DNA of 37,261 nt from Candidatus Hodarchaeota archaeon (GCA_016839785.1 JAEOTQ010000063.1:1-37261), one strand, 5' to 3'; counted from the first letter of the stretch, positions 1-37,261 are shown. Numbers and translations: made by a program. Notes: generated by a model not told the origin, from the letters alone.

Positions 1-91
1 TATTCATAGGCATTTAGAAGTTCAAAAAATGGATTATTTGTCCTTTCTCTGGCAGTACTTGTGCTCCACACAAGTAAGTGACCCGTAAATT

Positions 92-922
92 TCATATTAC
101 TATAGATATAAGTGCAACAATCATCATAAATCCAAATATTCGTTGTAAATGAATAGTATTAACTCGTTTTACAAGTCTAGCACCAACTTGTGCACCTAGA
201 ACGATTCCAATGATAAGAAATAGCGCTAAATCTGGATGTGTTTGCCCTTGAGTGAATTTTACTCCAGCACCAGCAATACTAGTAAAAATCATGATAAACA
301 TGGAAGTTGCTACTGCTTTATGCATGGGCATTTTACCGATTGTAACGAGAATTGGAACCATGACGACTCCACCTCCAATACCTAATAATCCTGATGAAAA
401 TCCTGCAATTAAACCAAGTACTGTAGAGTAAATCTCTCGTTTTTCATATCCATACCAGATTACATCATCGTGTTCAATTTCTTCTTCAGCTGATGAACCT
501 TTTTTCCTCTCTTTTGGATACAAGATCATTTTAATAGCTATTGGAATCAGGCATACGGCAAATACTATTCGGAATAATTGTGGATCTTCAACGGCTAGAA
601 CGGAACTTGTAATACTTCCTGAAATTGATCCTATTATTGTTGTAGTTGCAATTAATAAACCAGAACGAAATTCTATTAATCCAGGTTGTCGTGAATAGGC
701 AAATGTCGAAGAAAGTGCAGTAAAAATTATCATGAAAAGAGCAGTACCAACCGCATATGCTTCATCAATACCCAGAATAATTAAAGATGGAGTAGTAATG
801 AATCCTCCCCCAACACCTAAGGCAGAGGACAAAATTCCTACAAAAAAGGAAAAAACAATAGCAAATACAGCTTGAATAGGATCTGTAACTATTGGTTCAC
901 CAATAAACTGAGTAATTGTCAT
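92..922 (-). CDS. TSUP (TauE/SafE) family membrane transporter
   Basis: About 8 hydrophobic segments with duplicated TSUP motifs (SALGVGGGFITTP and GLLGIGGGVVMVP...AVATS). ATG at 922 has a GGTTGAG SD-like element upstream; the ORF could start at 940 or 949. Confidence 0.85.
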   Translation of the reverse strand: MTITQFIGEPIVTDPIQAVFAIVFSFFVGILSSALGVGGGFITTPSLIILGIDEAYAVGTALFMIIFTALSSTFAYSRQPGLIEFRSGLLIATTTIIGSISGSITSSVLAVEDPQLFRIVFAVCLIPIAIKMILYPKERKKGSSAEEEIEHDDVIWYGYEKREIYSTVLGLIAGFSSGLLGIGGGVVMVPILVTIGKMPMHKAVATSMFIMIFTSIAGAGVKFTQGQTHPDLALFLIIGIVLGAQVGARLVKRVNTIHLQRIFGFMMIVALISIVI

Positions 923-1244
923 TAGATTAATCTCAACCATTTTTATCAAGAAATTATGAATTCTTTTCCTATTGCAAAGTATTTTGCATTCAATATTCTG
1001 GGTTTATGAGTTTTCACTAATTTTAGGAGAATTTAATCAGATTCCCATTCAAATTTGAATTTTCTAGAATCGGGGAATTTTCTTCAATTTCTGTGTGTTC
1101 GAATTGTAAATACGTTATGACAGAATGTTAGTATATTTTGTATATTCATTATTTCCATGCATAACCCTGATTCTTAAAAGAATATTCTGACAAAATATCA
1201 ATAGAACACTAAGGAAATTTTACTCACGTTTGGAACCTTATATA

Positions 1245-2498
1245 ATGAGTACCGCCGAAATTTATGGAACAAAAGGTAAGCTGCTTGAGGGTAAGCGCAT
1301 CCTAATTGGCGTAACAGGTTCCATTGCCGCAATTGAAACTCCCCATTTAGTACGAGAAATTCTTCGTTATTCTGGTGAACCTATTGTTGTCCTCTCAAAA
1401 GAATCCCTACGATTTGTAACAGCTGATTCTTTAACATGGTCCATGGGAGTACCTCCTTATACTGAAATTTCTGGATTATCCGAGCATATTAAGTGGAGTG
1501 TGGATCCAGAACAACGCGTAGATTTGTATTTACTCTGTCCTGCAACGGCAAATACTATTTCTAAACTTGCCTCTGGAGTAGCTGATGGACCAGTGTCATT
1601 AACCGCTTTGGCATGCATTGGAGCTAAGATTCCTTGTCTCATCGTGCCTGCAGCCCATAATGTGTTACTTGACAATCCTATTACCCAAAAAAACATAGAG
1701 TATCTTAAGCAATTAAACGTGCATTTTTTGTACAGTAAAGAAGAGGAGAAAAAATTCAAATTTCCTCCTTTAGATAGATTAATGGATCAAATTTTTACTT
1801 TAATAACCTCTCATAAACCTTTACAAGGTACTAAGTTTATAGTAACTGGTGGTGCGACTCGTGAATATTTTGATGATGTAAGATTTCTTTCTAATCCATC
1901 TAGTGGATTATCAGCCTTCCATATGGTTAATTCTTTACAGAATCTTGGAGCAGAAGTGTCTTTCATCCTCGGGGAAGGAAATACAGTAGATCTGGATCGT
2001 GTTACATCATCAGTATCTGTTGTAAGATCTACATCTGATATGCACACGAAGATCAAGGAACAGTTATCGAATGGGAGGGTAGACGGGTTAATTTCTGTAG
2101 CTGCAATCTCCGATTACCGACCAATCTATCAACAAGGGAAGATTCTTTCACAGCAGGATGAATTAACAATCAAACTAGAACCTACAGTTAAGATTGTAAA
2201 ATCTGTTAAAAGTGAATTTCCGTCTTTGTTTGTTGTTACGTACAAAGCTGAGGTGGGAATTAGCAAAGAAGAACTCATATCTCGTGCAACTCATTCTCTG
2301 CGAGATAATCATGCTAATATTGTATGTGCTAATTGGGTAGGAGAATCAGATAAGGGATTTGTTACGAAAGATAATGAAATATTCGTTGTGAGAGATAAAC
2401 AAGAAGTTATTGAGTTAGAAGGATCAAAGCAAACCCTTGGAAATGAAATAGCAGAGATAATCTCTGTTGAGTTCAATAGGAGGAAGGATTCACAATGA
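1245..2498 (+). CDS. coaBC: Bifunctional phosphopantothenoylcysteine decarboxylase/synthase, archaeal Dfp type
   Basis: GVTGSIAA, EH, CPATANTISKLASGVAD (flavoprotein domain); VTGGATREYFDDVRFLSNPSSG, AAISDY, CAN (CoaB domain). ATG 1245; alternative TTG start at 1230. Confidence 0.95.
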   Translation: MSTAEIYGTKGKLLEGKRILIGVTGSIAAIETPHLVREILRYSGEPIVVLSKESLRFVTADSLTWSMGVPPYTEISGLSEHIKWSVDPEQRVDLYLLCPATANTISKLASGVADGPVSLTALACIGAKIPCLIVPAAHNVLLDNPITQKNIEYLKQLNVHFLYSKEEEKKFKFPPLDRLMDQIFTLITSHKPLQGTKFIVTGGATREYFDDVRFLSNPSSGLSAFHMVNSLQNLGAEVSFILGEGNTVDLDRVTSSVSVVRSTSDMHTKIKEQLSNGRVDGLISVAAISDYRPIYQQGKILSQQDELTIKLEPTVKIVKSVKSEFPSLFVVTYKAEVGISKEELISRATHSLRDNHANIVCANWVGESDKGFVTKDNEIFVVRDKQEVIELEGSKQTLGNEIAEIISVEFNRRKDSQ

Positions 2499-3418
2499 AT
2501 ATATCGGTGATTGGAGCGGGAAGCATTGGTTCCTTATTTGCAGGGAGAGTTGCATATTCAGGTTTTGATGTGGATGTTGTGGGGAGAAAAGATCATGTTA
2601 GCAAAATTCAAGAAAAAGGACTCACTATATTAGAAGATAATCAGAATATCGTATCATTCTTTCCTGCAAAAACAGAATTTAATCCTAGGCAACAAAACTC
2701 TGATGCACTATTTGTAACCACTAAAGCTTACGATAATAATACAGTTGCAAAAACGCTATCCAATAAGATCAATAAAGAAACTCCGATATTTTTAATTCAG
2801 AACGGAATGGGAAATGAAGATATTTTTAAGAAGACATTACCAAAAAATCCAATTTATCGAGCAGTCACTACAGAAGCAGCAGAATTATTAAAACCTGCGG
2901 TAGTAAAACATGTTGCATTCGGAAAGACCTCTTTTGGGATTGTATCGGGTAAAGGAAATGGATTTAGTCGTCAAGTAGAGAAAATTCTTTCTTCATCGGG
3001 CTTTGATATAAAAGAAACTCCAAACATACAGTTGAAAATGTGGTATAAACTCCTCGCTAATGCGGCTATCTGTCCTCTTGGTACAATACTTCATGCGAAA
3101 AATGGGGAGATTTTGAAGCGACCTTCATTTGTCCGCATATTTAATGCCATTTTAGATGAGGGAATAGTACTCGCAAATCAGCTTCTTCCAGAGGAAGATT
3201 TTTCTGCTTCTCCTGATTTTATTAAAGAAGTTATCAACAAAACTCAAGACAATAAGTGTAGTATGCTTCAAGATGTGGAAAGAGGCCGCCGTACAGAAAT
3301 CGATTTCATTAATGGATTTATAGCACGAGAAAGTCAAGCGTATGGAATGAAAGCACCTGTTAATTCGGCCATTACAGATATAATCCGACATCTCGAAAGA
3401 AATCAGCAGCAGGATTGA
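2495..3418 (+). CDS. panE: 2-dehydropantoate (ketopantoate) reductase
   Basis: IGAGSIGS Rossmann motif, TKAYD, QNGMG, WYKLLANA, SMLQDVERGRRTEIDFING; ATGA overlap with coaBC. Confidence 0.95.
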   Translation: MNISVIGAGSIGSLFAGRVAYSGFDVDVVGRKDHVSKIQEKGLTILEDNQNIVSFFPAKTEFNPRQQNSDALFVTTKAYDNNTVAKTLSNKINKETPIFLIQNGMGNEDIFKKTLPKNPIYRAVTTEAAELLKPAVVKHVAFGKTSFGIVSGKGNGFSRQVEKILSSSGFDIKETPNIQLKMWYKLLANAAICPLGTILHAKNGEILKRPSFVRIFNAILDEGIVLANQLLPEEDFSASPDFIKEVINKTQDNKCSMLQDVERGRRTEIDFINGFIARESQAYGMKAPVNSAITDIIRHLERNQQQD

Positions 3419-3430
3419 GTTAAGTGAACC

Positions 3431-4315
3431 ATGAAGACTGAATTTTGGGTAGCTGCCCATCTCACGGGCCTCTTTGAAATAAATGACACTTCTACAGAAA
3501 TCCTAGAGGTCGGATCAAGAGGTGCAGGCATTTCAATTCAAAGAGGTGTAACGACTTCTATCCAACAATCCGATAAATCTTCAATAATTATACTATTTGA
3601 CGGAGTTCAACAAACATTAGCTGAGTCATTGATCACTCAAAAAGTCATCAAGTTGTTAATTCCAGAGGAAGATCAAAAAAATTTTCAGATCCACCATAAA
3701 TTTCATGTGCCTATTCGGAGTGGTTTTGGTACCTCCGCGGCTGGTGCTCTAGGAACTGCCTTCTGTCTAAATGAGTTTTTTACTCTGGAATTGAGCAAAC
3801 TTGAACTATTTCAAGCTGCACATAAAGCGGAAGTTTTGACGAAATCCGGTTTAGGTGATGTGATTGGTTTATTTCAGGGAGGATTAGAGATACGTACCAA
3901 AGAAGGAGCCCCAGGTTTTGGAAAAACCATTGGTATACGCAGGAACAATGATTGGAAAATGGCTACTGTGTCCTTAGGTACTTTATCTACTTCCTCCGTA
4001 TTATCTGATCCAGTAAAACGAGTGTCAGTGAACAATGCTAGTTCCAAGCTAATTGATAATTTAATTATGAATCCAGAATTCGATAACTTTGTCCATTCTA
4101 TTGCTGAATTCACTAGACGAGTTCAATTGTGGTCTTCTCAATTACACACCATGTTGAATAATCTTCCTGAAGATGTCATTGGGGCTCAAATTATGTTAGG
4201 TGATGCTTTATTTTTATTCTATCATGAAGAAGACGAGTTAGCAGATGTAAATATTTCATCTGATCTAATTCAGCCTGAAGAAATTTGTACGGAAACAATA
4301 AAGAGGTTAAAATGA
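3431..4315 (+). CDS. pok: Archaeal pantoate kinase (GHMP kinase family)
   Basis: HLTGLF, GSRGAG, PIRSGFGTSAAGALG, AHKAEV..KSGLGDV, GGLEIRTKEGAPG; directly upstream of PPS. Confidence 0.92.
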   Translation: MKTEFWVAAHLTGLFEINDTSTEILEVGSRGAGISIQRGVTTSIQQSDKSSIIILFDGVQQTLAESLITQKVIKLLIPEEDQKNFQIHHKFHVPIRSGFGTSAAGALGTAFCLNEFFTLELSKLELFQAAHKAEVLTKSGLGDVIGLFQGGLEIRTKEGAPGFGKTIGIRRNNDWKMATVSLGTLSTSSVLSDPVKRVSVNNASSKLIDNLIMNPEFDNFVHSIAEFTRRVQLWSSQLHTMLNNLPEDVIGAQIMLGDALFLFYHEEDELADVNISSDLIQPEEICTETIKRLK

Positions 4316-5097
4316 TGTCAAATCATGAAATTCCAAAAGATCATCCACGTTATGTTTCATTAACCATTCGAGATGCCATTATTAGTGGGATGCATCAGAA
4401 AGTCGTGGCTGAAGCAGGGTTAATTGCCCATGGAAGGGGAGAGGCATTTGATTATCTCTTGGGAGAAAAAACTCCAGACTTCGCAATAAAACAGGAAGAG
4501 TATGCTGTATTATCAATTTTAAACGCGGAAAAACCTATAATTTCAGTGAATGGGAATGTTGCAGCCCTATGTCCTGAAGATACAGTCAACTTTGGCAAAA
4601 TTCTAAACGCTCCCCTTGAAATAAACTTATTTTATCGGTCGCCTGAGAGAGAACAGGCAATAAAGAAAAAACTAATCGACGCAGGAGCAGATCAGATATT
4701 AGGTCTCGATCCAGAATATCAGGAAACAATTCCAGAAATTTCTCATCTACGACGAATAGTTGATTCTCGGGGTATTGCAGCTTCTGATTGTGTCTTTGTA
4801 CCGTTAGAAGATGGGGATCGTACTCAAGCATTAAGAAGAATGAATAAATCAGTTGTAACAGTTGATCTTAATCCTTTATCTCGTACGTCGCTCACGGCAA
4901 ATGTGTCAGTTACAAACAATATTATTAGGGCAATCCCAGAAATGATTACCATTGCAGAGGAGTTTACTCAACTCTCAAAAGATCAACTCATCGAGAAATT
5001 GAAGAAATATAATAATGAAAACCTGTTGAAAAATGCGTTAAAGTTTATGTCAGAACGATTAATGGCTCTATCGTCTAGCGATAAACTAATAATCTGA
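4312..5097 (+). CDS. pps: Archaeal 4-phosphopantoate--beta-alanine ligase (phosphopantothenate synthetase)
   Basis: IPKDHPRYVSL, GLIAHGRGEAFDYLLGEKT, ISVNGN, VPLEDGDR, DLNPLSRT; ATG at 4312 overlaps the pok stop (ATGA) and has GAGG upstream. Confidence 0.95.
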   Translation: MMSNHEIPKDHPRYVSLTIRDAIISGMHQKVVAEAGLIAHGRGEAFDYLLGEKTPDFAIKQEEYAVLSILNAEKPIISVNGNVAALCPEDTVNFGKILNAPLEINLFYRSPEREQAIKKKLIDAGADQILGLDPEYQETIPEISHLRRIVDSRGIAASDCVFVPLEDGDRTQALRRMNKSVVTVDLNPLSRTSLTANVSVTNNIIRAIPEMITIAEEFTQLSKDQLIEKLKKYNNENLLKNALKFMSERLMALSSSDKLII

Positions 5098-5106
5098 GGT
5101 GAAGAT

Positions 5107-5913
5107 TTGAAAAAGAAAACTGTATTAGATATAATGGAAATGAACGAATCTGGAAATAAAATTACCATGCTTACAGCGTATGATTATGTGATGGCTTCTA
5201 TTCTTGATGAAGCTGGAACAGATATGTTGTTAGTAGGTGATACTATGGGTATGGTGGTTTTTGGTCAAAAAACAACCCTCCAAGTCACTTTAGAGGATTC
5301 TATAAGGCATACTCAAGCAGTAGCAAGGGGTGCAAAGTCTGCAATGGTGATTGGAGATCTTCCCTTTGGTACGTTTCAAATCTCACGTGAAGATGCTATT
5401 AGGAATTCAGTGAAGTTGGTTCAATTAGGAAATGCTGAAGCGATTAAATTAGAAGGAGGAAGTGAACGAATCTCTGCAATAGAAGGTATATTGGACGCTG
5501 GAATTCCTGTTATGGGCCATTTAGGATTGACACCGCAATCTTATCACAAGTTTGGAGGATTTAAGGTACAAGGAAGATCAGAAGAAACTGCAAAAACCTT
5601 AATAGAAGAAGCTCGTGCTTTAGAGGAAGCAGGGATCTTTTCTCTAGTATTGGAAGCTATTCCATGGGAGGTTGCTAAGGAAATAACTGAATCAATTGCT
5701 ATACCGACAATTGGGATTGGTGCTGGGCCTTATTGCTCTGGTCAGGTTTTAGTTACTTATGATATGCTTGGATATTTTGATTTTAAAGCGAAATTTGTGA
5801 AAAGATATGCAAATCTCAAAGGTCAGATATTATCTGCAGTTCAAGAATATAACAAAGAAGTACGAAACAAGACCTTTCCTGATCTCACCTATAGTTACGA
5901 AAGGCCAAAGTGA
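5107..5913 (+). CDS. panB: 3-methyl-2-oxobutanoate hydroxymethyltransferase
   Basis: ITMLTAYD, LVGDTMGM, DLPF, KLEGG, MGHLGLTPQS, GIGAG..CSGQVLV.YDMLG; TTG start with GAGGTG upstream. Confidence 0.96.
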   Translation: MKKKTVLDIMEMNESGNKITMLTAYDYVMASILDEAGTDMLLVGDTMGMVVFGQKTTLQVTLEDSIRHTQAVARGAKSAMVIGDLPFGTFQISREDAIRNSVKLVQLGNAEAIKLEGGSERISAIEGILDAGIPVMGHLGLTPQSYHKFGGFKVQGRSEETAKTLIEEARALEEAGIFSLVLEAIPWEVAKEITESIAIPTIGIGAGPYCSGQVLVTYDMLGYFDFKAKFVKRYANLKGQILSAVQEYNKEVRNKTFPDLTYSYERPK

Positions 5914-6042
5914 TTGAATGATTTCGCGAACATAATTCTCGGTCATTTTCGTCATTATCGGTAATCTCTCTCTGTTCACTCCTATATAAAGGTCATAGAA
6001 GTTTTTATAAATCCTATATGTTTCTACTGATTTGACTGCGAA

Positions 6043-6306
6043 ATGCATTCCGAATTAAAGCTCGATTTCAATGGAGTAAGTAATTCACATAGTTCAACAC
6101 ACGGTATCCTAATGGAAGAGCTGAAGAAACTAAGAAAAAAGATGAGGATCATTCCTTTTCCATTTTGTGAACTGGATTGTGCGTTAATTTCGTTTTGTAC
6201 AAGGATTCAACCTTTGGAATGTATTATAAACTTGCTTCGTGAAGCAAATCAAGAAGTATTAGTTTTTAATAACAAGGATACCGAAGTTCCGTATACTTGG
6301 CATTAA
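6043..6306 (+). CDS. Small hypothetical protein (Cys-containing); may be spurious
   Basis: 87-aa ORF filling the gap between panB and the convergent XPF gene; four Cys; no recognised motif. Confidence 0.35.
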   Translation: MHSELKLDFNGVSNSHSSTHGILMEELKKLRKKMRIIPFPFCELDCALISFCTRIQPLECIINLLREANQEVLVFNNKDTEVPYTWH

Positions 6307-6322
6307 TAATGAGCGAAAGTGA

Positions 6323-7042
6323 TTACTTTTTTGAATTTTCAGACACTGAAGATTTTAACAAACGTTGATTATTCATTACATATTTTGGACCAAATCCTTC
6401 TAAAGATTCCATTGGTCCCTCAAGTCCTTTAGGGTTACCTGTTTTTGTATATACTACCTTTGTTTGAAGGATAGAGTTCAATACTTCTTCAGGACTATTC
6501 CCGAACGAATCAAGTAAGATTTCTCCTTTTTTCTGCCCTGTATTATACAATCCTTGGAGAAAGAATAATTGATCATCTCTAAGAGTTCGTTTTTTCGGAG
6601 ATTTTCGTGCAATTAGGGGGTCAGTTTTTTCTTCTTGCGTCCATGATGCAATTCGATTTAGGAGAATAGCTGTCTCACTTTTTCGAGTAGTTGGCACAAC
6701 AGGGACTTGTCTACGTAAGAAGATGTAAGTTAAAGCTCCAAAAACATGTTTTTTTCTTTTTTTCCATTCTGTGCGCTCAAAAGCTTTCTCTAAATTTTCT
6801 AAAATTAATATAGGCTGATCATAGGTTTCAATTAACCGATCTATTTGTTCAAAAAGACGATTATCCATAAGCGAGGAGATCAGATCAGCTCCTGTCTTTC
6901 GTTCACATGCTACTGTATCAGATAAAACATAATCTGCAATATCAAGCTGTTCTTCCTTTATTTCCATACCTAATTTTATTAATCTCTTTTTAATTTCCGG
7001 AGGTTCTCGATGATCTACAATTATCCTAAGAGGCAGTGTCAT
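6323..7042 (-). CDS. xpf: ERCC4/XPF-family structure-specific endonuclease, short form without helicase
   Basis: IIVDHRE, ADYVL, ERKTGADLISSLMDNRLFEQ (ERKxxxD catalytic motif), followed by HhH-like segments (LQGLYNTGQKKG, LEGFGPK). Confidence 0.9.
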   Translation of the reverse strand: MTLPLRIIVDHREPPEIKKRLIKLGMEIKEEQLDIADYVLSDTVACERKTGADLISSLMDNRLFEQIDRLIETYDQPILILENLEKAFERTEWKKRKKHVFGALTYIFLRRQVPVVPTTRKSETAILLNRIASWTQEEKTDPLIARKSPKKRTLRDDQLFFLQGLYNTGQKKGEILLDSFGNSPEEVLNSILQTKVVYTKTGNPKGLEGPMESLEGFGPKYVMNNQRLLKSSVSENSKK

Positions 7043-7068
7043 TTTCCTGCATATCCTTAAATTCGTGG

Positions 7069-9444
7069 TTATTGTGCGTATTTGTTTTTCTCAACTCTTC
7101 CAGGGATAAGATTCTTCTCTATAAGAGTATTTAGGATCGATATTATATCGGGTTGAGAGATTTCTGTTTCTTTACTGATTTCTGAAAAAGAAATAGATTT
7201 TCTTGACAGATTTGCAGGTCTTTTTAAAAATCTATTTAAAATCTCGATAGCTCGACGATGTGTCCAAGCCTGTTCACCATTAACCGATAAATAAATGGCA
7301 GGATCTGATTTTATTCTATCTTCGATGATTCCGATTGCTTTTTGATTATTTACTACTTCTAGAATCTCTAAAAGGGTGAACATAGGGAATTCGGCTTTAT
7401 GCGCGATGATTTGCATATACTCATTTTTCACCCCTTCAAGGGTAATGAATTCTCCAAGATTATTGTGAATCCCCGAAACTTTTAGAATTTCACTAATAAT
7501 TATTTGTAGAACGTCAACTGGTAGATTAATTTTGAATCCCAGAACATTGTAATTAATTCTAGTCTGATTCTGGAATTCTTTTTGTATCTCTCTTAATATA
7601 TCAGTTGTAAAGAAATGACGAGCATTTTCATCTGTTTTCCCCTGGTAATTTTGATTTAAATATTCAATAATGACTGGTTTTACATTAGATTCCAGGGTGT
7701 GTGTATTTAGGAATTCTTTGAGAGAGAGATATTGTTTCTCCTCAATTTCTTGGTGAATTAATGGATAAAGGCTTTCTAATGATATTAATTGGCCTTCAGA
7801 AGACTGATATGTGCTGATATCTAGCACTTTTTGCAGACTTTCCAGAAATGTAGGAAATTTCATATTTATGGGGGAAATTAAGTGGTTTACTCGGTCTTCG
7901 TCAATTCTGATGGAGTTTTCCTCAATTTCCTTAAACTCCTCACTAGTAATGAAAACTTGAATATCATCCAACCACCTTCCTGTTGCGTGTTGTTCAACGA
8001 TATTTCTCAAAATCGAAAACTCAACGTTTGGATTACCTAAAGTAGTTAAGAAATGATTTAAATCAATGATATGGAATTCTGAAAGAAATTCCTGGGCTTT
8101 TTGACCGATATATTGGAGAGTCAAATATCTATTCTCATTATTCAACCAACCCTCATCATTGGGAACTAGTGAACTTGTAAATTCACGTGAAACAACTTCT
8201 AAAGGTTGTTTTATATTTGTGCTAATTTTTTGCAATGGTAATAAACCGCTAGTACTAAATTCTTCTGATATTTCAATAAATGATTGAGTTCTGATATATA
8301 AATCTTCGTAGACACATTTTATATTCTCTATAGCGCTTAATAATTCCTTTACAACGGCACGCTCCATTTTGTTAAAAGGTTGAACCGTCATAATATCGTT
8401 AAGCACGAGAGAATTCTTTTCATCGAATTTCTTATTTAAAATATCCTTTAGTCCCTTTTCGGTATAGAATCTGTCTTCAGGCTGTGGGAAAAGCCTTAAA
8501 TCTAAGAAATTGTTAAGAATTATTCGTGTGGCAATAATAGATGCTCCCCATTCTTCTGTAAGATCGGATAAAGAAAATTCATTTTTGTCTTGAAGTTGTA
8601 TTGTAAGTGAGTGGATTCTATCTGACATCTGAGTTGTCAGTGTTTTAATAATCAAACTAAAATCCTGCTTCGTAACCGTAGTAGCGTGTTGTAGCAATGC
8701 AACATAATCTAATTTTGCTTTGGTCAATATTACTGAAGTAACATCATTTTCATTTTTCTTTAGAAAAGCCGCAGCAGTTTCACGTACATAATCATTTTCG
8801 TCAGTTAAATTTTCAATAAAGGGAACTACTAATTCTCTTCCACCTAAATGCTCTAATGCAGAACTTGCTTGATTTCTGGTCCAATCATCAAAATCTGGAT
8901 TCCTCATGATCTGGGTAAGAGTTCCTACCGCTTCAGCTGTTTGTATCTTTCCCAAGGTGTAAATAACCGTACGTCTTAGCCCTCCTTTTTCCTTCATAAG
9001 TAACTCTAATAATCTCTGCTCAACACCTTTGATATTTCGAGCAATGATGATATCCAAAGCGATTTTTCGGACTGCTTCACTCGGGTCCTGTAGGGCTGAT
9101 ATTGCTCGAGTAGTAACCGAGTTGTGGTTCGCGGAATTTAACCACTCTAAACTTACAGAGCGTATACTCGGACTTGAATCCTCCAATCCACGTTTGATCA
9201 GTCCTTCAAGTTGCTGGGGTTGAAGTTTGTGGATCAATGTTGAGTAAATTGTTTCGCGGATCCCGTCGTGTGGATCATTGATCATTGTTAGAAATGATTT
9301 AATGATCATTCGTGAACGGAAATTCTCAGGATTATCATTTAGGAATTTATTAAGATTATTAACCGCAGTCCATTTAACTTCAGGATCTTTATTCTTAATA
9401 TCCTTTAAATCCCATATTACTGATTCTTCCGTCAATCTCCACAA
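7069..9444 (-). CDS. HEAT-repeat protein with a C-terminal array of winged-helix (PCI/UFL1-like) units
   Basis: aa 1-~240 show PBS-lyase-type HEAT repeats (LEDSSPSIRSVS, LQDPSEAVRKIA, LTDENDYVRETAA). The rest has recurring ~60-aa units ending in beta-hairpin-like motifs (GEFIT, GQLIS, RHFFT) and a terminal PCI-like ISFSEISKETEISQPDIISILNTLIEKNLIPGRV. Confidence 0.75.
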   Translation of the reverse strand: MWRLTEESVIWDLKDIKNKDPEVKWTAVNNLNKFLNDNPENFRSRMIIKSFLTMINDPHDGIRETIYSTLIHKLQPQQLEGLIKRGLEDSSPSIRSVSLEWLNSANHNSVTTRAISALQDPSEAVRKIALDIIIARNIKGVEQRLLELLMKEKGGLRRTVIYTLGKIQTAEAVGTLTQIMRNPDFDDWTRNQASSALEHLGGRELVVPFIENLTDENDYVRETAAAFLKKNENDVTSVILTKAKLDYVALLQHATTVTKQDFSLIIKTLTTQMSDRIHSLTIQLQDKNEFSLSDLTEEWGASIIATRIILNNFLDLRLFPQPEDRFYTEKGLKDILNKKFDEKNSLVLNDIMTVQPFNKMERAVVKELLSAIENIKCVYEDLYIRTQSFIEISEEFSTSGLLPLQKISTNIKQPLEVVSREFTSSLVPNDEGWLNNENRYLTLQYIGQKAQEFLSEFHIIDLNHFLTTLGNPNVEFSILRNIVEQHATGRWLDDIQVFITSEEFKEIEENSIRIDEDRVNHLISPINMKFPTFLESLQKVLDISTYQSSEGQLISLESLYPLIHQEIEEKQYLSLKEFLNTHTLESNVKPVIIEYLNQNYQGKTDENARHFFTTDILREIQKEFQNQTRINYNVLGFKINLPVDVLQIIISEILKVSGIHNNLGEFITLEGVKNEYMQIIAHKAEFPMFTLLEILEVVNNQKAIGIIEDRIKSDPAIYLSVNGEQAWTHRRAIEILNRFLKRPANLSRKSISFSEISKETEISQPDIISILNTLIEKNLIPGRVEKNKYAQ

Positions 9445-9542
9445 TCTCCTTTCAATGCCAAATTACTTCCATCATCCAATTTATGACCCTTTGCATCAGT
9501 ATTAAACTCTTTCTTTTACATTTATTCTCGGATTTCTATCAT

Positions 9543-10607
9543 CTATGAGTGAGTAGGATTTCGAATAAATGCAGAAATCAATTGAACTGTATGGTAAATG
9601 TCATGCAATGATAATAAGGATGTTGGTGAGTGGATATATCTACATGGTACAGAAACAACTGAGGACGGGATACCTGCTCGAGATTTATGAATAATTCCAG
9701 CATTAGTCCTTCCAAAAATCGGCTTTTTCATATGGTAAGGGATTTTTTCATGTTCTGCATTCTGAATAAGCCGATTATTTACCTTAGGATGAGCAATCAT
9801 GGATCGATCTGCAATTGAGATCGCTGGGCCTTGACCAATATAAGCTGGACATTCTGCATCACGAATACCTGGTACATCAGCCGCAGTGGTGTTTTCAAGC
9901 GCTACAGCCATTGTGGGATCCAATGCAAAAGCAGCTGCTCCTGCTCCTCTACCTCCCACTTCCTCTCCCATGGTAAAGCTATAGAGAAGTGTATCCTCGT
10001 GGCTTATTTTAGAAAATTCTTTTATGATCTGAATCAGTACATTCACTCCTGTTCTGTCGTCAAATGCCTTACCTCTGATCATATCATTAGGAAATTCGAC
10101 AAATGGATCATAAAGAGTGCCTACAGAACCAATGTGAATTCCAGCTTGGGTGATCTGTTCCGAAGTCATACCTGTATCGATGTACATATCTGAAACTTTA
10201 ACTGCGGTCTGTCGTTCCTTTTGTGTAGTTAAATGAGGAGGTTTAGATCCTGTTATCCCATCATATACTTTACTATTTTTTCCAAGAATTTTCACAGATT
10301 GTCCAAGTAATATACGATTATCCCATCCACCAATAGGTACAAAGCGTAAGAATCCTTTAGGTTCAATGTAACTGATCATAAAACCGATTTCATCAATATG
10401 GGCATCTAAAAGAATTTTCTCTGAAGAGTTTTCTCCCGCTTTTACAGCCAATAATGAGCCAAGAGGATCAATCCACATTTTATCAACCAAATTTTCTATT
10501 TGGGTTTTTATATATTCAACAACAGGTGCTTCAAATCCTGAAACGCCAATAAGTTCAGATAATTCACGTTGGGTTTGTTTTAAGGAATTTAAGTCAAATT
10601 TAACCAT
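9543..10607 (-). CDS. M42 (TET-like) metallo-aminopeptidase
   Basis: GVSGFE, AHIDEIG, KAFDDR, EEVG.RGA, PCRYIHS metal-ligand motifs. Confidence 0.93.
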   Translation of the reverse strand: MVKFDLNSLKQTQRELSELIGVSGFEAPVVEYIKTQIENLVDKMWIDPLGSLLAVKAGENSSEKILLDAHIDEIGFMISYIEPKGFLRFVPIGGWDNRILLGQSVKILGKNSKVYDGITGSKPPHLTTQKERQTAVKVSDMYIDTGMTSEQITQAGIHIGSVGTLYDPFVEFPNDMIRGKAFDDRTGVNVLIQIIKEFSKISHEDTLLYSFTMGEEVGGRGAGAAAFALDPTMAVALENTTAADVPGIRDAECPAYIGQGPAISIADRSMIAHPKVNNRLIQNAEHEKIPYHMKKPIFGRTNAGIIHKSRAGIPSSVVSVPCRYIHSPTSLLSLHDIYHTVQLISAFIRNPTHS

Positions 10608-10638
10608 AGTAACACCTAAATGGATCTTCTGATTAGGT

Positions 10639-10658
10639 CTCCCTTCTATTAAAGGGAG
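10639..10658. other. Short intergenic hairpin, possible terminator or regulatory element
   Basis: ctccctt-ctatta-aagggag: 7-bp arms with a 6-nt loop between two minus-strand genes. Confidence 0.3.
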
Positions 10659-10730
10659 TAAGACAATACAGAAACAACTAAACCTTTTTTTTGTAAGTAT
10701 TACTAGGAGGAAAAAAGTGAGAATGTCAAG

Positions 10731-11207
10731 TTACCAATCTTTAAGTACATAAGAAGCATCCCATCCTTTGGCTTTCTGCTTTACCTTTCCCTTTAGGGTT
10801 ATCAGTTTAAGAATGTTTAAGTAATTCGTAATTTCTTCCACAGAAAGGTCAGATAATTTCTTATCAAGTTCCTGTATGCTTTTTGCCCCGTCAGAGAGTT
10901 CTTCAAGAATTAATGTTACATCAGAAATTAATGCAAAACGATAGGGTTTTTCTGTTTCTGGTTTTCCTTTGGGTTCAAGGAACCATTTCTCATCATCAGA
11001 AATAACTTTACCGTAGGAGTGAAGAAAGGTTAAAAATCCTAATGAGTAATAAGTATCACTAATACACAGGTCAGTCCCTGGAGAGATCTCATATGGGGTT
11101 TGTTCTTCATCTCGACCTAGATATTCTAATTTATCGAGTACTTGAGGAAAAGTTTTGAATGGAAATTCACTAAACGGTGCTTGTGAAAAAAAAGACAAAT
11201 CTGACAT
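10731..11207 (-). CDS. Hypothetical protein, probable (tandem) winged-helix DNA-binding protein
   Basis: ILEELSDGAKSIQELDKKL...EITNYLNILK...KGKV...Y resembles a wHTH; a similar pattern occurs in the N-terminal half. Confidence 0.55.
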   Translation of the reverse strand: MSDLSFFSQAPFSEFPFKTFPQVLDKLEYLGRDEEQTPYEISPGTDLCISDTYYSLGFLTFLHSYGKVISDDEKWFLEPKGKPETEKPYRFALISDVTLILEELSDGAKSIQELDKKLSDLSVEEITNYLNILKLITLKGKVKQKAKGWDASYVLKDW

Positions 11208-11337
11208 CTGAACACACTCATAGTTCTACAGAAGTATGATATAAAATCCTTTAGCTAATTTTAATTCCGATTTTAGAACAATTGACGACATTTCTTGAGG
11301 TTTTTGTATACGATTTCCAAAAATTTTTTCATCAAGA

Positions 11338-12120
11338 TTAAGAATATTTGTCATTTTTTCTTCTTTTTCTTACTAGATATATACAAAACAATATTAGAGA
11401 CAGTGGAAAAGGAGAAATCTCGAATCCAGGGATAAGACCAGGTGTTTCATTGGTCAATTCCATTTCTCTTAAGAGATGTGTGTCATTTGTATCTCTCTGG
11501 TAAATTGAACTAAGCCACCCCGTCCTCCAATTTAGTTTCGTAACATAAGCAAAAGTCCTATCCTTCCATGTCTCTATGGTACGAGTAACCATTAAATTCC
11601 CTTCAATTGAGACATTTTGGCCAGTATTAGAAATTTTCTCTGCGTATTCCTCCCAATATGTTCTGTTATCAACTGTTGGCATAACGAATAAACCAGCACC
11701 CTCAGAAGGTTCAAGATTTATTCCGTTAATAGTCATCTGGATAGTGGGATTTTCATTGATAGCTAATATTTCACAGAGAAGTGTCGATCCTTTTCTTATG
11801 ACCACTTCTATCTCCGAACCATTCTCGGATATGAATAGGCCTGTCTGGGTATACGGATTACCGTCTTCATCACCATCGTCGATATCAAACAATTTCGTAA
11901 ATGTGTATTGCTTTATCTCCCCAACAGTTACTTTCCATTCAAGATCTGAATCGAAAATTGGTCCTATCGGATCAACTTGGGTTGTAACAACAGTTGTCAT
12001 CGGTTCTTGGGTTGTAACAACAGTTGTCATCGTTTCTTGACCATTTGATATTATTAAAATACTGGAAACTGTCAATAATAACATTACACAACAAGTAAGG
12101 TTTAAAGATCTCTTTTTCAC
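11338..12120 (-). CDS. Exported surface protein with PGF-CTERM-like C-terminal sorting signal
   Basis: Basic/hydrophobic signal peptide, Thr-rich repeat linker, C-terminal IPGFE + hydrophobic helix + RKRRK. Confidence 0.75.
   Translation of the reverse strand: MKKRSLNLTCCVMLLLTVSSILIISNGQETMTTVVTTQEPMTTVVTTQVDPIGPIFDSDLEWKVTVGEIKQYTFTKLFDIDDGDEDGNPYTQTGLFISENGSEIEVVIRKGSTLLCEILAINENPTIQMTINGINLEPSEGAGLFVMPTVDNRTYWEEYAEKISNTGQNVSIEGNLMVTRTIETWKDRTFAYVTKLNWRTGWLSSIYQRDTNDTHLLREMELTNETPGLIPGFEISPFPLSLILFCIYLVRKRRKNDKYS
11976..12039. repeat. In-frame 30-bp tandem duplication (about 2.1 copies)
   Basis: cttgggttgtaacaacagttgtcatcggtt / cttgggttgtaacaacagttgtcatcgttt / cttg; one mismatch; encodes QETMTTVVTT-QEPMTTVVTT-Q. 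Confidence 0.95.
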
Positions 12121-12252
12121 CTTTATCTCTCCTTTTCAGAATGAATTTCTCTTTAAGGTGTTTATGGGATTTTGTAGGAGTTGATGAATAAAAAGTTATC
12201 CAAGCTCCCGTTTAGATGATATTCTAGAAAAAAACAATTAGGTTTACTTCGA

Positions 12253-13023
12253 TTAATGAGGAATAATTTCTTTAATCTGCTTCACAGTTTCCGACACATT
12301 TACCACAAGGTCTTCAAGTCCATATGAAGGATGACCATCAACTGCAAGCAATAGTCCCTCACTGATTTTATATGCAACCAGATGAGTTGACTCTGAGGCT
12401 ACAACTAGATACCGCAGATTGGTCATATATGTGCCAACATTCAAAATTCGGATTGCAGCAGCCATGCGAGGTTGGTCCATCTTGTATTCAAGGAGGATAT
12501 CTCCAGTGAAGGATAAGATCATCGCACCCCGTGCACCTGTCTCTTCCTTGGATACTAATTTCTTTAAATAGAATAAGGCGGCATTTTTTGACGATTTAAG
12601 CATCTGGCGGGTCTCTCCGCCAAATATTTCATCGACTGAGTCCTCGAATTCAACAAACATATCTGTATCTACAATGTCTATGGTGTCTAGCTTAGCTCCA
12701 TAATCCGAAAAGAATAGACTTGCGATAGTTGATAATTTAAATTGGATATCAAGGGGAGAAACCAGAGGAGAGACTAAAACAGCAAAAATCAGACCGTTTT
12801 TTTCTATGAATGAAAACCGAATATCCGTCATATCTACCACTCTGAGATCACTGAGGGAGGAGGTTTTAGCAAAAGAGAACATGGCGGTTAGAAATGCAAC
12901 GACAAGGTGAGCATCAGGGGCTGTCGAACTCCGTTCATAGGAACGTGTGAACAAAGTGGTTCCTTGATCTTTCTCAAAGATGAAAAATGCTTTTACAGCT
13001 TTAAATTCAGTTAAGGGAGACAT
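12253..13023 (-). CDS. Longin-domain + roadblock-like-domain protein
   Basis: N-terminal FFIFEKDQGTTLFTRSY...LVVAFLTAMFSFA...LRVVDM..IRFSF...LIFAVLV fits longin topology (bb-a-bbb-aa). C-terminal LKKLV...GARGAMILSFTGDILL...LRYLVV...HLVAY....LLLAV...helix fits roadblock topology. Confidence 0.72.
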   Translation of the reverse strand: MSPLTEFKAVKAFFIFEKDQGTTLFTRSYERSSTAPDAHLVVAFLTAMFSFAKTSSLSDLRVVDMTDIRFSFIEKNGLIFAVLVSPLVSPLDIQFKLSTIASLFFSDYGAKLDTIDIVDTDMFVEFEDSVDEIFGGETRQMLKSSKNAALFYLKKLVSKEETGARGAMILSFTGDILLEYKMDQPRMAAAIRILNVGTYMTNLRYLVVASESTHLVAYKISEGLLLAVDGHPSYGLEDLVVNVSETVKQIKEIIPH

Positions 13024-13032
13024 TTTTTCACA

Positions 13033-13611
13033 TCACAGGAACTTCTTTGGTTTGACATGGAGGATTTCAGTGGTTAATTTCTGGAAAGCTCTGTTGACAT
13101 TCCGTCCAGTTTTAGCAGAAGTCTCAATGAATTCGATAACATGCATGCTATCGATTATCTGCTTTAACTGTGACTTGGAAATAGCTCTTTCTTTAGTTAA
13201 ATCGGCCTTATTTCCAATAAGGATCCCCAAATGATTAGGTGAGGCTTTAAGGGCTTGAAGTTGCCAGCGGTTCTGAATCTGTATTAGAGTTTCTTTCCTT
13301 GTTAGATCGAAAACATACAATGCGCCCAAGGCACCTTTAAGATAGAGATGAGAGTAAGATACATGCCTCGCTTGTCCAGCTATGTCCCAAACTTGTAAGG
13401 AAACGGTTCGTTTGACATCATCTTCGTCAATAAAGGTTATTGTTTTTGTTAGAAAATCGACTCCCAAACTGACTGAATACTCATCCTTAAATTTATTTTC
13501 GATAAATCTTAGAATTAGTGAAGTCTTTCCGACCGCTCCGTCCCCCAGTAGCAGTATCTTCAATACATGCTTGATTTCTTTTTTCGTCATTCTTTTCCTT
13601 CCGAAAATCAC
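13033..13611 (-). CDS. Rab-like (Ras superfamily) small GTPase
   Basis: G1 GDGAVGKTS, switch I SLGVDF, G3 WDIAGQ, YLKGA, VFDLT, G4 NKAD, G5 ETSAK; no C-terminal Cys prenylation motif. Confidence 0.95.
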   Translation of the reverse strand: MIFGRKRMTKKEIKHVLKILLLGDGAVGKTSLILRFIENKFKDEYSVSLGVDFLTKTITFIDEDDVKRTVSLQVWDIAGQARHVSYSHLYLKGALGALYVFDLTRKETLIQIQNRWQLQALKASPNHLGILIGNKADLTKERAISKSQLKQIIDSMHVIEFIETSAKTGRNVNRAFQKLTTEILHVKPKKFL

Positions 13612-13868
13612 TACTTCTTTCTAATTATATTTGATAAGTATACTTGTTTGGAGCTAAAGTGGGATATATGTATTTTTTACCCCTCTTTTGATGTCACTAA
13701 GTTTGTGAAATCGTATGATGATTGTTTTCACTTCTCTCTGATAAATTATTTCAAATATAAGGTAACTGTAATAAATACCATTTCGAGTTGTTAACAGAAA
13801 GACATCGATTCATAAGAAGTTATGAAATCTGCATCTCTTTAATAAAAGAACATGGAGAAGTTATTGGA

Positions 13869-14108
13869 ATGGACAACCTGGATACCTCTGGAACAGAAAA
13901 ATGGATAGAGGTTGTTTTACGGGAGCTCCATGAGGCTAGCACAGTTGAAATAGTAAATCGGGTAAGTATTTTTAATCAGGACTGTGCTGATAGAATACCA
14001 ATGGTTTTAACTCAAATGCGGATGGAAGGAAAGATATCGTATAGAGTTGTTCAAGCGAAAGAGGGAAAGCGGAAAAATATCGTGTGGCGTCTTGAACCAT
14101 CTAAATAG
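13869..14108 (+). CDS. Small hypothetical protein, probable winged-helix
   Basis: ATG 13869 preceded by GGAG; helix-helix-helix then LTQMRMEGKISYRV...VWRL wing pattern. The ORF track extends it to 13788. Confidence 0.55.
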   Translation: MDNLDTSGTEKWIEVVLRELHEASTVEIVNRVSIFNQDCADRIPMVLTQMRMEGKISYRVVQAKEGKRKNIVWRLEPSK

Positions 14109-14124
14109 GATTATTCATAAGAAT

Positions 14125-15828
14125 TTAGATTTTAATGGTTTGCCCTTCTAGTGGAATCACAAGACCTTTTTGTCCAGTCAATGTACTTATATTAGAAACC
14201 ATTTCAGCTCCAAGGTGGATTACCGCCGTTTTTTCTGCTAATTGGTATACTTGGAGTACTTCTTGCCAGTTCAAATGTGTTTCAAATTGACTTTGGTAGA
14301 AATTACATTCCAATATTGCTAAATTCGCATCGGATATTAATGGAACCAAGTTTTCTGTCCATCCAGTATCACCTGTGTACGCAATGATAGTCGATTGAGT
14401 TTTTAATCTATACCCTTGTGCCTCTGGAGTATGATTCATGGAAAAAGCTTTGATAATTATTTCTTCTTCTACAAAAGGTCGATCAGGTGTGATTTCCTTG
14501 TATACAATTGGGAATGGACGTTCTTTGGCCGCCTCTCGTTCATATAATATCGTGAAAAGTTCATTCACTATATTTTCAATCCCAGGTGGACCGAGTATTG
14601 TCAAGGGTTTAGTTCTCTGATGCTGAAAAGTTGATTCCAGAAGGAAATATGGAATTCCTCCGAAATGATCCCCATGAAAGTGGGTAATCACAATCCAATC
14701 GACTTCAGTAGTCTCTCGACCAGTTGCTTTTAGTGCCTGAAGCGTATGAGGGCCACAATCCAGCAAAATATTTCTATCCTGAAGTTCGACTAGAATGGAC
14801 GCACTTTTAAAGCCACCTGACCCAAATGCATCTCCTCTTCCTAAGAAAATTACTTTTGTATTAAGTTCCTTGGTAGGCAGAACTCTAGTTCCTACTGACT
14901 CTCCTCGTAAAGCTTTATCAAACTCTTCGAATCCAATAACCCAACTAGTAATATTCTGATGAGCAAGATCTATCAGATTTCTCAATTTTCCCTCCATTGC
15001 ATCCGTTACGTCATATTTTGATGCAATTGCATCCTTTTGAAAATTGATTTCATTGTTGTCAGAATTAAAATATTGATTTGATCGTGACCCAACCTCGATT
15101 CGTGTAATTAGTTCAGAATCGGCTAGAATTGGATCTTTAGAATAAATTCCAGTCATTTTTCCCTCTACTTGAGTTAGAAAGATCGCTTTATCAATTTGTA
15201 GTTTTTTAAAACTTCGAACAAGTGCATTCGGTACCAAATCGCCAGAAAAGACTTTCCACTCTCCTAATAGACCCGTATTTGTACCCTGAGTAAGGCCTAC
15301 ATCCCCAAAGAAAACAGGAACAGAATCTGTATTAATTATGATTGTTTCTAATGTTGATAAATCAGTTGCATCCATTCGGGGAGAGGAAGTTTTATCGGTA
15401 GGATATCCAAGCATGATTTGATGAGAGGAAAGCGAGATAGCATTGATACCATGTTGAATACCTAATCCTGTTATTAACTGGTTCTGGATGGAAACTGCAA
15501 GTTTGATAATAGGATAGACATTTTCAAGATCCGTTTCTGTTTTCAAGAGATGATAGACAAGGGAATGGCCAATTGAACCAGCTCCATGGATTATGACGAC
15601 TTTAGATAAAGGATTACTTTTTATATAAATGTTGAGAGTACGAAAAATCTCTTTAAGAGTACTTGTATTCAAGAGATTAGATATTGTCGTAGTTAAATCT
15701 TCCAATGAGGCTGCTCCACATCGAAAACGATCTACAATCAATAAATATTCGTTAATTTTATGTTCATCTTGTTTATATGTAATTAAGCTTCCCCCTAACT
15801 TAACAAGTATTGTTTTATTTTGATTCAC
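14125..15828 (-). CDS. Fusion of an isopentenyl-phosphate-kinase-like (amino acid kinase family) domain and an RNase Z/PhnP-like metallo-beta-lactamase domain
   Basis: N-terminal KLGGSLITYK, HGAGSIGH, PVFFGDV, SGD, DVTDAMEGKL. C-terminal FLGRGDAFGSGG, LLDCG, THFHGDH, NHTPE, YTGDT, LECNF, IHL. One uninterrupted frame. Confidence 0.85.
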   Translation of the reverse strand: MNQNKTILVKLGGSLITYKQDEHKINEYLLIVDRFRCGAASLEDLTTTISNLLNTSTLKEIFRTLNIYIKSNPLSKVVIIHGAGSIGHSLVYHLLKTETDLENVYPIIKLAVSIQNQLITGLGIQHGINAISLSSHQIMLGYPTDKTSSPRMDATDLSTLETIIINTDSVPVFFGDVGLTQGTNTGLLGEWKVFSGDLVPNALVRSFKKLQIDKAIFLTQVEGKMTGIYSKDPILADSELITRIEVGSRSNQYFNSDNNEINFQKDAIASKYDVTDAMEGKLRNLIDLAHQNITSWVIGFEEFDKALRGESVGTRVLPTKELNTKVIFLGRGDAFGSGGFKSASILVELQDRNILLDCGPHTLQALKATGRETTEVDWIVITHFHGDHFGGIPYFLLESTFQHQRTKPLTILGPPGIENIVNELFTILYEREAAKERPFPIVYKEITPDRPFVEEEIIIKAFSMNHTPEAQGYRLKTQSTIIAYTGDTGWTENLVPLISDANLAILECNFYQSQFETHLNWQEVLQVYQLAEKTAVIHLGAEMVSNISTLTGQKGLVIPLEGQTIKI

Positions 15829-15895
15829 AATAAGTCCACACAGGTAATCTGGTATACCAACTTTATATTTTAATTGATCAGCGTAGATAGTTTTA

Positions 15896-16945
15896 TCAAG
15901 TCAAAGAATCGAAAATAACTGCTTCTAAGAGATTTATCGAATGTAGAACATCAGATAAATTGATCGTTTCGAAGTTTGTATGAGTGTACCTACAAGGGAC
16001 TGAAACAGTAATTGTAGGATGCCCATTCATAAAGAAATACATACCATCTGTATTGTAATTCTTAAATACTGCTTTTTGGAACGGAATTTTATCATTTATT
16101 GCTTGATTTTCTATCGTTGAAAAAAGTGAATGAGAATAGTGAACGGAAAAGTCCTTCACAACGAGGATTGGTCCAGAACCAAGTTTCGTTGATAGAAAAT
16201 CTTTTTCTGAAGGTGGAATATCTCCAGTTAGTCCTACATCAATATTGATAACAGCATCAAATTCTCCATTGCGAGCGGCTGCAGCTGCGCCTTTCATTCC
16301 AATCTCCTCTTGAACAGTGGAAATCAAGGTAAGATTAGGGTGAATCTTTTTCTTCATAATTCTTTCAGCAAGAACGGTTTGAATTGTCGATCCTACGCGA
16401 TTATCCATAGATGGACCAACAATATTATTTTGAATCTGTTGCACGGAAGAATGGAATACAGCTGACGAACCAATATCGATTCCTAAGTCAAGTACATCTT
16501 TAATTGAGTCTACTCCGATGTCTACGAACATATCATCAAATAAAACAGGTTCTTTCTTCCCCTCAATGCCTGCAAGATGGCCACTTCTTAATCCGAAGTA
16601 ACCCAAGGTTTTATTTGTGTTTTTTGTAAGAAATTGAAGAGTAGATCCAGCAAGAAATCTCGCATCTGGAGTCGTAGCTGCAGTGTTAAATGCCATTTTT
16701 AAAAAACCATTCGATAAAATCTGCTGTACAATAAATCCAATCGTATCTGCATGGGATACAATTGCCCAATGAGGGCCACTTCCACTTATACGTCCATACA
16801 GATTTCCAATCTTATCTATTTCAGTTTTAAAATTCAGATTTTCCCATTTATCGGCTAAAAAATTTTGTACTGCGTCTTCTCGTCCAACAGGCGCTGGAAT
16901 ATCCACAAGTTCAGAGAGTAGGTTTAAAATATCCTTTGTTGTCAA
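15896..16945 (-). CDS. Second M42 (TET-like) metallo-aminopeptidase
   Basis: APVGRE, SHADTIG, SMDNR, QEEIGMKGA, IDVG, TDG, PCRYTH. Confidence 0.9.
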   Translation of the reverse strand: MTTKDILNLLSELVDIPAPVGREDAVQNFLADKWENLNFKTEIDKIGNLYGRISGSGPHWAIVSHADTIGFIVQQILSNGFLKMAFNTAATTPDARFLAGSTLQFLTKNTNKTLGYFGLRSGHLAGIEGKKEPVLFDDMFVDIGVDSIKDVLDLGIDIGSSAVFHSSVQQIQNNIVGPSMDNRVGSTIQTVLAERIMKKKIHPNLTLISTVQEEIGMKGAAAAARNGEFDAVINIDVGLTGDIPPSEKDFLSTKLGSGPILVVKDFSVHYSHSLFSTIENQAINDKIPFQKAVFKNYNTDGMYFFMNGHPTITVSVPCRYTHTNFETINLSDVLHSINLLEAVIFDSLT

Positions 16946-17177
16946 TTTTTTAAGCTTCCATTCGATAATCTACATCAACTACAATTTTTCCCAGAAGAAT
17001 TTCGTCACGGTAGAACCTTTTAAGGTTTATTTGTGTTCTTGTTATATTGTGGTAAACCTGAATAAAGAATTTAATCTCTTTACCCTACTTTGAGATTCAT
17101 AGCAAAAACGTAGAATTCCAGCCCAGAGGTTGAGATTCACCCCCTAAATTAATCGAACTTCCCAGGATATGATTTAA

Positions 17178-18836
17178 ATGGATGTTAAACGATTTTTTCT
17201 GATTATTATACCCAGTACTTTTACATGGTGCTTAGCAGCAACGTTATTATTGATTTATTCTTTTGACATATTAGATTATGTTGAACAATCTGAAGATAAT
17301 CCCTTTATGGGTTTTGGGGTGATTATTCTAGGTGTTCTTCTACTGCTCGTAATTTTAGCGCTGTATTTTACTGGGCATTATCTTGATTCACATCCTGAGT
17401 TTCTAAAAAAGGGAATCATGATAGGTATGTTGGGAGCGTCTATAACCTCAATTCTATTTATTGTTTTTATTAACTCTACAATTTTATTTTCCCTCTCTCT
17501 CGTGGGATTAGCGTTCTTTTTTGCAATCCTTCTTACTAGTAGTGGTATGATGTTTGCTGGACTAACTAACTCAACAGCAAGAGGGAAAACATATGCTACA
17601 GCGATTTTTATCTTTATAATCTTGGTATTAGTAAGTATTGTTATAGGAAATGAAGTTTCTTCCAATTATACCGCATCTGATCCATTAAGTAATAGTTGGG
17701 TTGTCATAATACCAGGAATAGGCGTTTTAGGACTTATCTTGACGGTAGTCTTTTATTTATTATCACGTGACTTGAAATACTGGGTTCCCGACGCATGGCC
17801 CACAAAGTTCACGAAAATAGTTGGACGAAGGTCTGTTCAAGCATATTTGAGTACACATTTTTTACTGTATTGTATGCTAGGAATTTCTATAGCCATATTC
17901 CCTTTGATAGGATCTGTCTTAAATATAACCGAAACATTTCAATTACCAGCTCTTGGAGAGCTACAATTCTCCGTAGACAAACTTTTTTGGATTTTAGTTC
18001 TAGTTGGTGATTTAATACTTGTTCTACCAGCTGGAATGATTGCAGATAAAATTGGGAGGAAAAATTTAATCGTCCTTGCGATTTACGGCATCGTTTTTTC
18101 TGCGATGATAATTGGCCTTGAGAGATCAGAATTAAGCTTCATAATATCAGCTCTTACTATCGGTTTTTCGTTCGCGTTAATCCACCCTACTTTAGACTCT
18201 TCTTTGTGGGCTGATCTTTCTCCTCGTGATGGTTTGGGTAGATATTTTGCGTTAGGTTTTATATCATTAGCATTTGGTCTCGGAACAGGATACGGAGTGG
18301 GTCATTGGATATTAAGACCTCTCCTTGAGAATTTAGATTACGTAACTTATGTATTAATAATATTAGCAATTTTCGCTGCTTTTCCTTTGTTCTGGACAAC
18401 TGATAGTTATGAACCTCTTGATTTTACTTTGCTAATGGTGATCGAGGAAGGAGGACTTCCACTTTTTGATTATGCTTTTCAGCAAAAGTTAGATACAGAT
18501 ATTGAGTTAACTTTACTTTCAGGAGCTCTAACCGCTGTTTCAGCATTTATGTCCGAAATGATGAGAGAAAAAGGAGACCTAAATTTAGTCAGACACGGGA
18601 ATCACTTCATAATAACTGATAAAGATAGTAAAACGGGGATTTCCACAGTGATTTTTTCCAACAAGCATGATCCTGAATTAAAAAAGGCGTTACATGAATT
18701 TCAGATTAAATTTTGCGATCAGTATTGCCAGTATTTATCCACCTGGAACGGAGCGCGTAGTATTTTTGATGGAGCAGTTGATATAGCCGAAGAAGTCTTT
18801 GGACACCTCTCTCCCTCAACTAATATTGATATTTGA
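17178..18836 (+). CDS. MFS transporter fused to a C-terminal longin-like domain
   Basis: About 12 TM helices with MFS motif A (GMIADKIGRKN; degenerate GHYLDSH). From nt ~18408 a soluble domain LLMVIEEGGLPLFDYAF...LLSGALTAVSAFMSEMM...DLNLVRHGNHFII...STVIFS...WNG..SIF. Confidence 0.82.
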   Translation: MDVKRFFLIIIPSTFTWCLAATLLLIYSFDILDYVEQSEDNPFMGFGVIILGVLLLLVILALYFTGHYLDSHPEFLKKGIMIGMLGASITSILFIVFINSTILFSLSLVGLAFFFAILLTSSGMMFAGLTNSTARGKTYATAIFIFIILVLVSIVIGNEVSSNYTASDPLSNSWVVIIPGIGVLGLILTVVFYLLSRDLKYWVPDAWPTKFTKIVGRRSVQAYLSTHFLLYCMLGISIAIFPLIGSVLNITETFQLPALGELQFSVDKLFWILVLVGDLILVLPAGMIADKIGRKNLIVLAIYGIVFSAMIIGLERSELSFIISALTIGFSFALIHPTLDSSLWADLSPRDGLGRYFALGFISLAFGLGTGYGVGHWILRPLLENLDYVTYVLIILAIFAAFPLFWTTDSYEPLDFTLLMVIEEGGLPLFDYAFQQKLDTDIELTLLSGALTAVSAFMSEMMREKGDLNLVRHGNHFIITDKDSKTGISTVIFSNKHDPELKKALHEFQIKFCDQYCQYLSTWNGARSIFDGAVDIAEEVFGHLSPSTNIDI

Positions 18837-18846
18837 GGGATCAACG

Positions 18847-19530
18847 ATGGTTGCTTGGGTTATCTTTCAAATTGTGTTACTCGCATCTGTTATTTTCATT
18901 GGTGTTCAATATTTCAACTATTTCTACATCACATTATTCCCTAATGATTTATTTATATCATTAATTTTGACAATTACTCTTACTCTATTTACTGGGTTAT
19001 TTATTCTTGCTATCATTCATAAAAGTGCGAGAATGCTTATGAAAAACGAGGAAGGAATATTAACTGGTCGTGATCAAATTTTATGGGGTGTAAGTATGAC
19101 TGCAGCAGATACCGCATATTATTTTGTGAATAAGTTATTTATTAATCAAATGTTTCCTTCTCTCTTCTATAAACTGTTTGGTGCAAAAATTGGAAAGGGT
19201 GCGGCAATATATACTCGAATATGGGATGTAGAGTTGATGGAGATAGGTGAAAATACTTCCATAGGAACAGGGTGTATCATTGGCGCTCATGCCATTTCTC
19301 AAGGGGAGCTGTTTCGTAAAAGAATTATCATTGGTAAAAACTGTACTATTGGAGCAGGAACCGTTATATTACCAGGTGTTACAATTGAAGATAATGTCAT
19401 TGTTGCCAGTAATTCGGTGATTCCAGCAAAAAGGATTTTAAAAACAAATTCAATTTACGCAGGAAGTCCAGTTAAACGAATACGAGACTGGTATGGAGAA
19501 AGCGTGTGGAAAGTGGAGAAACTTGAATAA
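18847..19530 (+). CDS. Membrane-anchored hexapeptide-repeat (left-handed beta-helix) acyltransferase
   Basis: Two N-terminal TM helices, then FGAKIGKGA, IGENTSIG, IGKNCTIGAGTVILPGVTIEDNVIVASNSVI, YAGSPVKRI; ATG 18847 with GAGGGA upstream. Confidence 0.85.
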   Translation: MVAWVIFQIVLLASVIFIGVQYFNYFYITLFPNDLFISLILTITLTLFTGLFILAIIHKSARMLMKNEEGILTGRDQILWGVSMTAADTAYYFVNKLFINQMFPSLFYKLFGAKIGKGAAIYTRIWDVELMEIGENTSIGTGCIIGAHAISQGELFRKRIIIGKNCTIGAGTVILPGVTIEDNVIVASNSVIPAKRILKTNSIYAGSPVKRIRDWYGESVWKVEKLE

Positions 19531-19553
19531 CCTATCAGATTCAAGTTTTCATT

Positions 19554-20735
19554 TCACAATTGGGAGCTTAATTGAGAGATAGTTTCTAAACAGGTTTTAA
19601 CTTCTTCTTCTGTATTATAACAGTGGGGAGAGACTCTGATACCTTTTTCACGATAAGAAACTGCAATAGGTTTATCTAACTTTCGTAAGCGAGTCACAAT
19701 TTCTTCAGCATGTGGGCATTTGAAGTTAATAATTCCACTTCGATTTTTGATATCATTTACGGGAGAATTTAATTCAAAATTGGGCGTATCCTGAATGAAC
19801 TCGATAATAATATCAGTTAACTTAAGTAAATGTTTGAAAATGTTATCTATACCAATATCTAATAGAAATTTCACAGCTACAGCCAGAAGGGTTGCATTTG
19901 GACCTAATGAAGCCTGAAACCGTTTAGCTGCTGGTCCAGGAACATAATGATGATGGGAAAGATTCATTGGTGCAGCGTCAGACATACTACCAATAAGACT
20001 TGGTTGTAAGTGTTCGGCAAGATCCTTCCTTACATATAGAAATCCAGTCCCTAAGGGGGCTAGAAGCCATTTATATCCCCCTGCGGCCAGATAATCAATG
20101 TTGGTCTTTTGAACATCTAGGGGTATTGCTCCTAAAGACTGAATTCCATCCACTATTATTTCTCCCCCAACTTCATGAACCATAGAAGTTAATGTTTCAA
20201 GATCAGTACGAAAACCATTGCTGAATTGCACATGAGATATGGCTACAAGCCGTGTCGTTTGATCCAGAGCTGCTTGAAACTTATCTAACGGTAATACTCC
20301 GTTTATATGGGGGATTGTCTTTATTTTCAGATTGAGTTTTCGAGCTAATGCTTGATAAGTATAGGAATTTGACGTGTATTCTAAATAGTTGAGTATAATG
20401 GTATCCCCTTCTTCCCAAGGGATTGCTTCAGCTATAGCCGCTAAACCATAACTAGTATTATACGTAAACGAAATTTCATCTCTTGGTGCTTGTGCATTTA
20501 TCAATTTTCCCACTATATCACGATCTTCATTCAGATCTTCATACATTTGACTTAGAGGAGAAAAATACATATCTCCATATGTTTTGTGATGAACCATCCA
20601 TTTTTGAGTTTCGTCTGTTACGGGTTTAGGGGAAGGTCCAATTGCAGCATGATTCAAGTATATTGCTTTGTTTACTACTGGGAAAAAATCTCTAATGTTC
20701 GCTCTCATACAATCCACAATCCTTTTTTGCATCAC
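19554..20735 (-). CDS. PLP-dependent class V aminotransferase/lyase family protein
   Basis: YLNHAAIGP, NTSYGL, EYTSN, VDGIQSLG, GGYKWLLAPLGTGF (PLP lysine), IRVSPHCYN; lacks the SufS RxGHHC and IscS SGSAC persulfide motifs. Confidence 0.88.
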   Translation of the reverse strand: MMQKRIVDCMRANIRDFFPVVNKAIYLNHAAIGPSPKPVTDETQKWMVHHKTYGDMYFSPLSQMYEDLNEDRDIVGKLINAQAPRDEISFTYNTSYGLAAIAEAIPWEEGDTIILNYLEYTSNSYTYQALARKLNLKIKTIPHINGVLPLDKFQAALDQTTRLVAISHVQFSNGFRTDLETLTSMVHEVGGEIIVDGIQSLGAIPLDVQKTNIDYLAAGGYKWLLAPLGTGFLYVRKDLAEHLQPSLIGSMSDAAPMNLSHHHYVPGPAAKRFQASLGPNATLLAVAVKFLLDIGIDNIFKHLLKLTDIIIEFIQDTPNFELNSPVNDIKNRSGIINFKCPHAEEIVTRLRKLDKPIAVSYREKGIRVSPHCYNTEEEVKTCLETISQLSSQL

Positions 20736-21189
20736 TTTTATCCCTTCGCTTAACTATCTTTTCGAATCCAGAATTTCCCTTCATCACGAAGAGATTCTTT
20801 AATAAATAGTCTGTGATTATAAAACTCTGGATCTTTTTCTCTAGGAGCACGGATGTTGTTGTAGTAGCAAGTATTAGTTCTAGGAAGAAAATACATCAGA
20901 GCTTTTTAAGAAGTATATAAGGTACCGAAAGATATTTTAGTTAAGTCATTAACTTTTATTGGTCAATTCTTGGATAGGTTTGAATAGAAGGTGAATTAGG
21001 CAGAATAACTAACTTTTGTGATCATTGACATTCTACAAATTTTGGCTTAAGTGGAATGCAAATCATGGAGTACATGAAAAGAGAGGTGTTTTTGGGAGCC
21101 AACTAGGGATTTGTGGGAGGGAGGATCCAAAATCAATATGTTGTAGATATAAAAATAGCCTAATTTACGTTAAATGAGTTTTTTTCCAA

Positions 21190-23061
21190 TTATGGGTTCT
21201 TAGGTTTCGAATCTGACGAATATGAGCTTAATAAGTGTGAAATTGTCTTCAAATATTCCATTACATCTAAAAGTGATTGTGATTTAAGATCCTCTTTCTT
21301 CGGTTTATCCTGAATATGGTTTTGAATTTTATTGTATCGAATATATATGTTTAGAGTTTCCTCCTGTTTTGCTATTCTAGAATGAAGATCTTTTAGCTCA
21401 TGAGTGTCGGAATAAGAGCGTAAGGAGGATAAACTTTTAGATGCGCGTTCTAATTCTCCTTCTGACATTTCGATAATGGCTGTAATAAGGCTCATCTCTG
21501 CCCATAAGATAGAATTTTTTTGTGTTATACTTTTAAGACTTACTATCCCTGTTTTCACCTGTTTTAGATATTTAAAATCATCTGTTCTAATGTATAAACT
21601 TGTATTAACCTTAATTGTCCCTAATAAACCTTGGGAGTGAACCTCGTAAATATCCGTGAATTTCAAGGCTTTCAAGAAATAATCTTTCGCTTGTTCAAAA
21701 TCCCTGAAATTGAGCCAAATATTTCCAAGAGTGATGAAATATCTACCTTGGTCTATTCTCGTTTTCTTTTTCCAAATCCTCTTTTTGGCGGTGTCGAGTA
21801 AGTTCTGAATTTCGGGATTCATTTTAGTGTGAATGTTCGAAAGAACTACTGATTTGGCTAGAAGGATAATTGGGGGAACATTCCCATATTTCTCGAATGA
21901 AGCAATGCTCTTGGTATAGAGATCCTTTGCAGAATTAAAGTTTCCTAAAACAGATTCACGCCAACCCATTGATCCAAATGTATATCCTTTGCCAGTGTAG
22001 TTATTCTCTTCGATGTTGCATTCGAGACTCAAGTCAAAAGATCGTTTGGCATTACTATTTTCACCTAAAAGGGTATAGATCATACCTAGCGTGTTATATG
22101 CAAATCCTAATTGCCAAATCCTCTTTGCTTTAATACTGAGATGAACAGATTCCTCAAGTATTTGGATAGCTTGCGGATAATCTCCCGTAAATCGAAGGAC
22201 TGAGCCCAATGAATTAAGAATATGTATCCGCCAGCCATCTGGTTTCGGACTCAGAGCTAAAGCTTTTTCTAATAATGCTTTAGCCATTTGAAAGTCACTA
22301 AATGGAGATTTAACGAGACTCGCACAATTAGCAAGGAGGTTCATATGATCAGTTTTATTCCATTCAGCCAGGAACCTATCCATACTTTGATTTATATGAC
22401 CAATCATCTCCTCATACTCTTTCGCAGAGCGAGATAAATGAGCTAAGATGAAATATAAATAGGAAGTGGTATAATCCTTTGTTTCTTTAGGAGAATAGTC
22501 ATTCATGAGAATTTTGATATCATAAAACCAAGGGCTTTGTTGAAGAATTGAAGCAAGATCCCATACATAATTGAGATGGTGATTCCATACTCTTGTCAAT
22601 GGATCAGAAAATAAAGCATCAATTATTTCCCAATAAAATGTGATAAAATCCGTTTTTCGCTCAAGTTTTAGTAGACACTGTAGAATTTTTATTTTATAAT
22701 AATAAGATCTCGGGATATCAGTTTCACTAGATTTTTCTGCCTTTGAGTAAATTTCTAGAGCCTTTTCGTACTTTTTAGTATTATACAAACAAGAACCGTA
22801 TCTTCCGTTGAGACTTCCGATCTGCTTGATAGTCAGAGATAGTTTCGGTATGATATCTAATGCTCTTTCAAGAAGTACTATAGCTTGAGAATAATTTCGT
22901 CTGAAATGAAGAATTTCCGCTTTCATTCGAAGATACCAGAATTTCTCCTCGAAATTGATTATCTGATTCTGGGAAAGAAGGTTATCATAAATTCGATTTA
23001 CTTCATCTACATTCCTTTGGGCTATTTTCTTTCGTAAATCTAAGAAAACTGGCTCTTGCAT
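21190..23061 (-). CDS. Tetratricopeptide-repeat protein
   Basis: Multiple MalT-like TPR units (ILNSLGSVLRFTGDYPQAIQILEES, AYNTLGMIYTLLGENSNAKRSFDLS, YFITLGNIWLNFRDFEQAKDYFLKA). Confidence 0.88.
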   Translation of the reverse strand: MQEPVFLDLRKKIAQRNVDEVNRIYDNLLSQNQIINFEEKFWYLRMKAEILHFRRNYSQAIVLLERALDIIPKLSLTIKQIGSLNGRYGSCLYNTKKYEKALEIYSKAEKSSETDIPRSYYYKIKILQCLLKLERKTDFITFYWEIIDALFSDPLTRVWNHHLNYVWDLASILQQSPWFYDIKILMNDYSPKETKDYTTSYLYFILAHLSRSAKEYEEMIGHINQSMDRFLAEWNKTDHMNLLANCASLVKSPFSDFQMAKALLEKALALSPKPDGWRIHILNSLGSVLRFTGDYPQAIQILEESVHLSIKAKRIWQLGFAYNTLGMIYTLLGENSNAKRSFDLSLECNIEENNYTGKGYTFGSMGWRESVLGNFNSAKDLYTKSIASFEKYGNVPPIILLAKSVVLSNIHTKMNPEIQNLLDTAKKRIWKKKTRIDQGRYFITLGNIWLNFRDFEQAKDYFLKALKFTDIYEVHSQGLLGTIKVNTSLYIRTDDFKYLKQVKTGIVSLKSITQKNSILWAEMSLITAIIEMSEGELERASKSLSSLRSYSDTHELKDLHSRIAKQEETLNIYIRYNKIQNHIQDKPKKEDLKSQSLLDVMEYLKTISHLLSSYSSDSKPKNP

Positions 23062-23190
23062 CTTTTTTACCGTTTTTAAGGTGTTTTCATCAGTTTTTGG
23101 AGAGATTAGAATGATCTGAGAGGATTTTTCCTTATTAAAATAGCTTCGTACCCCATTAGTAAAAGAAATTCTAATTCGGTAATGAAGACA

Positions 23191-24123
23191 TTAGCCAAGC
23201 TCGAATATTTTAAATAAAATACGACAACTTGGACAAAGAATATGATGAGAGATCATCTTACATCGCTCACACGCGTATATCTGCCGCTGAGATACAGATT
23301 TTCTCTCTGATTCTTGCTTTGATTTGAGGATATTAAAAAGAAATGACCCTTGTGGATCGCGAGCTTTCAAAGATATGAGAAAGGATGTTATTTTCGATCT
23401 TAAGGAACGTTGGGCATATGGGCATGGGGTCGAAATAGTTGGAATTTTCCTAATCTTAACATACACTCGTAGTAAGTCTTCAGATATACGAGCTAAAGGT
23501 TTAATCCTTTGAGGTAATTTTTGAGATGATTTCATAACAGATTCGGATGTGTCGTATTGGAAAGAGGGAGAAATGCCACGAATTGTATTCAATATTGTCG
23601 TAGCTGCCTCATCCTCTAATGTTGTACCAAGAGCAATAAAATCAACACTGTGACGTACACCTAATTCAAAAAGAGCCTGCCTACGAAATATTCCACAAAT
23701 ACTGCAGGGAGTATATCCACATCCTTTCCTATCATTTGCGGAGACAAGATTGGGTAATTTATGTCCAAATAATTCAGAATAGGTAACGTGATAAATAGGC
23801 AATCCTGAAAATTCATTTTGCATATATTGGATTATCATCTGTCTCTCTTGTTGAATTTCTGGTATTTCCTCTTCAAGCACGACTGCAATTAACATAGGAA
23901 GTTTTAATTCATCTTGATATGCATGTAGGACAGTAAGTAATACTAAACTATCCTTCCCTCCTGATACTGCTACGGCAATTGGATGCCCCCTGACCCTACG
24001 TGACACTCCTTTCAGAATTTTTTTTTCAATATAACCCTCAAAACAAGAAGAGCAGTATTCAAGAGAATATGGGTTGAATGGGTCAGAATATACTGCTAAA
24101 GCTCCACAATTACACGTAGTCAT
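23191..24123 (-). CDS. TtuA/Ncs6 (TtcA family) PP-loop tRNA 2-thiolation enzyme-like protein
   Basis: N-terminal CxC...CxxC, VAVSGGKDS, PCSICGIFRR, RIKPL, CPY, C-terminal CERC...CPSC. Confidence 0.85.
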   Translation of the reverse strand: MTTCNCGALAVYSDPFNPYSLEYCSSCFEGYIEKKILKGVSRRVRGHPIAVAVSGGKDSLVLLTVLHAYQDELKLPMLIAVVLEEEIPEIQQERQMIIQYMQNEFSGLPIYHVTYSELFGHKLPNLVSANDRKGCGYTPCSICGIFRRQALFELGVRHSVDFIALGTTLEDEAATTILNTIRGISPSFQYDTSESVMKSSQKLPQRIKPLARISEDLLRVYVKIRKIPTISTPCPYAQRSLRSKITSFLISLKARDPQGSFLFNILKSKQESERKSVSQRQIYACERCKMISHHILCPSCRILFKIFELG

Positions 24124-24209
24124 TTAACTTCATCTATATGATCAGCTTGCCAGTACTCATCATCTCTAAACAGTAAACTGTTTAGTTCAGCCGGTAAAAC
24201 CGTCATCAT
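24120..24209 (-). CDS. Putative 29-aa small ORF translationally coupled to the TtuA/Ncs6-like gene
   Basis: Manually translated MMTVLPAELNSLLFRDDEYWQADHIDEVK*; its TGA overlaps the downstream ATG (ATGA at 24123-24120). Confidence 0.35.
   Translation of the reverse strand: MMTVLPAELNSLLFRDDEYWQADHIDEVK
24166..24185. promoter_or_regulatory. Inverted repeat in a divergent intergenic region, possible operator
   Basis: ctaaacagt-aa-actgtttag: perfect 9-bp arms with a 2-nt spacer. Confidence 0.4.
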
Positions 24210-24311
24210 AGTAATTCATTTCTCTTTTTGGATACCTTTAACAACTTTTCCAATGAGGGGGAACTTAAGAATTCAACCTTGCTATTGTTAGAATGAAGCA
24301 TTATACGGGAA

Positions 24312-25136
24312 GTGAATCAAGTACCAAAACCAAAACATCCTCTGGATTTAACACAGAAACCAGCAATCGGAATGATACATTTACCATCTTTTGAAAGCTC
24401 TGTTTCTCCAGGATTTGATCTGGATGACGCATTCAGAATAAGTCTTACCGATGCATATACGTTAAAACAAGCAGGATTTGATGCTTTACTTATAGAAAAC
24501 TTTCACGACACTCCATTTTCCAAGACACGAATTTCTGATGCGAAATTCCTGTTAATGAGTAGAATCGTCAATAAAATTATTGATTCAATACCTACTATGG
24601 CTGTTGGAGTAAATATTCTTAGAAATGCATGCTTACAAGCATTAACTGTTGCTACACTTAATCATGCGAGTTTCATTAGGTGTAATATCTGGGAAGGAGC
24701 GTATGTTACGGATCAAGGGATTATAGAGGGAACAGCATCACAGGTACTGCATGAAAAACAGGCACTTAATTCTCAAGTGAAGATACTCGCGGATGTCGGA
24801 GTTAAACACGCTACTCCCCTTGGAGATTTTACACTAGAAGAAGCAGCGAAAAATGCATTTTTTCGAGGAGGGGCTGATGCAATAATATTATCAGGGAGAG
24901 AAACTGGAGCACTTCTCTCATTAGACACTTTAACTCATTTTGTGTCCAAAACTAAACTTAAACCCATTTTGGGAAGCGGAGTAACCATTGAAAATGTAAG
25001 TACGATATTTCCTCTTATTTCAGGAGTGATCATTGGAAGTTCATTGAAGTATGATTCCTCTAATTTACATTCACCGATTGATTTGGAGAAAGCGACTGCA
25101 TTTATGTCAAGGTGGAATTCTTTAAGAGAAAAGTAA
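24312..25136 (+). CDS. BtpA/SgcQ family TIM-barrel protein
   Basis: IGMIHLP, ENFHDTPF, GVNILRN, FIRCN, DQGIIEG, ADVGVKHA, GADAIILSG..TG, GSGV, IGSSLK. Confidence 0.93.
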   Translation: MNQVPKPKHPLDLTQKPAIGMIHLPSFESSVSPGFDLDDAFRISLTDAYTLKQAGFDALLIENFHDTPFSKTRISDAKFLLMSRIVNKIIDSIPTMAVGVNILRNACLQALTVATLNHASFIRCNIWEGAYVTDQGIIEGTASQVLHEKQALNSQVKILADVGVKHATPLGDFTLEEAAKNAFFRGGADAIILSGRETGALLSLDTLTHFVSKTKLKPILGSGVTIENVSTIFPLISGVIIGSSLKYDSSNLHSPIDLEKATAFMSRWNSLREK

Positions 25137-25151
25137 GAAGGATAAGATATA

Positions 25152-25583
25152 ATGGTGATCCAACAGCTCTCAATATCAAAATATGCGGAAGTATTAGATT
25201 TATGGAAGGTTCTGGGGCTAGAACCACGGGTTGATGGGCGAGATCATCCCGATCACATGGATGATCAATTACAATCTGGGAATGTGGTGTTATTAGGGAA
25301 AATAATAGCCGATCAGCTGGTAGGAGTCGTATTAGTTACACACGACAATCGAAAGGGGTGGATCAATCGATTAACCGTACATCCAGATCATCAGAATCAA
25401 GGAATAGGCAAAGAACTTTTAATCGCTGCAGAAGCTTACTTACTCAGCAGGAAAGGGATTGAGGTCTATAGTGCATTAATATTCAATGATAATTCCGCAA
25501 GTAAGCGGTGTTTTCAGAATGCAGGGTATATCCATTGGGAAGAAGTAGGCTATTATTCCAAAAGGGTGAGTCCAGAGTCATAG
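25152..25583 (+). CDS. GNAT family acetyltransferase
   Basis: HDNRKGWINRLTVHPDHQNQGIGKELL acetyl-CoA motif A; N.AS..F...GY motif B. Confidence 0.92.
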   Translation: MVIQQLSISKYAEVLDLWKVLGLEPRVDGRDHPDHMDDQLQSGNVVLLGKIIADQLVGVVLVTHDNRKGWINRLTVHPDHQNQGIGKELLIAAEAYLLSRKGIEVYSALIFNDNSASKRCFQNAGYIHWEEVGYYSKRVSPES

Positions 25584-25615
25584 ACGAATCATAAAAATAC
25601 AGAATTCACGGTATT

Positions 25616-27298
25616 TCAGTCGATTTTTCTTCTCAAACGTTTGGATCCAATTAGAATCGGCAAAGTCAAAAGGATAATGAGTAAGGAATTACTCACTCCT
25701 GTTTTCGAAGGGGAGCTTGACAAATCAGTCAAATTAGAATTAGATTTTGAAGGAATTAATGTCCGATCCGAATCATCATGAAGAGTAAGATCATCTAACT
25801 CTCTGAAATAGGCAATTATTGTATCTCGATAGTGTACTCCAGTATCAAACGCTTCAATGCTATCTTGATATTGAACATACCAAGTATAATCAGTGATTAA
25901 ACCAGTATAGGTTTCTGTGGGATTTAGATAGGAATATATTCCGTTCTTTTGAATTTGATAGGTACCATCGATATTTCGGATACCAGAAAGGGCAAGGCCT
26001 TCAAAATAGATAAAATTCTTTATTTCTTCACCCGTCATACTAAAGGCCATTAAATTATTTTCAAATGGAACAACTGATACTACGTCAGCAATAGAAATAT
26101 CTCCTGCCCTAAAATAGTCACGAAATCCTCCTCCTCGATTTGTAATTCCAAAATTATATTCATAACCAAAATGATAGATAAATGCATCAGTTACTAGTGC
26201 ACCAATGCCTGTAGTGCCTGAATCATCAAAGACATCTTCGCTCGTATAAGTAAGAACTTCAGCAGCATTAATTTGAGTATCCCATTGATCTACAACAGCT
26301 TGGATCTCGGAATCAGGAATGACTCCTCCATCAATATTATCTATAAGTTCTCCTATACTGGAAATAACCTCTCCTGTAGTACGATTAATTGATAATTCGA
26401 TTTTAACATACTGTTGGGATTTATGAGCAGCCATGGCTACGATTGCCCCTCCTTCATAACCAATGATTGGAGAACCTGCATGACCGCCAAGAAATATAGC
26501 GACACCTAAGTCAGAAACATCATATGCAAGCTGAGTTAAAGTACCAGGTGAAGCATGAGCCAACACAATAATAAAATTAGCACCAGCAGCTTGAACTTCT
26601 GGAACATATTGCCTTATGGCAGATTCATAATCGCCAAAATCGAAATGACTTGTTACTTTTGGATGAGCAGTTGTGTATGTTGAAGTAGTTGTTAAGCCGA
26701 TAATCCCGACGCTAATTCCAGAGTGATTTTGAATAACCCATGGAACCGTGAAATTTGCTAGGTCAGTTGTCCCAACATCAAAAATATTGCTGGAGAGAAT
26801 TGGAAAATTTGCTTGCTCTTTTCTCTTATTCATCCACTCTACACCAAAATCAAATTCATGATTGCCGATACATGCAGCATCGAATCCCATGGTGTTCATA
26901 ACATCGATTACTGCTTCTCCTTTACTTAATGTTGCAGTAGCTGGACCAGTATTCTGATCTCCCCCTGAAAAAAGCAAATAGGAAGAATTTTCTGTATTTG
27001 GATCAAATCCCTCCTGTCGGAAGTAGCCCATATACGAAGCTACTCCTCCAATACCGTCACGTGGGTTGAGCCAACCATGAAGATCATTAATATGTAACAG
27101 AGTAAGATTTATTGAATCTGAAATTTCAGAGGACACATTTTCAGATGATGATCCTTGGGTACTTAGTGCTAAACTTCTAATAGGTAAATTAGAAGTGTAT
27201 AGAAGTAAGCTAACGTTTAGGCATATAAGTAATAGTGGAATTGTGGTTATCCATTTACTTGAAAACACTTTGGTGATTTTTGAATGCATTTCGTTCAA
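25616..27298 (-). CDS. Membrane-anchored extracellular 5'-nucleotidase/UDP-sugar hydrolase (calcineurin-like metallophosphoesterase)
   Basis: LHINDLHG, GGDQNTG, GNHEFDFG, LAH, GGH, NRGGGFR, VPFEN; N-terminal signal/TM and C-terminal TM + KRLRRK. Confidence 0.92.
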   Translation of the reverse strand: MNEMHSKITKVFSSKWITTIPLLLICLNVSLLLYTSNLPIRSLALSTQGSSSENVSSEISDSINLTLLHINDLHGWLNPRDGIGGVASYMGYFRQEGFDPNTENSSYLLFSGGDQNTGPATATLSKGEAVIDVMNTMGFDAACIGNHEFDFGVEWMNKRKEQANFPILSSNIFDVGTTDLANFTVPWVIQNHSGISVGIIGLTTTSTYTTAHPKVTSHFDFGDYESAIRQYVPEVQAAGANFIIVLAHASPGTLTQLAYDVSDLGVAIFLGGHAGSPIIGYEGGAIVAMAAHKSQQYVKIELSINRTTGEVISSIGELIDNIDGGVIPDSEIQAVVDQWDTQINAAEVLTYTSEDVFDDSGTTGIGALVTDAFIYHFGYEYNFGITNRGGGFRDYFRAGDISIADVVSVVPFENNLMAFSMTGEEIKNFIYFEGLALSGIRNIDGTYQIQKNGIYSYLNPTETYTGLITDYTWYVQYQDSIEAFDTGVHYRDTIIAYFRELDDLTLHDDSDRTLIPSKSNSNLTDLSSSPSKTGVSNSLLIILLTLPILIGSKRLRRKID

Positions 27299-27485
27299 TA
27301 GAATTCATCTCTGTGGTCATTCGTTTTGGATGATTCATTTGAATATAAATTCTCAGCACCCAAAAATTCGGTTATATACTGGTTAGAAGAACGTGAATTT
27401 CTAAATGTGAAGAAATCCTAAATTACTTAAGTATCACTTACAATTATACTTAAAGCCAAGTATTTTCCAAAAGAATTTTAGAAGA

Positions 27486-27992
27486 ATGATGATTAACCTC
27501 TATGAATTCACGGGTTTTATTGAAGAAAATTTTGACCTAGTGTCGGGAGTACCCTGTTCCTATTTCAAAGACTTTTTATCCTATTTAACAAATCAAGAGG
27601 GAGTTTCACAACTAAAACACCTTATAGCAACGCGGGAAGATGAAGCAATTGCTATTGCTACAGGAGCAGCTCTTTCTAAGAAACGAGCATTGGTTTATAT
27701 GCAAAATAGTGGTGTAGGAAATATAGGGGATGCATTAACGTCACTGGTTCAGCTATATAAGTTACCAATGATGATTTTAATAAGTTACAGGGGTTTAATA
27801 GAGGATATTGATTTTCCTGAACATTCGATAATGGGAGAGATTAATAATTCACTATTAGAATCATTAAATCTCCGTTATTGGGATTTAGAAATAGAAAATT
27901 GGCAAAAAAATATGAAAAATGCTCTAACAGAAATGAAAGATCAATCCTTACCGGTAGTCTTAATGGTGAAACAGGGAGTGTTGAGTCAATGA
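27486..27992 (+). CDS. ThDP-dependent sulfopyruvate/phosphonopyruvate decarboxylase, alpha subunit (ComD/Ppd-like)
   Basis: GVPCSYF, TREDEAIAIATGA, YMQNSGVGN, LISYRG....DFPEHSIMG. Confidence 0.88.
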   Translation: MMINLYEFTGFIEENFDLVSGVPCSYFKDFLSYLTNQEGVSQLKHLIATREDEAIAIATGAALSKKRALVYMQNSGVGNIGDALTSLVQLYKLPMMILISYRGLIEDIDFPEHSIMGEINNSLLESLNLRYWDLEIENWQKNMKNALTEMKDQSLPVVLMVKQGVLSQ

Positions 27993-28546
27993 AGGGGTAT
28001 GAAGTAATCTTAAAGTTACAGGAATATCTGGGTGAAAACGATCTAATAGTCAGCTCAAATGGGAATATTAGCCGGGAGGTTTATCATTATCTACCCAAGC
28101 CACAAGTTTACCTTAGAGGATCGATGGGCCTACCTGTAGGTGTGGGATTAGGCTTGGCAGTAATGAATCCAGAAAAACGAATTACTGTCATTACTGGAGA
28201 TGGTAACCTTCTGATGGGATTCGGCTCGGTTGTTACGGTTGCTTACTATAAACCAAACAATCTAAAGATACTAATCTTAGATAATTCACAATATTTTACA
28301 ACAGGTGGACAACAAACAGTATCTTCAGCAATTAATTACTCTAAGTTTCTGGATTCGCTGAATATCATGAATTTTCAATCTCTAGAAGCCTCTCCGAGTA
28401 CTGTTAATGACTCTTTAGACAATTTTTTTAATACTAAAGGATTGGCGATATTACATTATACCATTGAAGAAGGAAAAAAGGAGTTGTCTAATATTCCTTG
28501 GCATCCAACCAAGATTGCAGATAAATTTCTACATAGATTTGGTTGA
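27989..28546 (+). CDS. ThDP-dependent sulfopyruvate/phosphonopyruvate decarboxylase, beta subunit (ComE/Ppd-like)
   Basis: ATG 27989 overlaps the alpha stop (ATGA); GNISRE, GSMGL, GDGNLLM...LDN ThDP motif, TTGGQQT. Confidence 0.88.
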   Translation: MKGYEVILKLQEYLGENDLIVSSNGNISREVYHYLPKPQVYLRGSMGLPVGVGLGLAVMNPEKRITVITGDGNLLMGFGSVVTVAYYKPNNLKILILDNSQYFTTGGQQTVSSAINYSKFLDSLNIMNFQSLEASPSTVNDSLDNFFNTKGLAILHYTIEEGKKELSNIPWHPTKIADKFLHRFG

Positions 28547-28723
28547 AGATAGGATACGGAAGCTAGACAGTAAATAATCAAGTGATTTTAAAGTACCCAT
28601 CGGAGAAGTCTCACTTCATTGGATAGTATCTGTTTTGAAAATCCTCTACATAGTAATATAAATGAAATATTAACAATAGTTATGTAGATATAGTCGACTA
28701 TCTACCCATAATTCAACCCATTC

Positions 28724-28765
28724 AATGGAAAGAAGGGGATATCTCGGTATCTCCTTCTTTCTATT
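28724..28765 (+). other. Long stem-loop (18-bp stem including two G-U pairs); possible terminator or structured RNA
   Basis: aatggaaagaaggggata-tctcgg-tatctccttctttctatt, followed by pyrimidine-rich sequence. Confidence 0.55.
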
Positions 28766-29000
28766 CTCCATAATTTCCTCTTTTACTTTACGAAATCGCT
28801 AATAAAATATCTCTTGCATTTGAACAACGAATTGGGTAAGGCTATTTCATTCTATAGAATTTCTTTAAGCAGATTGTTAATGAATGTGGTTTATTATACC
28901 TTGAGAAAACAGGAATAGAAGACCTCTAGAAAGTATTAATTTCTCTATTGAACTATAATAAATAATTGACATTCAGAATAGCTCCAGCGGGTAAAATCGT

Positions 29001-29711
29001 ATGACAGACATAGAAATTGTGGATGATGCGGGAGACGAGTTTTCAGTTATGAATATCCCTATTCCTTTTTATATTCGATGTAAATTAAATGAAGGCCTGT
29101 CAAGATATCGTGTAAGAATTTTAGATGAGACAACACATGTACGTGGATTTTATACTGGAGCTTCTAAACGTGATTTTCTTGAAATCCATGTTCCAGTAAT
29201 TCCTCTTCAAAATTATGGTAAATTGTTTATCCATATTGAATTAGACAATGATTTAGTAAATAATACGATTACTCATGAGACCACAATTGAGTATGTTGAT
29301 CAGGAGACTTATGAGTCTGTTACTGGTAAAATCAAAGATGAAATAATACAAGAACAACCATCCCCCCCGTTGATCATTCAAGATACTTCTCATCAACTTA
29401 CCTCTCAAGAAGTAAGATATCTTACACTTGGGGAAGAAGATACCCCTAAAGATGATTTACATGAAGAACCTGCTAAAGTTCCGCCTTTACCATCATTTGA
29501 GACATTAAGTGAATCATTCAGCGGGGATACCAGACAGACTAACGAGAAACTTGAAACAACTATTGAAAACCAAGTCCAATCTCCAGAACTATCGCCTGAC
29601 GAACTTAATTACTTAGCTCAAAGAACACAAATTCTTCAGGAAGATATTTCAGATACTTCTGAAACTAGAATCAAAGATATATCGGAAATAAGTACTGACG
29701 AAGAAGAATAA
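29001..29711 (+). CDS. Hypothetical protein with beta-rich N-domain and acidic, Pro/Glu/Ser/Thr-rich tail
   Basis: 236-aa ORF; alternating hydrophobic beta pattern in the first ~100 aa, low-complexity acidic remainder. Confidence 0.7.
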   Translation: MTDIEIVDDAGDEFSVMNIPIPFYIRCKLNEGLSRYRVRILDETTHVRGFYTGASKRDFLEIHVPVIPLQNYGKLFIHIELDNDLVNNTITHETTIEYVDQETYESVTGKIKDEIIQEQPSPPLIIQDTSHQLTSQEVRYLTLGEEDTPKDDLHEEPAKVPPLPSFETLSESFSGDTRQTNEKLETTIENQVQSPELSPDELNYLAQRTQILQEDISDTSETRIKDISEISTDEEE

Positions 29712-29772
29712 GCATTAATATATAATTTCATTCAATTTCAGTATATTAAAATCAGTTAAATGGTTTTTACTT

Positions 29773-30696
29773 ATGTCGTTTGAAAGTAATGTGGGTGTTT
29801 TGATGTTTATGCTCTTATATGGAGCAATTTCGGGTGGATCTGCTATTATAATGAAGGTTGGCATCTTTAGATCGGGAGGTATCAAACTTGAAAATTTCTT
29901 TCGTGATGTCCTCCCCGCGGCATGGAACTTATTAACATCGCCTATGTGGTTTATAGGAGGAATAGCTGCGTTAACAGGATTTATAATTTATACCGTTGCT
30001 CTAAACATCTACGATGTATCCATTGTAAAACCTTTAGTCAATACTAATTTACTTTTTACCTTCATTTTTGCTGCTTTGATTTTTAAAGAAAGATTAACTA
30101 CCATAGAATGGATAGGAGTAGGGACTTTAATTCTAGGAATTTTATTAATTGTCTTGACCCCAAATATCGAGTCTAATAATGAATTGAATGAACCTCTACT
30201 GCTACTTTTTCTTCCCGTCACCCTAGGACTAATAGTAGTAATGATCGTAACTCTCTTCGTTGTAAAAGGGGGAGGACCAGCTGAATTCATTCTTCCGATT
30301 TTTGCTGGGTCATTTTTCGGAGTAGGTACTTTCTTCACTAAAAGCCTACTTATCGCCCTAAATGGGGAACTTCAAACTGTGATCCCACGAACTGGTTTAA
30401 TCGTTTATTCATTTTGTATGCTTATTACAACTTATGGTTTTGCGACGATTGCTCAGCAATTAGCCTTTGAAAGGGGCCGTTTATCGATTGTTTCACCCAT
30501 TACGAATGCATTATCTGTTACAATAGCATTTATCGGGTCTTATTTTCTATTCTATGAAGATTTGATTTTTGAAGTAGCTGGAGAATATACTTTTCATTCT
30601 TTATACAAGATCTTTGGGTTAATCAGTATCCTTATTGCTTTATTTATTCTAAGACGCGAGATTGATCCTTTGAAAACTATTTCTGCCTCTTCTTAA
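29773..30696 (+). CDS. DMT superfamily (EamA/NIPA-like) membrane transporter
   Basis: About 9 TM helices; ALNIYDVSIVKPL..TNLLFTFIFAALIFKERL...EWIG and QLAFERGRLSIVSPI motifs. Confidence 0.8.
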   Translation: MSFESNVGVLMFMLLYGAISGGSAIIMKVGIFRSGGIKLENFFRDVLPAAWNLLTSPMWFIGGIAALTGFIIYTVALNIYDVSIVKPLVNTNLLFTFIFAALIFKERLTTIEWIGVGTLILGILLIVLTPNIESNNELNEPLLLLFLPVTLGLIVVMIVTLFVVKGGGPAEFILPIFAGSFFGVGTFFTKSLLIALNGELQTVIPRTGLIVYSFCMLITTYGFATIAQQLAFERGRLSIVSPITNALSVTIAFIGSYFLFYEDLIFEVAGEYTFHSLYKIFGLISILIALFILRREIDPLKTISASS

Positions 30697-30846
30697 CGAA
30701 TCTAATCTACACAATCATAGTAACTACTATTAAAAGACCTCATTTCAAAGATGTCATGATTTAGTCAACGTGTAATCAGTATTATCTACCTAGATCTCAT
30801 ACATTATAAAATGTAAAATCCAGTTGTCATATAGTGGTAGATAAAT

Positions 30847-31959
30847 TTGACACAATATTGTAGTAATTGTGGATCCCAAGCGTCATTAGATTCAGTATTT
30901 TGCGAACAATGTGGATCAAAACTTCCTGGTTTCAGTTCTAAAGTTCCTACGGATATTAGTTTTTCTAATAAAAGAATGAATTCCCCCTCTCGTTTCTATT
31001 CATCCCCTCATAGACACTCATCTATACGTAGACCTATGATTTTTGGAGTTGGTGCTGTTTTCCTCATTGTGGTACTTTCCGGTGCCCTATTCGTTGCCCT
31101 AATCGCAAATGATACATCGTATGAGTACTTAGGAGGTACTTTTGCCGTTTATGAGAAAGATATCTACCAAGATATGGCCGAGGCAGAGTTCATTATCGAT
31201 AATGCAGTAGGAACGGTTTCAATTGATTTTGTAGAAAATAACTCCGAATCGCTTGTTATTATTGAATTACAAGTCTATGGCCCTTCACAAAGCTCTATAG
31301 GTGATTCAAACATGTTTGAAGTACAAGAGCTTGGTAATCGATCATTATTCGTGTTTAATTCATGGAATCCATATACTGACGATAAATTTAATTATGACAT
31401 TATAATTTATGTTTCTACACTGTTAAAGGCCTCTTTTGATGTGCAAGTAATCACTGGGGAAATTATATTTTATGCAGAAGGGGTAAATATAATTGAAGAG
31501 ATTTCTCTTGAGACTACAACAGGTAGTATTTATGCTAGGTTTGAAGATACATATTTTCCAATCAAAAACACAATCAACAGGTTGAAAACTGTTACTGGAA
31601 CCATTGATACACAATTTAACAATATAATCTCTGAAAGTGACTTATTTTGGAGTTTGGAAACTGTTTCTGGAAGTATCTATTCACACCTTGACCAATTCAA
31701 CCTTCCTGAAAAGAATGTAACATATTACTTGGATCTTGTAGCAGTTACGGGTGAAATCAACTATTTCTTCGATATCAATGATTCACTCAGTATTGGATAT
31801 TTTCTAAATTCTAAAGTGGTCACTGGTCAAACAGTTCTTAATGGATTTTCGTCATCAATTGATTTACCATATTATACTCCAAATTTTCAAATAACAACTT
31901 TAAATTTGGTATCAACCTTTGAAACTACAACAGGCTCCATTACAATATCCAAAAGTTAA
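30847..31959 (+). CDS. Zinc-ribbon + single TM + DUF4097/adhesin-like beta-repeat protein
   Basis: YCSNCG...FCEQCG, one TM helix, repeated [TV][TS]G[SET]I units (ETTTGSI, KTVTGTI, ETVSGSI, VAVTGEI). Confidence 0.75.
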   Translation: MTQYCSNCGSQASLDSVFCEQCGSKLPGFSSKVPTDISFSNKRMNSPSRFYSSPHRHSSIRRPMIFGVGAVFLIVVLSGALFVALIANDTSYEYLGGTFAVYEKDIYQDMAEAEFIIDNAVGTVSIDFVENNSESLVIIELQVYGPSQSSIGDSNMFEVQELGNRSLFVFNSWNPYTDDKFNYDIIIYVSTLLKASFDVQVITGEIIFYAEGVNIIEEISLETTTGSIYARFEDTYFPIKNTINRLKTVTGTIDTQFNNIISESDLFWSLETVSGSIYSHLDQFNLPEKNVTYYLDLVAVTGEINYFFDINDSLSIGYFLNSKVVTGQTVLNGFSSSIDLPYYTPNFQITTLNLVSTFETTTGSITISKS

Positions 31960-32091
31960 ATTCTCTTCAATATAAAATGTCGATAAGGATAAGCTTCTTT
32001 TTCGTAATTTTTGCGAAGATTCAGTCATAGGGAAATACAGAGGTAATCTAATTAAAAATATACTTTCCGTATGTTTACTGAAGTGATTTAG

Positions 32092-32985
32092 TTGACAGTA
32101 TTACAGAATTCCCTTGATAACATTATCAGTAGATTTCAGTCATTTATAGAAGATTCGGCCCCAGAATTAACGCGGATAGCGATTGTTATTGCATTTGTCG
32201 TCGGTCTCTGGCTTATTTGGAGCTTCTTGTTGAATAGAATCAAGTCAAAATTGACGCCCACTCAACATAATGCATTACGAACCCTTGGTAGAGCTACCAT
32301 CTTATTATTAGGCTTACTCTGGCTGGGTGGAGATGAATTATTTGTCGGGGCTGCTGCATTACTAGGCACTGCGATAGGTTTTGCGTCTTCTTCTACAATT
32401 GGCAATTTCATCAGCGGTTTGTATCTACTCATAACAAATCCGTTTTGTGTAGGTGATTACGTAATTCTTCCAAATTTAAAAGTAGAGGGTATCGTGGAAG
32501 AAATTTCTATAAATTATACCAGTATCCTCACTCCAGAAGGTGTGCATGTTTTAATAACTAATCAAAAACTCCTTGGAACAATAATCAAAAATACGGAAAT
32601 AACTATCCCGACTGAATCAATTGAGAAGGGAATCATTACCTGGAAAGATCATGACGGTGATAAGTTCGACAGTGTAGATGATGTTGTCGATATTCTCAAA
32701 GGAATGAGAACAAAATTTGCTAATCAGAAGGATCAAAAATATTATCTTTACCCACTTGAACTTAATGTAAGTGCAGACAAATATGCTTATTCTCATGTAA
32801 AGAAAACGTTAGATACTACAACCAATGAATTCAATTCTCGTACAGTAACAGAAATTAGTTGGTTCATGAAAACAAGATCAATTTTTCAGTTAAATCTAAT
32901 CGTAGCCAATCCATATGTAATATTCGACCTAAAAAGTGATATTCTCGGTTTCTTCGAAGAGAATATTGACGAAATTAGTTCCTAA
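32092..32985 (+). CDS. MscS-family small-conductance mechanosensitive channel
   Basis: TM helices then GTAIGFASSSTIGNFISGLYLLITNPFCVGDYV..EGIVEEISINYT.I...G..V.I.N. Confidence 0.9.
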   Translation: MTVLQNSLDNIISRFQSFIEDSAPELTRIAIVIAFVVGLWLIWSFLLNRIKSKLTPTQHNALRTLGRATILLLGLLWLGGDELFVGAAALLGTAIGFASSSTIGNFISGLYLLITNPFCVGDYVILPNLKVEGIVEEISINYTSILTPEGVHVLITNQKLLGTIIKNTEITIPTESIEKGIITWKDHDGDKFDSVDDVVDILKGMRTKFANQKDQKYYLYPLELNVSADKYAYSHVKKTLDTTTNEFNSRTVTEISWFMKTRSIFQLNLIVANPYVIFDLKSDILGFFEENIDEISS

Positions 32986-33025
32986 TCATAGTATTGGAGA
33001 TCTGCAGCCTCGGAGGTGCTAATTC

Positions 33026-34840
33026 TTGGTGAATATCTTAAAACAGCTGTTTTCATATGTGCTAACGCAAAAAGCTCTTGCTTTCATTGTGATTCTAGCC
33101 ATTTTTATTTCTCAAGTCGCTGAATTAGCCATCCCCCTATTAATAGGCCTAACAATTGACAATATTTTGAAGTCGATCGAAACAGGAAACTTCGAAACCT
33201 CTCTTGTACTTTCAGGTGTGGGCTTAATAGTAATTGCTAGTCTTATTAGGAATATAACACATTTTTTAGGCAGATATTCAGGCTATTTACAAGGAGAAGC
33301 GATAATTCGCAAAATCAGAACTGATTTGTTTATCAAGTATGAGACATCAAATATGAAATTTTTTGATCGCCACAGAACAGGCGATCTAATGTCACGGGCG
33401 ACAACAGATCTTGAACCAATTGGTGAATTTTTAGTTTGGGGAGAAAGAATACTTCTACAAGCTTTTTTGACCTATACTGGTATTTACTTAGTTCTGCTAT
33501 CCATTGATGTTACCCTATTCGTTCTGATTGCGATTGTCACGCCAAGCTTATTACTTCTGTCCTACTGGATATCACGCATCTTAGGACCGCTATTTTTTGA
33601 ATTACGGGAAAAATATGGCGAATTAACCGCGGTCATTACTGAAAACATCTCAGGAGCTCAGATCGTTCGAGCTTTTCATGCAGAGGAATATGAGAAGCGG
33701 AAGTTTGACGAACAAAATCAAGGATATATGGAACTCAGAGCATATGCATTTAAAATCCGATCACTGTTCCTTCCCTCAATAGTATTAGTTGTAAATCTCC
33801 TGGTTACAATTCTTATATATGCTGGGGGAGTAGCCGCTATACAGGAACGTGTGACCATTGGGCTATTGATTTCACTTTTTACTTATTTTACAATGCTAGC
33901 TCTTCCCACCCGGTTCCTTGCATTTTCCTTGATAACTTATCAGCGTGTTGTTGCAGCAGGAAATCGTGTGTTTTCACTAATTGAGGATACATCCTTTACT
34001 GAACAAGAAATGGTGGGATATCGTGTTCCGAGTAATGAAACTCCCGAAATTCAGTTTGATCAAGCGTTCTTCAAATATTCAGATCGAACAATTCTTTCCA
34101 ATATATCCTTGACAATCAAATCAGGAGAAAAAATTGCGATATTAGGATCAACAGGATCAGGGAAAAGTACTCTAATTTCTCTTATACCACGGTTCCAAGA
34201 TGTCTCCTCAGGACAAGTATTGGTAAAATATAATGGGGATACACATAATATTACCGATCTCGATCTATCAACATGGAGAAAAAGGGTGGGATTTGTACAT
34301 CAAGAACCGTTCCTATTTGGACGAACTATAAAAGAAAACTTAACATTTGAACTCGGTGATATTGGAACTAAAGAAATTGAGCAATTTTTAGAAATAACCC
34401 AATTAGCTGACTTTGTAAAATCGTTACCAAATGGGATTGATACTATTGTGGGTGAAAGGGGAGTAACTCTCTCTGGAGGACAAAAACAGAGATTAGCAAT
34501 AGCACGGATGCTTCTGAGGAAGAATCCAATAATGATTCTTGACGATGCCACCTCCTCTCTCGATATTTATACAGAAGCATTGTTCCTTGAGGCCTTTGAT
34601 GACCTACTGAAGTCTTCTCCAATCAAACATACAGTAATTTTCATTACTCAACGTCTCAGTACGTTAAAAAATGTAGATCGTATAATAATTCTGAATCGGG
34701 GACAAATTGTAGAAGAAGGAACTCATGATAAACTTATGAGCACTGGTGAAATCTACCCTTTGCTCTGGAAAACACAAGAAGATGGCCAAGTTGACATAAA
34801 ATTAACCTTAGAGAAAATTATTAAGGAGAGGGATGAATAA
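33026..34840 (+). CDS. Heterodimeric ABC exporter subunit 1 (TMD+NBD, degenerate Walker B/H-loop)
   Basis: GDLMSR, GSTGSGKST, LSGGQKQR, ILDDATSSLD (catalytic E replaced by D), ITQRL (H replaced by Q). Confidence 0.93.
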   Translation: MVNILKQLFSYVLTQKALAFIVILAIFISQVAELAIPLLIGLTIDNILKSIETGNFETSLVLSGVGLIVIASLIRNITHFLGRYSGYLQGEAIIRKIRTDLFIKYETSNMKFFDRHRTGDLMSRATTDLEPIGEFLVWGERILLQAFLTYTGIYLVLLSIDVTLFVLIAIVTPSLLLLSYWISRILGPLFFELREKYGELTAVITENISGAQIVRAFHAEEYEKRKFDEQNQGYMELRAYAFKIRSLFLPSIVLVVNLLVTILIYAGGVAAIQERVTIGLLISLFTYFTMLALPTRFLAFSLITYQRVVAAGNRVFSLIEDTSFTEQEMVGYRVPSNETPEIQFDQAFFKYSDRTILSNISLTIKSGEKIAILGSTGSGKSTLISLIPRFQDVSSGQVLVKYNGDTHNITDLDLSTWRKRVGFVHQEPFLFGRTIKENLTFELGDIGTKEIEQFLEITQLADFVKSLPNGIDTIVGERGVTLSGGQKQRLAIARMLLRKNPIMILDDATSSLDIYTEALFLEAFDDLLKSSPIKHTVIFITQRLSTLKNVDRIIILNRGQIVEEGTHDKLMSTGEIYPLLWKTQEDGQVDIKLTLEKIIKERDE

Positions 34841-36617
34841 TATGGCACAGGGGAAAGATCAACGAGATTTACTTCATCACGAGTACACAGATTTTGAACT
34901 TTTTAAGAGGTTACTCCGTTATACAATTCCCCATCGCAAAGTTTTTTCAATTGCTCTGGTTGGCATGCTGTTATCCACCCTCCTGACAATTGTTCAACCT
35001 TTATTATTGAAATCCGTTATTGATGATTATGTCCTCAAAAAGGATTTGGATGGATTGGGCTTCATTGCAATCATCTATTTCCTGGTGACCGTATTCTCAT
35101 TTTTATTGAATGTTATTACAAGTTATATTACCACAATTACAGGACTGAAAATAATAACTAAAATACGCGAAGAAGCGTTTTATCAACTCCAAGAGCTCAG
35201 TATGGATTATTATGACAAGGAAGCTACAGGACGAATAGTATCTAGAGTCACAAATGACGTAGAAAGATTACTAAATTTACTTTCAACAGGGATTATCGAT
35301 GCTGTGGTCAATATAATGTTCTTAGGGTTCTTATTTATTATATTGTTATCCCTAGATGTCACTTTAACTCTCACAGTCGTAGCTTTCTTCCCATTCTTAG
35401 CTGCTGCTATTGTCTATTTTCGAATTAAAACAAGATCAGCATGGCAACGGACGAGAAGAACGTTAGCAAAAGTAACTGGTTATTATCAAGAGGCAATTAG
35501 TGGAATAACTGTTACGAAAGCTCTATCTGCAGAGGAATTTGTTACCGATGAATTTAATATGCTAAATCTTGATAATTATCAAGCAAGAATAAGAGCTTTA
35601 ATGCTCTTCGCTATCATGTTTCCTCTCATGGACTTATTACTAGCACTTGGAACGGCCTTAGTACTATCTGTAGGAGGATATTCAGTAGGACAAGAGTTAA
35701 TCACTCCAGGAACTCTAGTCGCATTCCTTTCATATATCACACGATTATCAACGCCAATTATGGTGCTATCCAATTTTTACAATAGCTTATTGAGCTCCAT
35801 GGCTGCAATAGAACGGATATTCGACATTCTAGACAGTAAACCCCAGGTCGTGTCGAAAGGTAACAAATATCTCACTAATGTCCTAGGGAAATTAGAATTT
35901 GATGAAGTGACTTTTCGCTATACTCCTGAGACAAATCACGTTTTGAAAGATTTTTCGTTGTTAATTCCTCCCCAACAGACATATGCGGTAGTAGGTCACA
36001 CTGGAGCGGGTAAAACAACCTTAGTTAGTCTTTTATTACGTTTTTATGACTTTGAAAATGGAACAATTAAATTAGATGATGTTGATATCCGTGAATGTAA
36101 TCTAGAAAATTATAGAGAAAATATCGCTATCATCCCTCAAGATAGTTTCTTGTTCAGTGACAGCTTAAGGAATAATCTTCTTTACGGAAATCCTAACGCA
36201 TTAGATGATGAAATTGAAAAAGCTCTGTTGAAAGTAGGTGCATACGATTTCTCGATGAGTAAAGGTCTCGATTTTGAGGTGGGAGAACGAGGTTTACGAC
36301 TATCAATGGGTGAAAGACAATTAATCTGTTTTGCACGTGCGTTACTTGCAAATCCAAGAATTTTAATTTTGGACGAAGCGACCTCCTCGGTAGATGCGCA
36401 TACTGAGCTTGTAATCCAACAGAGTATGCATCACATACTTCAAAACCGAACTGCTCTAGTGATTGCACACAGATTAAGTACAATACGTTTTGTAGACAAG
36501 ATTGTAGTTTTGGATGGAGGAAAAATCGTGGAAATGGGTACTTTTCAAGAACTAATGGCTCTAGGGGGAATTTTTACCAATTTATACGAGAAGCAATTTG
36601 CTGGCCAGGATATTTGA
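34833..36617 (+). CDS. Heterodimeric ABC exporter subunit 2 (TMD+NBD)
   Basis: GRIVSRVTND, GHTGAGKTT, degenerate signature LSMGERQ, ILDEATSSVD, IAHRL; overlaps subunit 1 by 8 nt. Confidence 0.93.
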   Translation: MNNMAQGKDQRDLLHHEYTDFELFKRLLRYTIPHRKVFSIALVGMLLSTLLTIVQPLLLKSVIDDYVLKKDLDGLGFIAIIYFLVTVFSFLLNVITSYITTITGLKIITKIREEAFYQLQELSMDYYDKEATGRIVSRVTNDVERLLNLLSTGIIDAVVNIMFLGFLFIILLSLDVTLTLTVVAFFPFLAAAIVYFRIKTRSAWQRTRRTLAKVTGYYQEAISGITVTKALSAEEFVTDEFNMLNLDNYQARIRALMLFAIMFPLMDLLLALGTALVLSVGGYSVGQELITPGTLVAFLSYITRLSTPIMVLSNFYNSLLSSMAAIERIFDILDSKPQVVSKGNKYLTNVLGKLEFDEVTFRYTPETNHVLKDFSLLIPPQQTYAVVGHTGAGKTTLVSLLLRFYDFENGTIKLDDVDIRECNLENYRENIAIIPQDSFLFSDSLRNNLLYGNPNALDDEIEKALLKVGAYDFSMSKGLDFEVGERGLRLSMGERQLICFARALLANPRILILDEATSSVDAHTELVIQQSMHHILQNRTALVIAHRLSTIRFVDKIVVLDGGKIVEMGTFQELMALGGIFTNLYEKQFAGQDI

Positions 36618-36777
36618 AATTCATCAATTCAACGCTATTTACCTTTACATCACATTCATTTCCTGATACCCAGAAATTTCTAATATCGTAATAAAGATGA
36701 TACTAGTATACTTCAATTTGAATTAGAAAAGATATTAGAAGTATGTATACAAGAAGAATGTTAAGGACGCGATTTTA

Positions 36778-37261
36778 CTGAGAATAGGATTGTTTACTGA
36801 TACCTTTGTCCCAAATATCAATGGTGAAACAATTTCGATTATCAATGAAATATAAATTCTAAAGGAAGAAGGTCATGAAATTGTTCTTGTAACTCCAAAA
36901 CTGAATGAAACAACCCCCTACAAAATGAATGGAGTCCCAATTATAAAAATCAGGAGTTTTCCAATTCCCAATTATCCTGGTTACAATCTAGCTTTAGTAG
37001 ATTCAGCGTTCAATAAAATGATGAAGAAGTCTAAACTCGATATTATTCATTCCCATGGTCCATTTTCTGCAGGTTGGTTGGCATTGATTGCAACAGAATC
37101 ATTGAATAAATGCCCCCTTGTAAAAACATACCACACAGATCTAGTAAAATATTCTGGGCACCTTATTGGGGGATTCCAAGCAGAGAAATTCAGTAAGGGT
37201 TTTGCGGGAGCTGTTTGGTGGTTCATAAATCTCTACTATAACAGATCAGATGTTGTTGTAA
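36778..37261 (+). pseudogene. GT4-family glycosyltransferase, N-terminal part with in-frame TAA; truncated by the window edge
   Basis: Manual translation: (CTG)RIGLFTDTFVPNINGETISIINEI*ILKEEGHEIVLVTP...IRSFPIPNYPGY...DIIHSHGPFSAG...PLVKTYHTDL. TAA at 36853-36855; no in-frame ATG before the domain start. Confidence 0.75.

Follow-up and report, generated by a model that had tools for sequence, protein, structure and literature searches.

The available text of PMC12547664 states that the archaeal mevalonate route requires isopentenyl phosphate kinase (IPK), and both mevalonate routes co-occur in Hodarchaeales (PMC11052028, available part). Conserved IPK residues are listed in the accessible portion of PMC4823809, and characterised IPKs fall into residue classes at four alkyl-pocket positions (R1 Y/F/A, R2 I/V/T, R3 I/V/T, R4 I/V; excerpt of PMC8500459). 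In plants the IP/IPP balance is set by IPK and Nudix hydrolases, encoded by separate genes (PMC8248349, partial text), and in two Asgard loci (L096, L098) an IPK of the ordinary type forms the N-terminal half of a fusion with IDI-2, the next pathway enzyme. Among hydrolases of the metallo-beta-lactamase (MBL) fold, [T/S]HXHXDH is the motif of the atypical class II phosphodiesterases, defined by YhfI and Rv1339 (PMC9293780, available sections), and YhfI prefers cAMP/cGMP (PMC9117128, available sections). An architecture joining such a kinase to an MBL domain was not found in literature searches and is absent from the portions of text shown of PMC11052028, PMC6107057 and PMC12962969; tables of PMC11052028 and PMC12962969 might list such proteins.

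The locus described here has this architecture. It lies in a 37,261-nt stretch of DNA from Candidatus Hodarchaeota archaeon (GCA_016839785.1, JAEOTQ010000063.1), analysed as a whole and referred to as the window. A sequence-only reading had proposed that one frame joins an IPK-like kinase to an MBL hydrolase, with a junction near nt 14870. The frame is indeed single and open (14125-15828, minus strand; GTG start, no internal stops), both domains are matched by Pfam, all motifs quoted in that reading (KLGGSLITYK, HGAGSIGH, DVTDAM, THFHGDH) are present in the ORF and the junction corresponds to residues 318-324. The features are:

14125..15828, minus strand: whole fused ORF, IPK-like kinase plus MBL hydrolase (567 aa; AlphaFold2 mean pLDDT 90.6, pTM 0.89)
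14878..15828, minus strand: kinase domain, residues 1-317, amino-acid-kinase fold, insert-type IPK clade (PF00696, structure, tree)
15673..15771, minus strand: two-helix insertion after K19, residues 20-52 (predicted helices H22-36 and H42-52)
15565..15588, minus strand: HGAGSIGH loop with the IPK catalytic His, H88 (49/49 copies; aligns with the GH motif of solved IPKs)
14995..15012, minus strand: DVTDAM motif (D273 and M278, then K281; each 49/49)
14857..14877, minus strand: linker of 7 residues, 318-324 (length fixed, no indels in 20/20 full-length copies)
14125..14856, minus strand: MBL-fold hydrolase, residues 325-567, short armless form with GxGDAF start motif (PF12706/PF00753)
14665..14685, minus strand: THFHGDH metal-binding motif (H383, H385, D387 and H388, each 49/49)

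In the 567-aa protein, AA_kinase (PF00696) covers residues 5-298 (E 1e-12) and Lactamase_B_2 residues 352-536 (E 1.2e-19), the MBL models together spanning 339-536; the AlphaFold2 model was built from 49 homologs. The annotation label of the gene is 'MBL fold metallo-hydrolase' only, both halves are already named in the JGI automatic annotation, and close homologs are named Candidatus Hodarchaeales in databases. The upstream neighbour in the window encodes an M42 peptidase; downstream lie a small convergent ORF and genes for a Rab-like GTPase and a longin-like protein. A syntenic block surrounds the fusion across 20 loci and the window, with a variable gene immediately upstream; mevalonate and other isoprenoid genes are absent from the block. 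One RNA run gave two short contigs on the fusion gene, at a depth (3-5) that cannot show transcription, and a promoter scan with a bacterial model gave an uninformative 11 sites where 14.2 were expected.

Sixty relatives (21 of the same genus and 39 from other genera of the order and class) were screened for the fusion. The full-length frame, without stops, is present in 19/21 same-genus genomes (44-84% identity) and in 0/39 of the others. Of the two exceptions within the genus, G007 retains residues 257-567 alone, behind an N run, and G005 (assembly 74% complete) gave no match. The fusion is kept with a fixed-length linker over this range of identity, which fits functional coupling of the halves as well as their independence. 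When 400 Asgard genomes were searched with a kinase profile that itself included the G022 protein, strong scores were confined to this genus, G022 and one G180 contig, the last (2.1 kb, with this genus's gene order) being probably misbinned. A search with the kinase half found 63 proteins, 60 of which have both domains; in an alignment of 49 full-length ones, the catalytic residues and metal ligands of the two domains show little or no variation. Over the 15/190 genome pairs whose synonymous sites are unsaturated, dN/dS is 0.06-0.34 for the kinase half and 0.10-0.24 for the MBL half, and purifying selection acts on both. The fusion is thus genuine and has been conserved. Each domain belongs to a known kind; the pairing is new and, in the genomes searched, limited to a single genus, an unusual architecture, as the sequence-only reading had implied.

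Profile comparison of the kinase half with the PDB ranked IPKs first (E 1e-24 to 3e-10) and FomA last (3.4e-6). Structural comparison gave Z 22.9-27.2 for archaeal IPKs (8u0k, 3ll9, 7lnt, 3k4o, 3lkk; best match 8u0k with Z 27.2, rmsd 2.4, 238 aligned), 20.9 for FomA and ≤20.3 for the other amino-acid-kinase-fold kinases listed, and hhalign against the genome's own UMP kinase returned a probability of 3.8%. These comparisons, with families against which the sequence-only reading had recommended a phylogeny, support placement of the kinase half in the IPK clade, rather than with FomA, UMP kinase, NAGK or glutamate 5-kinase. Shared with archaeal IPKs are the fold, the Lys/Gly loops, the catalytic His, the GD and SGD motifs, the D...K pair and four pocket residues: G12, G13, K19, G82, G84, G87, H88, G175, D176, S195, G196, D197, D273 and K281 are invariant (49/49), and K10 is kept in 48/49 copies, with one gap. 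H88 is the His of HGAGSIGH that had been singled out as typical of IPKs. Of the conserved IPK positions given in the available portion of PMC4823809, all have equivalents, including K5, G44, G46, D144 and the catalytic His (K10, G82, G84, D197 and H88), with four exceptions: A53 and M77 are replaced by Val, G45 is Ala, as is common in ordinary IPKs, and D164 is not kept. All four alkyl-pocket positions, mapped by alignment (Y/F105, I/V108, V/I177, V193), fall within the classes of assayed IPKs (PMC8500459, excerpt).

Several features set the fusion kinase apart from archaeal IPKs. It falls below the cut-off of the IPK model NF040647 (76.6 bits in the window and 65-90 bits in the 20 genomes with the fusion; cut-off 120), a score reduced by its insertions. 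One of these, helical and about 30 residues long (~28-33), follows K19, where the sequence-only reading had noted an insertion after KLGGSLITYK. Another follows the lost Asp164 equivalent in the ATP-binding region (position 220; D in 5/49), and K109 is invariant at a position that varies in ordinary IPKs. The DVTDAM position is variable in ordinary Asgard IPKs too. The C-terminal MBL domain and a gene location outside the mevalonate cluster are further differences. IP/DMAP kinase activity is probable for this half.

The insertion after K19 aligns with that of L034, P0066, P0070 and P0071, and the IPKs of another Asgard family (f9) have a shorter form; because stand-alone relatives have it, the insertion is older than the fusion. 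Among 1.84 billion representatives searched, the stand-alone relatives with the same insertion were P0066, P0070, P0071 and the G022 protein. Members of cluster P0070 are mostly labelled Hodarchaeales; the best matches to P0070 in the 400 genomes were f9 IPKs, followed by the fusions, and a metagenome scan for the context of this stand-alone kinase found nothing. In a careful tree (49 rows including 6/20 fusion kinases, 268 columns, insertions removed), which contains long branches and no non-IPK outgroup, the fusions, the stand-alone insert-type kinases, P0124 and three f9 IPKs form a clade (97/93). Support for a wider group was 88 in a quick tree of 107 rows; for the clade it was 95 SH-aLRT in a quick tree of 36 rows (13/49 rows removed, including the three long ones). 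Fusions, f9 IPKs and stand-alone insert types (P0066, P0070, P0071, L034) also have in common a shortened loop after the His, and the pocket changes A53V and M77V are common to the fusion kinases, the f9 IPKs and the P0066/P0070 rows. A sister relationship of the fusion kinase to the genus's second IPK paralog (see below) or to the order's ordinary IPK was rejected by AU tests (p 0.005 and 0.0005, respectively), both groupings having been chosen after earlier trees had been inspected. The f9 IPKs and stand-alone insert types differ from the fusion kinase in being unfused, with 23-30% identity to it. The stem of the fusion clade is long (0.72-1.25 changes per column): the fusion kinase is 25-28% identical to f9 IPKs and 27.7% to one ordinary IPK, while IDI-2 of the same two groups (the fusion's genus and f9) is 40-42% identical, indicating extra change on the kinase stem.

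The f9 IPKs (G062-G064) pass the NF040647 cut-off (164-171 bits), unlike the fusion, and are the only such gene in 3/3 genomes. They lie in or beside an MVK-AMPD-PMDh cluster with IDI-2: in G063 the gene stands immediately between PMDh and IDI-2, in G062 a single unrelated gene separates it from PMDh, and in G064 the distance to PMDh is ~3.4 kb. The mevalonate cluster of the window's genome (G000:C43) comprises MVK, a UbiD-family decarboxylase, both PMDh subunits, UbiX and IDI-2, together with phosphomevalonate kinase and diphosphomevalonate decarboxylase (both above cut-off), and contains no IPK. Its MVK, AMPD and PMDh share 69-75% identity with their f9 counterparts, compared with 28-35% for MVK of other Heimdallarchaeia, so that the genus's cluster resembles that of another Asgard family more than those of its own class. 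PMDh-L is found in 22/24 genomes of the order but the eukaryote-type diphosphomevalonate decarboxylase in only 6/24, and most genomes therefore need an IPK. Some members of this lineage, the closest to eukaryotes, have the archaeal as well as the eukaryote-type mevalonate route. Ordinary and insert-type IPKs do not co-occur within the order: in G023 the IPK is ordinary and linked to MVK, with the insert type absent; in G022 MVK is followed directly by IDI-2, with the stand-alone insert-type kinase elsewhere; and the genus described here has the fusion. As the mevalonate cluster lacks an IPK, the fusion probably performs the conversion of IP to IPP in this genus, a role that is not forced, since 17/22 genomes have a second IPK paralog.

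For the C-terminal half, the earlier claim of an intact HxHxDH hydrolase stands, the ligands in THFHGDH being unchanged in all copies. H466, D487 and H538, which we take to be further metal ligands, and E507 and H518, presumably an acid-base pair by analogy with RNase Z-family enzymes, are each likewise 49/49, as is T/S at position 382. Alignment to B. subtilis RNase Z (1y44) jumps from residue 153 to 206, skipping the flexible arm (154-205). The top Foldseek matches are BA1088 and YhfI; VIA-align returned ZipD, arylsulfatase, BA1088 and ELAC1, with ZipD and arylsulfatase above the YhfI-like chain. The short armless fold and [T/S]HXHXDH, a motif that RNase Z also has and that is therefore non-specific, are shared with the atypical class II phosphodiesterases (YhfI 6kns, BA1088 1zkp, M. 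tuberculosis Rv1339 and Apyc1), from which the MBL half differs by its ~20% identity and by scores under the cut-offs of NF041851 (53.3 bits; cut-off 400) and of the Apyc1 model (34 bits; cut-off 50). The PhnP model TIGR03307 gave 31.3 bits (cut-off 272). Taking folds and motifs together, the family appears closest to YhfI-type phosphodiesterases, and a small nucleotide phosphodiester is, by that analogy, a tentative best guess for its substrate.

The MBL family is an uncharacterised group of ~244-aa GxGDAF proteins (2917 matches at E≤1e-20; best true stand-alone match to the fusion ≤43%) found across several bacterial phyla, in 45/400 Asgard genomes (fusions included) and in 0/3 f9 genomes. 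A search for longer relatives gave 68 hits, none with a further recognised domain partner, and the fusion is the only isoprenoid-linked handle found on the family. The neighbourhoods of stand-alone members were surveyed through the 45 most widespread neighbour clusters over 80 bacterial and 11 Asgard loci; eight Asgard loci were also read one by one, two of them outside the clustered set. With rough ORF calls in GC-rich loci and most labels assigned by eye, the contexts are varied, including an AmgK-like/MurU-like/AnmK set, a BMP ABC transporter and ligase/MATE/pyrD-like genes, and no isoprenoid gene was seen at the 80 bacterial and 13 Asgard loci.

The explanation we favour, which stands evenly balanced between acceptance and doubt, is that an active IPK and an independently acting phosphodiesterase share one polypeptide. 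This two-enzyme polypeptide would have been fixed in the ancestor of one Hodarchaeales genus. Its N-terminal half, a divergent but active IPK, would use ATP to convert IP (and DMAP) to IPP (and DMAPP), the last step of the archaeal route MVK-PMDh-AMPD-IPK. Its C-terminal half would be a two-metal phosphodiesterase, most likely on small nucleotide phosphodiesters (cyclic NMP-like), as are YhfI and Rv1339, and an isoprenoid would not be expected as its substrate. The halves would most likely be independent, the fusion merely linking their expression and oligomeric assembly, in which case it is a lineage marker of modest interest. As the probable IPK of a Hodarchaeales genus, missed by its annotation label and below the IPK cut-off, the fusion bears on reconstructions of isoprenoid synthesis in archaeal relatives of eukaryotes.

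Functional coupling of the two halves in a prenyl-phosphate cycle, as the sequence-only reading had suggested, is unlikely. The MBL half would remove the terminal phosphate of DMAPP or IPP, or cleave a prenyl-nucleotide by-product, and the kinase would re-phosphorylate the product, setting the balance of IP and IPP; the outcome might be DMAP for prenylated-FMN synthesis, or prenyl-group salvage. The logic is that of the plant pair, a kinase with an opposing phosphohydrolase, although there the hydrolase has a Nudix fold, and a prenyl-diphosphate activity of the MBL partner in the fusion is putative. AMPD is thought to need prenylated FMN (bioRxiv 10.1101/2024.09.23.614462, available part) and UbiX is encoded within the mevalonate cluster; the PhnP-family diphosphatase 6b9v is a structural neighbour of the MBL half (Z 25.4); in another Asgard fusion (L096) the IPK is joined to an enzyme of a neighbouring pathway step, an IDI-2 above cut-off; and the fusion has been retained in 19/21 same-genus relatives. 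However, stand-alone members of the MBL family were seen without isoprenoid neighbours at every locus surveyed, and f9 genomes use the same pathway with no match to this family (0/3), so that salvage or balancing of prenyl-phosphate pools is not supported so far. The 11 Nudix proteins in the genome could fill the role; in Methanosarcina a Nudix enzyme supplies DMAP. The MBL family is moreover widespread in bacteria, most of which are not known to use the archaeal mevalonate pathway. Literature searches for an archaeal DMAP-supplying hydrolase returned no paper on one. Unlikely too is a single-chain prenyl-phosphate rheostat, with the MBL half as the first MBL-fold prenyl-diphosphate/prenyl-nucleotide hydrolase, providing DMAP for AMPD's prenylated FMN or clearing a by-product, and the kinase half restoring the phosphate. 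If true, one bifunctional enzyme would, by analogy with the plant IPK/Nudix cycle, balance the archaeal and eukaryote-type mevalonate routes in this lineage, of all the nearest to eukaryotes, and a first substrate would be available for a family of thousands of bacterial proteins.

The presence of another IPK in the genome, also raised in the sequence-only reading, was confirmed (G000:C247:2706-3503; 153 bits, cut-off 120), and this second paralog is above cut-off in 17/22 genomes of the genus, which carry two unrelated IPK lineages. The fusion as sole IPK is rejected for G000 and 16/21 relatives by this finding. A TGVG motif and membership of a separate clade characterise 8/8 of the second paralogs inspected (8 of the 17). 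G010 resembles a single-contig genome with the fusion alone, but a 100-base N gap lies at the paralog's locus; in G016 and G009 the genes adjoining the paralog are absent as well, and in all three its absence may be apparent only.

It is conceivable, if doubtful, that the TGVG paralog is the working IPK and that the fused kinase now acts on a different phosphorylated compound made by the MBL half, such as a phosphomonoester freed from a cyclic phosphate. The scores of the two kinases on either side of the IPK cut-off, the long stem of the fusion clade, the invariant K109 with loss of the Asp164 equivalent and the position of the stand-alone relative in G022, directly upstream of cofD, are all in its favour. 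The hydrophobic pocket positions are, however, all IPK-like, and the clade of the second paralog adjoins a polyprenol/phytol-kinase-like membrane gene at the 8 loci inspected (L069, L073, L089, L090, L110, L111, L113 and L344), which points to prenol salvage; Pfam and NCBIfam gave no match to this gene, recognised by Atlas alone. The same clade co-occurs with another IPK in G023 and in 5/5 other Asgard genomes tested; in those five the other IPK lies outside any mevalonate cluster. G021 and G005 lack the paralog at its syntenic position, the G005 assembly also being without the fusion. G021 needs no IPK, because the decarboxylase of the eukaryote-type route is present. An accessory prenol-salvage role fits the second paralog. 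A reading in terms of F420, with a putative lactate kinase beside cofD, is set aside: the link is a single locus (L034), cofD of G000 is on another contig with no adjacent kinase, and the pocket is hydrophobic.

It is highly improbable that the MBL half is a tRNA 3'-processing enzyme or other RNase, replacing the ordinary RNase Z absent from the order. Its best NCBIfam matches are RNase Z models (TIGR02651; 118 bits, cut-off 292.95), it has the core fold and metal ligands of RNase Z/ZipD (Z 31.2 to 2cbn), and a full-length match to ordinary RNase Z is found in 0/24 genomes of the order, compared with 53/59 other genomes of the class. Unlike RNase Z, however, the MBL half is armless, making the tRNA 3'-processing activity raised earlier unlikely, and a separate protein of ~350-410 aa matches positions 48-290 of the RNase Z model in 21/24 genomes of the order, and an alignment of the G000 copy (G000:C111) with the B. 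subtilis enzyme extends to the arm. In Haloferax, a protein resembling RNase Z was inactive in tRNA processing (PMC3296008, available text). With its own arm missing and a divergent arm-bearing protein in the same genome, the MBL half is rejected as RNase Z.

An assembly artefact or a recent read-through of two neighbouring genes, for which no favourable point was found, is practically excluded by the independent genomes with the fused frame, the 60/63 two-domain database proteins and the constant linker length. Read support at the junction had been proposed as a check: two public-run contigs (14710-14889 and 14851-15146), both taken from the study whose word share was highest and possibly not independent of the assembly, overlap the linker with 0 differences. 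One protein cluster, P0355 (4 records, 2 contigs), begins in mid-kinase; a metagenome scan for it found one close locus, which is wholly fused.

The MVK-AMPD-PMDh block of the mevalonate cluster in the source genome (G000) is 69–75% identical to the block of the distant Asgard family f9, whereas its MVK has only 28–35% identity to those of other Heimdallarchaeia, and this sequence comparison suggests that the block was transferred. PMK and DMD are inserted in the G000 cluster, and DMD is present in 6 of the 24 Hodarchaeales genomes.

Loci outside the window (genome:contig:positions; L numbers are loci)
G000:C43:15884-23817 (L094), mevalonate block; compared loci L119-L121 and L125
G000:C247:2691-3539 (L001), second IPK lineage; also L069-L073, L089-L093, L110, L111, L113 and L344
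G000:C111:13999-15117 (L235), divergent arm-bearing protein
L096, L098 and L097, other Asgard IPK fusions (IPK-IDI-2; 443-aa protein of family f12)

The second IPK lineage (TGVG/HGVG motif) is often adjoined by a polyprenol/phytol-kinase-like membrane gene, and in some genomes a DUF92 gene lies nearby. Together, this IPK and the polyprenol/phytol-kinase-like gene likely constitute a two-step prenol salvage route of Asgard archaea. Among other IPK arrangements, an IPK-IDI-2 fusion (~635 aa) was found in many Asgard genomes, and the 443-aa protein of family f12 has an unrecognised ~175-aa domain N-terminal to IPK. At a single locus (L034, G022:C387, 607–2705), cofD (F420 synthesis) is located directly downstream of a stand-alone insert-type kinase.

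On the hydrolase side, ordinary RNase Z was found in none of the 24 Hodarchaeales genomes, compared to 53/59 other genomes of the class. A very divergent 350–410-aa protein with a flexible arm, identified in 21/24 genomes of the order, is probably its RNase Z. Stand-alone relatives of the MBL half are grouped with AmgK-like, MurU-like and AnmK genes in several Myxococcota-like genomes (L134, L139, L140, L186 and neighbours). A MurNAc-6-phosphate phosphatase is expected in gene sets of this type and, as the stand-alone MBL occupies its place, this context is a possible substrate lead for the MBL family.

In one protein cluster (P0355; four records, two contigs) the called protein begins mid-kinase. 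The kinase half may be broken or split in this strain, or the assembly may be at fault. Several other features were identified in the window.

Features of the window
1,230–5,913, archaeal coenzyme A cluster (CoaBC-like, PanE, GHMP kinase, phosphopantothenate synthetase, PanB)
12,253–13,611, longin-like protein adjoining a Rab-like GTPase, a pair syntenic with the fusion in 19–20 of 21 loci
17,178–18,836, MFS transporter, its C-terminal extension longin-like by eye
27,486–28,546, thiamine-diphosphate enzyme divided between two overlapping ORFs, one for its N-terminal and one for its C-terminal part, which may reflect a frameshift or a split gene

The MFS transporter with the longin-like-looking extension is present in one or two copies in 18/21 loci.
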